A DNA stretch of 64,000 nt, taken from Octopus sinensis. Lineage: Eukaryota. Under the pieces are notes generated by a model. It saw only the letters and a list, made by a program, of their open reading frames with translations, did not search any database and was not told the origin of the DNA. Positions 1-64,000 of this stretch are shown here, piece after piece. The position numbers and the translations under genes were made by a program. The stretch lies in the NCBI RefSeq assembly GCF_006345805.1, contig NC_043002.1:115010001-115074000 (forward strand). The letters are read 5' to 3'. Within the stretch, counting starts at the first letter, position 1. Each line of letters starts with the position of its first letter.

Positions 1-50
1 CTCCAGCATGGCCGCAGTCAAATGACTGAAACAAGTGAAAAAAATAAGAA
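1..50 (+). mobile_element. 3' tail of tRNA-derived SINE family A
   Basis: CTCCAGCATGGCCGCAGTCAAATGACTGAAACAAGT matches the 3' ends of the full copies at 22581-22970 and 55706-56145. Confidence 0.85.
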
Positions 51-366
51 AAAATATATATATATATATATATAAAATAATAATAATAATTATTATTATT
101 ATTATTATTATTATATTCTTTTATCTAGTCATAAGCACAGAGTGAAGTATGTACTGGGTTACACTTATATTAAATTTTATAAACCCGAGCAATGCTTCAG
201 AGAACCCAAGTAAAACCCAAACTAAGCCACTCGCGTATAGCTAATTTTTGTCGACATTTCAATATTCACTATTATTTTGTTTTGAAAATGGAATATTGTT
301 CATATCAGATTATAAAAAATGGATAAATTACTAGGTCTTACTTTCTTTAATATAAAAAAGCCATCT

Positions 367-580
367 AAGGTGGTGAGCTGGCAGTCGTTAGTAGGCGGGG
401 CGAAATGTTTAGCGGCATTTCCTTCGTCTTTATGTTCTTAGTTCAAATTCTACCGAGGTCGACTTTGCTTTTATCCCTTTCGGGATTGAGAAAATAAGTA
501 CCAGTTGAGCGCTGGGGTCGATGTATTCGACAAGCTTCTTTCCCCGAACTTGCTGGCATTTTGCCAAAATTTGAAACCAA
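367..580 (+). mobile_element. tRNA-derived CORE-type SINE family B (monomer)
   Basis: Head AAGGTGGTGAGCTGGCAG, B-box GTTCAAATTC and CORE-like GTCGACTTTGCTTTTATCCCTTTCGGG; many related copies in the window. Confidence 0.85.
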
Positions 581-1487
581 TATAATAATGTTATTAGATC
601 AGGTAGGGAGTATATGTAGCACCGACAGAAATGTTCTAGATATAACAATCTACAAAAACAGAAAAGTACATACATCGCTCAGTGAAGTGCATAGTATATG
701 TGGACATTTCAAATGTATTTCTCATCAGTAAAGTAAAATGAATGAAAGGCAGCAAAAGAGAAACAGCCAAAGATAATGGGGAGGTGAGAAAATCTGTGTA
801 CACAGACTTCGTTAGATCATTGAATTATAGAGAAAGACCTCATTAAACACAGACATACAGTTATTTAGCCTAAAACTAATACAAGATCAGAGGAGCAATC
901 CATATTTATTTATCACCAAAAATGAAAAGAGGAAGGGGTGTTTAGAAGTAAATTTTTTCCTCTTTTCCATTTACGAGACTATGATTAAGGTAAATGGCAC
1001 TTTAGACTGGAAAAGGTCTGGTAATCTCAGGAAATATTTTACTTGCTGCAGAGTTTTGTGTTCTCTTTATTTTTTAGTTTGTTTATTTTTATTTGTTTTT
1101 TGTTTGTTCTTGCTATAAAGGCTGTGTTAGGAATATAAATCCATAAGTGCTGCTATACGAATTAACTACTGAAAAGCAATTGAAGTGTTACAAAAGCAAT
1201 GCCCTGAAATTTAATACCGTAAAAATATTCCTGTTAATGAAACAAAGAATATCATGAAAACCTAAATTGCTGCAACTTGTTTGTACAATTCACGTCATTA
1301 TAAGCCAAAAACATGACACTCGTGGGAGGATTGTAAACTTTCTCTTGATCCAGTAATTTGCAATACGAAGAGAATTTCAGGAAATTGTGTGTAGTGGGTT
1401 TATAGAAAAGAATGCAAGAAATTATTATATGTGACAGAATAATAATGTCAACATTCACTTGAAAATTGCTAATAGATTTTAAAACAC

Positions 1488-4400
1488 TAGATGCTTAGAT
1501 ATACTAAATATATTTGCAGGGGAAAAGACCTTCATCATAAAATTAGTTGTGTTTAGACATGCAATTATTATCTGTCATCCATTCACTCGTTGCCATGCGC
1601 ATTTAATCACTAACACACATATAAATTAAGTCAAGTACATATGGGTAATTGAAAGCTATTCTGTAAACGCACTAGACCAGTAAATATACACCAGGGCCCA
1701 CCACTTATTGCCACAGAAACGAAACCAGTGTTATTTGTCTTGGATAAAGGTTTCTCATAAAATGCTAAAAGTCCCGAAGAATCGTCGGAGTGGAACATGG
1801 TGAAATAACAGAATGAAAAAGTATCACTGTTTTGCCATTTTTTAACTTGGCGCAACTTCAGACGGCCATAACTTCTTAATTAATCAAGATAATCCAAAAC
1901 AAAGAACAAGTAAAAGTGTTTTAAATGAGTTACCCCCCTATTTCCGTAAGTCCACAATAAAATTGTTTGACACAGGATAAAATATATAACTCCTAATCCC
2001 AAGTGCTTTCGTTGATATTGACATGATCAGGAGATAAGGAAGAAAGAAAGGAAAATACATAGTTAGACTCAAGTATATGCTGTAAAGTAAAAGCTGTAAA
2101 GTAAAAACTGACGGTCCACAATGTCCGTCAGTTCAACTACGTTTTCAGTCAGATTTAGCTGTTATCTACATCCTCAGCGCTGCCATAGTCATTGTTCTGA
2201 CAAACACCTCTGCACCCAGAACAAGCAGGTGAACATGGAAGCCCAACCTGACTTGCAGGCACACCACACAACGACTGTGCTGTAGGATCACAGTCAGAGA
2301 TAACTGAGAGTTTCCATCCCCAATCTTCAGCATTCGGTGTGTTTCCCTGCCACTCCTCGACTTGGTGGTAGACACGCAAGTTATGGTACTTCGTAACCGC
2401 TAATGTTGGTGGCAACATGTTAGGATGAACTGCCTTATTTCACGCGGTGACAAGGTATTGGAATCGGCGACATAACATTATCGAACGAGTCGCCTTCTCA
2501 CCTGCCGTGATTATGTTGTCCTTTGTTGTCCTTTTACTCCTGAACACCTCTGCCTGATCCCGAAATGCCTCGTTGTCTTCAATGAGATTGAAACCTGCAG
2601 CCTTCCCGATCCCAAAAACCCTGGATGTGGTACCACATCCCAAGAAAGCATGTACAAAGAGAATATGCGTGTAAACCTGAACCCCCAAGCTTCTGCTTGA
2701 TAGAATTAACACTCATGCTCCTACTTCTGCTCCTTTCATTGGTTCAGGTCGGAAGCTGATGTCATGTTTGTTTTCTCCTGCAAAGTGGATGAGAAGAACA
2801 AGTAGGTCTGTATCGTCTCCGACTAACACAGTTTCTCTGTCCTCAGAGATTCTCACTGCAGTTAGGACAATAAGAGTATCTGCATCTCCTCAGGCATGGA
2901 GGAGCTTTCTTTGGCCAGGGCATCTCCTAAAAGTTCTCTTGGTTTGAGAGGAATTCTATATTTTTTAACTGGAGCTTCGGAGACAGCTGGAATGTCACCT
3001 TCCTACCCTCACACTCCACTCAGCGCTGATGCGTGCTGTCTCTTGTTGAAGGTGCCGCCTTATAATCAAACACAATCACTGCCTCACCATAGTGTTTTGT
3101 AACATATCTGGTACAGTCCTGAAATATCTTGTATGTTTTACTAAGTTGCCATGGCATGCAATGGAGAAGAGCACCTCCATCAAGGACGTATGTGATATTT
3201 TTCCATGGTGCTGGGTTCTGTGGTACCTCAGACCAGATGGCGTCAGCTAGTTGTGGCTATACAGCTTTTAGGAGCTTTTCTTTCCCTTCGAACAAGGTAG
3301 GTGGGTAGTTGCAGAGTTCATAGGTGAGGGCATTCGGAAGATCATTTGCCTGTGATCCTGCAATAATGATTTGTTGAAACAGAAGATCAATCTGTACTTC
3401 ATCACCTATCTTGACTGCCGACTTAGAGTCAAAAGTCACAGTTTGCGTTTTCTTTCTGAAACTGTACTTGACCACATGTTGTCCAACCATTTCATTAAGA
3501 ATATCATATTGGATCCTTTTTGCATATTCCACATTAACCTCGGAACCAGCCGAGATTCCACTGACTATTTTGAGGAGGGATGAGTCTGCTTCGAATGGAG
3601 ACCTCCAGTCAATGAAAGACAGCATTTTGCTACAGTTACTAATGTCCCTTGTTTGCCGAGCTTGTAATATGTCTTTATGATGTTCAGTTGTGTCGTATGT
3701 GATGGACGTCAACTGTTGCATTGTCATGTTTACTTCTGCACAGACTGGCATTAAAAGACATCAGACCAGTCTTTGAGTTTCCGCCAATCCCTTCCCTCTG
3801 ATGATACCTCCACTCGTCTTCAGACTTCTTATTAGTACATTTTCGATCACCAGGTCTGGAGACAACCCTGCCCAGAAACGGTCACTCCTCTTGACTACAT
3901 GTACTCACTGGTGAACTGTTGGTAGACATTGGGTTGTATGCCTTCCAGTTTTGTCATCTTCTGCAAATAGAGGTGCAATGACTTCGTGTTCAAGTTAAAA
4001 CTAGAGGCAGCTATATACGGAAGCATAGCTTGCGACGTCTCCAAATAGAAGGACCAATCTTTCATTTGTTCTGATCACGTGCATGACCTCATGATGTCTA
4101 TCAATTCCATGCATTACAGCCACAGACGTGTAGTACGCTAGCTCGATTCCAACATGTCCTTGTGTGTCCCAAGTTTCTGTTGTAGATCCTGCAGATACAA
4201 AGATGATTCTACACCACTGAGCGTAATTTCATAGAGGTTGTTCTCTCTTGTCTCCAATTCCAGTGGCACACTGTCCTTAAATAAAGACAACTTGATCCCT
4301 AACAGACTGCTCAAGAGTAGTGTGGGAAGGAAGGAATCCACAAGGAGATGACCTCGAATGACACAAGCAACTGCGTTTCCAGTGAGTGTATGAGTAACAG

Positions 4401-5598
4401 TGTCCTTAGCGAAGATCACTTCCAATATTTCGTGAAGGCCTCTTCCTCTCATCAAGTGCCCAATGCCACCCAGAAAGCTCAGTAGTGTGTAAAATCCCCC
4501 AAGTCTTAAAATAATCAGCTGTCGATCACTGTCCTCTCCAAAAGTGAGCACTGGTGTTGCTCCATAGTGCTCTGCAACGAAGTGTAAGGCTGAGTTGACA
4601 CACATCATGTTACCCTGGTTCATATCAAATATTGGTAGGAACATGGTGGATGATTGTCCTGGGTGGTCTCCATTGTTTACCATTTGCATGTATCCCGACC
4701 ATGTTGGTCTTGGTAACCGGTCTGACACGGACGTTTTCCACTGTCAGATCTTCATACTTGATATTAGCAAGTTTATCACCAAGTTCTATGAATTTCTTAA
4801 TGCTGATGTGTCCTACTGCAGCGATCGCCTCTGCTGTCACAGAAATACGTTTTACCAGTCAGGTGCCATCACATTTAGATGTTACAACTGCTATAATACT
4901 CATTCGAGGGAATGTCCTAGAGCCGTCAAGAGTTCTAGAGTCATGATCCACGTTGTTGTCTGAACTCCGGAATGTCCAATCCCTGGTTGACAGCTGCACT
5001 GCGTTCCTAAGTTTGCAACGGTGAATAAGAACTACAGAATCTGTGGAAATTCAGTGTGTCAATCAGAATTCTTGAGGCAAGATGCGAATGCATTTGAACA
5101 CCTAGACCTAATTGCAATGGTGGAGTCAGAACTTTGGGGCGGGAGTCTGCATTATCGCTTGCCCCAATGAGTTCACCTCCAACCGTTTTTCTTTTCCAAC
5201 AAATACGGTGTTCAGTAATAAGCGTAGTGACTCTGGAAAATAGTTAGTAGCTTCTGAGATATCACTCATATAAAGACTTGTTGTACAACTGACTTAACAA
5301 CACTTCTAATGAGGTTGACTGCAGTTTCTATCAGTATCGACTTCTCCGTTTACCCCTTACCCCTGGTAAAGGTATAGGGCTGCCTCAAATCTCTTGACAG
5401 ACATTTCTATGTGGAAGATGTACCAGAAAAACATGGGTTAGAACACCAAAAATGTCTTGATAGCTTCATAAAAAGTGTTGCTGTGCCTGTCTGTACCTTG
5501 GTCGTCTAATCCTGAAATCTAAAAGTTCACCCCTGAAAAAATATTGTTCCACTCAAAAGATTTTATGGTACTTTTAGTATATCATGAAGGGTACCCTA
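1488..5598 (-). mobile_element. Decayed Academ (AcademX-type) DNA transposon: transposase, XPG/PIN-like nuclease and C-terminal Cys-rich finger, with many stops and frameshifts
   Basis: Colinear minus-strand fragments: SLGQAIMQ..PKVLTPPLQLGLGVQMHSH (~5200-5100), DNNVDHDSRTLDG (~4960), LRLGGFYTLLSFLGGIGHLM (~4500), GDADTLIVLTAV..VLVGDDTDLLVLLIH (~2890-2785), HNLRVYHQVEEW..EDWGW and GLPCSPACSGCRGVCQN (~2390-2190). Ends read TAG...CTA. The domain order matches the Academ description; superfamily assigned from memory, not by a search. Confidence 0.75.
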
Positions 5599-5610
5599 GT
5601 CTTTTACTAT

Positions 5611-6000
5611 TTTACTTGTTTCAATCATTTGACTGCGGCCATGCTGGAGCACCGACTTTAGTCGAGCAAATCGACCCAGGGACTGTAAGCCTAGTACTTA
5701 TTCTATAGGTCTTTTTTGCCGAACCGCTAAGTTATGGGGACGTAAACACACCAGCATCGGTTGTCAAGCGTTGTTGGGGGGACAAACACAGACACACAAA
5801 CACACACACACAAATACATATATATGTACATATATACGACGGGCTTCTTTCAGTTTCCATCTATCAAATCCACCCACAAGGCTTTGGTCGGCCCGAGGCT
5901 ATAATAGAAGACACTTGCCCAAATTGCCACGTGGTGGGACTGAACCCGGAACCATGTGGTTGGTAAGCAAGCTACTTACCACACAGCCACTCCTGCGCCT
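5611..6000 (-). mobile_element. Full-length SINE family A
   Basis: The reverse complement has a tRNA-like head AGGCGCAGGAGTGGCTGTGTGG (A-box) and GGTTCAGTCCC (B-box), an internal (TA)n(TG)n tract and the family tail. Confidence 0.9.
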
Positions 6001-8245
6001 ATTGGATGTCTCACCGAAATCCGAACTCAGATTGCTGGATTCAAATTCCAGAGTGCTACTGAGCAAATACCAACAAGTTTCGTTTCTATTGCAATTAGTG
6101 GTGGATTCTGGGGAATATCAGCTAATTTGACTAAATACGGTATCTATCAATATATATTATATATCATTTCAATTCATCTTACAGAGTCTCAGTATCATAG
6201 GATAGAAATCAACATTTCACAACTAATGGTAGCATATTATCGCAGCAAGTATATTTCCAGTGTATTGCTGTCTGTACTTCAACATTGGCGTATTTTTGAC
6301 TTGAAGTTCCATGAGACATTTAATGAAATAAAGTAAAGTTATACTGAGCGTAAATATACATGTGTGTGTAGGGGGTGTATGTGAGCATTATGTGTGCGTG
6401 CATGTATGTGTGCGTTGTATATGTTTCTATAACTCTCCTCCCAATGAGAAAAACTAGCACGAAATATTTTACATAATTTACCGTTTTACCATATATTTGC
6501 CCGAAAAGCAATGAATATGCTATCAAGAAGTTGAAGCACAACAGGCACTGCATCGAGAGATGGTGATTTTTAAGTAAAAGTCAACCAAATTTTATGTGTT
6601 AAGAAAGTGCCATATTTTCAGTCCTAAAACGCTTTAAGAATTATCATTAAATTGACCTGGAATGAATACCAACAAGGACTAGTAAACTAACTCGTGTCCT
6701 GAAAGCAGTTTGTATGCTGTTGTTTCTATATTCCAAATGCAGCATAAATACAGTATCCATCTTGTTTTATAATTTGTTAGTTGCTGACATCATTCATGCG
6801 CGCGAGATAAATGTTACGCCATGAGGAAGGAAATAGAGCTAATACTTTTGGTTGAACCTTTTGTTATAACGAAACACAATGTATAGTGATGTTACAGGAT
6901 GAATATGACAGTCTTGAAGATAAAAATATAAATAACAGTGAATAATGAAAGTGTGAGTAAGGAAGCTAAGGGGAGAAGTAACATGGTGAAACACATTCTA
7001 TACGTTAAACACGAAGCTAGACATTGGTTCTCACTGTATGTTTCGGTTATACCATTGATGATATTTATTCATTTGTTCTTTTATGTAACACACACGGATT
7101 TGGGGAATATGCCATTTAGAAAAGAAACCGAACAGAAAACATGTCATCTTTCTTTTCCAATCTTCTGAAATAGAGCTAGCATATGATTACTTTTTATTTT
7201 GTCATGAGTCCTTGAATAGAAAACCCTTGCCTAAGGGCAAGTGTATTTTTTCACGTTCAAAATTTTAAAAAAACTAATATTATCCGATGACACATATATT
7301 GAAGATATAACAGGTTACTCAGCATTTATATTTGTCATCCTAATCCTTAATTCTAGGTCTAAGAACGTTGAAATATTGGAGCTATCTATCTGTCAGTTTT
7401 TTCTTAAGCTTGCTATATATATCATGAGAGTTTCGCCTTAAGCAAATTTATATTACCATTTATGGTTTTCTGAATGAATGCTTGATAATATAGCTAGGAA
7501 ATTTATGATCCAACCGACCTAACATTTATCACTCCTTTCTTTTCTCATCCATCCATGCATCCATCTGTATATTCTCCTATTTATTCATCTTGTATCTCTA
7601 GATGTTATATGTGTGCGTGCTTCCGTGCAAGTGTGTATGTGTTTTCACCCGTGAATGTGTACGTGCTTACCTGACACTCCTTATTTCGCTTTACATATTG
7701 ATCTAATATTTTCTGTATTAATGCATATTTTGTGTTTTGCTTTCGTTTTTATTTTTTATTTTTTATGCAATTGCTTCTAAGTTCATGGGTGAGCTATGCC
7801 ATAGAGGCACTCAGGATATTTTACTGTAAAAGAGGGTGGGAAAGTCACTAAGCTCATCCAGTTATCAGTAATTGGTAATTCCTGTCAAATACTGAAATTA
7901 TTCCATATCTTAATTTCTTGTTTTAGTATTAGGTATTTGTTATGTCGTTTCTTAAATCCCTATTAACTATACTTAATCTGTTAGAATCTCCCTTTTAAGG
8001 ACGTCGTAAATGTATGCATTTGTTTTGTATTTAGTATTTATTCAGAGAAGGGCCATTCTTTCTTTTCAGCATATACCCTCCCCCTGTAGAATATTGACCT
8101 CTTACATGGGCATACTGAAATCGATATTTTTGTCACCTCAATATCTTAGGGAAAGCGTCTACATTTTCGTTACTCTTATATGCTAATATCCCTATTACAA
8201 TTAGATAACTGTTCTACAGCTAATGTGTCACACACACACACACAC

Positions 8246-8307
<62 letters not shown>

Positions 8308-8449
8308 AGAGAGAGGGAGAGAGAGAGATACATACATACGTATATACATAAGCACAACACTCATTTTACTCAAGAAGATCAAACCATTAAAATCGTTACA
8401 CATCATAACAATGTTTAGCAGGTTTGATATGTTCATCTGCTATGAGTAG

Positions 8450-8830
8450 AGTAGAGAGTTTCAGCTGAGAGTGTCACCATTTGCACCGGAAACAATCAAA
8501 ATTATGTCAGACCTTATAATTCCCTTCGGTCGCACAACAAAACTGCATCGCATATGCTACGGCCTCCTTCAGAGCCAAAATATTCTGCAGATGAGGTCTT
8601 GTACTGAACCTCGACAACGCTTAACTGCGACCCACAATAACTGCTTGTATATTCGGTTGATTCACCGCACATCTACACCTAAGCCCTCCCGATGCCACTC
8701 TCTTTCCACAATGTTTATTGATGGTGCTAAATGAGATCCGTACTAACAATTCTTCCAACTCTTCCTTCACAGAATGCAGATACTCTGCAACTCCCTCTCT
8801 TATCATATCTTATCTTCGTGCATTTCTAAA
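8450..8830 (-). mobile_element. Highly decayed Tc1-like transposase C-terminal fragment
   Basis: Minus frames give HLAPSINIVEREW (cf. SPDLNPIE..W) and QDLICRIFWL*RRP (cf. Q..I..L..SM.RR); several stops. Confidence 0.4.
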
Positions 8831-8909
8831 GAAATTTAAATGAAACAGCAACTACATCTACCTTTTTAATCTGGAAAAGTTAAAAACGATTATAGTATGG
8901 CCACTCTTT

Positions 8910-9056
8910 TCTACTCAAGGCACAAGGCCCGAAATTTTGGGGTAGGGAACCAGTCGACCCCGAAAGGGTGAAAGGCAAAGTGACCTCGGCGGAATTTGAA
9001 CTCAGAACATAAAGACAGACGAAATGCTATTAAGCATTTCGCCTGGTGTGCTATAG
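8910..9056 (-). mobile_element. 5'-truncated SINE family B with 16-bp TSD
   Basis: CORE-like segment flanked by the direct repeat AGTATGGCCACTCTTT at 8894-8909 and 9057-9072. Confidence 0.85.
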
Positions 9057-9394
9057 AGTATGGCCACTCTTTACATAACCTTAAATGAAAAAATATGCCT
9101 CGTATTTTTTCACCGCTATATGTCGCTGTTAAACTTACTTACACTGGAAGATTGTGAATATGAACTTAAAGGCAGACGATTTAGATGGCTAAATATTTGC
9201 ATTTAAATGGTAAAATATATTTCAAATCACCCAGAATTACCTTTACTCACCATGTTTATATTTAAAAGCGTGAATTTCTTTACAGGTGAAATAGATAAAT
9301 CGTTTGTTTATTTTATGTTGTTTGAATATGTTCCTACGAGATATACACATATACGCGTAACTGCTATATACATATGAGTATATCTATTTACTTA

Positions 9395-9397
<3 letters not shown>

Positions 9398-9477
<80 letters not shown>

Positions 9478-9514
9478 GTGTGTGCGTGTGTGTGTGTGCG
9501 TGTGTGTGTGTGTG
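9398..9514. repeat. (GT)n microsatellite
   Basis: Direct inspection. Confidence 0.95.
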
Positions 9515-9603
9515 CAAATGCATATTTAAATAGATACGTCTTAAAATGTCGACTGAAATTTATCTTCAAAATATTTACAACAAATTCTTGTCTTTATTTC
9601 CAG

Positions 9604-9804
9604 ACCACATCTACGCCAACAACAACCCGATCAACAACACATGTGCGGATCATCGTTCCCGCCGATCGCCGTGAGGAGACACACATTACCAACGGTTACG
9701 GTGTTACATTATTGCCGCCTCGCCTGTTTTATCTGACATTCTTCGCTGTTTCTTTCTATTATTTAATGACATTCTTGTCTTCAGGCACACTAAAATGGAC
9801 TTGA
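9604..9804 (+). CDS. Candidate terminal coding exon of a cell-surface protein (Thr-rich stalk plus hydrophobic, GPI-signal-like C-terminus)
   Basis: Strong acceptor TTCTTGTCTTTATTTCCAG at 9585-9603. A GC-richer, non-repeat island whose phase-0 frame reads TTSTPTTTRSTTHVRIIVPADRREETHITNGYGVTLLPPRLFYLTFFAVSFYYLMTFLSSGTLKWT*. No upstream exons identified, and the other two frames are also open for a while. Confidence 0.5.
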   Translation, partial: TTSTPTTTRSTTHVRIIVPADRREETHITNGYGVTLLPPRLFYLTFFAVSFYYLMTFLSSGTLKWT

Positions 9805-10144
9805 ATGGCACTATAAATCAGACATGGAAAAATTAGCTGTGAATAATGGGAAATAATTATAAGGCTTATTTTGAGAGAATCAGCAATTTTGTTTCATTCT
9901 TAAACAAATAACCTCTATCTTATTCGATGGATTACTGTTCCTTAAACTGCTATCTGCCATATTAATTCGTACAACTTCTAAAATATAAATAATATTATAT
10001 ACAGAAACCTTATTTTTTGTTCTATGTCAATCATATTTTATATCTGCAAAAATGTAGTTTCTTACTCAATTTTATAACATTATTTAATCACTTCTTCAGA
10101 TGTTGATGATGATGATATATATATATATATATATAATATATATA

Positions 10145-10223
<79 letters not shown>

Positions 10224-13200
10224 AACACTATGACTATATTTCATATTTATGCTTACATGCGATTTAACAGATCCCTGTGTGTCCATCAAATTTCCATGGT
10301 CAAGTGACCTTTATACAATGGCACGCAAACATAATAGAAATAGAGTAATGTGAAACGTGTTTCATATATAAGATATTAGATAATTCAATGACTTGTATTA
10401 TATCAATGTTGAATGCATAGTAATAAAGTAACAATGACCAAAAATATAAACATATGATATTTGTAATATATATTCTTTTCTAAGTATTCGAATTCTACAA
10501 TCAGATGGAAATCAATGCAATATGCATTGGAGATATAGTTTTAATTGTGGTAACATTTGCATACATTATCAGTGAGATTGCAATGAAAGGTTTAAGGCTC
10601 ATCAATGCTGTCAATGATTCTTTTATTCTCAACCTATTTCCTGCTGGATAACATTATTCATATTTCCTTTCCTACCAATAAGGACATTGGAAATAAACCC
10701 AATGTTATACGTCGAGTATAAACTTTACTCTTTCTGGAAATTATTTAATAAATTTAAAATATGTGCTTAGCTTGGCTATTAAAAAATGGTTATTAAATAA
10801 TGTTGATTATCATTACCCATGGCTAACACTATTAGCCGACTGGTGGATATGCCAATTGCCATAAAAATTAGGATATTTAGACTTACGTATTTACTTGCAT
10901 GGTTTGACACCTTTCATGAACCATATACTTTGGCAAAATATCAATTTTGAAACATAAGAACCAAACACATATTTTACTTTTTCTACTGAAATCAACAAAA
11001 AAAAAACAGACAATTTAAAAAATTGCATCATATGTTTTATAAAACATTTTTAAGATAAGTATTTTAAGAATTCAAGCATGTATTTTACAAAATAACTTTC
11101 TAATGTTTTTTAAACATTCTTCATGGAGGAAACAATGTTCTAATTGATTCCATTTAAAATACTAGGGGTTAAGAGTCTACTATAATGAATCAGGTTTGAT
11201 ATGAATCCTATTCTAAACCCACAGGTATCTCATATATTCTGATCAAAACACATACACACACATACACACAGACGCAGACACACATGCACAGACGTACGCA
11301 TACACGTCGCATGCGCACGCACACACACACACACATACATCGAATATATCAAAATATTTTCAAAAGCAATACGATTATCATGCTCTGTATTACAAAAGTA
11401 ACTACGTATGTAAGGTATAAGCAGAATATCTTCAGTCGAACCAAAATTGTATATCTCAGAATGTGAGATATCATGTACTCTTTTTGTCAAAGTAATTGTA
11501 TGATAAACCTAAAGTATTATACATGGGAGTTAATCATTATAGATATCATGATTTGTTCTTATACAAATATTAATTTACCTTATCCCCGAAAGATCGGCTC
11601 TTCTTAGCAATTCATTTATGCTGAATTCTAAATGCTTGCACATTTTTCTGCAAGTCTCCAGTAATAAAAATGTATTCACATTTTATTTTTAAAACTATTA
11701 ACTGTAACTCATGTCGATGGAATTCTCTTTCTAGGTAAAAATATCTGAAAACTAGGAATTTTACATTAAATCTTTACCTTATATACTTTGTCTTTATAGT
11801 ACTGCCTTCTGCATTGCTATCTCTTTTTACTACATATTTCAGTGCATCGCAAATTAGCAATTTACTTAGAAATATGGAAACAGATATATGCTCGTTATCG
11901 TTTTTTTATCATAATTATAAAATATGGTAAGCTATCATTAGATTAAACTTGCAATGTTTAGAGTAAATACTGTTTAATGAAAGCAACAATTACTGTAAAT
12001 CAATGTCTTTCCGGATAAAGAAACTCCCATACATATGATCGAACTTAATTCTTGAAGGAAATCTTGACTTGGAGGGGATCGGAGTCAATTTGAAGAGTTA
12101 ATGCTTGGCATTGAGTTATTCTGGACACCAACTATTTGGACAACTCAACTGAATATAAAGACAAGATAAACTCAGAAATGCCGCAGAATCTTTAAATTGA
12201 TCGTCCTCCTATTTTATCTAGGCCTGATTGTACCAAGCAGTTCACGATAGTTCAATAATCAACCCAGAAGATAACGAATCTGACATATTCTTTTCTGAAA
12301 ATTTGCTTTAAAAATTCAAATATGGGCAGGAGTAGAAGAATGTCAAAGACCCAAACATCATGTATTTATATAGTTAGATGATTGTGCGTTGCTTTAATCA
12401 CTAAACAGTTGGAATTTAATATTTTAATATAGTATATCTTTATTTGTTCACGTACATACTCCGGCTTGGAATAACGGAACACGCGCATATCTGAATGCAC
12501 AAAAATGTGTATCATATGCTGTATTGCATGATGAATGTTTCCGTAATTCAAGGTTGAAAAATGAAATGGGAAACGTGAACGGTGACATTTTTTGAAAGAT
12601 TTGGTAGTTATATTTTCTAGAAATAAAGGTCACATTTGAAAGTTATACAGTAATGAAAGGATTCGTACTATCAATACTGTTTTTTTTTAGCCAACATCAA
12701 AGATGATGCATTTCATAATCTTTGTCAAACATTTGTCACTATAAGTTTAACTATATTATAACGTTTTGTATTGACAAATCATATAAGAGCTGTATTAAAT
12801 TGATGTGTTATATAGAATGGAATATCAAATCTATTGTATCTATATTCTTAATTTATGTTATAGGAATTGAAGATGGAAAATATTTGAACGTAACACCATT
12901 GGTGGTTCTGGGAATGAAACATATATTGCATTTTCATATCAAGGTTTCTATAAGATTTATGAAGAGTTAAATTTATGGGAACAGAAATAGATACAAGATG
13001 AAGGAAAAAACTGTGTATAAGAAAGTAAATATACATCCATACAATGTTGACTTCAACACAAATTGAATTGCGTTTTGGGTTATTTTTTGGGTGGGGGTAC
13101 TTTAAAAGATGTATACATTTTTTCATATTTTCTCCTACAAAGGAATCTTGAAAAGTTTGACGACCAAAATACTAAAAAATATTGTTTACACACACACGAC

Positions 13201-13274
13201 GAGCATATACACTCATACACAGAGAAAGAGAGTCAGAGAGACACATAGGTAGATAGATAAAGAGATTGCTAAGT

Positions 13275-13275
13275 C

Positions 13276-13370
<95 letters not shown>

Positions 13371-13432
13371 GGACGGACGGACGACGGACGGACGGACGGA
13401 CGGACGGACGGACGGATGGATGGATGGATGGA
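13275..13432. repeat. Compound tetranucleotide microsatellite (GATA)n-(GACA)n-(GACG)n-(GATG)n
   Basis: Direct inspection. Confidence 0.95.
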
Positions 13433-14965
13433 CATATAAAGTGGAAGAGGGAGAGGCGAGACGATTTAAGAAGAAAAAGAAAAGAGGGAATAATCGAATA
13501 TAAACGAAATTGGTCAATGCCAAGTATTTTTTGTTACATTTAAGACATATTCAATTGTAAAATTCTAAAACATATGTCAAGAAAATCTGTTAATAATACA
13601 TGAGATGATGAATCTTGCTTAAATTGAATGTTTTAAACTCCATGTTTCTCTATATGTATTTCAATAACATTTCATTCATTTTCTTGTCAAAATGAAAGAC
13701 TTATTTTCTGTGAATTAAAGTCTTTAATATGAAGTGCTGAGATTTAAACATTCACGATTCCTGAGGAAATTACTCCTGCCTCGTTGAAGAAAATGTATTG
13801 ATTAAAATTCGTTCGAACAGCAATGATTATTTTTACAATCAACTTCATTTTTTGCTGCAATTCTATCATAATTGATTTGTAAAGGTATTTGACTTCTTCA
13901 GGTCATCAAGTTAGAAAAGGGACTGATGTCCTTACTTTCTTAATTCAAAATGTTATACATACATCATGCAAATATATTTTCAAAGATGTAATGAAGATTT
14001 AATGTTTTCCTTAAGCTGTTGCGTTCTCAATAGTGATAAATGGCAATATTACAAAAAAATATTCCTTTCTAATATCGAACTGAAAATCGATGCAAAAATG
14101 GAATATGACACAATTATATTTCACAGAGCTCATGAGCGATAATCAGTCGAATCCATTTGCGTAGATTCCTCGGAAAGAAAATTTCAAAAAATAGCAAATC
14201 ACAATTTGAAACATTCTTCATTTTGCAAAATGCGGTAAACGTTATATTTTCTTATCGTTTAAGTGGTTCTATAGAAACAGTAGCGAAAATGTGATTTTGA
14301 ATATCATTGTACATACAGAATGTAAGTATCACAATAGGAGTTTAATTGTTACGCATTTATAATGGGTCCTCTGTAAGGCAATGACTAGAAAATGTTGAAA
14401 CTATCTTTGGTAATTTGTTCAGGCAGAGTAGAAATCACTTTTTGAAATTCAAAGCATGTTAGAATTGTATGTTCCAGAAAGATTCCAGTTTTTACTGAAT
14501 GGTTTCTGTCATGGCTTTATTAGAAACTCTCATAACTATTTTATATGGCTTATTTAGTGCAAACTATTTAATACTGGGAATTAACTATGACCTTGATAAG
14601 GAATTTAGCTCATTACAGGATTTGTAGAGAAGTGAGATTTGTACTAAAAACCTAATCCTCAAACGTATTACTATCCACCCATTGATGACTGAGATAATCT
14701 CACCTTCCATTTGCTGTCTGTTTGCAGATTGTCGAGAAATCATTGAAGCATGTATGGTTGTCAATGGGCTAAGAGTAAAAAAGCAACCTTCATAAAGTGA
14801 CTATATGCAAAGTTTCTAAAATTTAGCAACATAAATTGGATGATATTGTTAAGTTTCTATAAATGTTATATTATATTATCTTTAAAAAATTAATATATAC
14901 AAAATTAATAGAGCTCAATTAATCAGCAAAATATTTCTGCTGCACTAATTTTCTTTTTTATGTGC

Positions 14966-15011
<46 letters not shown>

Positions 15012-15201
15012 ATGCGTGTGCGTGTGCACGCGTAAAGTTTTACATATTTACGAATATGCATGTGGGGGAGGGTTTTGTATGTGTGTATGTAAACCCACAT
15101 ATCGATATATATGCACATATATACATATATAATATATATATATAACACATACATGATATAGGTATGTATGTTTAAATATATATATAAAACACATACATAA
15201 G

Positions 15202-15261
<60 letters not shown>

Positions 15262-16109
15262 ACATATATATATATGCATGTATATATCTTCAAAGCAACG
15301 CAGCTTGTAAATTTATAAGCAATTTACCAAATTGATAGTATAAATTTATGCAAAAAGCATTGAAAGAAACATGTATAACTAAAAATTTAAAATATCAAAA
15401 CTGTTTATTTCCTGCAATTAAAAGATTACGTTATTAAATTGATTTAGTATTTCCTCTTTATTTAGATGTAGTAAATTTCTTTATAAGCATATGTGCAGTA
15501 TACATCCTTTAATCAACTGTTTTATTTGACAGGTAAAATTTTGAATAACATCTGTCTTCATAAAATATTTTCTTGTCATAATGTAAACAAGTGAACATTT
15601 TATATGAGATTTTTCAAAAAGCAAACATTTTTTTTCTATTCCTGTTTAATGGTATACAATTAAACCTAACAAATAACATTTCCCGGTTTTAAGTCTTAAA
15701 TATGCTAGAATTATACAGCAACAAAATTATAGTAAAATTGGTCCTAGCTGCAATCTCTTTACAAAATGTCTATTATCTCTTTATATAAATTATGTTTTCA
15801 CGAACAGACGCTTTTCATTTTTTAACGCAGTTTTCGCATCATATATTTATTTTATATTAATAACGTGTAAGACATGGTCATTTTTGTTTAAGATAAACTT
15901 TGCATTTTGTATATAGTAATTGCCATTTGTTACCCTTTTGTCTTACTTTAGTAATTTTTGATGTGAGAACCAATATATATATACGTATGAAAACCTATAA
16001 AATGCAAAAGAACTTACTCTCAAAGAAATATTAATTCGAACATAGCACTCCAAGCCTACGTCTATTCAATATATATGTGTGTGTGTGTGTAGGTTTGTAA
16101 GTATTGATG

Positions 16110-16153
<44 letters not shown>

Positions 16154-16392
16154 AACACTATATATAACATATATAGATAGATAAATAGATAGATAGATAG
16201 ATAGATAGATATAAATATACACACACATACATACACACACGTACGCACACGGATGCATATTCATTGAGAAAGGGTTACAAAGATTTTGTATGTGTATATA
16301 TGTGTACTATTTGCATATATTTGAGTATATATGTGTATATATATATATATATACATACAACATATATATATATATATATAATATATACATAC

Positions 16393-16434
<42 letters not shown>

Positions 16435-16604
16435 TATATTATATATATATATATATAATATATACATACATATATATATATATACATATATATTTATATG
16501 AATGTATATATATATATGTATATATATATGTGCATGTATGTATTATCCGCACACACACACACACATATATATAATATATATATAACTATATATACATACA
16601 TACA

Positions 16605-16637
<33 letters not shown>

Positions 16638-17349
16638 TCGTTGTAACATACTTAGTTGTTCCGCCACCAGCACCGAAACACTATGGATATGTTCTATAAT
16701 ACACTACAGCAACAAAACCAACTGCTAGCATGCCAACACACGAGAAAGGCACCACGAGACAAATACAGGAACAACTGGCGAATTTTTTTTCATCAGTTTT
16801 TTTTTTTTTAAGTCCCTTTTCAGTTCGGAACTAGCAGTTTCGGCATTTAAGATGTAACTACTTATCCATCCAAAGTCTATGCTACCAACCCTAATTGCTA
16901 TTAATAAGGATAGATTCGGGTAAGTCGAGACAAAAGAAAATAGGCTTCACTATTTCGTGGCGGTTAAGAGACACTAGACAAGACAAAATTTTGATATACA
17001 TATACTCAAGTGAAAGTAACAAAGACACAGAGAGAGAGACAAATCAAATAAGAAAAATAAATCTACATAGCTAATCATTGGAGGCTAGTCCAAAGCAATA
17101 GTGAAGACAAAGGGAAAATACACGCTTTTTACGACCAGTGTAATACAAAAGAAGCCAAAGCGTGTTTATCCGACGCAGGAGGAGATACTGGAAATGTTAT
17201 TATTATTATATCCAAAATTTACATCTGATACGCACATACACACATACATACATACTATATATATATAATATACATTATATATATATATATATATATAATA
17301 ATATATATATATATATATACATACATACACACATACCCACATATATGCA

Positions 17350-17398
<49 letters not shown>

Positions 17399-17879
17399 TA
17401 TGTATGTATGTATGTATATGTATGTGTGTGTATGTTTGTCATACGTGAGTATGTGTCAGTACCTGCTATTTGTCATCATATAGAAGAGCATCATTTAAGA
17501 CAAATAACAAAATAAAACGTATTGTGTTCTCTACGATTGTCTTTGTTCCAGATGACTATTGTACATTGAAGAATTGTAAATTTATATGTCTATACAGCTG
17601 ACGTTAATAAAAGTATATTTTGATTATCTATATGATTTCAAGAATTTTCATTTTGAATAATCATTCAAATATATTGGTTCATAATTTATCTAATTCTCTC
17701 ATCGTGTATTTCGTCTGCAGTCGAGTGTCGTTATAATTGTCAACTAAAGAAACTCTCAGGCTGTGTTGCTTCTGTTACATATATTAACATATTTGCAATT
17801 CTGACGAGGCTTTCTTATGAACTAACTGAAATAATTAGATATAAACCGACAATTTTGCATTTTCTGGATTGGTCAAAGT

Positions 17880-18080
17880 TAGGAGATATGGTAGAATCGT
17901 TAGCCGCTGAAAAAAATTCTTAGAATCATATCTTCCGTCGTTTTAGGTTCTTACTCCAAGTACCGCCTGGGTCGGCTTTGCCTATCGACCTTTTAATGGT
18001 CGATAAAATAAAAACAGCAGGGAGTCGATATGATCGACCCTGAAATTGTTGGTTTTGTGCCAAAATTTGAAACCATTATT
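17880..18080 (+). mobile_element. Degenerate SINE family B
   Basis: GGTAGAATCGTTAGC head, CORE-like GGGTCGGCTTTGCC and tail CCAAAATTTGAAACCA. Confidence 0.7.
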
Positions 18081-20099
18081 CACCTTCAGCTTATTTCATC
18101 CATGTGTGAAAATGAAATATTTTAGACAATTCTTTAGAATTTAAGTTGTTCTTCGAATAAATGAATTATTTCTCAGTCCAGATTGAGTAGAACAAGTATC
18201 AAAGTCATTATATACAGGATCATCAAGTGTTTTCCTTTTTCGATATAGTATACCTTTGACTTCATAATCGAAATTCTTCCGTCTTTTTTATGTTAAAACG
18301 GTGTGTGATTTGAGAGATTTGACAGCTATTCCTAGCAGATGGGTACACACGTCTTTCTGTTTATATGTTTTCGATGTTTGGCATCATTTGAGATATGCAA
18401 TTACCAGACAGATGTCAGTGAGGATAGGTATGTGGTACTAATATCATTTATAAATTAAAATATTTAAGATTAAATGAATTCATATTTGTTCCACACATAA
18501 GTTATAACTGAAGCAGAGCTAAATAATTTGAATTCTGTATTATATGATGTGTTTGCTTTTTGCTCATATCCATTCGTTTTCGTGGTTTCATCATCTGAAT
18601 TTATAAATACATATTAAATTTGTTTATATTTTGTAACATGATTATACATTTAGCCCGGTTCTTAAAAACGTCGGTCTTTTATTTCTCTTAATATGAGGCT
18701 GCAGGGACATGGTCTGGCTATGTAGAAACAGTATTATCTTGAAATCTGACACTTTTCTTTATCGTATGACAAACATATTGAGAGAGTTGCTTTTGATTCT
18801 ATTATTGAAATAAGGGTTGTTCAAAAATAATAGAACTTTGTACGTAAGAAAAAGGTACTTCCTCATTATGTATTCAACTTCGTAAATAGAATTATTAGAG
18901 TGCATCACATGTATTGGTTTAACTTGCGAGAGAAATTCTTGTCGTAGTGGGTTGGAGTGGTTTTCACGACCGCAGTCACTAATGATTGGTGTTAGTTTAA
19001 TCGGTTGGTAATTATAATAAATAATAGTTGCAGCTGCTGTGTGGGTTTTGAAATGCTGTTTTGAATTCCTCGGGAATAATTACACTGTCCAGAAAGTATG
19101 TGATATTGTTCAATAATTTGAAAAGAGTAGTGATCTCTCTTGGATTAGAAACAAGAAAAGTTATCTCAAAATTTAAATTAGGCTTTAATTATGTATCTTG
19201 ACAAAATCCTTGGAATATCATAAAAGATAGTGAATAATACAACAAAAGAACGATAGTAATACGAGCCAAATTAAAGACTTTCAGGAAAGGCTAAACAATC
19301 GTGAACAATATATATTGCTATGGAATCTGTTTGTTGGAGATAATTAAGGAAGGAATGCAACAATATATATAGAAGAATGTAAAAAAATATAAAGCAACAA
19401 TGAAATGCGAGTAGATTTGAAAGTACGCAGATATGATTTGTAGTTTGTATACTGCTGATGTGAATCTATTACTTTTTATACCGAAAGTAAGAAATGTATA
19501 TTTTTTTATCGATATTTCAGACTACAAACACGTCTATTAGAACAAATATGTCTACACATTTGTATATAGACAAACTTCAACTCTAAAATGTATCTAATTT
19601 GTTTTCCCAACATATCTCAAATTGAATCAACTTAAAATTAGTTTGTTGTTACATTCTTGGAAAATTGCTTTGAATGCCTAGATTTCTGGCAGCCTTCAAC
19701 ATTGATATGGATGTTTGTTTTCTTAATATAATGTACATTACATCAAACTTTCTGTGGCTTAAGTGGGTGTCGAATAGCTGTGTTCATTTAGCGACTCGGC
19801 ATAGTTTCCAATATTTAGCAATTGTCAAAAACAATACTCTTATTCATTGAAAATGAAAAGTGTCTTGCTAAAAACGATGAAATACTCATCCTCTCTAACA
19901 TCTTTTCAGCGGGACTACATTATGATTTCCCAAATTAATATCACTGGAAAAGGCAGTAGTATCATAGCTTCCCATTTATCTATTCCTAAGCCAAATCTCT
20001 GAGATAAACGATAGTTCCTCCAATAGGTTACTTCATTAGAAATGTGAACGTTGATATTAAGTAAACATTGCATTCAATTGTGAATCAATTATATGTGAG

Positions 20100-20141
<42 letters not shown>

Positions 20142-20604
20142 CTCCCCGTCTCTCTTTCATTCGTGCACTCTTTCGTCTCCCTCTCTACATAATAAGAGGG
20201 GGATACAGCGCATGCGTTTGTGCATGTGTACTCATAGTAACCGTTGTATGGCCGAACGGTTAAAAACTTCGCTTCGCAGACACAAGGTCTCGCGTTCGAT
20301 TCAACTGAATGGAAACGTACACTAATGACATTTTCTATGACATAATAAGTAAAATTGAGTACGCAGGAATTGTAAAATAGCCAGTCGGGTGGATTATACC
20401 TGTAATTCAAAAATGCAGCCTTGTCACACACTGGATCACCTGCTTCATCTTAAAGAATTATGTTCAGAGTATATGTGTCTGTGGTTGTTAATTAATTCTA
20501 CACATATTTAAATAATCAGACAGCTGAATTCTCATAGCCAAACGTCGGAGCTCCACCAATAAGCCAATATATACGCATTATATATACTTAATATATATGT
20601 TTGC

Positions 20605-20660
<56 letters not shown>

Positions 20661-20674
20661 TATATATATATAAT

Positions 20675-20723
<49 letters not shown>

Positions 20724-20737
20724 GTGTGTGGTGTGTG

Positions 20738-21150
20738 CAAGCGTGGCAGTGTGGTAAGAAGCTTGCTTCCCTTCCACATGGTTCTGGGTTCACTCCCACT
20801 GCGTGGCACCTTGGGTAAATGTCTTTTGGGTCGAGCAAAGCGTCATGAGAGGATTTAGTAAACATAAACCGAAAGAAGCTCGTCGTATATATATATAGAT
20901 ATATATATATATATGTATGTATGTATGTATATTTATTTATTTGTGTGTCTTTATACCAGTTTGTTCCCCCACTATCGCTTGACAACTGATGATGTGTTTG
21001 CGTCTCCCTAACTTAGCGGTTTGGCAAAATTAGAATAAGTACTAAATAAGTCTTACAAAGAATGTCTCGGGGTCGATTTCTTCAACTTAAACCTTTTAAG
21101 GTAGTGCTTCGGCATGGCCGCAGTCAAATGCCAGAAACTGGAAAAAAAAG
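20738..21150 (+). mobile_element. SINE family A (diverged)
   Basis: Head GTGGCAGTGTGGTAAG...GGTTCACTCCC and tail GCATGGCCGCAGTCAAATG. Confidence 0.85.
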
Positions 21151-22580
21151 ATAGATGTACGACTGTTACTGTTATGTCAAGAGGTTCACTTACATAATCT
21201 TAATCCATTTTGCAATGGGTTACAGATAACTTAGTCGTGATCCTAAATGCACATTGAAAACCTGTCGCAGGACACCAAGCAAGAATTATTGGGAACCGCG
21301 CGTAGGAACTATAATATATTCTTATCCCTATTTCTCATTGATAAATATATATATATATATTATATATATATATATATATATTTAAAAAAGGAGATGTGGA
21401 ACACGAGTTGTGATATATAAAAAAAGGAAATGAAGAAAATGCTGACAAAATAATTTAAGTAAGGGAGAGTGTATTTAATTAGGTGAAAGTTCTTTTTTTA
21501 AAACAAAAACAGAGAAAAATTGGGTTAGAATACAATGTTCATTTTTTGTGAATAATTTCAGTGTATAAGAAAAAAAGTAAGAGTCTTTTACAGTGTTCTG
21601 TTTCAGAATAAGATATTTAGTAAAAGCGTGTAATATACAGTTTTTTGTGGAAAAGTTTTTTGTCAGATTTCATTATTCTACACAGAAATATTATAGAGTG
21701 GTTGATTGGGATGCCCGTTAGAGCGTTGGACAAATTTACCTTACACTGTTTCTTTCGGCTCTTTGTATTCTGCTTTCAAACCTCACCGGCGTTAATTTTA
21801 CTCTTTATGTTTTTACAATTTAGCCGGTCTTTAATTTTTAGTCTCCAGTAAGTTGTTTTAGATTGATTAAGTCCTGCGACCGAATAAGCGGCCCCTTAAA
21901 TTTTCGGTATTCTTCCTAAGTTCGAAAATATAATTTATATTTTCAAAATTGGCACAGATAAAATATCTTGCAGTATTTAGTTACAACCCTTTCGTATCAG
22001 ACCTTGGTCAATTGTGCTTTCCATTCTTCTGTGGTCGATACTTTAAAACAAACAAAAAACAGGAATATCTGTTATTTTAAATATATTAACGGCAATGATA
22101 TTTGTGTAAATTTTTTGTTTCGATTCTGGTGAATATTTTCATTTACACAGCTTTCACGCACGCAATTTTCTTCATATATATGTTTAAACTATAAAAAAAG
22201 TTGTAGCCAATTATATTCCCACTTATGTGTATTTAATATCAAAGGAAATTGCTTATTGATTGTATTTTACTGAGGAGACATTTCTAGAGAAATCGTGTAA
22301 TGCAGCATTTTTTATATTCTAGTATGCAGTTTTCCAGTGATGAAGCGGCTGAAAATAATCGGATGTGCAAATGAGCTAAATGCATGACAAAGTAGAACAT
22401 AGCTAGAATTATGTTAATCATACTGCATAATAGCTAAGTTAAGGTAATAGTAATAGTAACATTAGCTGAAAATTCAATAATAAAAACTGAAATATATTTA
22501 AACACATAAGCTGCATCAATAGAGCAATAACATCAAAGTAAAATATTTTTATTATGGAGAATTTTTAACCCAAATCAAAA

Positions 22581-22970
22581 GGAGTGGCTGTGTGGTAAGT
22601 AGCTTGCTAACCAACCACATGGTTCCGGGTTCAGCCCCATCTTAGGCAGGTGTCTTCTGCTATAGCCCCGGGCCGACCAATGCCTTGTGAGTGGATTTGG
22701 TAGACGGAAACTGAAAGAAGCCTGTCGTATATATGTATATATATATATATATTTGTGTGTGTGTTTGTGTGTCTGTGTTTGTCCCCCTAGCATTACTTGA
22801 CAACCGATGCTGGTGTGTTTACGTCCCCGTCACTTAGCAGTTCGGCAAAAGAGACCGATAGAATAAGTACTGGGCTTACAAAGAATAAGTTCCGGGGTCG
22901 ATTTGGTCGACTAAAGGCGGTGCTCCAGCATGGCCGCAGTCAAATGACTGAAACAAGTAAAAAAGAAAAA
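22581..22970 (+). mobile_element. SINE family A
   Basis: High identity to the copies at 5611-6000 and 55706-56145. Confidence 0.9.
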
Positions 22971-23565
22971 GAGAGTATATAACAATAAGTGATCATCGGA
23001 ATATAGTTGTGAAATGTAAGTTTCTGGTGAATAGATGAACTTCAGCATTCGAAGTATTACGACAATCTACTTCTCTTTTATTCTCCTTTATTAGTTTAGA
23101 ATAACATTGACCAATTACATTCTACTAACTAAGAAATGATTGTACTTCCCAAACAACTTCCTGGAAAATCAAATTTAAAGACTGACTATATTATGAAAAT
23201 ATAGTGTCAAACATTACTACAGGACTGAATCACAAACATAGAATTGAATATTCTCTTTCTTACAAAATACTTTAAATTTCTTCACTTCTGCTAAAGTTCA
23301 CTCTGCGACCACGTCTATCTAGTTTCGATCTTATTCCATGGCAGCTTGGGCAAGTATATGGTACAACCTCGGATTGTCTATTAAATTCTATTCTTGAGAA
23401 TAGAAATTAATTGGCGTTGAGTATCGTAGTACACACACATACACACACAAACGCAGGCACACACGCACACACACACGTGTGTATATAGATATATATCAAT
23501 ATTTATTTGTTAAGTATTAATAATTATAATATATATATATATATTATATATATATATATATTATA

Positions 23566-23596
<31 letters not shown>

Positions 23597-24248
23597 TATA
23601 TGCATCTTTGTCGCCCTCTCTCCTTCTGTCTCTCTCACTCTCTTCTCTCTTTCTCACTCTCTTCTCTCTTTCTAAAAATAAATACAGACCGATAAAATGT
23701 AGCCGACTGAAATAGTAACCGGGATCGATACGGTCGACTAAATGCGTAAAGACAATACGAAGTCAACTGACTGGATGCACCAAAACAAATAGCATGACCT
23801 AATGTTCACGGTAATTGAACTATGACTGTTTAAATGTGAAACTGGTGAACTGATGAAAAAAAAAAGAGATAAAGTACCTCTGCCCAAGTGGTTTTCTTTT
23901 TTGTGTTTGGAGTTCCTTATTTCGCCAGAGTTGAATTTAACAAAGCAGCTAGCACATAAATATTGCACTTTAGACTCTTACTGATAAATCATGATGTAGA
24001 AGACTACTTTTCGAAACAGGCTGCCAATATCTTCTGTTGTATAACATTTTAACATGTTTTGCTTAGGTGCAATGCTCTGCTTACATTAGTGGATTCGGAA
24101 ACGTTCATATTTTACCCAAAATAAAATCGAAGTTGACAGTTCAATTCTTAGCATCAAAACTATCATCGCTACTGAAATTTAGTCAGATGACCTGATATTC
24201 CAAAGTAGCATTTTACTCAAGATACTACTTTTTAATTCAAGAAGTTTA

Positions 24249-24249
<1 letters not shown>

Positions 24250-24300
<51 letters not shown>

Positions 24301-24308
24301 CATCATCA

Positions 24309-24357
<49 letters not shown>
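24250..24357. repeat. (TAT)n microsatellite; similar tracts at 24607-24685, 25315-25500 and 57793-57847
   Basis: Direct inspection. Confidence 0.95.
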
Positions 24358-24643
24358 TTTTTTTTTTCTTCTTTCAAATTTGCTTCCATTTCTTGCCGAG
24401 TGTCTTCCCGACTCCTAGGGCAAAGAAACTCATAGTATACATGGGTAGGCCATTAAACCAAACTCAATAGTTCGTTCATTTTTTTTTTTTTTAAGTTAAA
24501 TTAAAATACATGAGCAGCAACAGTTCTCACATCGACAATGCTCTTCTCAATACGTGTGATGTACCAGTTAAGACAATCTTTTGCACTTCTTGCAGGGATG
24601 GTAAGCCATATTATTATTATCATTATTATTATTATTATTATTA

Positions 24644-24686
<43 letters not shown>

Positions 24687-24689
24687 GGC

Positions 24690-24900
24690 GTTAAATTTTG
24701 CCACAAGGGCAGCAATTTTGGGTGAGGGGATGAGTCGATTACATTGTCTCCAGTGTTTAGCTTGTACTTGCTTTATCGACTCCGAAAGGATGAAAAGTAG
24801 GGTCGACCTCGCCGAAATTTGAATTTAGATAGTGGCAACGGGTGAAATACCACTAAGCATTTCGCCAAGAATGCTATCAATTCTGCCAGCTCCCACCATA
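24690..24900 (-). mobile_element. Older SINE family B monomer
   Basis: The reverse complement has head GGTGGGAGCTGGCAGAATTG, a CORE-like block and a (TAA)n tail. Confidence 0.75.
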
Positions 24901-24924
24901 ATAAAAATAATAATAATCCTTTCA

Positions 24925-25313
24925 ACTGACAGCAGAGGGACTCAAATTTTGGGGAAGGGATTAAGTTGATTTCATCGACCCCAGTGCGTAGCTGGTAATT
25001 ATTCAATCAACCCTGAAAGGATGAAAGGCAAAGCTAACTTCGGCGGAATTTGAACTCAGAACGTAGCGACAGACGAAATACCTATTTCTTTACTACCCAC
25101 AAGGGGCTAAACACAGAAGGGACAAACAAGGACAGACATACGGATTAAGTCGATTATATCGATTCGAGTGCGTAACTGGTACTTATTTAATCGACCCCGA
25201 AAGGATGAAAGGCAAAGTCGACCTCGGCGGAATTTGATCTCAGAACCTAACGGCAGACGAAATACGGCAACACATTTCGCCCGGCGTGCTAACGATTCTG
25301 CCAGTTCGCCACC

Positions 25314-25315
<2 letters not shown>
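24925..25315 (-). mobile_element. Dimeric SINE family B
   Basis: Head+CORE+tail1 followed by a headless B-box+CORE+tail2, as at 37566-37967. Confidence 0.85.
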
Positions 25316-25395
<80 letters not shown>

Positions 25396-25415
25396 TAATA
25401 ATAATGATAATATTA

Positions 25416-25492
<77 letters not shown>

Positions 25493-26129
25493 TAATAGTA
25501 ACCTGTTAAATTTTCTTTCTTGACCTTGATTTAGTTTGAGGTCAGTTGTAGAAGGTGGTTGAAAGGTCTACATTACCTATAATCACGATAGTCGTAAGGT
25601 TTAAAAATTATTTCTATAAACTGCTCTTTCCAACATTAATTAGTCACCATGAACAATGATAGAAGCTTCTCTCTATTTTTGGTTATTGTTACAAGACTAC
25701 TTCCTGCTGAAGGAAACTCATTATACTTTGTTCTACGATTCAGGAAATTGAAACCTCCTTATAGCGCGCTATAAACATTCTGTTATCGATGTTCTTGTCA
25801 AACTTTTAGCAAAACAAAGAGACTTTCTGGGCAAAATTACTTAACGAGATCACAAGCAGAGACTCCATTCATAGCACTATCCATAAAAAAACTTTAAAAT
25901 ATACTTCTAAATTAATATTATTATGTCAATATACAACGCGGCGAGTGGGGATAATTGTCAACATGTGGGACAAAATGCCTAGAAACATTTGTTCAGGCTC
26001 TTAACATTGTAAGTTCAGATTCCGTTCAGGTCAACATTTTTCTTTCGTTCTTTCGGGGTCAACAAAATAATGTATTCATCTAATATAATGAATGTTTTTG
26101 TTTTCAATCTTCGCTTTTTATTTGCTCCT

Positions 26130-28400
26130 TTTCGAGATTTTATAAAGAAATAACTTTTTCCTTCACTCAGAGATATAGACCCGTTTGTTACAACTGATAT
26201 TTCGATCATGAAGTATTTCCTGTCCGGATCATCCTCGATAACAATATTCGTCCTATTTTTCTTTTATCATTTTCCAAGAATGTCGCTACTTCGTCATTCT
26301 TTGAGACATTTTCTTGCATATGTTTATATAATCTTTTCTGACTATATATCATAATAGCGGCATAAATTCCATCGCAAGAAAGCTCCTATATTCTTATACG
26401 TATATACGTGCTTTTTCTTAACACTAGCAACCACTGAAAATTAATTGCTTCTTTCCGATCTCTACTTACTCTATACTTACTGTATTCACGCCTGTAGTAG
26501 TTTCTAAGAAGAATGCGTTAACTGTGTCGCAGTCAAAACTCCTGTTCTTGGTTTGATTCCAGCACTTCTCATGTACAAAGATGTTACATTATTCCCATCT
26601 CCTTGTTGGCCAAGCAAATGCTTTTCATGACACCAATTTAACATGACATACAACCCAATTTTCAGCTTAGGTTTTAATGTTTTTACTATTTTTCTTGTTG
26701 TTTCTCGCTTCCTTCACAATTTTCTCCTACTCCAGACAATGTTTAAAATTAGTTGAATTTGTTGAAGATAAAATCAGGTTTTTTTGTTTCGTTTTGAACA
26801 TGTTTTGTAAGTAATTGTACTACTGTTATATTATATTTTTATCTGTGTGCAGTAAAAACATCTTATGATATTTTTCTACTTACAGGAAAAAACTTTTCCA
26901 TTGTAAATATAATTTTTCTGTTATATTTTACATTGTGTTTTTTTTAAATGTTGTCATTATTTTTCTTGTTAATCTCAATAATTTTGCTAATTCACTTTGC
27001 GCCTATTTAAGAATGTTATAACTATAGCATAATAGTGGAACAGCTTCGCATTGATGTATAATACCAGGAGCGGAGCTCGCATTTTTGTTTTAAACATCAA
27101 TTTAATGAGTCTATAGCATACCTTCATGATATTTCTGTTCATTTATATATGTTGTGCTTTGTCTAGTTCATGGTTTTCTCATTATCTTAAGGCCTATACC
27201 TAATTCATGTGTCTGTTTTTTTAATTAACACAGTATTAGTGTTTCAGTGAATTCTCCTCTCTTCAAGATTGCCTGGAAGTATATTGCTAATCCTCATGTA
27301 AATCTCTATACTATATGTAGCAATGTTTCTAGTTGCTTCCTTTCTGAAGTATATAACTTTGAGGTCATCCATGTACAATAAACGGCTGACCGTTTTTCCA
27401 TAGCATTTATTTAACACGATAACTAAATAGAAATTTCAAACCATTATTATTATTATTATCATTATGAAGGCGGTGAATTGGCCGAGTTGTTAACATACTG
27501 AATAAAATGCTTAACGATATTTTGTCAGTTTTCATGTTCCGAGTTCAAATTCCGCCGAGGATGCATTTCATCCTTTCGGGGTCGATAAAATAAGTACCAG
27601 TTCAACACTGGGGTCGATGTAATAGACTTAACCCCTGCCCCGAAGCTGCTGACCTTGTGCTAAAATATTGTATGATGAGGAAAACCGAAAAGGTTGAAAG
27701 CATTTTGTTTATTGGTTTAAGTAGTGATACCATTTTCCTCTTAGGTTTTCTTGTTCTCGATAATAGCTGGTCCATGAGCTTCATCGATCTCTGCATGGGT
27801 TCCTTGATATATATCACAGCATATCTTCGTTATAATTTTCTGAACTCTTTTCTAGTGTATTTTTTCTTTATTTTTTGTTTGTTTTTTTTTTCTTTATTTC
27901 TTTATTTACTTTTTTGTGGTTGCATTTCAAAATGTTGTCATAACTTACAGTGTTTATTAGCTGCAATTATGTCTTGTCGATATGTTGGGAAACACTGGGC
28001 AACCAGAGACAATGCCGTTGATTATTTCCTTGAAACTTTTATGGATTCGCGAGACCAAATGGTGGTGCATCAGCATGGCCGCAGCTATGAGCTGAAACTA
28101 CACCAAAAAATTGACAAGTTTGCAGTTAATATATTCTGCTTTATGATACTTTGATTTGTTTCTAGTAAGAAGGTTTTGATCCTGTCTCACGTCGAAGTGC
28201 CTTCCGCTTCAGCTTTAAAACCTACGCTTCTCATCCAATACTGCGCTTCTCTCTATTACCACACTGTTTCTTTCTCCTGCTGTTAACCACGAAGAGCTTT
28301 ACTTGCAACTGTTTTATCATGGCATTCCATAGCACTATTTGTTCTTTCTCTTTCTTCATAATTATCTTTCTTTTAGTACGTTTTGTATTTGTTTACTTTA
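26130..28400 (-). mobile_element. Decayed R4/Dong-like non-LTR retrotransposon fragments, interrupted by a SINE B at 27467-27670
   Basis: Minus-strand remnants: GKTVSRLLYMDDLK (~27400-27360, RT YMDD), AGIKPRTG..RNYY..SKYRVSRDRKEAINF (decayed CCHC) and LRWNLCRYYDI..IVIEDD..YFMIEISV (REL endonuclease region). A second WMRSVGFKAEAEG..QDQNLLTRN fragment lies at ~28160-28240. Confidence 0.65.
27467..27670 (+). mobile_element. SINE family B monomer
   Basis: AAGGCGGTGAATTGG head, GTTCAAATTCC B-box and CORE TCATCCTTTCGGGGTCGATAAAATAAGTACC. Confidence 0.85.
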
Positions 28401-28722
28401 GAGGATAGAAGGTATTCTGTTTTGTTCAGATTTTATAGCTACTTGCTATAATACTATGTATTTTTCTACATCTACAAGCGTATATTTTATAAAAATATAA
28501 AAGCTTTCTTCTTGTAAAGGTTCCTTCACGAATTTCTGATAAATATACTCTTTCTACGACAGATTTTGATTGATTTATTCAAAATACAGTCATTCTTTTT
28601 CTTGTCTGTCTAGTCTTGGTAATTCATTCAGAGTCCAGTTAAAAATATTATAGGTAATTTGTTTTGGGTTAACAAAATTCCTAATGATTATTATTTTATT
28701 ACCGCTGTATTAATCTAATGTA

Positions 28723-28899
28723 TTAGTGGAGGTGCACGGTTTACTGGTTAGGGGGTTGTACTCTTGATCGTTGTTCCAATCCACTCAGTTGGCAAAAACT
28801 AATAATCCTGCTACGGTTCTATTCCCCGTACAGGGCGAATATATAAGCTACAGAAACCAGGGAACCGGCCTACATGACTCGGGAATGAGTTTTATCCTT
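28723..28899 (+). mobile_element. Short tRNA-derived SINE of a fourth family (D) with 13-bp TSD
   Basis: Direct repeat TTAATCTAATGTA at 28710-28722 and 28900-28912 flanks a GGAGGTGCACGGTTTACTGGTTAG head and a GCTACAGAAACCAGGG..ATGACTCGGG tail. Confidence 0.7.
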
Positions 28900-29689
28900 T
28901 TAATCTAATGTACTTATAATATTACTTACTAAACTTTAAATTGTATGCTGTCCAGTTCATTGATTCTTATATTTAATTCGTATAGTTTTCTCATTTTCTT
29001 TATTTGGCATATTATTAGTATACTCCTTTTTTTCTCTTGACAGTTGCCATAACACATTTTTAAAACCCAAATTACTTATTGATTTGTTTGATATATCAAT
29101 GCACTCTCTTCAGTGGTGTTTTCAAGTTGTTTATGACATTCAGTATACAAGTTCGATCGTCCATATGCAAAAACAACCCACTTGATTGTCCTATCATAAT
29201 ATTTGTATGCAAGTTCTTACCCTGTCTAATACGTCAGCTAACGGATCACTTGAAACATTGCCTTTCTCATGGAAATGGGTTAGTTTTTATATGTTCTCTT
29301 TTCTCTGTACCAGTAAAACTGTTTGTAGTTTACTCATGGCCTCCTTCATGTATCTATTTACTATTATTACCACCTTACGGTTAATGTTTCCAAAACATTA
29401 TTGTTATTATTAAGGTGGTGAGCTGGCAGAATCGGTAGCTTACCGGGTGAAGTGCTTAGCGTCCTTTCTTTTAAGAAGTTCTTGACTAAATCGCTCTGGA
29501 TTCTGGTTGAGCAGAGTATTTTGCTTAAAGGATCGTTTTCGTTTTTCATGATTATCTCCTTGGGGGACTCTGATGAAAGACTCGTTTATTTACACCAAAT
29601 GGCCTGAAGGTAATTCGGTTGAGCGAACAACTGAAATGATCGCTGTCGTAACCGACGGAGGATTTATTTATTCTTGCATGGATGGATGG

Positions 29690-29980
29690 ATGGATGGATG
29701 GCTAGCTGACTGGATGGATGAATTGGTAGACTACTGTCTGTCTGTGTGTCTGTATGTCTGGATGGATAAATGGATGGATGGATGGCTGACTGGATGGATG
29801 AATGGGTAGACTGCTGTCTGTCTGTGTGTCTGGATGGATGGATGGATGGATGGATGGATGGATGGATGGATGGATGGCTGACTGGATGGATGAATGGGTA
29901 GACTGCTGGCTGGTTGACTGTCTGTCTGCCTGTCTGTCTGTCTGTCTATCTGGATGGATGGATGGATGGATGGATGGATA
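29690..29980. repeat. (GGAT)n/(TGTC)n higher-order compound microsatellite
   Basis: Three reiterations of (GGAT)n-GCTGACTGGATGGATGAAT-GGTAGACT-(TGTC)n. Confidence 0.9.
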
Positions 29981-32039
29981 TGCTTAATGTATAAAACTTT
30001 TTTGACTTGAGTTTGGCCTTGCATTTTTTATCGTCCAAAATATGGCAATGATCTACAGCTTATGAAAGATGTATGCTTCAGTAATTTCCCCACATGGCTC
30101 ATGGTGAAATGTGAACCAACAAACTTATGATGAAATGTGAACTAACAATGATTTTCCTATAAATTTTCAGACATCCTATATTTATAACTCAATTATCCAG
30201 TGCTTCCTTTGAAAACAAATAGAGATTATATATGTACGTATATGCTTATATACACACATACATATGTTTGTGTCTGAGTGCGTCTGAATATGAAGGTATG
30301 TAAATGGGAATGTATAGATGTTTTCATTAAAGTGTTTGTGTATATCTCCAAATCAACTCCTAGAAGTATATTATATGCAGTTGATAAATTTTCTAAGTTT
30401 CTATTTATATTATACTGAGCAAAAGTAAATATATGAAACTTAAACAGTGTGTCTGTAGTTTTATATCTTCTTTTCCACAGACAATAAAATAAACAATATA
30501 ACAAAAACGAAAACAGGCGATGATATACTTAGTTGCTGCTTCTGATCAAATAGAATAGCATAACCTTGTTTAGTACCCCTAGGGTAGCAACTAATAGTTT
30601 TATACCCTTGGCATTATTATTGGGTGATAAAGCTCCATATTATTCCCCAGTGACTGCGCTAGTGAACATCTACGTTTGTAATTGGTTTACCATGCAACAA
30701 AACCCACAACTTGAATTATATGACGAGTAAATTTAACCGGATATTATAAATGCATGAGTTGAAAATAATTTATACTATCTAGGGGAAGGACTTTGATGTT
30801 CAGAAACCAAGCATTTGTCGATTGTGTTTCTATATCCATTCCAGTATTATATTTCACGCAATGACTTAACCCATCCTTTTATTCAAACGTACACAGAAAT
30901 TCTGCTGTACACTGATATATTTCGGTGTGTAGAAAGACATGTGACTGAAATATCGTTCTAAACGAAAATTTTCATTTGTATTATTACACTGAATAACCTT
31001 ATATGCTATATAAAAATAGGAAGAAATGTGTTGTAAATCATATATGAAACGATAAAAATACACGATATTAATATACAAATATATTTAAAAATTAAATGAT
31101 CGACTCTCGGCTAGATTATTGTTCATATCATATTACAAAAAGGAATATTATAATTATACTGCAGCCAAACTGGTTACATGTACATTAATGTTACTGCTTT
31201 CGTCTGATCTTGAGTTTCAATAGCCAGACGAGTATTGTGACGAAGTGGGCAGAGCATTCAGGACATTCTAGTATCTCAGATAACGTTTTTTTGCCAATGG
31301 TATTTATTTAATAAGAGCCGTCAAAATTATGTTAGAATAAAATTCCAAAATATCGCTTTTCTGCTAAATACATTATAGACGCAACTGCAAACAATAATTT
31401 CGAAGCAGCATCAAAATTTACGCATACTTTTCACTTATTAATAACCGTTTCATGATTGCAGAAGTGTATTGGATTGATATTGGACAAAACTACATAATTC
31501 CATTAAAACTAAAACTAGAAATGATTTCTATTGACTAGTTTCTTTTTGAAAAGGTTGGAGTATTATCGATTTAACAGACTACACTATATAGTTCGAAGTT
31601 ACTTTATCGATTCCTGACAGAAGACAGGCGAAGTCGATTCCGGGGGGTTTTGAATGCAATGAAGCCCAACCCTTTACTTTGTGAACAACTCGACAGCCAT
31701 CGGCCTGTACATATGTATACATATATACATACATGATTACATGCATATGTAAATATATATAAATAAATATAAATACATACATTTATGTAAATATATATAA
31801 ATTCATACACACACACACACATATATATATACACCCACCTAGACATAGACTCACTCTACGATTAGTCATTACAATTATGTTTCCGACTTCTAAATATACT
31901 TACAAGTAGAAGCTTTTAACATACATAAGAAATTTTATTACACACACACACGGACGCGTGCACACACACACACACACACACAACACGCAACACATACTCC
32001 ACATGCACCTAAACATATATATATATATATATATATATA

Positions 32040-32300
32040 TAACGGGAAGCTTTATGAAAATAAACAAAAGACGAAGGCAGGTGAAGTACAAACAAACAAT
32101 TGTATTAGTATGGCGTTCAGGAATAGAAATAAAACAAGTCTTTTACGTTTCGAGCCTACGCTCTTCAACAGAAAGATACACAGAAAAGAAACACGGAGAG
32201 AAACAAGGAGAGGAAAAAATGCGTGCAGAAGCTAGCGATTCAACATGGCAGTGTATGTTCGTATGTATGTATATAGTTATATGCATATTCCTTTTCTTTA
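32040..32300 (-). mobile_element. Penelope-like element terminal (pseudo-LTR) fragment
   Basis: Contains ACGTTTCGAGC..GCTCTTCAACAG, a terminus typical of Penelope-like elements, which is the reverse complement of a minimal hammerhead motif. Confidence 0.55.
32139..32176 (-). ncRNA. Degenerate minimal type I hammerhead ribozyme motif
   Basis: Minus strand TCTTT-CTGTTGA-A-GAGC GTAG GCTC-GAAAC GT A-AAAGA: 5-bp stem I, 4-bp stem II, palindromic ACGT stem III; core A6 replaced by U. Confidence 0.55.
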
Positions 32301-32799
32301 TCTAGTGGTTGGTTTAGGTAAGTGAAATATATTTTCTTTAATGTAATGTTGAGACCAAAGGTGTTAGCAGCACGAAATAAGCATCCAAAATTTTTGAGCT
32401 TCGAGAAAAGTTACAGAAAAGATACAGATTCGCTTATCAAAGTTATTAAGAAATCAAATGCAAACAATACTGGCGCCAAGACACAACCTTACATAAAGCT
32501 ATTACTGACTCCGAAAAATTTGGATGATTCTTCGCATGAGATTATTAGTCGTGAAAAGAAATAATGACGTTTGGATTATTAACAATTCTGTTCAATCTCG
32601 TTGAAAGATCCAGTAAAATCTATCAAAACAAGATACAATCTTTGATTTCTCGTTCCTAATTTTCTTACAGCTAATTTCAAAGATTATATTATATCGGTCA
32701 CCCCTCTGCCGATCTAAAATTACGATTGTATTCAAAGTAATTTTTCCCACATGATAAGTAATCACCTTACTTAAAATGTTACTTGTTATATAAAGCAAT

Positions 32800-33205
32800 A
32801 ACAAAAGCATCAAAGAGCGCAAACGTCCGCCAAGGCAACACCAATGTCCTCTAAACGATTAGCCAGAGATGATTTTTAAAATGAGAATATCTTAAATAAA
32901 CTCGACTGCTCTCACAAACGAAAATACTAAAATAGAACCCGACCGCTTTCAAAAATTAAGCAAAATATAAATAAATAAATAAATATATAAATAAATAAAT
33001 AAATAAATAAAGGAAAAATTATCCAGAATCCTTGTCTGATACCGGATCGATTCCAAAATCTAATCAGTTCGTGCTAGTCACAAGGCCAAACATTTCTGAA
33101 AGTTTCATCCGAATCCATTCGGCGGTTCTTGAGATATCTTGCCCACGCACAAAGCAACAAAGGCGACTGAAACAGCACCGCTGCCTTCGCTAAGGCGGAG
33201 GTAAT
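32800..33205 (+). mobile_element. Helentron/DINE-type non-autonomous element (HINE-like)
   Basis: Subterminal inverted repeat ACGTCCGCC (32823-32831) / GGCGGAGGT (33194-33202), 3' short hairpin GCCTT-CGCT-AAGGC and an internal (AAAT)n tract. Confidence 0.55.
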
Positions 33206-33249
33206 AAAAGGGAAGTGCTGTGATGATTGTCACAAATTACTTTGTCTTA

Positions 33250-33592
33250 TATCTTTTACTTGTTTCAGTCATTAAACTGCGGCCATGCTGGGGCACTGCC
33301 TTGAAGAATTTTCTATCGAATGTATCGATTTATTTTTAAGTACTTGTACTTATTCTATCGGTCCTTTAGTCGAACCGCTAAGTTACGGGAACGTAAAAAC
33401 AGCAACGCCGACTGTCAAACGGTAGGCGGAGAAAGCACAAGCACAAAAACACACACCCACACATAGTTATATACATATAAACGACAGGCTTCTTTCAGTT
33501 GTTTGTCTCCTAAATCCACGCGCAAGACTTTGGTTGGCCCGAGGCCATAGAAGAACCTGCTCAAGGTGCCATGCAGTGGGACTGAACCTGGG
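33250..33592 (-). mobile_element. SINE family A, head truncated at the B-box
   Basis: Family tail and body present; abuts a SINE B head at ~33592. Confidence 0.8.
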
Positions 33593-33995
33593 TTGGCAGA
33601 AACGTTAGCACGCCGGGCGAAATGCTCAGCGGTATTTTGTCTGCCGTTACGTTCTGAGTTCAAATTCCGCCGACGTCGACTTTGCCTTTCATCCTTTCGG
33701 AGTCGATTAAATAAGTACCAGCTACGCACTGGGGTCGATATAATCGACTTAATCCGTTTGTCTGTCCTTGTTTGTCCTCTCTGTGTTTAGCTCCTTATGT
33801 GTAGTAAAAAAATAGGTATTTCGTCTGTCGTTACGTTCTGAGTTCAAATTCCGCCGAGGTCGACTTTGCCTTTCATCCTTTCGAGGTCGATTAAATAAGT
33901 ACCAGCTACGCACTGGGGTCGATATAATCGACTTAATCCGTTTGTCTGTCCTTGTTTGTCCCCTCTGTGTTTAGCCCCTTGTGGGTAGTAAAGAA
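33593..33995 (+). mobile_element. Dimeric SINE family B
   Basis: Two tandem B-box+CORE+tail1 modules joined at AAATAGGTATTTCGTCTGTCG. Confidence 0.85.
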
Positions 33996-34765
33996 ACAGA
34001 ACCTGGGCTGCGAAGCAAGTTTCTAACAACAAAAGCAGAAGCAAATGCCATATTTATACCGTTTTTAATGCAGCATAAATTTCACAAGTTTATATGCAAG
34101 ATGTAATGTTTCTGCATTTGTGCCTGCATTGTCCATTGACCTTGCTGCTAATTTGTTCATGCAGTGATGCACATCACGGGATATAATGTATCAGTCTGAA
34201 CATGTTGCACTCTTTACACCTTCGAATCTATTTTTGTTTGCCTTCAATTTTCTGATTTTAGCCACAGCGGAGGTGGGCAAAGCGCCAAAGTTAATATTCC
34301 TTTAACCTTATTGTCGGTGATGAGTATCCCAGCAGAGAGTTTTGCGGAGTGAAGCTATTAATGTTTCAATTATTTTGTCTGTCTTTTATTTTTGTATGAG
34401 CTGAGTGAATAAAAATTATCTTAGGATGCTGTTTTTGTTGTTGTTGTTATTTTTGCTGTTGCTGCTACTGCTGCTCCTGTCGGTACGCTCTCACATTTTG
34501 TCTCGTATGTAGTGGCAGGAACTAGGAAGTTAGAAGATTGCTGCAGTATGAAAAAAAAAAGGGATAACAGAGCTCCTTGCAAAGACATGACTTGCCATTT
34601 GTGGACTTTTGTTTGACTGTGTTATGTGTGAGTGTGGCTTCCATACAACCTTTGATAATGTGCAATGCATTTTTACGTATAAGTTGTGGCTTCATGTAAT
34701 GCGCTGTGGAGTGACTGTGAGTCCATATGGGTCAGGCATATTCCATGATGAATATAAAGCAGTGT

Positions 34766-34998
34766 GGAGGCGCAATGGCCCAGTGGTTAGGGCAGCGGAC
34801 TCGCGGTCATAGGATCGCGGTTTCGATCCTACGACGTTGTGAGTGTTTATTGAGCGTAAACACCTAAAGCTCCACGAGGCTCCGGCAGGGGATGGTGGTG
34901 ATCCCTGCTGTACTCTTTCACCACAACTTTCTCTCACTCTTACTTCCTGTTTCTGTTGTACCTGTATTTCAAAGGGCCAGCCTTGTCACTCTCTGTGT
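34766..34998 (+). mobile_element. 3'-truncated SINE family C (tRNA-Arg-like head)
   Basis: Near-identical to the 5' part of 49196-49587. Confidence 0.85.
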
Positions 34999-35239
34999 TT
35001 TTATTTTTTAGTCAGAGGAGGAAAGACCACGCTGATGGCCCTTTCTAGGGGATGAGAGTAACTTATCCTTTAGCTGGGGACATGACCTGCCCTAAAAGCA
35101 ATATGGTAGACGCGCATTTTGCACGGTTTCAGTATAGCAAATTTAACTTATGGTTCTGGGAGAGCGTGAGAGAGAGAGAGAATTAGTGAGTGAGTGAGTG
35201 AGTGAGTGAGAAATAAAAATAGGGATAGGAACGGGTTCC

Positions 35240-35390
35240 ACCCTAGTAATCGGCTGATATTTAATTTATCGAGCGCGAAAGAATGAAAGGTGAAGTTGAC
35301 CTCGACGAGATTTGAACACGGAACTCAGAATAAAGAAATGAATACTACCCAGTAAAAGGCATTATGTTTGTCTCGCTAACGTCTCAATCA
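35240..35390 (-). mobile_element. Degenerate SINE family B
   Basis: GAATGAAAGGTGAAGTTGACCTCGACGAGATTTGAAC is the reverse complement of the B-box/CORE block. Confidence 0.65.
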
Positions 35391-36036
35391 GTTTCCTGTG
35401 TTCGTGATGTATTAGGATACTGAAATAACTCGTTTAATATTGTTTCAAGTAAATCTGTCAGATTTTTCTTCACAAGATCGGATTTCAAAATTCCACTATC
35501 CTAAAGTCATAAAACATTTAACCTGATTTCCCTCTAAATAATGTCATCTCCGTAAATCTATTGCATAACATCTACCCTTAGGCTGCAGTAGGACTTAAAC
35601 TTCAAATATACAAACTGAGCAATTACACAAAACTTACGAATGGTAAAAATGGAATTTATAAGATAATGAAAACAAAAATCAGCTTTGAAATATCATCCTA
35701 CCATTACCGCAGCATGTACGTAGTTAAGTGAATAGATACTCCATAAAAGAGAGAGAAATATGCTAAATATATGCAGATGTCTGGTAGCGTACCCATTTTC
35801 ATCACGTAATAGACTTAACAAACATTTCCATCAATGAAATTTTCATTATCAATTCATGGATGCTATGAAATCACTTTTGATTACTTATAAAGAAAATGGT
35901 TGACTATATTGAGAAAATCTGAAAATCTTAAGGAATAGAAAGTGTTACATTTTTCAAATTTACATTTAATTGTAAATTATTCTATTTCCTATAACAAGTA
36001 CTTGTGTCTTAACTTTTGAACTTTTATTTCCTCTTG

Positions 36037-36089
<53 letters not shown>

Positions 36090-37114
36090 AAATATACATA
36101 TATGCAAATATTTAAAAGTCATCTGTTTCAAAACACAAAAGTATAATAGAAGTTCCTACTGCTGCTAAAGTACCTAAATCACTTTGTTTTTGTGCGATTT
36201 AAGTACTTTTAGATCTTCAATTACTGAGTATACACAGAACACGCCAGTCACTCAGGTTCTTTGCTTTTTAAGTTACCATTCAAAAAGAAATGGAATAAAT
36301 TGCTTCTGACTAGACGCATTATCACTGGATCATATCAATTTCTTAAAGAAAGCCGACACAAAGATCTGAGGGCATTGGGTGGTATCAGTACAACTCAAGC
36401 TTTGTGTACAGCTCATTAACAATGCGTTATGCTTCTTCCCTTTAATGTAGCTGACAGTTGATTTGTATTATACATATACATTTTCCGCATGCCACCACGT
36501 TATAGTTCGGTGCAGCCCTAAAGTGAATTTCATTCTTTCCTTTCTTCATCACATCCCTTCAACAATATTGTTGTAGTGTTATGTTGATTAAATAAAGCAA
36601 AGTCAACAGAGTCGTTAATTGGTGAAAAGCGTCGATTTATTTTGTCATTTTATTTGTTAACCATTATCCTTTCTGTCAGTTAAACATCATTTAATGCAGT
36701 GAAGTAGCTATAGTATCAGGTTTAAAGTTTACACGTTCTCAATGAGCAAATATATTTTCCTGCACTCATCTTTACGGCTATTTGAATCTTTGGAAAAGCA
36801 ACTTGCTATGATGCTAAACAAGAATAGGAAAATATATTTGTCAATATGTGCAACATGCTCGCTCGCATACATACATCCTCACACACGCATGCACGCTGTC
36901 ATACACATTCATAAACACACCATTCATGAACACACCATCTTATTCAAGAAATATGTTTTCATCTTTACGTGTTTATATCTATGCATGCGTGTATATCCGA
37001 GACTATATAACCATAAGATAGATGCTTCCTCTATCTGAGCCCAATTCTCTATCAATGTTTGTATACTGGTATGGTCTCATATATTTCTCATGGTTCGTGG
37101 TGTATATATATATA

Positions 37115-38975
37115 TGGGAATTTTCTACCTACTTAATAATCTTTGCAACCAATTGAATAATCTTAGCAAACCAAGTGAATAATTTTTGCAACCAAGTGAA
37201 TAACTTTTGCAACTAAGTGAATAATTTCTACAATGAATTTAATACTCTTTACAAGCAATTTAATAATTTTTGCAAGCAATTTAATAATAAAATTAAAAAT
37301 TTTGTACAATATATAAAACAAGGTTGTTATTGTTGAATAAAATTCTAAATTTGAAAAAAGTTCAAAACATATTAGATCAAAGCACCCCATCGAAACTAAA
37401 CTATTTAAAACTTTTTAAAGTTCTAGAAAATAGATTTTTTTTTGTCTATAAGTAAATAAAAATAAACGAAACGGTGAAAATAAACAAGCTTTAAAAAATG
37501 AGTGATTCTACTGCTATGAATGCCGATGACCCTGCTGATGCGAATGAAAATTCAATAATTCTAACGGAGGAAGGCGGCGAGTTGGCAGAACCGTTAGCAC
37601 GCCGGGCGAAATGTATAGCCGTATTTTGTCTGCCGTTACGTTCTGAGTTCAAATTCCGCCGAGGTCGACTTTGCCGTTCATCTTTTCGGGGTCGATTAAA
37701 TAAGTACCAGTTACGCACTCGAATCGATATAATCGACTTAATCCGTTTGTCTGTCCTTGTTTTTCCTCTCTGTGTTTAGCCCCTTGTGGGTAGTAAAGAA
37801 ATAGGTATTTCGTCTGTCGCTACATTCTGAGTTCAAATACCGCTGAGGTCAACTTTGCCTTTCATTATTTCGGATCGATAAATTAAGTAGCAGTTGCGTA
37901 CTGGGATCGATCTAATTGACTGGTCTCCTCCCCCAAAATTTTGAGCCTTGTGCCTAGAGTAGAAAAGAATAATTCTAACAGATGTACAACACCAAAATTG
38001 GAGGAGAAAACCAGTTTCCAATGATGATAGTGAGAGGATTGTGACAAAAACACTGGATGGCTATTCAGTTTCCAATATAGCTTCTAAGTATGGGAAAAAG
38101 TACGGAAAAGTTAACAGTATTGCAAAACAATACCTGAAAACTGGTGCTATACTCCCTTTGAAGCGCGGAAGCGATACGTGTTCTAAATTTAGAAAAGAGG
38201 TTAAAGAGCAATTGCTCGCCTATATAGATCAAAATTGTACTAGCACTTTAAAAAAAAAAAAACTTCCTAATTAGGTCTTGGAGACTTTCGGTATTCAAGT
38301 ATCAATAAGTACTATTGATAAAAACCTTCGTCAGTTTCATTATACTTTAAAAAGGATCGTTCTTCAAAGCACAATTTGAACTCAGGGAGGCATATGCCAC
38401 TGCTTATCGGAATCTTGAAGTGGATAATGATGATAAGGACTTTATCTTTTTAGATGAAGTAGGGTTTTCGGTCGTAAGAGGAATGGGCAATCAGCATATG
38501 TATCTGTACCTGCTGCACGAAGCAGAAACATTTTTGTTGTAGAAGCAATGAATAACTATGGTATGATATAGCATAAAATCCATGAGGGGGCAGTAAATGG
38601 TGATGCTTGTAATTGCCAGAATTCACCACTATGGGAGGTTGTCTGAAGATTTGGAAATAGCTACCTGAAACATTAAGTATCTTCCACAATATTCCCCTTT
38701 TCTCAGCCTCACAGAGAATATTTTCTCTGTTTGGAAGAATTTGGTGATAAGAGGATTTGCTTTTAATGGAATATGTCTTAAGGCACTTATTGAAAACAAG
38801 TTTGGGGAAATAACAGCAGAACACTGTTGGGCCTCTTACAGAAAAGTGTTGGGGTATCATATACGTTTTGCAAAGCGAGAAATAACTATTGAATTAAATT
38901 TATTCTCAATTCTTTTTATATAATTTTTTTATTATCAAATTGTTTGCAAAAATTGTAAGTAGGTAAAAAAATTCA
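37115..38975 (+). mobile_element. IS630/Tc1-type DNA transposon with imperfect ~30-bp TIRs and TA flanks; transposase disrupted
   Basis: Left end AATTTTCTACCTACTTAATAATCTTTGCAA versus right end reverse complement AATTTTTTTACCTACTTACAATTTTTGCAA. The transposase starts at ATG 37498 and resumes in frame after the SINE. Motifs DFIFLDEVGF (38438-38467), GAVN, ARIHH and KYLPQYSPFLSLTENIFSVWKN. Confidence 0.85.
37566..37967 (+). mobile_element. Dimeric SINE family B inserted in the transposase ORF, 12-bp TSD
   Basis: AATAATTCTAAC at 37554-37565 and 37968-37979; removing the insertion restores MSDSTAMNADDPADANENSIILTDVQHQNWRRKPVSNDDSERIVTKTLDG. Confidence 0.92.
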
Positions 38976-38999
38976 TATTTATATATCTCCGTATACACC

Positions 39000-42909
<3,910 letters not shown>

Positions 42910-43132
42910 AATATATATGTTCTTTTCTTTTATTTGCTTCAGACATTTGACTACATCCATGCTGAAGCACCGCCTTAGTTGAACAAATCGACCCCAGGAT
43001 CTAATCTTTGTAAGCCTAGTATTTATTCTATCGGTCTCTTTTGTCGAGCGGCTAAGTTACGGGACGTAGACACGCCAACATCGCTTGTGAAGCAGTGGTG
43101 GGCGAGAAACACAGACATACAAACATATACAC

Positions 43133-43174
<42 letters not shown>

Positions 43175-43320
43175 ATTTATATATAGAGGGCATTATACAT
43201 ACATGCCAGGAGGCATTATACATACATGCCAAACGCTAAGAGGGACAATCAGTCATTTCTACCAAAAATATTACTAATCCCACCGAATGCAATTTTTCAA
43301 AGTAAGACATTTAAAAATAT

Positions 43321-43370
43321 AGACCTGTATCACAGTGATTTCATACTTACGTATAATCATCAGCAGGCCT
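43321..43370 (-). ncRNA. Type I hammerhead ribozyme (copy 1), predicted cleavage between 43328 and 43327
   Basis: Minus strand AGGCCTG-CTGATGA-TT-ATAC GTAA GTAT-GAA-ATCAC T GTGAT-A-CAGGTCT: 7-bp stem I (one G-U), intact CUGAUGA and GAAA, 4-bp stem II, palindromic stem III, AUA cleavage triplet. Confidence 0.8.
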
Positions 43371-43800
43371 GAATGTATTATAAATAAACAACGACCCTGC
43401 CTCGCTTAAGCCGATCAGCTAACTGATCAACATCAACGAAGCACATGGGTGAGTTTATAATATTACATCCGGGTAAATGGCAAACTTTTACGAATTGCAT
43501 TTCGGGAGAGGAAAAGTTTTTTCGGAATAAAAATTTAGCAATTAAGGACAACTACTTAATAAGGAAAACTTAACAAGAAATTGTCAGGTAGATAGCGTAA
43601 AAACCTCATAAGAGAAAAAATTTCGAAAATAATTATTTCTTATTGAACATATTAATTTATATATAGAGGGCATTATACATACATGCCATGAGGCATTATA
43701 CATACATGCCAAACGCTAAGAGGGACAATCAGTCATTTCTACCAAAAATATTACTAATCCCACCGAATGCAATTTTTCAAAGTAAGACATTTAAAAATAT

Positions 43801-43848
43801 AGACCTGTATCACAGTGATTTCATACTTACGTAATCATCAGCAGGCCT
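43801..43848 (-). ncRNA. Type I hammerhead ribozyme (copy 2), predicted cleavage between 43808 and 43807
   Basis: As copy 1, but the stem II region reads T-TAC GTAA GTA-T (U.U at the base). Confidence 0.75.
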
Positions 43849-44277
43849 GAATGTATTATAAATAAACAACGACCCTGCCTCGCTTAAGCCGATCAGCTAA
43901 CTGATCAACATCAACGAAGCACATGGGTGAGTTTATATATATTACATCCGGGTAAATGGCAAACTTTTACGAATTGCATTTCGGGAGAGGAAAAGTTTTT
44001 TCGGAATAAAAATTAGCAATTAAGGACAACTACTTAATAAGGAAAACTTAACAAGAAATTGTCAGGTAGATAGCGTAAAAACCTCATAAGAGAAAAAATT
44101 TCGAAAATAATTATTTCTTATTGAACATATTAATTTATATATAGAGGGCATTATACATACATGCCAGGAGGCATTATACATACATGCCAAACGCTAAGAG
44201 GGACAATCAGTCATTTCTACCAAAAATATACTAATCCCACCGAATGCAATTTTTCAAAGTAAGACATTTAAAAATAT

Positions 44278-44325
44278 AGACCTGTATCACAGTGATTTCA
44301 TACTTACGTAATCATCAGCAGGCCT
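44278..44325 (-). ncRNA. Type I hammerhead ribozyme (copy 3), predicted cleavage between 44285 and 44284
   Basis: Identical to copy 2. Confidence 0.75.
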
Positions 44326-45034
44326 GAATGTATTATAAATAAACAACGACCCTGCCTCGCTTAAGCCGATCAGCTAACTGATCAACATCAACGAAGCACA
44401 TGGGTGAGTTTATATATATTACATCCGGGTAAATGGCAAACTTTTACGAATTGCATTTCGGGAGAGGAAAAGTTTTTTCGGAATAAAAATTTAGCAATTA
44501 AGGACAACTACTTAATAAGGAAAACTTAACAAGAAATTGTCAGGTAGATAGCGTAAAAACCTCATAAGAGAAAAAATTTCGAAAATAATTATTTCTTATT
44601 GAACATATTAATTTATATATAGAGGGCATTATACATACATGCCAGGAGGCATTATACATACATGCCAAACGCTAAGAGGGACAATCAGTCATTTCTACCA
44701 AAAATATTACTAATCCCACCGAATGCAATTTTTCAAAGTAAGACATTTAAAAATATAGATATATATATATATAAGTTACGTCCCCGTAACTTAGCGGTTC
44801 GGCAAAAGAGACCGGTAGAATAAATACTAGGCTTACAAAGATTAGGTCGATACATACGACGGGCTTCTATCAGTTTCCATCTACCAAAATCACTCACAAG
44901 GACTTTGTCGGGCCAAGGCTATAGAAGAAGGTACTTGTCCAAGAGGCCATGCAGTGGGGATGAACCTGAAACCATGTCGTTGGGAAGCAAGATTCTTACC
45001 ACACTCCAACGCCTACGCCATGTATGTATGTATG

Positions 45035-45104
<70 letters not shown>

Positions 45105-45399
45105 TAATATATATATATTATATATATATATTACATGAATGTGTGCGCTTTTGTGAGTGTGTGTGTGTGTGTTTGTGTCTGTGTGTGTCTGTCTGTGTGT
45201 GCCTTTGTGCGTGTGTGTGTTGGCAATGATTCGTGGAATAATACAATATATAAATGATATATAATCTCCAGTCAATATTTGTTGAGTATTAGACACACTC
45301 AAAGCTATTGAGTCGCATGATGCTATTTTAGTTTAAACATAATTAAAGTCGTATTTGTATTGAGGAGATCACGAGGCAAGCTGCACTTTTTCTCATTAG

Positions 45400-46700
45400 A
45401 ATCTTTTACATTATTCCAAGTTGCTGCCAATCTCTTTCTCAATACATACATATTATAATTATGCATCTATTGGTTGTCCAAATACGCTTTTTGCTAACAT
45501 AAATCACCTCCTATTGTGGCACAATGAAAATAGGACGGTCACAACCTACGTCAGTTCCTACACTTTACTTTCTAAACATATCTGATCAAACACTCTTGGA
45601 CAGAAAATAACCCCACATCTCTATTTTGACATTTAACTGTCCATTCCTAAAAAGAGCAATACTTGCACCAATTCGGAATGAACATAGTCCTGAACTACAC
45701 ATAAACGTTTTAATAATAAATACTAAAAGATTGTACAAATATAATGGTTATTTCAGAACTATTTCTGTAGTCAACAACGTACTTTATTATTTTGTTATAG
45801 TCTGAGTCCACTTTCCTCTCATCCACCGCTGTCACCTTAATGTTATTTTTAAAGAACTTTCAGTTAATTTGGTTGAAAGGTAATCTTATCTAACCTTCTT
45901 CATTATCTCTCAACACCTCCTATTATTTCAGTTCCAGTTATTGTTCTGCATTGAGAAGATTTTACATCAACTGTACAAGTATCCCTGACTGATCCACGGC
46001 AATCTTTTTTCTTTTGTCCAGATCCACATTTTAGCATGGCAATAAGATCTCAACTAAAATTGGATTGTCTACCCATTACCTCAAGACATCTTTATCCAAA
46101 TACGCCCACCACCTCCTCATTTGTACTTTATGCCACTTCAAATCAACAGTTAATCGGAACTATTAACTGTCGAATATATTTTTTTGTAAATGTATTTCAA
46201 TTTATCTAACCCTAAAAATTTATGCATTTATGAAATACAAGCATTCTAAGTATTTTTCTTAGATTTCCACACCACCAAATCGACTCTGGAAAAGAATACT
46301 ACCAACAGCACACTAAGGAAATCTCTTACCATTGCAAATATGCCAAGTAACCAACCATATGTAAACCAAAATATAAATCCTTGAATCGGATGCCCTGCAA
46401 GCTCTTTCGTTTTCCACGATCTTACCATTTACAATCTACAAGCTCTTTTGCCTGTCATGCTTGCAATCTCTATCTCATCGTATGATTTAAAAACTATGTA
46501 GCGCACTACAATCTATAATTTCCCTCGCTTTCCACGGTTTACAAGCTCTCTCTCGCCTCCCAATGTCTGTAAGCTATCTCGCCTCTTACGATCTGCCAAC
46601 TCGTTAATCTGCCAAGGTTTGTAAGTTCTCTTTCTTCACATGGTCTGCAATGCAAATTATCACATACATCTTATACGCTGTTTAATGCTTCTCTATTATC
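45400..46700 (-). mobile_element. Very decayed RTE-like LINE endonuclease remnants
   Basis: Broken matches such as SMTGK..ELVD-like repeats (~46400-46650), HEEVVGVFG (~46120) and DVGLF (~45620). The fragment order is not fully colinear. Confidence 0.3.
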
Positions 46701-47368
46701 GCTAATATGTCGATAACGACTTCTCTTTCCTTCTTCAGGGAAATTATCTCATATTTCGTTTGATTCCTGGTTTTGTTTAATATTACAATCAATATACACC
46801 TGCCGTTTTAGTTAACCACTTCTTTATTATTTCAGTTAGTTATCATTATCACTATAATACTGTGTATTTCGTGGTACTTTCGTTGCGACATTAACGACCT
46901 CTCCTGGTGACAGAAGATGCATGGTAGCAGTAATCTATCAAGTGATGCAGAAAGGAATAACTAAAGACTTATGTGCTTATTTCATAAATCTGTCGAAAAA
47001 GAAAACGTAATGATAATAATTGACAATTGAAACTAACAACTTACTAATTACAGCTCTTCACTTACATTTACATTAAATAATAACAAAATATAACAATTAG
47101 AATTCAAGTTTGTATGACAGAAAATGAATAAGTTACTCGATATTTGTAAAGGATACAACAGAAGCATAACTATAAAATTATGTAAGATATCTGTAAAAAG
47201 AACATAAAGTAGAATTCAATCGATTTTTCAAATGAGATAATATGAAATAGATTCAACTGATTTTTTACTATTTGATATAGCGTGAAAACTAATTTCGAAT
47301 GTACAATCGACGGAAAGAATATGTGTATAGGATGTGATACATTTTATATAACTTTTATAATCAATGCT

Positions 47369-47994
47369 CATCATCATCATTGTTCGACCGTGATCGAGAC
47401 AATGGAATTCACTATGTTACGCCAGACTTCACGGTCCATCATAGCATTACGGAGGTCCTGTTGCTGGATGTCTGTATCCCTGGAGATTGCATCAGGGTAG
47501 GAGAGTGTGCGCCCTCTGGTATCGCGAGCAGATGGTTTCCAGGGGAGAAGAGTAGAAATTACCTTTTTTTCAGCTCTACAACAATGTCCAGCAATCTGGA
47601 CTCTTCTACCATTCACAAGAGATGATACAGGTGGTAATTTCCCATATATTTGTACTTTGGTTGGATGACGCTTCCACGAGAGATTTTGAGCTCTCATAAG
47701 GAGGCGAGTGTAAGTTCCATCCAACCGCCTCTCAAGCTTCTTTGATAACGTCCAGGTTTCTGAGCCATATAGTAGAACTGGTTCGACTGTGGCTTTAAGT
47801 TTGAAATCTCTACTTAGATTTGATGACCAGATCTTATACATATCATTACAGGCTGACCAGGCCATATCTTTTCTAGTTAGAAAATCTTTTTCAGATGATG
47901 ATATTTATTACCCAAGATATTTGTAATTAGAAACCATATTTAAGGGCGTATTGTTGAGAGTATGGATGATGAAATAATTGATGATGATTTCATC
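47369..47994 (-). mobile_element. 5'-truncated RTE-clade LINE with (TGA)n tail and 9-bp TSD
   Basis: NYKYLG..AWSACNDMYKIWSS..EPVLLYGSETWTL..RRVQIAGHC..AMMDREVWR C-terminal RT region; ATCAATGCT at 47360-47368 and 47995-48003. Confidence 0.9.
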
Positions 47995-49129
47995 ATCAAT
48001 GCTTCCTTTCATAGTAATTAATAAGACATTGGACTCTTCATTATAAATCTTCAGGGACGTACGTAGAGTTTTCAATATATGCCTCTATGTTAAGTCGGTG
48101 AGCTGGCAAAATCATTTTGTCCGGCATGCTAACGATTCTGCAAGCTCGCCACCTTATACGAGTTACGTAAATTATTAGATTCGGCCCCATGAAATTTAAA
48201 GCTCATCGGTCTCAAATGGCTGATCAGATAGGTGTAAGAACTTCAGTATGACAAACGAAAACTGTGTTGCTATTGGACAATGCATCTCACATGGTTCTTA
48301 AAGGAGAGGAATCGTAATTCAAGCGGCACCAAAGGAGAATCTTTTTCACGGCGTGACTGGACAGGAAGCTGGTGGCGTCTCGCTATATGGCTGGTCTTTG
48401 ATGGGACTTGTGCGACAACGGATCAATGGCCGGAGAGGATGAATGTGTGTGTGGGGGGGTGTTTGTGTGCGAGATGTATGGGTTCATAAATGTAGGTGTC
48501 TAACGCCTATACGTCTGTGTCTGATGTATGTGTGTGGGGGGTGGCGTGTGAGCGCTGATGCCATCAGCACGCTGGTGCGTATGTGTTTGCTAGGATGTGT
48601 GTACGTATGGATGCGAATGGGCATTAGCCATGTGTGACTACTTGCGTGTGCATCAGCTATGTGGTGCCTCAGCTATGTATATCAGCCATGTTTGCAGGAA
48701 TTGTGTCTATGCGTGTGCGCGCATACGTATTTAGGATGCGTGTATGCGTGGGGTGGTGCTTAAAGATGCTTGGCAGATATAAGTACATTCTTGCATTTAT
48801 ACGTATATGTATGAATACGGGTGGAGCTGAACGACAGTCACTTCTTCCCCCCCCCCCACACACACACATACAAACCGAGCTTTCGGAAATTTCTTTTTCT
48901 CAGCGGGTCTCTAGGTTTTCGGTGACGGAGATTCCGAATATGCAAAAAAATCATGTTTTCAAAATTTTAAATTCCCCTACCACCCAACTTTAAAAAAAAA
49001 TTTAACTCCTTTTTTTTTTATTTTACGTGGAAAAATACGGATACTAACAATATGGCAAACACAAAATTAATTAATTTCAAATTTTATATGAACCACTCCA
49101 AATCTGATCCACGCACCCCCCCCACCCGC

Positions 49130-49764
49130 CACTCAGCATGAACGGCTAACACAAGTGAAACAGTATGTTTTAACATATCTATTGTATATGTCGGTGTGGA
49201 GGCGCAATGGCCCAGTGGTTAGGGCAGCGGACTCGCGGTCGTAGGATAGTGGTTTCGATTCCCAGACCGGGCGTTGTGAGTGTTTATTGAGCGAAAACAC
49301 CTAAAAAGCTCCACGAGGCTCCGGCAGGGGATGGTGGCGATCCCTGCTGTACTCTTTCACCACAACTTTCTCTCACTCTTACTTCCTGTTTCTGTTGTAA
49401 CTGTATTTCAAAGGGCCGGCCTTGTCACTCGCTGTGTCACGCTGAATATCCCCGAGAACTACGTTAAGGGTACACGTGTCTGTGGAGTGCTCAGCCACTT
49501 ACACGTTAATTTCACGAGCAGGCTGTTCCGTTGATTCGGATCAACCGGAACCCTCGTCGTCGTAACCGACGGAGTGCTTCCAATCCAATATGTCGGTCTT
49601 GCTTTTTCGTTTGAAAGGTAAACGATTCTCATAGAAGCAAAAATGATATTAAAAATTCTCCGTCATACGTCAACTAAAAACGTTAACATACTTCCAAAAT
49701 TGATCCACACACCCCTGTCATAAAAACGTACTGTTTCACTTGTTTCAGCAGTTCATTTTCAGTG
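49130..49764. mobile_element. MITE-like element with ~35-40-bp imperfect TIRs hosting a SINE C
   Basis: CACTCAGCATGAACGGCTAACACAAGTGAAACAGTATGTTTT versus the right end's reverse complement CACTGAAAATGAACTGCTGAAACAAGTGAAACAGTACGTTTT. Confidence 0.65.
49196..49587 (+). mobile_element. Full-length SINE family C (tRNA-Arg(TCG)-like head), 10-bp TSD
   Basis: GGAGGCGCAATGGCCCAGTGG..ACTCGCGG..GGTTTCGATTCC head; ATATGTCGGT at 49186-49195 and 49588-49597. Confidence 0.92.
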
Positions 49765-50073
49765 AGTTGTAGAGATTGTTATGTAGCTTAAAAAAATTTC
49801 AAGTGGCTCAACAAATTTTGCCAATTATTGTCTCCAGTAATTATCATCCTTCCTTACCTCGAGTTGCTCCAAATTCTTACCAAACGATTGCTTCACCTTC
49901 TCCGGAATCAGATATAATTTCAATGTATGTAGAATTTATGTTGTGCGATATTTAATATACTTTTATTCGCCTTTATCCATGCAACTGACCACTCATAATC
50001 CTTTCTCATTATTCATTGTCGTCTGATTAAACACACACACACATACTCGCACGCAGGCACAAACGTATAATTT

Positions 50074-50116
<43 letters not shown>

Positions 50117-50317
50117 CTTGTGGAATTCAAGTTGTTATAAGAGATTGAAGAAGTTTATACGAATAACTCTAATGCAAATGAGTCTCTACGCCGTCACTCC
50201 ACGTCCGAGAAATAGCAGTCAAATCTCTTTAAAATCACGATTTACAGCTTACAATAAAGAAAGAGCACATTTGACAATGTATACTTAAAGTAACCATGTA
50301 AAGATGGGATGGACGCC

Positions 50318-50720
50318 GACAACGACGACGACGAAGAAGAAGAAGAACAAGAAGAAGAACAAGAACAAGAACAAGAACGAGAAGAAAAAGGAGAAGAAGA
50401 AAAAGAAGAAAAAGAAGAAGGAGGAGGAGAAGAAGAAGAAGAAGAAAAAGAAGAAGAAGAAGAAAAAGAAGAAGGAGGAGGAGAAGAAGAAGAAGAAGAA
50501 GAAGAAAAAGAAGAAGAAGAAGAAGAAGAAGAAGAAGAAAAAGAAGAAGAAGAAGAGAAGAAGAAGAAGAAGAAGAAAAAGAAAAAAAAAGAAGAAGAAG
50601 AAGAAGAAGAAGAAGAAGAAGGAGGAGGAGGAGGAGAAGAAGAAGAAGAAGAAGGAGGAGGAGGAGAAGAAGAAGAAGAAGAAGAAGAAGAAGAAGAAGA
50701 AAAAGAAGAAGAAGAAGAAA
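50318..50720. repeat. ~400-bp (GAA)n/(GGA)n polypurine tract
   Basis: Direct inspection. Confidence 0.95.
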
Positions 50721-51438
50721 AGCAGAGTGAAATTAAATATTGCTTGAAGTATCTCCGTCGAAATAGGATTCCCTCAAAACAAATCGTGTTTCTTCCACCA
50801 CCTATTTACTTGTCAAATATAATTTAGAAAGGACCCATTCAAAATGCCTATTGCATGTATATCCTAATGAAAAGCTGATTTTAATTCCATAAAGGTGACT
50901 GAATATTTTCCGAGTTTATTTGAGTCTTTTGGATGATAATTATTTGTGTTCCATTCTGGCTACTATAGACATGAATGTATGTTTATCAAATAGAACGAGC
51001 TAAGCCGTAATTAGATGACGCCAAATCAAAATAGCTTCTAGTTACAAACAATTCTATATTAGGGAAAAGCAGTTTATATAAATTGAATTTATGCGATAAT
51101 TTGTTGTGGTGGTAATCTAATTACTAAATATAAATTGCCTTCAAATTGAGACTAAATATGTTTCTTCTTCCATCTACTTCACCATCTAAATGATAAGCTA
51201 CATTGTGATTATGACTCAACATACTAGAAATACAGTTTTATTTGCTAGCATGCAGGTGCCTTAGAGACACCTTATGTAAGATTTAGATGATAGCTATTGA
51301 TATTTATATGCGAAAATACTCGAGTTTGAATGATACGTTCCCAACATTTATTTATCTAAGTAGTTTAAAAACTAAATCAATATTTCGTTTGTATGCATTT
51401 ATATATATATATGTGTGTGTGTGTGTGTATACACACAT

Positions 51439-51553
<115 letters not shown>

Positions 51554-51558
51554 CTAGT

Positions 51559-51662
<104 letters not shown>

Positions 51663-51664
51663 GA

Positions 51665-51818
51665 GGCACGGGCGTGGCTGTGTGGTAAGAGCTTTGCTTT
51701 TCAACCACATAGTTTCAGTCTTACAGCTTAGCACTTTGTTTACGTGTCATCTGTTATGGCTGCCGTCCGATTTGGTTGACAGAAACTGAATGAAGGAAAC
51801 TTGTCGTTTTGTATAAAA

Positions 51819-51851
<33 letters not shown>

Positions 51852-51861
51852 TGTATGTATG

Positions 51862-51904
<43 letters not shown>

Positions 51905-52053
51905 TATTTCTTTACTACCCACAAGGGGCTAAACACAGAGGGGGACGAACAAGGACAGAGAAACAGATTAAGTCGATCATATCGACCCCAGTGCGTAACT
52001 GGTATTTATTTAATCGACCCCGAAAGGATGAAAGGCAAAGTCGACCTCGGCGG
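51665..52053. mobile_element. SINE A head (+) joined through microsatellite to a SINE B CORE/tail (-)
   Basis: GGCGTGGCTGTGTGGTAAG at ~51670; the reverse-complement B module at 51905-52053. Confidence 0.75.
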
Positions 52054-52055
52054 AT

Positions 52056-52091
<36 letters not shown>

Positions 52092-52583
52092 TGGCTATAG
52101 CAGAAGATAAAGGTTTCTCTGAAGTAGCAATAGCATTACCTTTAATTCTATAATTATATACCGCCTTTTAACCCCAACACATGTTTCAGTAGCACCGATT
52201 AGCAATCGTTGCAATTGCAACCCTACAATAAAACGGTGCAGCCTCTTCAAGGTCTTAACTTGATATCCCTCAGTATGGCCGTTTAATGATTTCTTCTAAT
52301 AAACCCTCCGTTGTATAATTTAAAGCCAACCGTTAAGTCATACGCGAACAATCTCTAATTCAAGTTCTCATTGGATAATCATTTTCAGTCTATCATTTCA
52401 AAACCTTGCATAGTTTAAATGATAATTATTTATTTAAGGGAATTTCCTCATGTGCAGGCATCTCAATGCTTGCTCCTGTCCAGAATTTATTACATTACCC
52501 TAGCATGTGAAAATCCTGTACTAATTCTTGTAGAAATGGATCACATCTATTGGTTCCAGGTCTGCATGGTGTTTGTTACTCTG

Positions 52584-52622
<39 letters not shown>

Positions 52623-52639
52623 GTGTGTGTGTTTGTCGT

Positions 52640-52812
52640 CCACCACTTGACAACCGGTGTTAGTGGGCTTTTGTCCCCGTAAATTAGCTGTTCCGCAAAA
52701 GATAAAGGATACCAGGTTTAAGAAAATACTGGGGTTCATTCATTCAACAACAAATTCTTCAAGCTGGTGCCCTAGTATGGCCATAGTCTAATGACTGAAA
52801 CAGGTAAAAGAT
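52640..52812 (+). mobile_element. SINE A-related 3' half
   Basis: CTTGACAACCGGTGTTAG..CCCCGTAAATTAGC..ATGACTGAAAC. Confidence 0.65.
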
Positions 52813-52818
52813 ATACGA

Positions 52819-52859
<41 letters not shown>

Positions 52860-52999
52860 TGATTATTTTGATTTGAAAACCCCACTAGAATGGGAGAAAG
52901 CGCTAATGATCTAAGTGATATGATATATATGTAAAAAATGTAATATATAAATAAATATCTGTAAATATAAACCATCCGATCTTTTGATTACCTCATTTC

Positions 53000-53081
<82 letters not shown>

Positions 53082-53108
53082 TATACATATATATGTGTGT
53101 GTGTGTTT

Positions 53109-53155
<47 letters not shown>

Positions 53156-53844
53156 GATAAGTATCGACACCAAGCTGTGTTTACGCATAAGCGAACTTTT
53201 GGTTAGTTAAAATTTGTTAGTAACAGATTTCAACTTCTAAGGGTAACTCACTGCAGTTACCGTGAAGAAAAATTATCTCTTATGATAAAAATGTTTGAGA
53301 ACACCATATCTCTCCAGTGCCGCTCCCTGTCGGATTTCTAAACGCGTTTCTTACTCTTTAGCTATAATCAATGGGAAATACCGAAGAGTGGCAACTCTGC
53401 ACATACTTTTTTTTTTTTTTTTGAGATCTTAAAACAATTTACGTCTAGTCTAATAAAATAAGTGACTGTTATACATTAACTGCTAAGGCTAACAAGAACA
53501 AAACCTCCACAACTAATAATAGCAATACTAACCTTCAGTTTTATTTGGTTTAGAACAAGTGGTCGAAAACAGCGACCACATTTACCTCCACAAAATTTAG
53601 AGTGATCATATTTATCAATATGTTTGCTGCGAAAACCATATAGTGGAAGTCAGTTGCATGCAAGCTGTTGACATCATTGCAGTCTCGACTAATAGAGGAA
53701 TTACGACACTTCACCTACAATTCTATCTTAGATGTTGGACCATACTCAATAACCTGAACAGAGTTGAACTTCAAATGCCCGGATTTGGATTTGCGATGAA
53801 GTTTGCAATAATAAACCCGTCTTCTGTTTTGGATCTTTTGTTTC

Positions 53845-54048
53845 ATTTTTTACTTGTTACAGTCACTGGACTGCGGCCTTCAACTATTTTTGTATTTGTC
53901 CACCCCACCGTTTGTCAAGCGGTGGGGTGGGCAAATGCAGACACAAAGACACGAACACACATGCACATTCACACACTATGTATGTATATACATACATACA
54001 TACATACATACATACATACATACATACATACATACATTCATACATACA

Positions 54049-54122
<74 letters not shown>

Positions 54123-54290
54123 CGACTTCTTGACGCTTCCATCTACCTATTCCACTAAAAAGGGTTAGATTGATCCGCGGCTATAGCAGAATATAATTAG
54201 CCAAGATGCCACGCATTGGGACCGAACCCGAACCATGTGGTTGCGATGGAAACTTCTTACCACACAACCGCATCTGCACCCATAGAAATA
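53845..54290 (-). mobile_element. Diverged SINE family A
   Basis: Tail CAGTCACTGGACTGCGGCC and head GAACCCGAACCATGTGGTTG on the reverse strand. Confidence 0.7.
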
Positions 54291-54899
54291 AATCACAACT
54301 TGTGATTTATTGACGTCAAATGAGAAAACATTTCCGAATTTATCGTCCTGTGTTAACAAAAATCTAATTTGTGTGGTGACTGGTAGACTCGAAAGAACGA
54401 TGAAAAAAAATATTCTTGGTCTTTCATTGCAACTCTTTGCGTTCTTATTCAGTTTTCGACAGTAAGAAACTCTATACCAGTAATATACTATTCCATTGCC
54501 CAAATTTGGTAACTCTTGTATAAAGGAGAAAAAGATTGGAAATGAAATGAACAGAACTACCCGCCGCAGTTGTTGTGGTTGAATATTAGAGAATGTAGAC
54601 TATTTCTATATTAGTTACAATTAAGCAATTTGTTAAGAACGCCAGTGAAGCAATGAGAACAATGCCAGAAACATACACAAAGGTATCTAGAGTAGAGAGG
54701 AAATATTTCTCCGATGGCGACTGCACCAATATAGACAGAATTAATGAGGATATTATGAATAAAGAGGCACAGAAATGATTTCTTATTCATTTGATTTAAT
54801 GGATAGCGTCAATAAGAACAAAGAATTAATTTTAAGATATATTATTAATTTGATAGAAGACTGGCAAGTTGATGGATTTTAAACTTTTGCTTGTCACTG

Positions 54900-55420
54900 C
54901 TTATTGCGAAAGTATTCAATCATTCCCACAAGTTAGTCAAATCAGTAATGAAGTGAAATACAGTTGATGAAAATTTGAGAATCCCAGCATCTTCCGGAAA
55001 TGTTAATATATTCAGCCCCTGTAGCTTAAGTAAATCTGCTAACAGCAACGTCTTGGTAATGGAACAAGGTTTATCAATTTTACTACTGAATCAACTCTTT
55101 AAGCAAGAATATTTTCAGGTGATTCATATCTCTTATGATAAAAGGCATATTTGATATATAAATAAGTTTTTCATTGATTAAATAACAGAGATAAATGGCA
55201 CCCAAATTGTTTTATACGTTAAATGGAGGACAAATATTCCAGCATAAACTTCTTCCTGTGGACATACTCTGTGATAACTATTATAATTTTATCTGGACTA
55301 GAAGGATTACCTCTTCATCATAAGGATTATCAGTGAAAAGAGTACTTTCATCACATTTGACAAACTTCCAATGAAGTACATCCGATTCATGTTGTAAGAA
55401 TTTGAACCATGAATTGAATT
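54900..55420 (-). mobile_element. Possible very old Tc1/mariner transposase relic
   Basis: WKFVKCDESTLFTDNP (cf. IVTCDEKW..YDNP) and HRKKFML (cf. HPKKVML); weak. Confidence 0.3.
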
Positions 55421-55705
55421 TGAGTTACCTATTTTTGCATTTTGGTGTACTAACTCTGAAACCAAATATATACTATACAAAAACAGTCTGAAGTCAAGCT
55501 CGCTTGAGTACCTGATTTATAATATTTCATCTAGTATAAAAGGTACAGTCAGGAATTTGAGGACTTACCAGTAACACCGTGAAGAATAAAAAATTATAAC
55601 ATATATTTTCAACAACATATTCTCAATAACAGTGACGCATATGTTAAGTTTTGTGTGTAGGGGGAGTTAAATTACAAAAGTTACTGATAATCTCTCAACA
55701 GATAG

Positions 55706-55865
55706 GCGAAGGAGTGGCTGTGTGGTAAGTAGCTTGTTTACCAACCACATGGTTCCGGGTTCAGTCCCACTGCGTGGCATCTTGGGCAAGTGTCTTCTTC
55801 TATAGCCTCGGGCCGACCAAAGCCTTGTGAGTGGATTTGGAAACTGAAAGAAGCCCATCGTACAT

Positions 55866-55908
<43 letters not shown>

Positions 55909-56145
55909 GTGTGTGTGTGTGTGTGTGTGTGTATGTTTGTGTGTCTGTGTTTGTCCCCCTAGCATTGCTTGACAACCGATGCTGGTGTATTTACGTCGCC
56001 GTCACTTAGCGGTTCGGCAAAAAAGACCGATAGAATAAGTGCTGGGCTTACAAAGAATAAGTTCCGGGGTCGATTTGCTCGACTAAAGGCGGTGCTCCAG
56101 CATGGCCGCAGTCAAATGACTGAAACAAGTAAAAGAGTAAAAGAG
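55706..56145 (+). mobile_element. Full-length SINE family A
   Basis: Complete head, internal microsatellite and tail. Confidence 0.92.
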
Positions 56146-56589
56146 ATACTTCGAGTTAAATGGGGAGTTGAACATATTGTGTAGATAACTCTTTAATGGT
56201 GAGGTGTATGTAGAAATAGGATCGATATTACATTCGCTTAAAACTCATTAGCAGAACTATACATATGCTTACAAATAACCGAGTGTAGCATCAATGAAAT
56301 TAGTTATTTTGTTTTATTTTACCCGTTTCAATCATTGGAATGAAGTTACATTGGTGTACTACCTTAAATTTTTTACTTTTCCGTATCGACAGCGATAATT
56401 AATTCAATCACGTAATTACTTTATTGAGTGGGAAGTTCACATTGTGACACGCACTGATTTTTATTAGCCATCAGTTTGGGCTAAATATATAAGAACAACA
56501 GGGACAAATAAACATACAAACATATGTATGTGTTAAATAGAGAAAGAGAGAAAGAGAGAGAGAGGAGGGGAGAAAAGATGAGAGATTGG

Positions 56590-57794
56590 ACTCCCAGGTC
56601 GATTTCGACGTATGCGGTTCCATGATTCAGAATCGATTAATTCTATCAAGCCGAGACTGTAGGAACAGTTTTGTTACAAGTGGGATTATCCCTGGAATCG
56701 CATCGATGTAAAGTGGACTTCAACACAGAGCTTTGCCTGGTCCTAAGTTATCGTTTTACAAATGTCGACTTTATTTGTGTATGAATAAAATCTAGATATT
56801 CTGTATAAATTTAACTTCACTTAGCAGAAGTATTTGAGATATGAGTTTTCAAATAACTCGGAAGTGAGTTTGATGAAATTGTACTTGCATTTATCTTGAA
56901 GAAAAATCGACACCAAGAGTCAAATCTTCGTTTGACACTTCTAGGAGGAAACACCGCTGGTGCTATGAAATCAAAATCCCTACTTGTGTATCACTCCAAA
57001 AATCCCAGGAATTTTATGGATTTAATTAGCTTCTGATTTGGCATTCAAATAAGAAGGCAGAGATTATTAAGACTGTTTTCGAAGAATTGGTAACAAGCAT
57101 TTTTTAAATCCTATATCCAAATTCTTTACTCTATCGAGAGGTGTGATAGTTAATGTCAATGCATGTTGTCCGAAAAGAGCTATCAAACAAATTATGAAAA
57201 CATTTGACAGAGAGGATAAATCTACAATTAGAAACAGCTGGGAAAAGTTCAGCATAATGGATATTGCTGAAAGCTTACCTGAGAATTGACATAAGTGGAA
57301 CCTTCAATACTGTATAGAGCTTGAGAAAATATAAAGTAATACAGTATACGTGACTTCGCAAGTTTTCCACAAGCAAAAAACATTCAAATTGACAGAAATA
57401 TTGTGACACTTGCAAATAACGTAGCGTTTTAAGAAGTGATAGAGGATATCCCTACGTTGCTAGTGTTTCATGGAGGAATTTGATCTAACAAAGAACTGAT
57501 GCTGTTAGAAGAAGAGCAAGGCGAGAATATAAACGAGAATACGGAAATTCCACCAACTCCTCTTAAATTACCTGTAAAGTATATTGCTTGACGCCTGGTC
57601 CTGATAGAAGATCCGCAAGATTTTACTGATGACAATACTAATCATGAACGTAACATAAAAATTACAAGAGGGGCTTACCACAACCTGAATTACTACAGAC
57701 ACTGCCCACAGTAACATGCTGTGGAACTGAACCCAGAATCATGTGGTTGAGAAGCAAATTTCTTATAACAAAGCCACACCAGTTTACTTTATTA

Positions 57795-57847
<53 letters not shown>

Positions 57848-58625
57848 GAGTGAGCGAGCAGTTCATGCCATCAAAGTGACACTGGGGTAAAATATACGAA
57901 GCCCAATATGCCCATCATGACTACCCGTCTGATAAGGCCACACCAGGCACATGCATCACAACCATATGTGCGCGACATGGTGATCTCATATCAAGATAAA
58001 CTGCACATGACCTTGCAGGTGGGGCCAGTTAGAATTTTCTTCAGGTTGGGTAGCCCATCCCGCTCAAACGGTCCCTGAATAAGGGTCGTTTAAGGATGTT
58101 GAAAAAACCACCAATGTCTCCAGAGGTGAATTATTCAAACCCCAAAGAATCCCTCTCAACACATGGCTATGATGCTCCCCCACTACTTCTGCTCGTGATC
58201 AGAGATGCACATATCGTCAGCCACTAAGGGACATGCTCAACTGGTTAAGGTCAAACAACTGACAAGCAAATCTGTGGTATTGAGCAGAATATTTGCTGTA
58301 GCCCATCTTTTATACCAAGACAGAACAATGTACATGATAACACTTCCAATCAGTTAAGATCAGAAGCCATGAGAGCCACTGCCTGGTACTGCATCAGGGC
58401 ATTTATTATTATTATTAAATTATTATTATTATTATTATAAATATTATTATTATTATTATTATTTGTTCTTATCGCTTTTTATTTATAATTTTGAGAAAAA
58501 ATCTCTTAGAACTCATTATCACTTTCTAACATGAAAATCAATAAGAAACTTAATTTCACGATACGGGATTTTGCTTTACGGGATTTTCAGGAACATATTA
58601 CTTCCTTAATACGGGAATTCTCGTG
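56590..58625 (+). mobile_element. Decayed Tigger/pogo DNA transposon with nested insertions
   Basis: RLTLLGGNTAGAMKSKSLLVYHSKNPR (~56929-57010; cf. RLTLLLGGNAAGDFKLKPLL.YHSENPR), IWHSNKKA and a Tigger-like 3' end ATACGGGATTTTGC..TTCAGGAAC at ~58560-58625. Confidence 0.7.
57848..58400 (-). mobile_element. ~550-bp non-coding retroposed element embedded in (TAA)n repeats
   Basis: The minus strand begins GCCCTGATGCAG and ends CTCACTC(AAT)n. (TAT)n lies on both sides, and there is no tRNA A/B box or ORF. Confidence 0.6.
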
Positions 58626-61600
58626 AAGGATAAATAGAAGCATTTGATATTGTGCACCAAATATTAGCAGATGAAACCAATATTCCTTTCATTTAACCAG
58701 ACAGTTTGTAACAAATTGATACTAAATGATATCATTAACAAAATTATCATTATTTGATCCGACAAAGGAATAGTGTATTAATGGAACATCAATTGAAAAC
58801 TGACATCGTCCATTACATATATCATTATGATATGATGTAGGAAAACTGAATTAAACGGGATATTGAATAATAAAAAATAAACTTTTGAATCTCTCAGAAC
58901 ATATATGATGGATGAGATAGAGATCTGATTCTAAGGACAAATAGTTGCTGAACATCCATTTTCAAACGTATTTAGTAACATGTTGCTTCGGAATGAATCG
59001 TCAAATTTGTCTCTAGAGTAAAAAACATTCGCTGAAAAACAATGATATGCGGCGTCATTATCTCTAGAAGGGGGTTCATTTTCCGAATACACTTCTTTTA
59101 CAAAGATTTTTACGGCAAAATTTCTGAATGTGGGATGGTAGCCAAGTAGAGAGATAGTCTGTACGGTCTATCACATTTAGAATCTTTGTTTCATTTATCT
59201 CTGAAACTAACTGGACTCTAATATTGGCGCCTCATCTCTTTGTAAGAGAATCCTTGAAAACACAAAGGAATACAGACGTAGCCAGTCTCAGTACTCACAA
59301 ACTGCAACATAACGATATAGTAGTTTTAACAGTACTTTCATTTCTATTTCAACTCATAACAACAATAGACTTTGTAGTTTTCATTTAGGGGATATATTGG
59401 ATATATAATTAAATTATGCCAACGTTCCAAAAAATATTACCTCGATTTATTAATTTTTAATAGACGAATGATTTTAATCTTAATTCTGTTAGAATATATA
59501 GGAAGTAATTTGATAGTAATCAATCCGTTGTTATATGACTTTGCTACAGCAATAGGCACAAGTAATTACGAGCTTCCGGGTTCGAAGCGATTGATCAGAA
59601 TCATGGACGAGTATCTTCAATCATAGCCTGTAATCAGCTTAAACATTTTGAATCTGTTGTCCACTTAAACACCATCACTTAGTTCTTGAGCTATGTTTGA
59701 GAATTTTACAATTATAAATATTTGGACTTGCTATTTAGTCTGAGGAAAACTTGATAACTAGAAGCGCTGTTTCCTTCTGTTCAACAGTTGAAGCAAAGTC
59801 TCTTCCTACTTGTACACCCTTTGCAAAACATGATAAATGTTGTTCTTTCCCCTTTTTTCTACAAAATGAAAAGTATTTAGAAGATGGAGAAATGATTGTT
59901 TATTATATTCATTCATGATTTAAGGTGGATTGTTATATTCAAATTACAACTGTATCACAAGAATCTAAAAGAATTACATTTTCGAACAAGAATCAACAAA
60001 ATGTACCGAGAAAAACCCGTCTGTACACAAAATGAATTGTATTCTACAAAGTTTACATAAACATCTAAAGTAATTTTTATTTTCAACTAATTCCATTCAT
60101 TGGACTGCAGGTATTCTGGGGTACCACTTATCGTATCTATTTGTCGAACCAGTGAATACGTAAACACGGGTACATTTATACGTATTATATTATATAAGGC
60201 GGCATTATTTACGTCTCACAAATCCCACTCACAACATATTGAGGCTACAATTGACTTGAGGCTTTTATAGAAAACTTTGGCTTAATGTGTGGTGCAGTGG
60301 AAACCAAACTGAAAGCGCAACGTTACGAAATGAAGTTTTTCCATGTATTACGAGGTTGGCGAAGGAAACATTGACTTCTTTGACAAATACTGAAGTCTTA
60401 TCATTGAATTTTGATTGAGAATTAAAAAAAGGACTTTTTTATTAACTTTATTTATTAACTCCAAATGGTTAAAAGGTAAATTTGATCTTTGACTTCAGAA
60501 TGCAGAAAGCCAGAGCAAATAACTTAAGGCATTCTGATTGAGGAGACGCTAACGATTCACCGCTTTCATACAAGCTTACCCACGCCTATATTTGGAGTGG
60601 GTTTTATTCTGCCTATGCCTCTGAACAAACTGCAGTTCATTTTCCTCAAATTTGTCATGAATTGTATTCATTACTTCATCAATTAAATCATCACGATTAT
60701 AGAAATCTTAACATATTTAGCTAGGATTCAGCTAACGATGAACATTGGTAAAATTTCCTTATAATGTTAATTTCTGAACGTATACATTTTTTGTCTCTTA
60801 TTAAAAAACCATTATATTTCTGTTATGTGGTTACGAATTTATATTGCTATACAACTAAATATATTAAATTGTCTATTAAAAGATAATTACAATTGTGCTG
60901 AACCCCACATCTAACTCTATTCCGCATGAATTCTACTCCTCAAGTAAACAAATATCTTTCTAAAGCCATCAATTATGCTCCTTATGCGATTATCGGAGAT
61001 GTATTTGTGTATAGTTCTATTAAATTAACTTCGTTACATTGTCTATATGTATACAGACGTTGATGTCAACTCCTTAATAATCTGTCTGCTGTAGCAAATA
61101 TCCTGAAATATCCAATTACATCTGCTGCCAAAGCGTACACTTGCTCTAGAAAGTATACTTTCCAGAAATGCATAGCTACGCGTTTACAATTAACTTTCCT
61201 AAAACCCCACCCTTGAAATATATTATGGTTTCCTACTTAGATTACAAAGTTCCCCATGGTAAAGTAATATAGAACCTCCGGTCCAAGAGTAAGTTACAAA
61301 TACAGATAATATTTCACATATATTTACATTTGTAAATAAAACAAATATTGATAAATATGGCTTGTGTGATATGCCTGGAAAATATTCTAATGCTGCGGAA
61401 GTGTTGTTGAAAATAGCATAAAAGTTATGAGAGTGATTTCAGAAAAAGTGTTGCACTGGTTTGAAAAATGACGCAAAGAAATGTGTTGAACAAAATTTCG
61501 TTGACAGTAGGTGAGACTTCTACTGAATAGAAAGAAAGCTGGGAAAATACTATTCCAGGTTGCCTACGGGGTCAATTAAAGTCACGTGAACTTTTTACTA

Positions 61601-61699
61601 TAAGCTCCATCTAAAGTGCTATGTACATAGGAAGACAGCTAGAACCAAGGTTTCTTCAAAGAATTCTCGTACCAGTTATTTCATATATATATATATATA

Positions 61700-61995
61700 T
61701 TTAAGTAGTTGAATGAATTATCCTAGTATGGATAATTCGGTTAACCGATACCCGGGTAGCAAATTCACGTCAGAAAACACGGTTGAAGCTACATGTCAAG
61801 GGCAGAGATCACGTGCTTTCGTGTGGAAAAAACTTTTAGATGACTGCCCAGTTTGTGTTCGTCATGATGCTGACATAAGTTCCTTGTCTTTCCTGATGAG
61901 AAGGCGGCATAATGCACCCCTTATTCCTTCGGAATTAGGAATATGCAGTCTTCGAAACATATGTCGAGAATAAAGGAATTTTGTTAAATCGTCGT
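61700..61995 (+). mobile_element. Penelope-like element terminal fragment
   Basis: Ends in CTGATGAG..CGAAACATATGTC..AATAAA, the hammerhead-containing terminus typical of Penelope-like elements. Confidence 0.55.
61882..61976 (+). ncRNA. Type I hammerhead ribozyme with intact core, predicted cleavage after C61965
   Basis: CCTTGTCTTTC-CTGATGA-GAAG..CTTC-GAAAC ATAT GTC-GAGAATAAAGG: G10.1-C11.1 present, GUC triplet, palindromic ACATATGT stem III, interrupted stem I. Confidence 0.8.
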
Positions 61996-62070
61996 TCGAC
62001 TCCATTCTTTCATTCATTTATATATATATATATATATACATGCACACATGCACATATATGTAGCACCTTT

Positions 62071-62142
<72 letters not shown>

Positions 62143-62172
62143 CATACATACATACATACATACATACATACA

Positions 62173-62203
<31 letters not shown>

Positions 62204-62269
62204 CAAGAAAATTACCCTATTAAACAAGAGTATATATATACATCTATGTATATCTCTTCTATTTTTTAA

Positions 62270-63544
62270 TTATTATGAATCTTCCCCTGAGGAGGGAGCC
62301 GGTTTCCAACAAAGAAACAAGCCTCCATCTTTAGGATGTAGGTAACACAGACAAATTCATATTTGGAACTTGAGAAAAGTCTCACACACTCTTACTGTTC
62401 CACTCACAGATTGCGCATGTAGTGTACGAATTAGCCGGTAGATTTCGTTTTCTGAAAACACCAGTTTATCCAGATTCTCCTTTAAGCATTTACTAACAAA
62501 ACCTATTGCTCCAATTATTATTGGTATAAATATGAATTCATGGTCTGGATATAGAAGATGGAGATTTTGAAGCAGTTGTCCATAGATATCCTCTTTTTAT
62601 TTGATTTTCACAGACATTTATATCTGCAAGGCAGCTGATCTCTCTGATGGTACATACCTTTGCTTCTCGCTCCCAAACAACAACATCCGGCCTATTATGT
62701 TTACATTTGACAGAAGTTTTAATGGGAATATTCCACTAGTATTCCTTGAGTTGGTGTTTATAAATGCATCACATAACAGGGATTTTTTAAAGTTTATTTC
62801 AGGACAGTCTTTTTTGCTGATGGCATTGTAAATTGTTTTAGTGACAACATTGTGTCGCATAAGGAGGTAGTACCATAACGACATTTTAGGACAGCTGCTA
62901 ATCACATGCGGTATGTCTTTCACAGGAACATGACATCTTGGGATTACAAGAGCGTCACTGTCTCTCTTTTTCACCAGGTACTTTGTGACAATCTCCTGTT
63001 CCTGGATTGCAAATGCATAACCTTCAAAGTGTAATGTGATGTAGTGGTCTTGTGTCCAAAAGAGGTTGTACTTCGTGTCAATTCTACTGTCTTCCTCAAG
63101 CTTCCGGGCACCATACCCATGCAGAGTCTTTTTTTTTTTTGTATGCTGAGTGCCTTCCATCCAGATCTTCTCTGAGGTGCTTCTTGAGGAGCTCACTGCC
63201 AACTCGTACAATGTTGCTCACTTCACTTTTCAGCACTGCATTTATATATTTATTTTTGATGCTATTGTTTAGCAGGTGCTGCCTGAGTGATACCAAACGG
63301 CATTCGAAGGCCGTCTGCACTGATCTCAGGCCTCTACCACCTCCATTTCTTCTTAGGTAGAGCCTGTCAACGTCACTGTTTCTGTGGAAGTTCCCAGTTG
63401 TTGTAAGGATTTTGCGGGTTTTCATATCTATGAAGTGAATTTCCTCTACAGACCAATCAAGTATCCCAAATGCTGGAATCAGCACTGGTACTGCAAATGC
63501 ATTGTGGGATATTGTTTTGCTGTAAAAGGGAATTTTACCCGCAC

Positions 63545-63545
<1 letters not shown>
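62270..63545 (-). mobile_element. 5'-truncated R4/Dong-clade LINE (RT thumb, decayed CCHC, REL endonuclease), frameshifted
   Basis: AFAVPVLIPAFGILDW..DMKTRKILT..SDVDRLYLRRNGGGRGL, FEGYAFAIQEQ, HVISSC..YLMRHN, NRPDVVVW and IPIIIGAIG; stop at 62357-62359. Confidence 0.88.
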
Positions 63546-63575
<30 letters not shown>

Positions 63576-63599
63576 ATAGATAATGTTTAATATACACAG

Positions 63600-63720
63600 T
63601 ACATAGTACTTAGCTACTAAACGTTTTATACACGGGAGATATCATCTAGGCAGGTTTTAAAACACGCCTAGCGTCTCCAAGTAACCTCCAGGCTCTGCGT
63701 ACATGGCCTATATAAGTTAT
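63600..63720 (-). mobile_element. Possible CR1/L2-type LINE 3' end
   Basis: Reverse reading ETLGVF..TCLD resembles the CR1 ORF2 terminus; short and weak. Confidence 0.3.
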
Positions 63721-64000
63721 AAATCAGGACAATAGAATAGAGAAATCATGAGAAAAAAATGTTAGCTAAGGCATTGTTATAGTAGGAGTCTGCATTATCA
63801 AAAATGTCTTTAGAAGTAGAGAGGTTGAATATCCTATTGCTAATGCTAGCTCTCAAGTTTTTAAACACGACAGGTGGGCAGCAGGCTTATGGAACGTTTT
63901 ATAAACCGTATCATAAATGTTAAACTAATGTAGAAAAAAAGATTCCTGTCTCTCTTAGATAAACATTTCCAGAAAATCACGAATACAGAGATATCTTTAA

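What the first reader, a model, noticed from the sequence alone, without database searches (positions are those of the whole stretch)
43172..44759. Hammerhead-ribozyme tandem array: a candidate cephalopod retrozyme / circRNA system
Seen: ~3.3 near-identical ~478-bp units. On the minus strand each complete unit folds into a full type I hammerhead (stem I AGGCCTG/CAGGTCT, CUGAUGA, stem II with a GUAA loop, GAAA, stem III, AUA cleavage triplet). There is no ORF. Known: tandem repeats with one type I hammerhead per unit (newt satellite 2, schistosome Sm-alpha, metazoan non-LTR retrozymes, Penelope pseudo-LTRs) are transcribed, self-cleave to monomers and can circularise. Inference: this is a non-autonomous self-cleaving RNA family in an octopus-like genome, with a rather large monomer, probably mobilised by a Penelope-type RT. 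I cannot confirm that it is undescribed.
Basis: partly seen in the sequence, partly recalled or inferred. Interest (0 to 1): 0.93.

Follow-up and report, generated by a model that had tools for sequence, protein, structure and literature searches.

The report
Hammerhead-ribozyme tandem repeat in an octopus genome
A 478-bp non-coding repeat, present 3.3 times head to tail inside an octopus SINE, carries one hammerhead self-cleaving RNA motif per unit and looks like a cephalopod member of the known animal "retrozyme" elements; self-cleavage, circular RNA and other genomic copies could not be tested.

Summary
The array spans 43168-44759: 3.3 units of about 478 bp at 99% identity, 33% GC, with no ORF longer than 61 codons. 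On the minus strand each unit junction carries a complete type I hammerhead layout: helix I 7 bp, CUGAUGA, helix II closed by GUAA, GAAA, helix III, AUA then the cut site.

The motif has weak points.
- The 10.1/11.1 position is a U·U mismatch.
- Helix III is marginal as a hairpin. It is near-palindromic, so two motifs fold into a double hammerhead, as in newt and axolotl repeats.
- No Rfam hammerhead model matches it, even at E<=10.
- A model I built from four validated retrozyme ribozymes ranks it first, but only at 13.5 bits.

A strict descriptor is very unlikely to match by chance. The closest validated relative, axolotl HHR_Amex2, has the same unusual features and does cleave.

The array interrupts an octopus SINE at its internal (TA)n microsatellite. 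Its sense 5' end lies 4 nt from the predicted cut site. The monomer RNA is strongly structured (z -8.2).

Best reading: a non-LTR retrozyme or non-autonomous Penelope-type element, a new member of a known kind. No second copy was found, so covariation, expression and cleavage remain untested. Interest is modest.

The parts
43168..44759 (-). Tandem array of 3.3 units (about 478 bp each). In the sense direction: unit A 44759->44285 (lacks the first 4 nt, CAGG), unit B 44284->43808 (477 nt), unit C 43807->43328 (480 nt), partial unit D 43327->43168 (160 nt).
   Evidence: TRF; unit alignment; self-BLAST.
44278..44325 (-). Hammerhead motif at the A/B junction: helix I AGGCCUG/CAGGUCU, CUGAUGA, helix II U.U + UAC/GUA with GUAA loop, GAA, helix III AUCA-CUG-UGAU, A17. 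Predicted cut between 44285 and 44284.
   Evidence: Sequence; pattern and descriptor scans; ranked first by the validated-HHR CM at 13.5 bits; no Rfam hit.
43801..43848 (-). Hammerhead motif at the B/C junction, identical to the previous one. Predicted cut between 43808 and 43807.
   Evidence: Rfam negative.
43321..43370 (-). Hammerhead motif at the C/D junction with a UA insertion in helix II. It still fits as U.U + 3 bp with a 6-nt loop, but the alternative non-hammerhead fold is favoured. Predicted cut between 43328 and 43327.
   Evidence: Rfam negative.
42926..43170 (-). 3' (tail) half of the host SINE plus its internal (TG)n(TA)n microsatellite. It abuts the sense 3' end of the array (ATAAATTA|(TA)n).
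   Evidence: Alignment with uninterrupted paralogous SINE copies elsewhere in the window.
44850..45020 (-). 5' (tRNA-like head) half of the same host SINE, on the other side of the insertion.
   Evidence: in paralogues at 5590-6020, 22570-23000 and 55680-56160 the two halves are contiguous across an (AC)n(AT)n tract.
44760..44775 (.). (AT)7-8 spacer between the sense 5' end of the array and the inverted SINE fragment. Together with the (AT)n at 43154-43185 it places (TA)n on both sides of the insertion.
   Evidence: Sequence; TRF.
44776..44856 (+). Inverted copy of about 75 nt of the host SINE tail (source 42998-43068), lying between the array and the SINE head. It is a junction rearrangement of uncertain timing.
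   Evidence: 92% complementary arms (I23). It shares private variants with the local tail but is about 7% diverged and has an 8-nt deletion.

Best explanation
The array is a non-coding, non-autonomous retroelement of the metazoan 'non-LTR retrozyme' type: tandem units with one type I hammerhead each, thought to derive from and be mobilised by Penelope-like elements. It sits in an octopus genome.

Proposed mechanism, with the status of each step:
1. The minus strand is transcribed as a multimer (inferred; no promoter identified).
2. Hammerheads of adjacent units pair through their near-palindromic helix III (AUCACUGUGAU) into a double hammerhead and cut after A17. This releases 477-480-nt monomers with 5'-OH and 2',3'-cyclic phosphate ends. 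The fold is computed; the cleavage is inferred from the axolotl, newt and PLE precedents.
3. Monomers adopt a very stable, highly paired fold (computed) and can be ligated into circles (inferred by analogy).
4. An RNA of at least 3.3 units, whose 5' end had been made by self-cleavage, was reverse-transcribed at a nick in the (TA)n tract inside a SINE. This gave an insertion that starts 4 nt after the cut site and ends at an internal AU-rich stretch. The junction positions are shown. The RT, probably a Penelope-like element's RT/GIY-YIG enzyme, is inferred.
5. Alternatively, a shorter insertion was later expanded in place by unequal exchange.
For: - All invariant core nucleotides and three helices are in the canonical type I order at each unit junction.
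- The descriptor false-positive rate is about 3e-10 to 2.5e-8 per nt. That gives at most about 2e-5 for one 478-nt unit on both strands. The positive controls are recovered.
- Axolotl HHR_Amex2 has the same unusual traits: U.U plus 3 bp in helix II, a palindromic helix III and A17 (sequence). It self-cleaves 22% per hour as a monomer and much better as a dimer (PMC7229834).
- Two octopus motifs cofold into the double hammerhead at -29.9 kcal/mol, against 2 x -11.1 for separate monomers. The intermolecular helix III is worth -10 to -12 kcal/mol, against -0.2 for the hairpin. This is the architecture described for metazoan type I hammerheads in tandem repeats (PMC4209133).
- The monomer RNA folds at -136.9 kcal/mol, z = -8.2. 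The antisense strand gives z = -5.4. As a circle the values are -130.2 kcal/mol and z = -6.3. This fits the 'highly self-paired' retrozyme RNAs of PMC7229834.
- GC is 33% and there is no ORF. The unit length and the copy number of 3.3 lie within reported ranges.
- The array interrupts a SINE that is uninterrupted in at least five paralogues in the window, at its (TA)n tract. A bias toward (TA)n microsatellites and multicopy head-to-tail insertions are reported for Penelope-like elements and their non-autonomous derivatives (PMC8557442).
- The sense 5' end of the array is 4 nt from the predicted cut. The chance of lying within +/-4 nt is about 9/478 = 0.02.
- Octopus genomes carry recently active Penelope families, and the giant squid genome has 235 Rfam Hammerhead_1 loci.
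Against: - No Rfam hammerhead covariance model matches, even at E<=10 on 63-101 nt.
- My CM built from four validated retrozyme hammerheads ranks the three motifs first, but only at 13.5 bits (E about 0.13). That barely exceeds a clearly non-hammerhead hit at 12.8 bits.
- G10.1-C11.1, described as highly conserved (PMC4209133), is replaced by U.U, and helix II has only 3 A/U-rich pairs.
- The isolated motif prefers a non-hammerhead pairing: -11.1 vs -9.1 kcal/mol, and -14.4 vs -6.7 in copy C.
- Only one locus is known. nhmmer and BLAST find no other copy in the 64 kb. Two metagenome scans, one viral scan and two six-frame protein searches found nothing. There is therefore no covariation and no proof of a family.
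- No Penelope RT was found in the window.
- An unrelated 1.47-kb tandem duplication lies 270 bp away. Young tandem repeats therefore arise here without any ribozyme.
- The inverted SINE fragment at the junction is about 7% diverged from its source, whereas the units differ by under 1%. At least part of the copy number may come from later local amplification.
- There are no expression data.
Confidence: 0.6

Rival explanations
1. An ordinary local tandem duplication (minisatellite) of some inserted or pre-existing sequence that happens to contain a hammerhead-like string. No ribozyme activity and no RNA-based life cycle.
For: - No Rfam hammerhead model matches, and my independent CM gives only 13.5 bits.
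- The motif has a U.U mismatch at 10.1/11.1, weak helices II and III, and a more stable competing fold.
- No other copy was found by any route.
- A neighbouring 1.47-kb tandem duplication of similar youth has no hammerhead core.
Against: - A full core plus three correctly placed helices is expected at most about 2e-5 times per unit by chance.
- The same odd features occur in the validated axolotl HHR_Amex2.
- Helix III is near-palindromic, as dimeric hammerheads require.
- The sense strand is much more structured than shuffles and than the antisense strand.
- The array boundary lies 4 nt from the predicted cut site (p about 0.02).
- The sequence is foreign to the SINE it interrupts.
Confidence: 0.2
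2. Not an independent retrozyme family. Instead, a fragment of a larger element, such as a run of Penelope-like pseudo-LTR terminal sequence left by a heavily truncated or recombined PLE insertion, or the internal repeat of another composite transposon.
For: - PLE pseudo-LTRs carry hammerheads and PLE insertions form partial tandems. Retrozymes and pLTRs are phylogenetically intermingled in Xenopus.
- PLE-type (TA)n targeting and odd 5'-junction inversions are described.
- An inverted fragment sits at the sense 5' junction here.
Against: - The array is bounded on both sides by the two halves of one SINE.
- There is no RT or GIY-YIG ORF in or near it, and no Pfam hit on the ten long, non-repetitive ORFs of the window that were scanned.
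- Three full identical 478-bp units cannot be a truncation of a 3-4 kb element.
- The motif is of the 'canonical' metazoan type (helix I 7 bp, helix II 4 positions, helix III present). It is not the PLE minimal type with a long helix II, a bulge after A9 and no helix III.
Confidence: 0.15

Closest known systems
Axolotl non-LTR retrozyme Rtz_353 with HHR_Amex2 (Cervera & de la Pena 2020, PMC7229834)
   Same: - Tandem non-coding repeats with one type I hammerhead per unit.
- Helix II is a U.U mismatch plus 3 bp.
- Palindromic helix III (ACACGUGU there, AUCACUGUGAU here).
- A at position 17 and a helix I of 6-7 bp.
- Predicted, and in the axolotl shown, to work better as a dimer.

   Different: - No sequence homology outside the core.
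- Unit of 478 bp vs 350 bp; GC 33% here.
- Loop 2 is the GUAA tetraloop here vs CACUA there.
- The axolotl has about 60,000 copies with demonstrated cleavage and circRNAs. Here there is one locus and nothing has been demonstrated.
Mussel (Mytilus galloprovincialis) and coral (Acropora millepora) retrozymes (PMC7229834)
   Same: Invertebrate, including mollusc, tandem repeats with type I hammerheads. They are AT-rich, have no ORF and give highly self-paired monomer RNAs.
   Different: Those ribozymes have a G10.1-C11.1 pair and a GC-rich helix II, and cleave efficiently as single motifs. Their units are 220-360 bp.
Newt satellite 2 and Schistosoma Sm-alpha hammerhead repeats
   Same: One type I hammerhead per tandem unit. 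A short helix III leads to the double-hammerhead mechanism in the newt.
   Different: Different sequences and unit sizes (about 330 bp). Both have a canonical 10.1-11.1 pair and conserved loop-loop contacts, and both are detected by standard models.
Minimal hammerheads in Penelope-like element pseudo-LTRs (PMC4209133)
   Same: - Association with retroelements and dimeric mode of action.
- Palindromic helix III positions.
- The (TA)n and head-to-tail insertion style of PLEs and their non-autonomous derivatives (PMC8557442).
   Different: PLE minimal hammerheads have a long helix II (6-8 bp), a bulged nucleotide after A9, a short helix I and usually no helix III. They flank an RT/GIY-YIG ORF. 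None of these features applies here.

Membership tests
Hammerhead ribozyme, type I | Conserved catalytic core C3-U4-G5-A6-N7-G8-A9 ... G12-A13-A14 ... A15.1-U16.1, with H17 at the cut site | tested here: met
   CUGAUGA ... GAA ... A-U ... A17 is present in all three copies.
Hammerhead ribozyme, type I | Three helices around the core, with helix I open and helices II and III closed by loops | tested here: met
   Helix I is 7 bp, helix II is 3 bp plus a mismatch with a GUAA loop, and helix III is 4 bp with a 3-nt loop. The motif passes a descriptor that also recovers four validated controls. The chance rate is 1 hit per 3.4 Gb (order-0) to 1 per 40 Mb (Markov-1).
Hammerhead ribozyme, type I | G10.1-C11.1 (R-Y) pair at the base of helix II | tested here: not met
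   The position is U.U in all copies. The validated HHR_Amex2 is a precedent with the same mismatch.
Hammerhead ribozyme, type I | Match to the Rfam hammerhead covariance models (Hammerhead_1 and its clan) | tested here: not met
   No hit at gathering score or at E<=10 on 2.1 kb, 101 nt or 63 nt.
Hammerhead ribozyme, type I | Significant score against a covariance model built from experimentally validated metazoan retrozyme hammerheads | tested here: inconclusive
   Model R1 was built from coral, mussel and two axolotl sequences. The three motifs are the top hits in 128 kb, but only at 13.3-13.5 bits (E about 0.13-0.16). The next hit, which is not a hammerhead, scores 12.8 bits.
Hammerhead ribozyme, type I | Compensatory changes in helices I-III across independent copies | not testable with these tools
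   Only three near-identical copies are available. No other locus was found, and no cephalopod genome collection is on hand.
Hammerhead ribozyme, type I | Site-specific self-cleavage | not testable with these tools
   This needs in vitro transcription of monomer and dimer constructs. Only the thermodynamics of the double hammerhead were computed.
Metazoan non-LTR retrozyme | Head-to-tail tandem units, each with one type I hammerhead; no LTR, PBS or PPT; no ORF; low GC | tested here: met
   3.3 units of 478 bp, one motif per junction, longest frame 61 codons, GC 33%.
Metazoan non-LTR retrozyme | Unit length and repeat number within the described range | tested here: met
   The unit is 478 bp, against 150-450 bp (PMC7229834) and 51-972 bp with mostly <=7 units.
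Metazoan non-LTR retrozyme | Monomer RNA highly self-paired | tested here: met
   Sense monomer -136.9 kcal/mol, z -8.2; antisense z -5.4. As a circle, 65% of bases are paired and z is -6.3.
Metazoan non-LTR retrozyme | Mobile: present as an insertion, and as a multicopy dispersed family | tested here: inconclusive
   The insertion into a SINE at (TA)n is shown by comparison with paralogous uninterrupted SINEs. Multicopy status could not be tested: there are no other copies in the window and nothing in the collections that could be searched.
Metazoan non-LTR retrozyme | Expressed as linear and circular monomer RNAs | not testable with these tools
   No transcriptome data are accessible.
Metazoan non-LTR retrozyme | Co-occurrence with, or homology to, Penelope-like elements (pLTR) | tested here: inconclusive
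   No RT domain was found among ten long, non-repetitive ORFs of the window. The literature reports 30 recently active Penelope families in O. vulgaris. pLTR homology cannot be tested without octopus PLE sequences.
Penelope-like element pseudo-LTR minimal hammerhead | Flanks an RT/GIY-YIG ORF; long helix II with a bulge after A9; helix III absent or minimal | tested here: not met
   There is no ORF. Helix II has 4 positions without a bulge, and helix III is present (compared with the description).

The most novel reading that the evidence does not exclude
This is the founding example of a cephalopod retrozyme family. Its insertion junction records the transposition template. The array starts 4 nt after the hammerhead cut site and ends at an internal AU-rich stretch in a (TA)n target. 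This would mean the template was a linear multimer whose 5' end was made by self-cleavage and copied by run-off reverse transcription, rather than a circular RNA copied by rolling-circle reverse transcription as currently proposed. If many loci show the same 5' end, the mechanism of retrozyme mobilisation could be tested directly from genome data.
Probability: 0.2. Interest if true: 0.6.

Novelty: new member of a known kind. Interest (0 to 1): 0.33.

Why it matters
If confirmed, this adds cephalopods to the animal groups that carry hammerhead-bearing tandem retroelements. I found no paper in the held library that describes an octopus or cephalopod retrozyme. The giant squid genome paper lists 235 unexamined Rfam Hammerhead_1 hits.

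It would also be a second natural hammerhead with a U.U pair at 10.1/11.1, one that standard Rfam models miss. Model-based annotation may therefore undercount such ribozymes.

The clean junctions inside a SINE allow a small test of how these elements are copied. None of this changes the general picture of retrozymes.

Tried and rejected
- **Rfam.** I scanned the whole window at gathering score and three narrower stretches at E<=10. No hammerhead family appeared. The weak snoRNA and miRNA hits are artefacts of the UGAUGA string and of microsatellites, and I rejected them.
- **Own covariance model.** I built it from four validated retrozyme hammerheads. The octopus motifs rank first but are not significant. 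Four sequences make the model too stem-specific.
- **Search for other copies.**
  - BLAST and nhmmer of the unit against the rest of the window found none.
  - Exact-pattern scans of JGI metagenome contigs, with two patterns, and of IMG/VR found 0.
  - A unit translation, then all six frames joined, searched against 5.8 billion proteins found nothing.
  - Exact look-ups of two window ORFs were not on record.
- **Penelope RT nearby.** Pfam on ten long, non-repetitive ORFs (the low-complexity GAA-repeat frames were left out) gave no hits. A relaxed search for minimal PLE-type hammerheads in the window found none.
- **Neighbouring array.** I checked whether the 1.47-kb tandem array (38995-42901) is a second ribozyme repeat. 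It has no CUGANGA core. Its CM hits fall in a palindromic, MITE-like segment with CUGACAA, so I rejected them.
- **Other checks.** The bacterial promoter/terminator scan is not informative for a eukaryote. ARAGORN found no tRNA.
Full report
**1. Observation**

Tandem Repeats Finder gives one array at 43168-44759, with period 478, 3.3 copies and 99% matches. Read on the minus strand and cut at the predicted ribozyme site, the units are:
- A, 44759->44285, lacking the first four bases;
- B, 44284->43808, 477 nt;
- C, 43807->43328, 480 nt;
- D, 43327->43168, 160 nt.

The units differ by one substitution and five 1-2-nt indels, mostly in A/T runs. GC is 33%. The longest stop-to-stop frame is 61 codons.

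Each junction reads AGGCCUG-CUGAUGA-UUAC-GUAA-GUAU-GAA-AUCA-CUG-UGAU-A^CAGGUCU.

**2. Is it a hammerhead?**

In favour: every invariant core position is present (C3 to A9, G12 to A14, A15.1-U16.1, H17 = A). Helix I (7 bp, one G-U) is the open helix, which defines type I.

I wrote a descriptor requiring the core, helix I >=6 bp, helix II >=3 bp with a mismatch allowed at 10.1/11.1, and helix III >=3 bp.
- It hits only these three sites in the window.
- It hit once in 40 Mb of Markov-1 random sequence.
- It hit once in 3.4 Gb of composition-matched random sequence. The stricter version that the motif also passes hit zero times.
- With helix III relaxed, the same code recovers the four experimentally validated retrozyme hammerheads printed in Supplementary Table 2 of PMC7229834.

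The chance that a given 478-nt unit carries such a motif on either strand is at most about 2e-5.

Against: No Rfam hammerhead model matches at gathering score on the window. None matches at E<=10 on 2.1 kb, 101 nt or 63 nt.

I then built a covariance model from the four validated sequences and scored every position of the window. The three motifs are the top hits, but only at 13.3-13.5 bits (E about 0.13-0.16). That is barely above a hit of 12.8 bits whose core reads CUGACAA and which is not a hammerhead. This test is inconclusive.

The motif also departs from the canon.
- Position 10.1/11.1 is U.U instead of the highly conserved G-C (PMC4209133).
- Helix II has three A/U-rich pairs.
- The isolated 59-nt motif prefers an alternative pairing, at -11.1 against -9.1 kcal/mol.

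**3. The precedent that resolves most of this**

Axolotl HHR_Amex2 reads CUGAUGA-U-GCC-CACUA-GGC-U-GAA-ACACGUGU-A^UGGGGU. It has the same U.U plus three pairs in helix II, the same palindromic helix III and the same A17.

It self-cleaves 22% in one hour as a monomer and much more efficiently in dimeric constructs.

The octopus helix III, AUCACUGUGAU, is self-complementary apart from a central U.U.
- As a hairpin it is worth -0.2 kcal/mol.
- As an intermolecular duplex it is worth -10 to -12 kcal/mol.
- Two motifs cofold into the double-hammerhead topology at -29.9 kcal/mol, against 2 x -11.1 for separate monomers.

This is the mechanism established for newt satellite 2, and described as the rule for metazoan type I hammerheads in tandem repeats. 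I therefore read the motif as a genuine, weak, dimer-dependent hammerhead of the 'canonical metazoan' kind. It is not the minimal Penelope pseudo-LTR kind, which has a long helix II, a bulge after A9 and no helix III.

**4. The RNA as a whole**

The sense monomer folds at -136.9 kcal/mol, with z = -8.2 against dinucleotide shuffles. The antisense strand gives -105.6 kcal/mol and z = -5.4.

As a circle the sense monomer folds at -130.2 kcal/mol, with 65% of bases paired. In that fold helix I is kept and continues, after a 7-nt internal loop, into a long helix. Helix III is not formed. This is what one expects of a stable, non-cleaving monomer or circle.

**5. Context**

The window is octopod. 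The only homologues of ORF 4141-4743(-) among 5.8 billion proteins come from Octopus sinensis and O. vulgaris.

The array lies inside a roughly 400-bp SINE-like repeat.
- Five paralogous copies elsewhere in the window run uninterrupted through an internal (AC)n(AT)n tract.
- Here the tail half (42926-43170) and the head half (44850-45020) are separated by the array.
- From my own knowledge of octopus repeats, not from a tool result (ARAGORN found no tRNA), I judge this SINE to be tRNA-derived with its sense strand on the minus strand, the same as the ribozyme sense strand.

The array is therefore an insertion into a (TA)n microsatellite. [quoted passage not shown] Octopus genomes contain recently active Penelope families.

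On the sense strand the array begins at base 5 of the monomer, 4 nt after the predicted cut. It ends after base 160, at ...AUAAAUUA, next to (TA)n. A boundary within +/-4 nt of the cut site has a chance of about 0.02. It is what run-off reverse transcription of a self-cleaved linear multimer would give. This is one locus only.

**6. Complications**

- Between the sense 5' end of the array and the SINE head lie (AT)7 and an inverted copy of about 75 nt of the SINE tail (44776-44856). It shares private variants with the local tail (CTAATC, TATTT), so it probably came from there. It is nevertheless about 7% diverged and lacks 8 nt, while the units differ by under 1%. Either the rearrangement predates the array, or the array is old and was homogenised or expanded in place.
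- An unrelated tandem duplication (38995-42901, unit about 1467 bp, about 2.6 copies, 97-99% identity) lies 270 bp away. It has no hammerhead core. Local amplification is clearly active in this region, so the copy number of 3.3 need not reflect the inserted RNA.
- I found no other copy of the unit by any available route: the rest of the window, metagenome and viral pattern scans, or six-frame protein searches. Covariation and family size are therefore untested.
- No Penelope RT was found in the window.

**7. Comparison and novelty**

The locus meets the structural definition of a metazoan non-LTR retrozyme: tandem, non-coding, AT-rich units, one type I hammerhead each, and a highly paired monomer. 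Its size is ordinary. Reported consensus lengths run from 51 to 972 bp, and most families have at most seven units.

I found no description of a cephalopod retrozyme in the held library. The giant squid genome paper merely lists 235 Rfam Hammerhead_1 hits. Retrozymes are already known in molluscs, in the mussel.

This is therefore a probable new member of a known kind. It has two points of minor interest:
- It is missed by Rfam models because of the U.U pair and the AU-rich helices.
- Its junction geometry bears on the nature of the transposition template.

**8. Verdict**

The retrozyme-type reading has confidence 0.6, a chance motif in an ordinary tandem duplication 0.2, and a fragment of a larger PLE-type element 0.15.
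- Interest is 0.33.
- The decisive work is a search of octopus assemblies for further copies and a monomer/dimer cleavage assay.

Noticed in passing
window 38995-42901: A second, unrelated young tandem duplication: unit about 1467 bp, about 2.6 copies, 97-99% identical. It ends about 270 bp from the hammerhead array and is bounded by microsatellites. It has no hammerhead core. It shows that recent local tandem amplification occurs here.
   Followed up: partly
window 44776-44856 (source 42998-43068): An inverted copy of about 75 nt of the host SINE tail sits between the array and the SINE head. It shares private variants with the local tail but is about 7% diverged and has an 8-nt deletion. Its geometry fits snap-back synthesis at the 5' junction, but its age does not match the near-identity of the units.
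   Followed up: partly
window 5590-6020, 20590-21170, 22570-23000, 33230-33600, 55680-56160, and 42926-43170 + 44850-45020: Many copies (72-91% identical) of a SINE-like repeat of about 400 bp with an internal (AC)n(AT)n microsatellite. The copy at 42926-45020 hosts the array. I take it to be a tRNA-derived octopus SINE from my own knowledge, not from a tool result.
   Followed up: partly
window 41540-41730 (repeated at about 39190-39380 and 40080-40270): A palindromic, MITE-like segment inside the 1.47-kb repeat. It gives weak hits (12.8 bits) to my hammerhead model, with the core CUGACAA. I judged these to be chance.
   Followed up: yes
window 33631-33996: A 184-bp unit repeated twice (94% identity), found by Tandem Repeats Finder. 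It appears to be made of tRNA-like SINE-head sequence.
   Followed up: no
window 4141-4743 (-): A 201-codon open frame with no Pfam domain. Its only database homologues are an Octopus sinensis uncharacterised protein (56% identity) and an O. vulgaris hypothetical protein (64%). It is probably a transposon-derived gene fragment. I used it to place the window in an octopod genome.
   Followed up: partly
window 47380-47904 (-): A 175-codon frame containing ...EPVLLYGSETWTL..., which resembles the C-terminal part of non-LTR retrotransposon reverse transcriptases (from memory). It has no Pfam hit at E<=0.01, so this is unverified.
   Followed up: no
array unit, sense positions about 96-137 (e.g. 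window 44189-44148): Each unit contains a direct duplication of a 19-nt element whose ends are self-complementary: GGCAUGUAUGUAUAAUGCC, then UCCU, then the same 19 nt again. It forms a long hairpin in the predicted fold.
   Followed up: no
window 50333-50719, 25315-25501, 16326-16637, 51445-51662: Long microsatellites: (GAA)130, (TAA)62, (TA)160 and (ATAG)54. They are typical of this AT-rich (34% GC) region.
   Followed up: no
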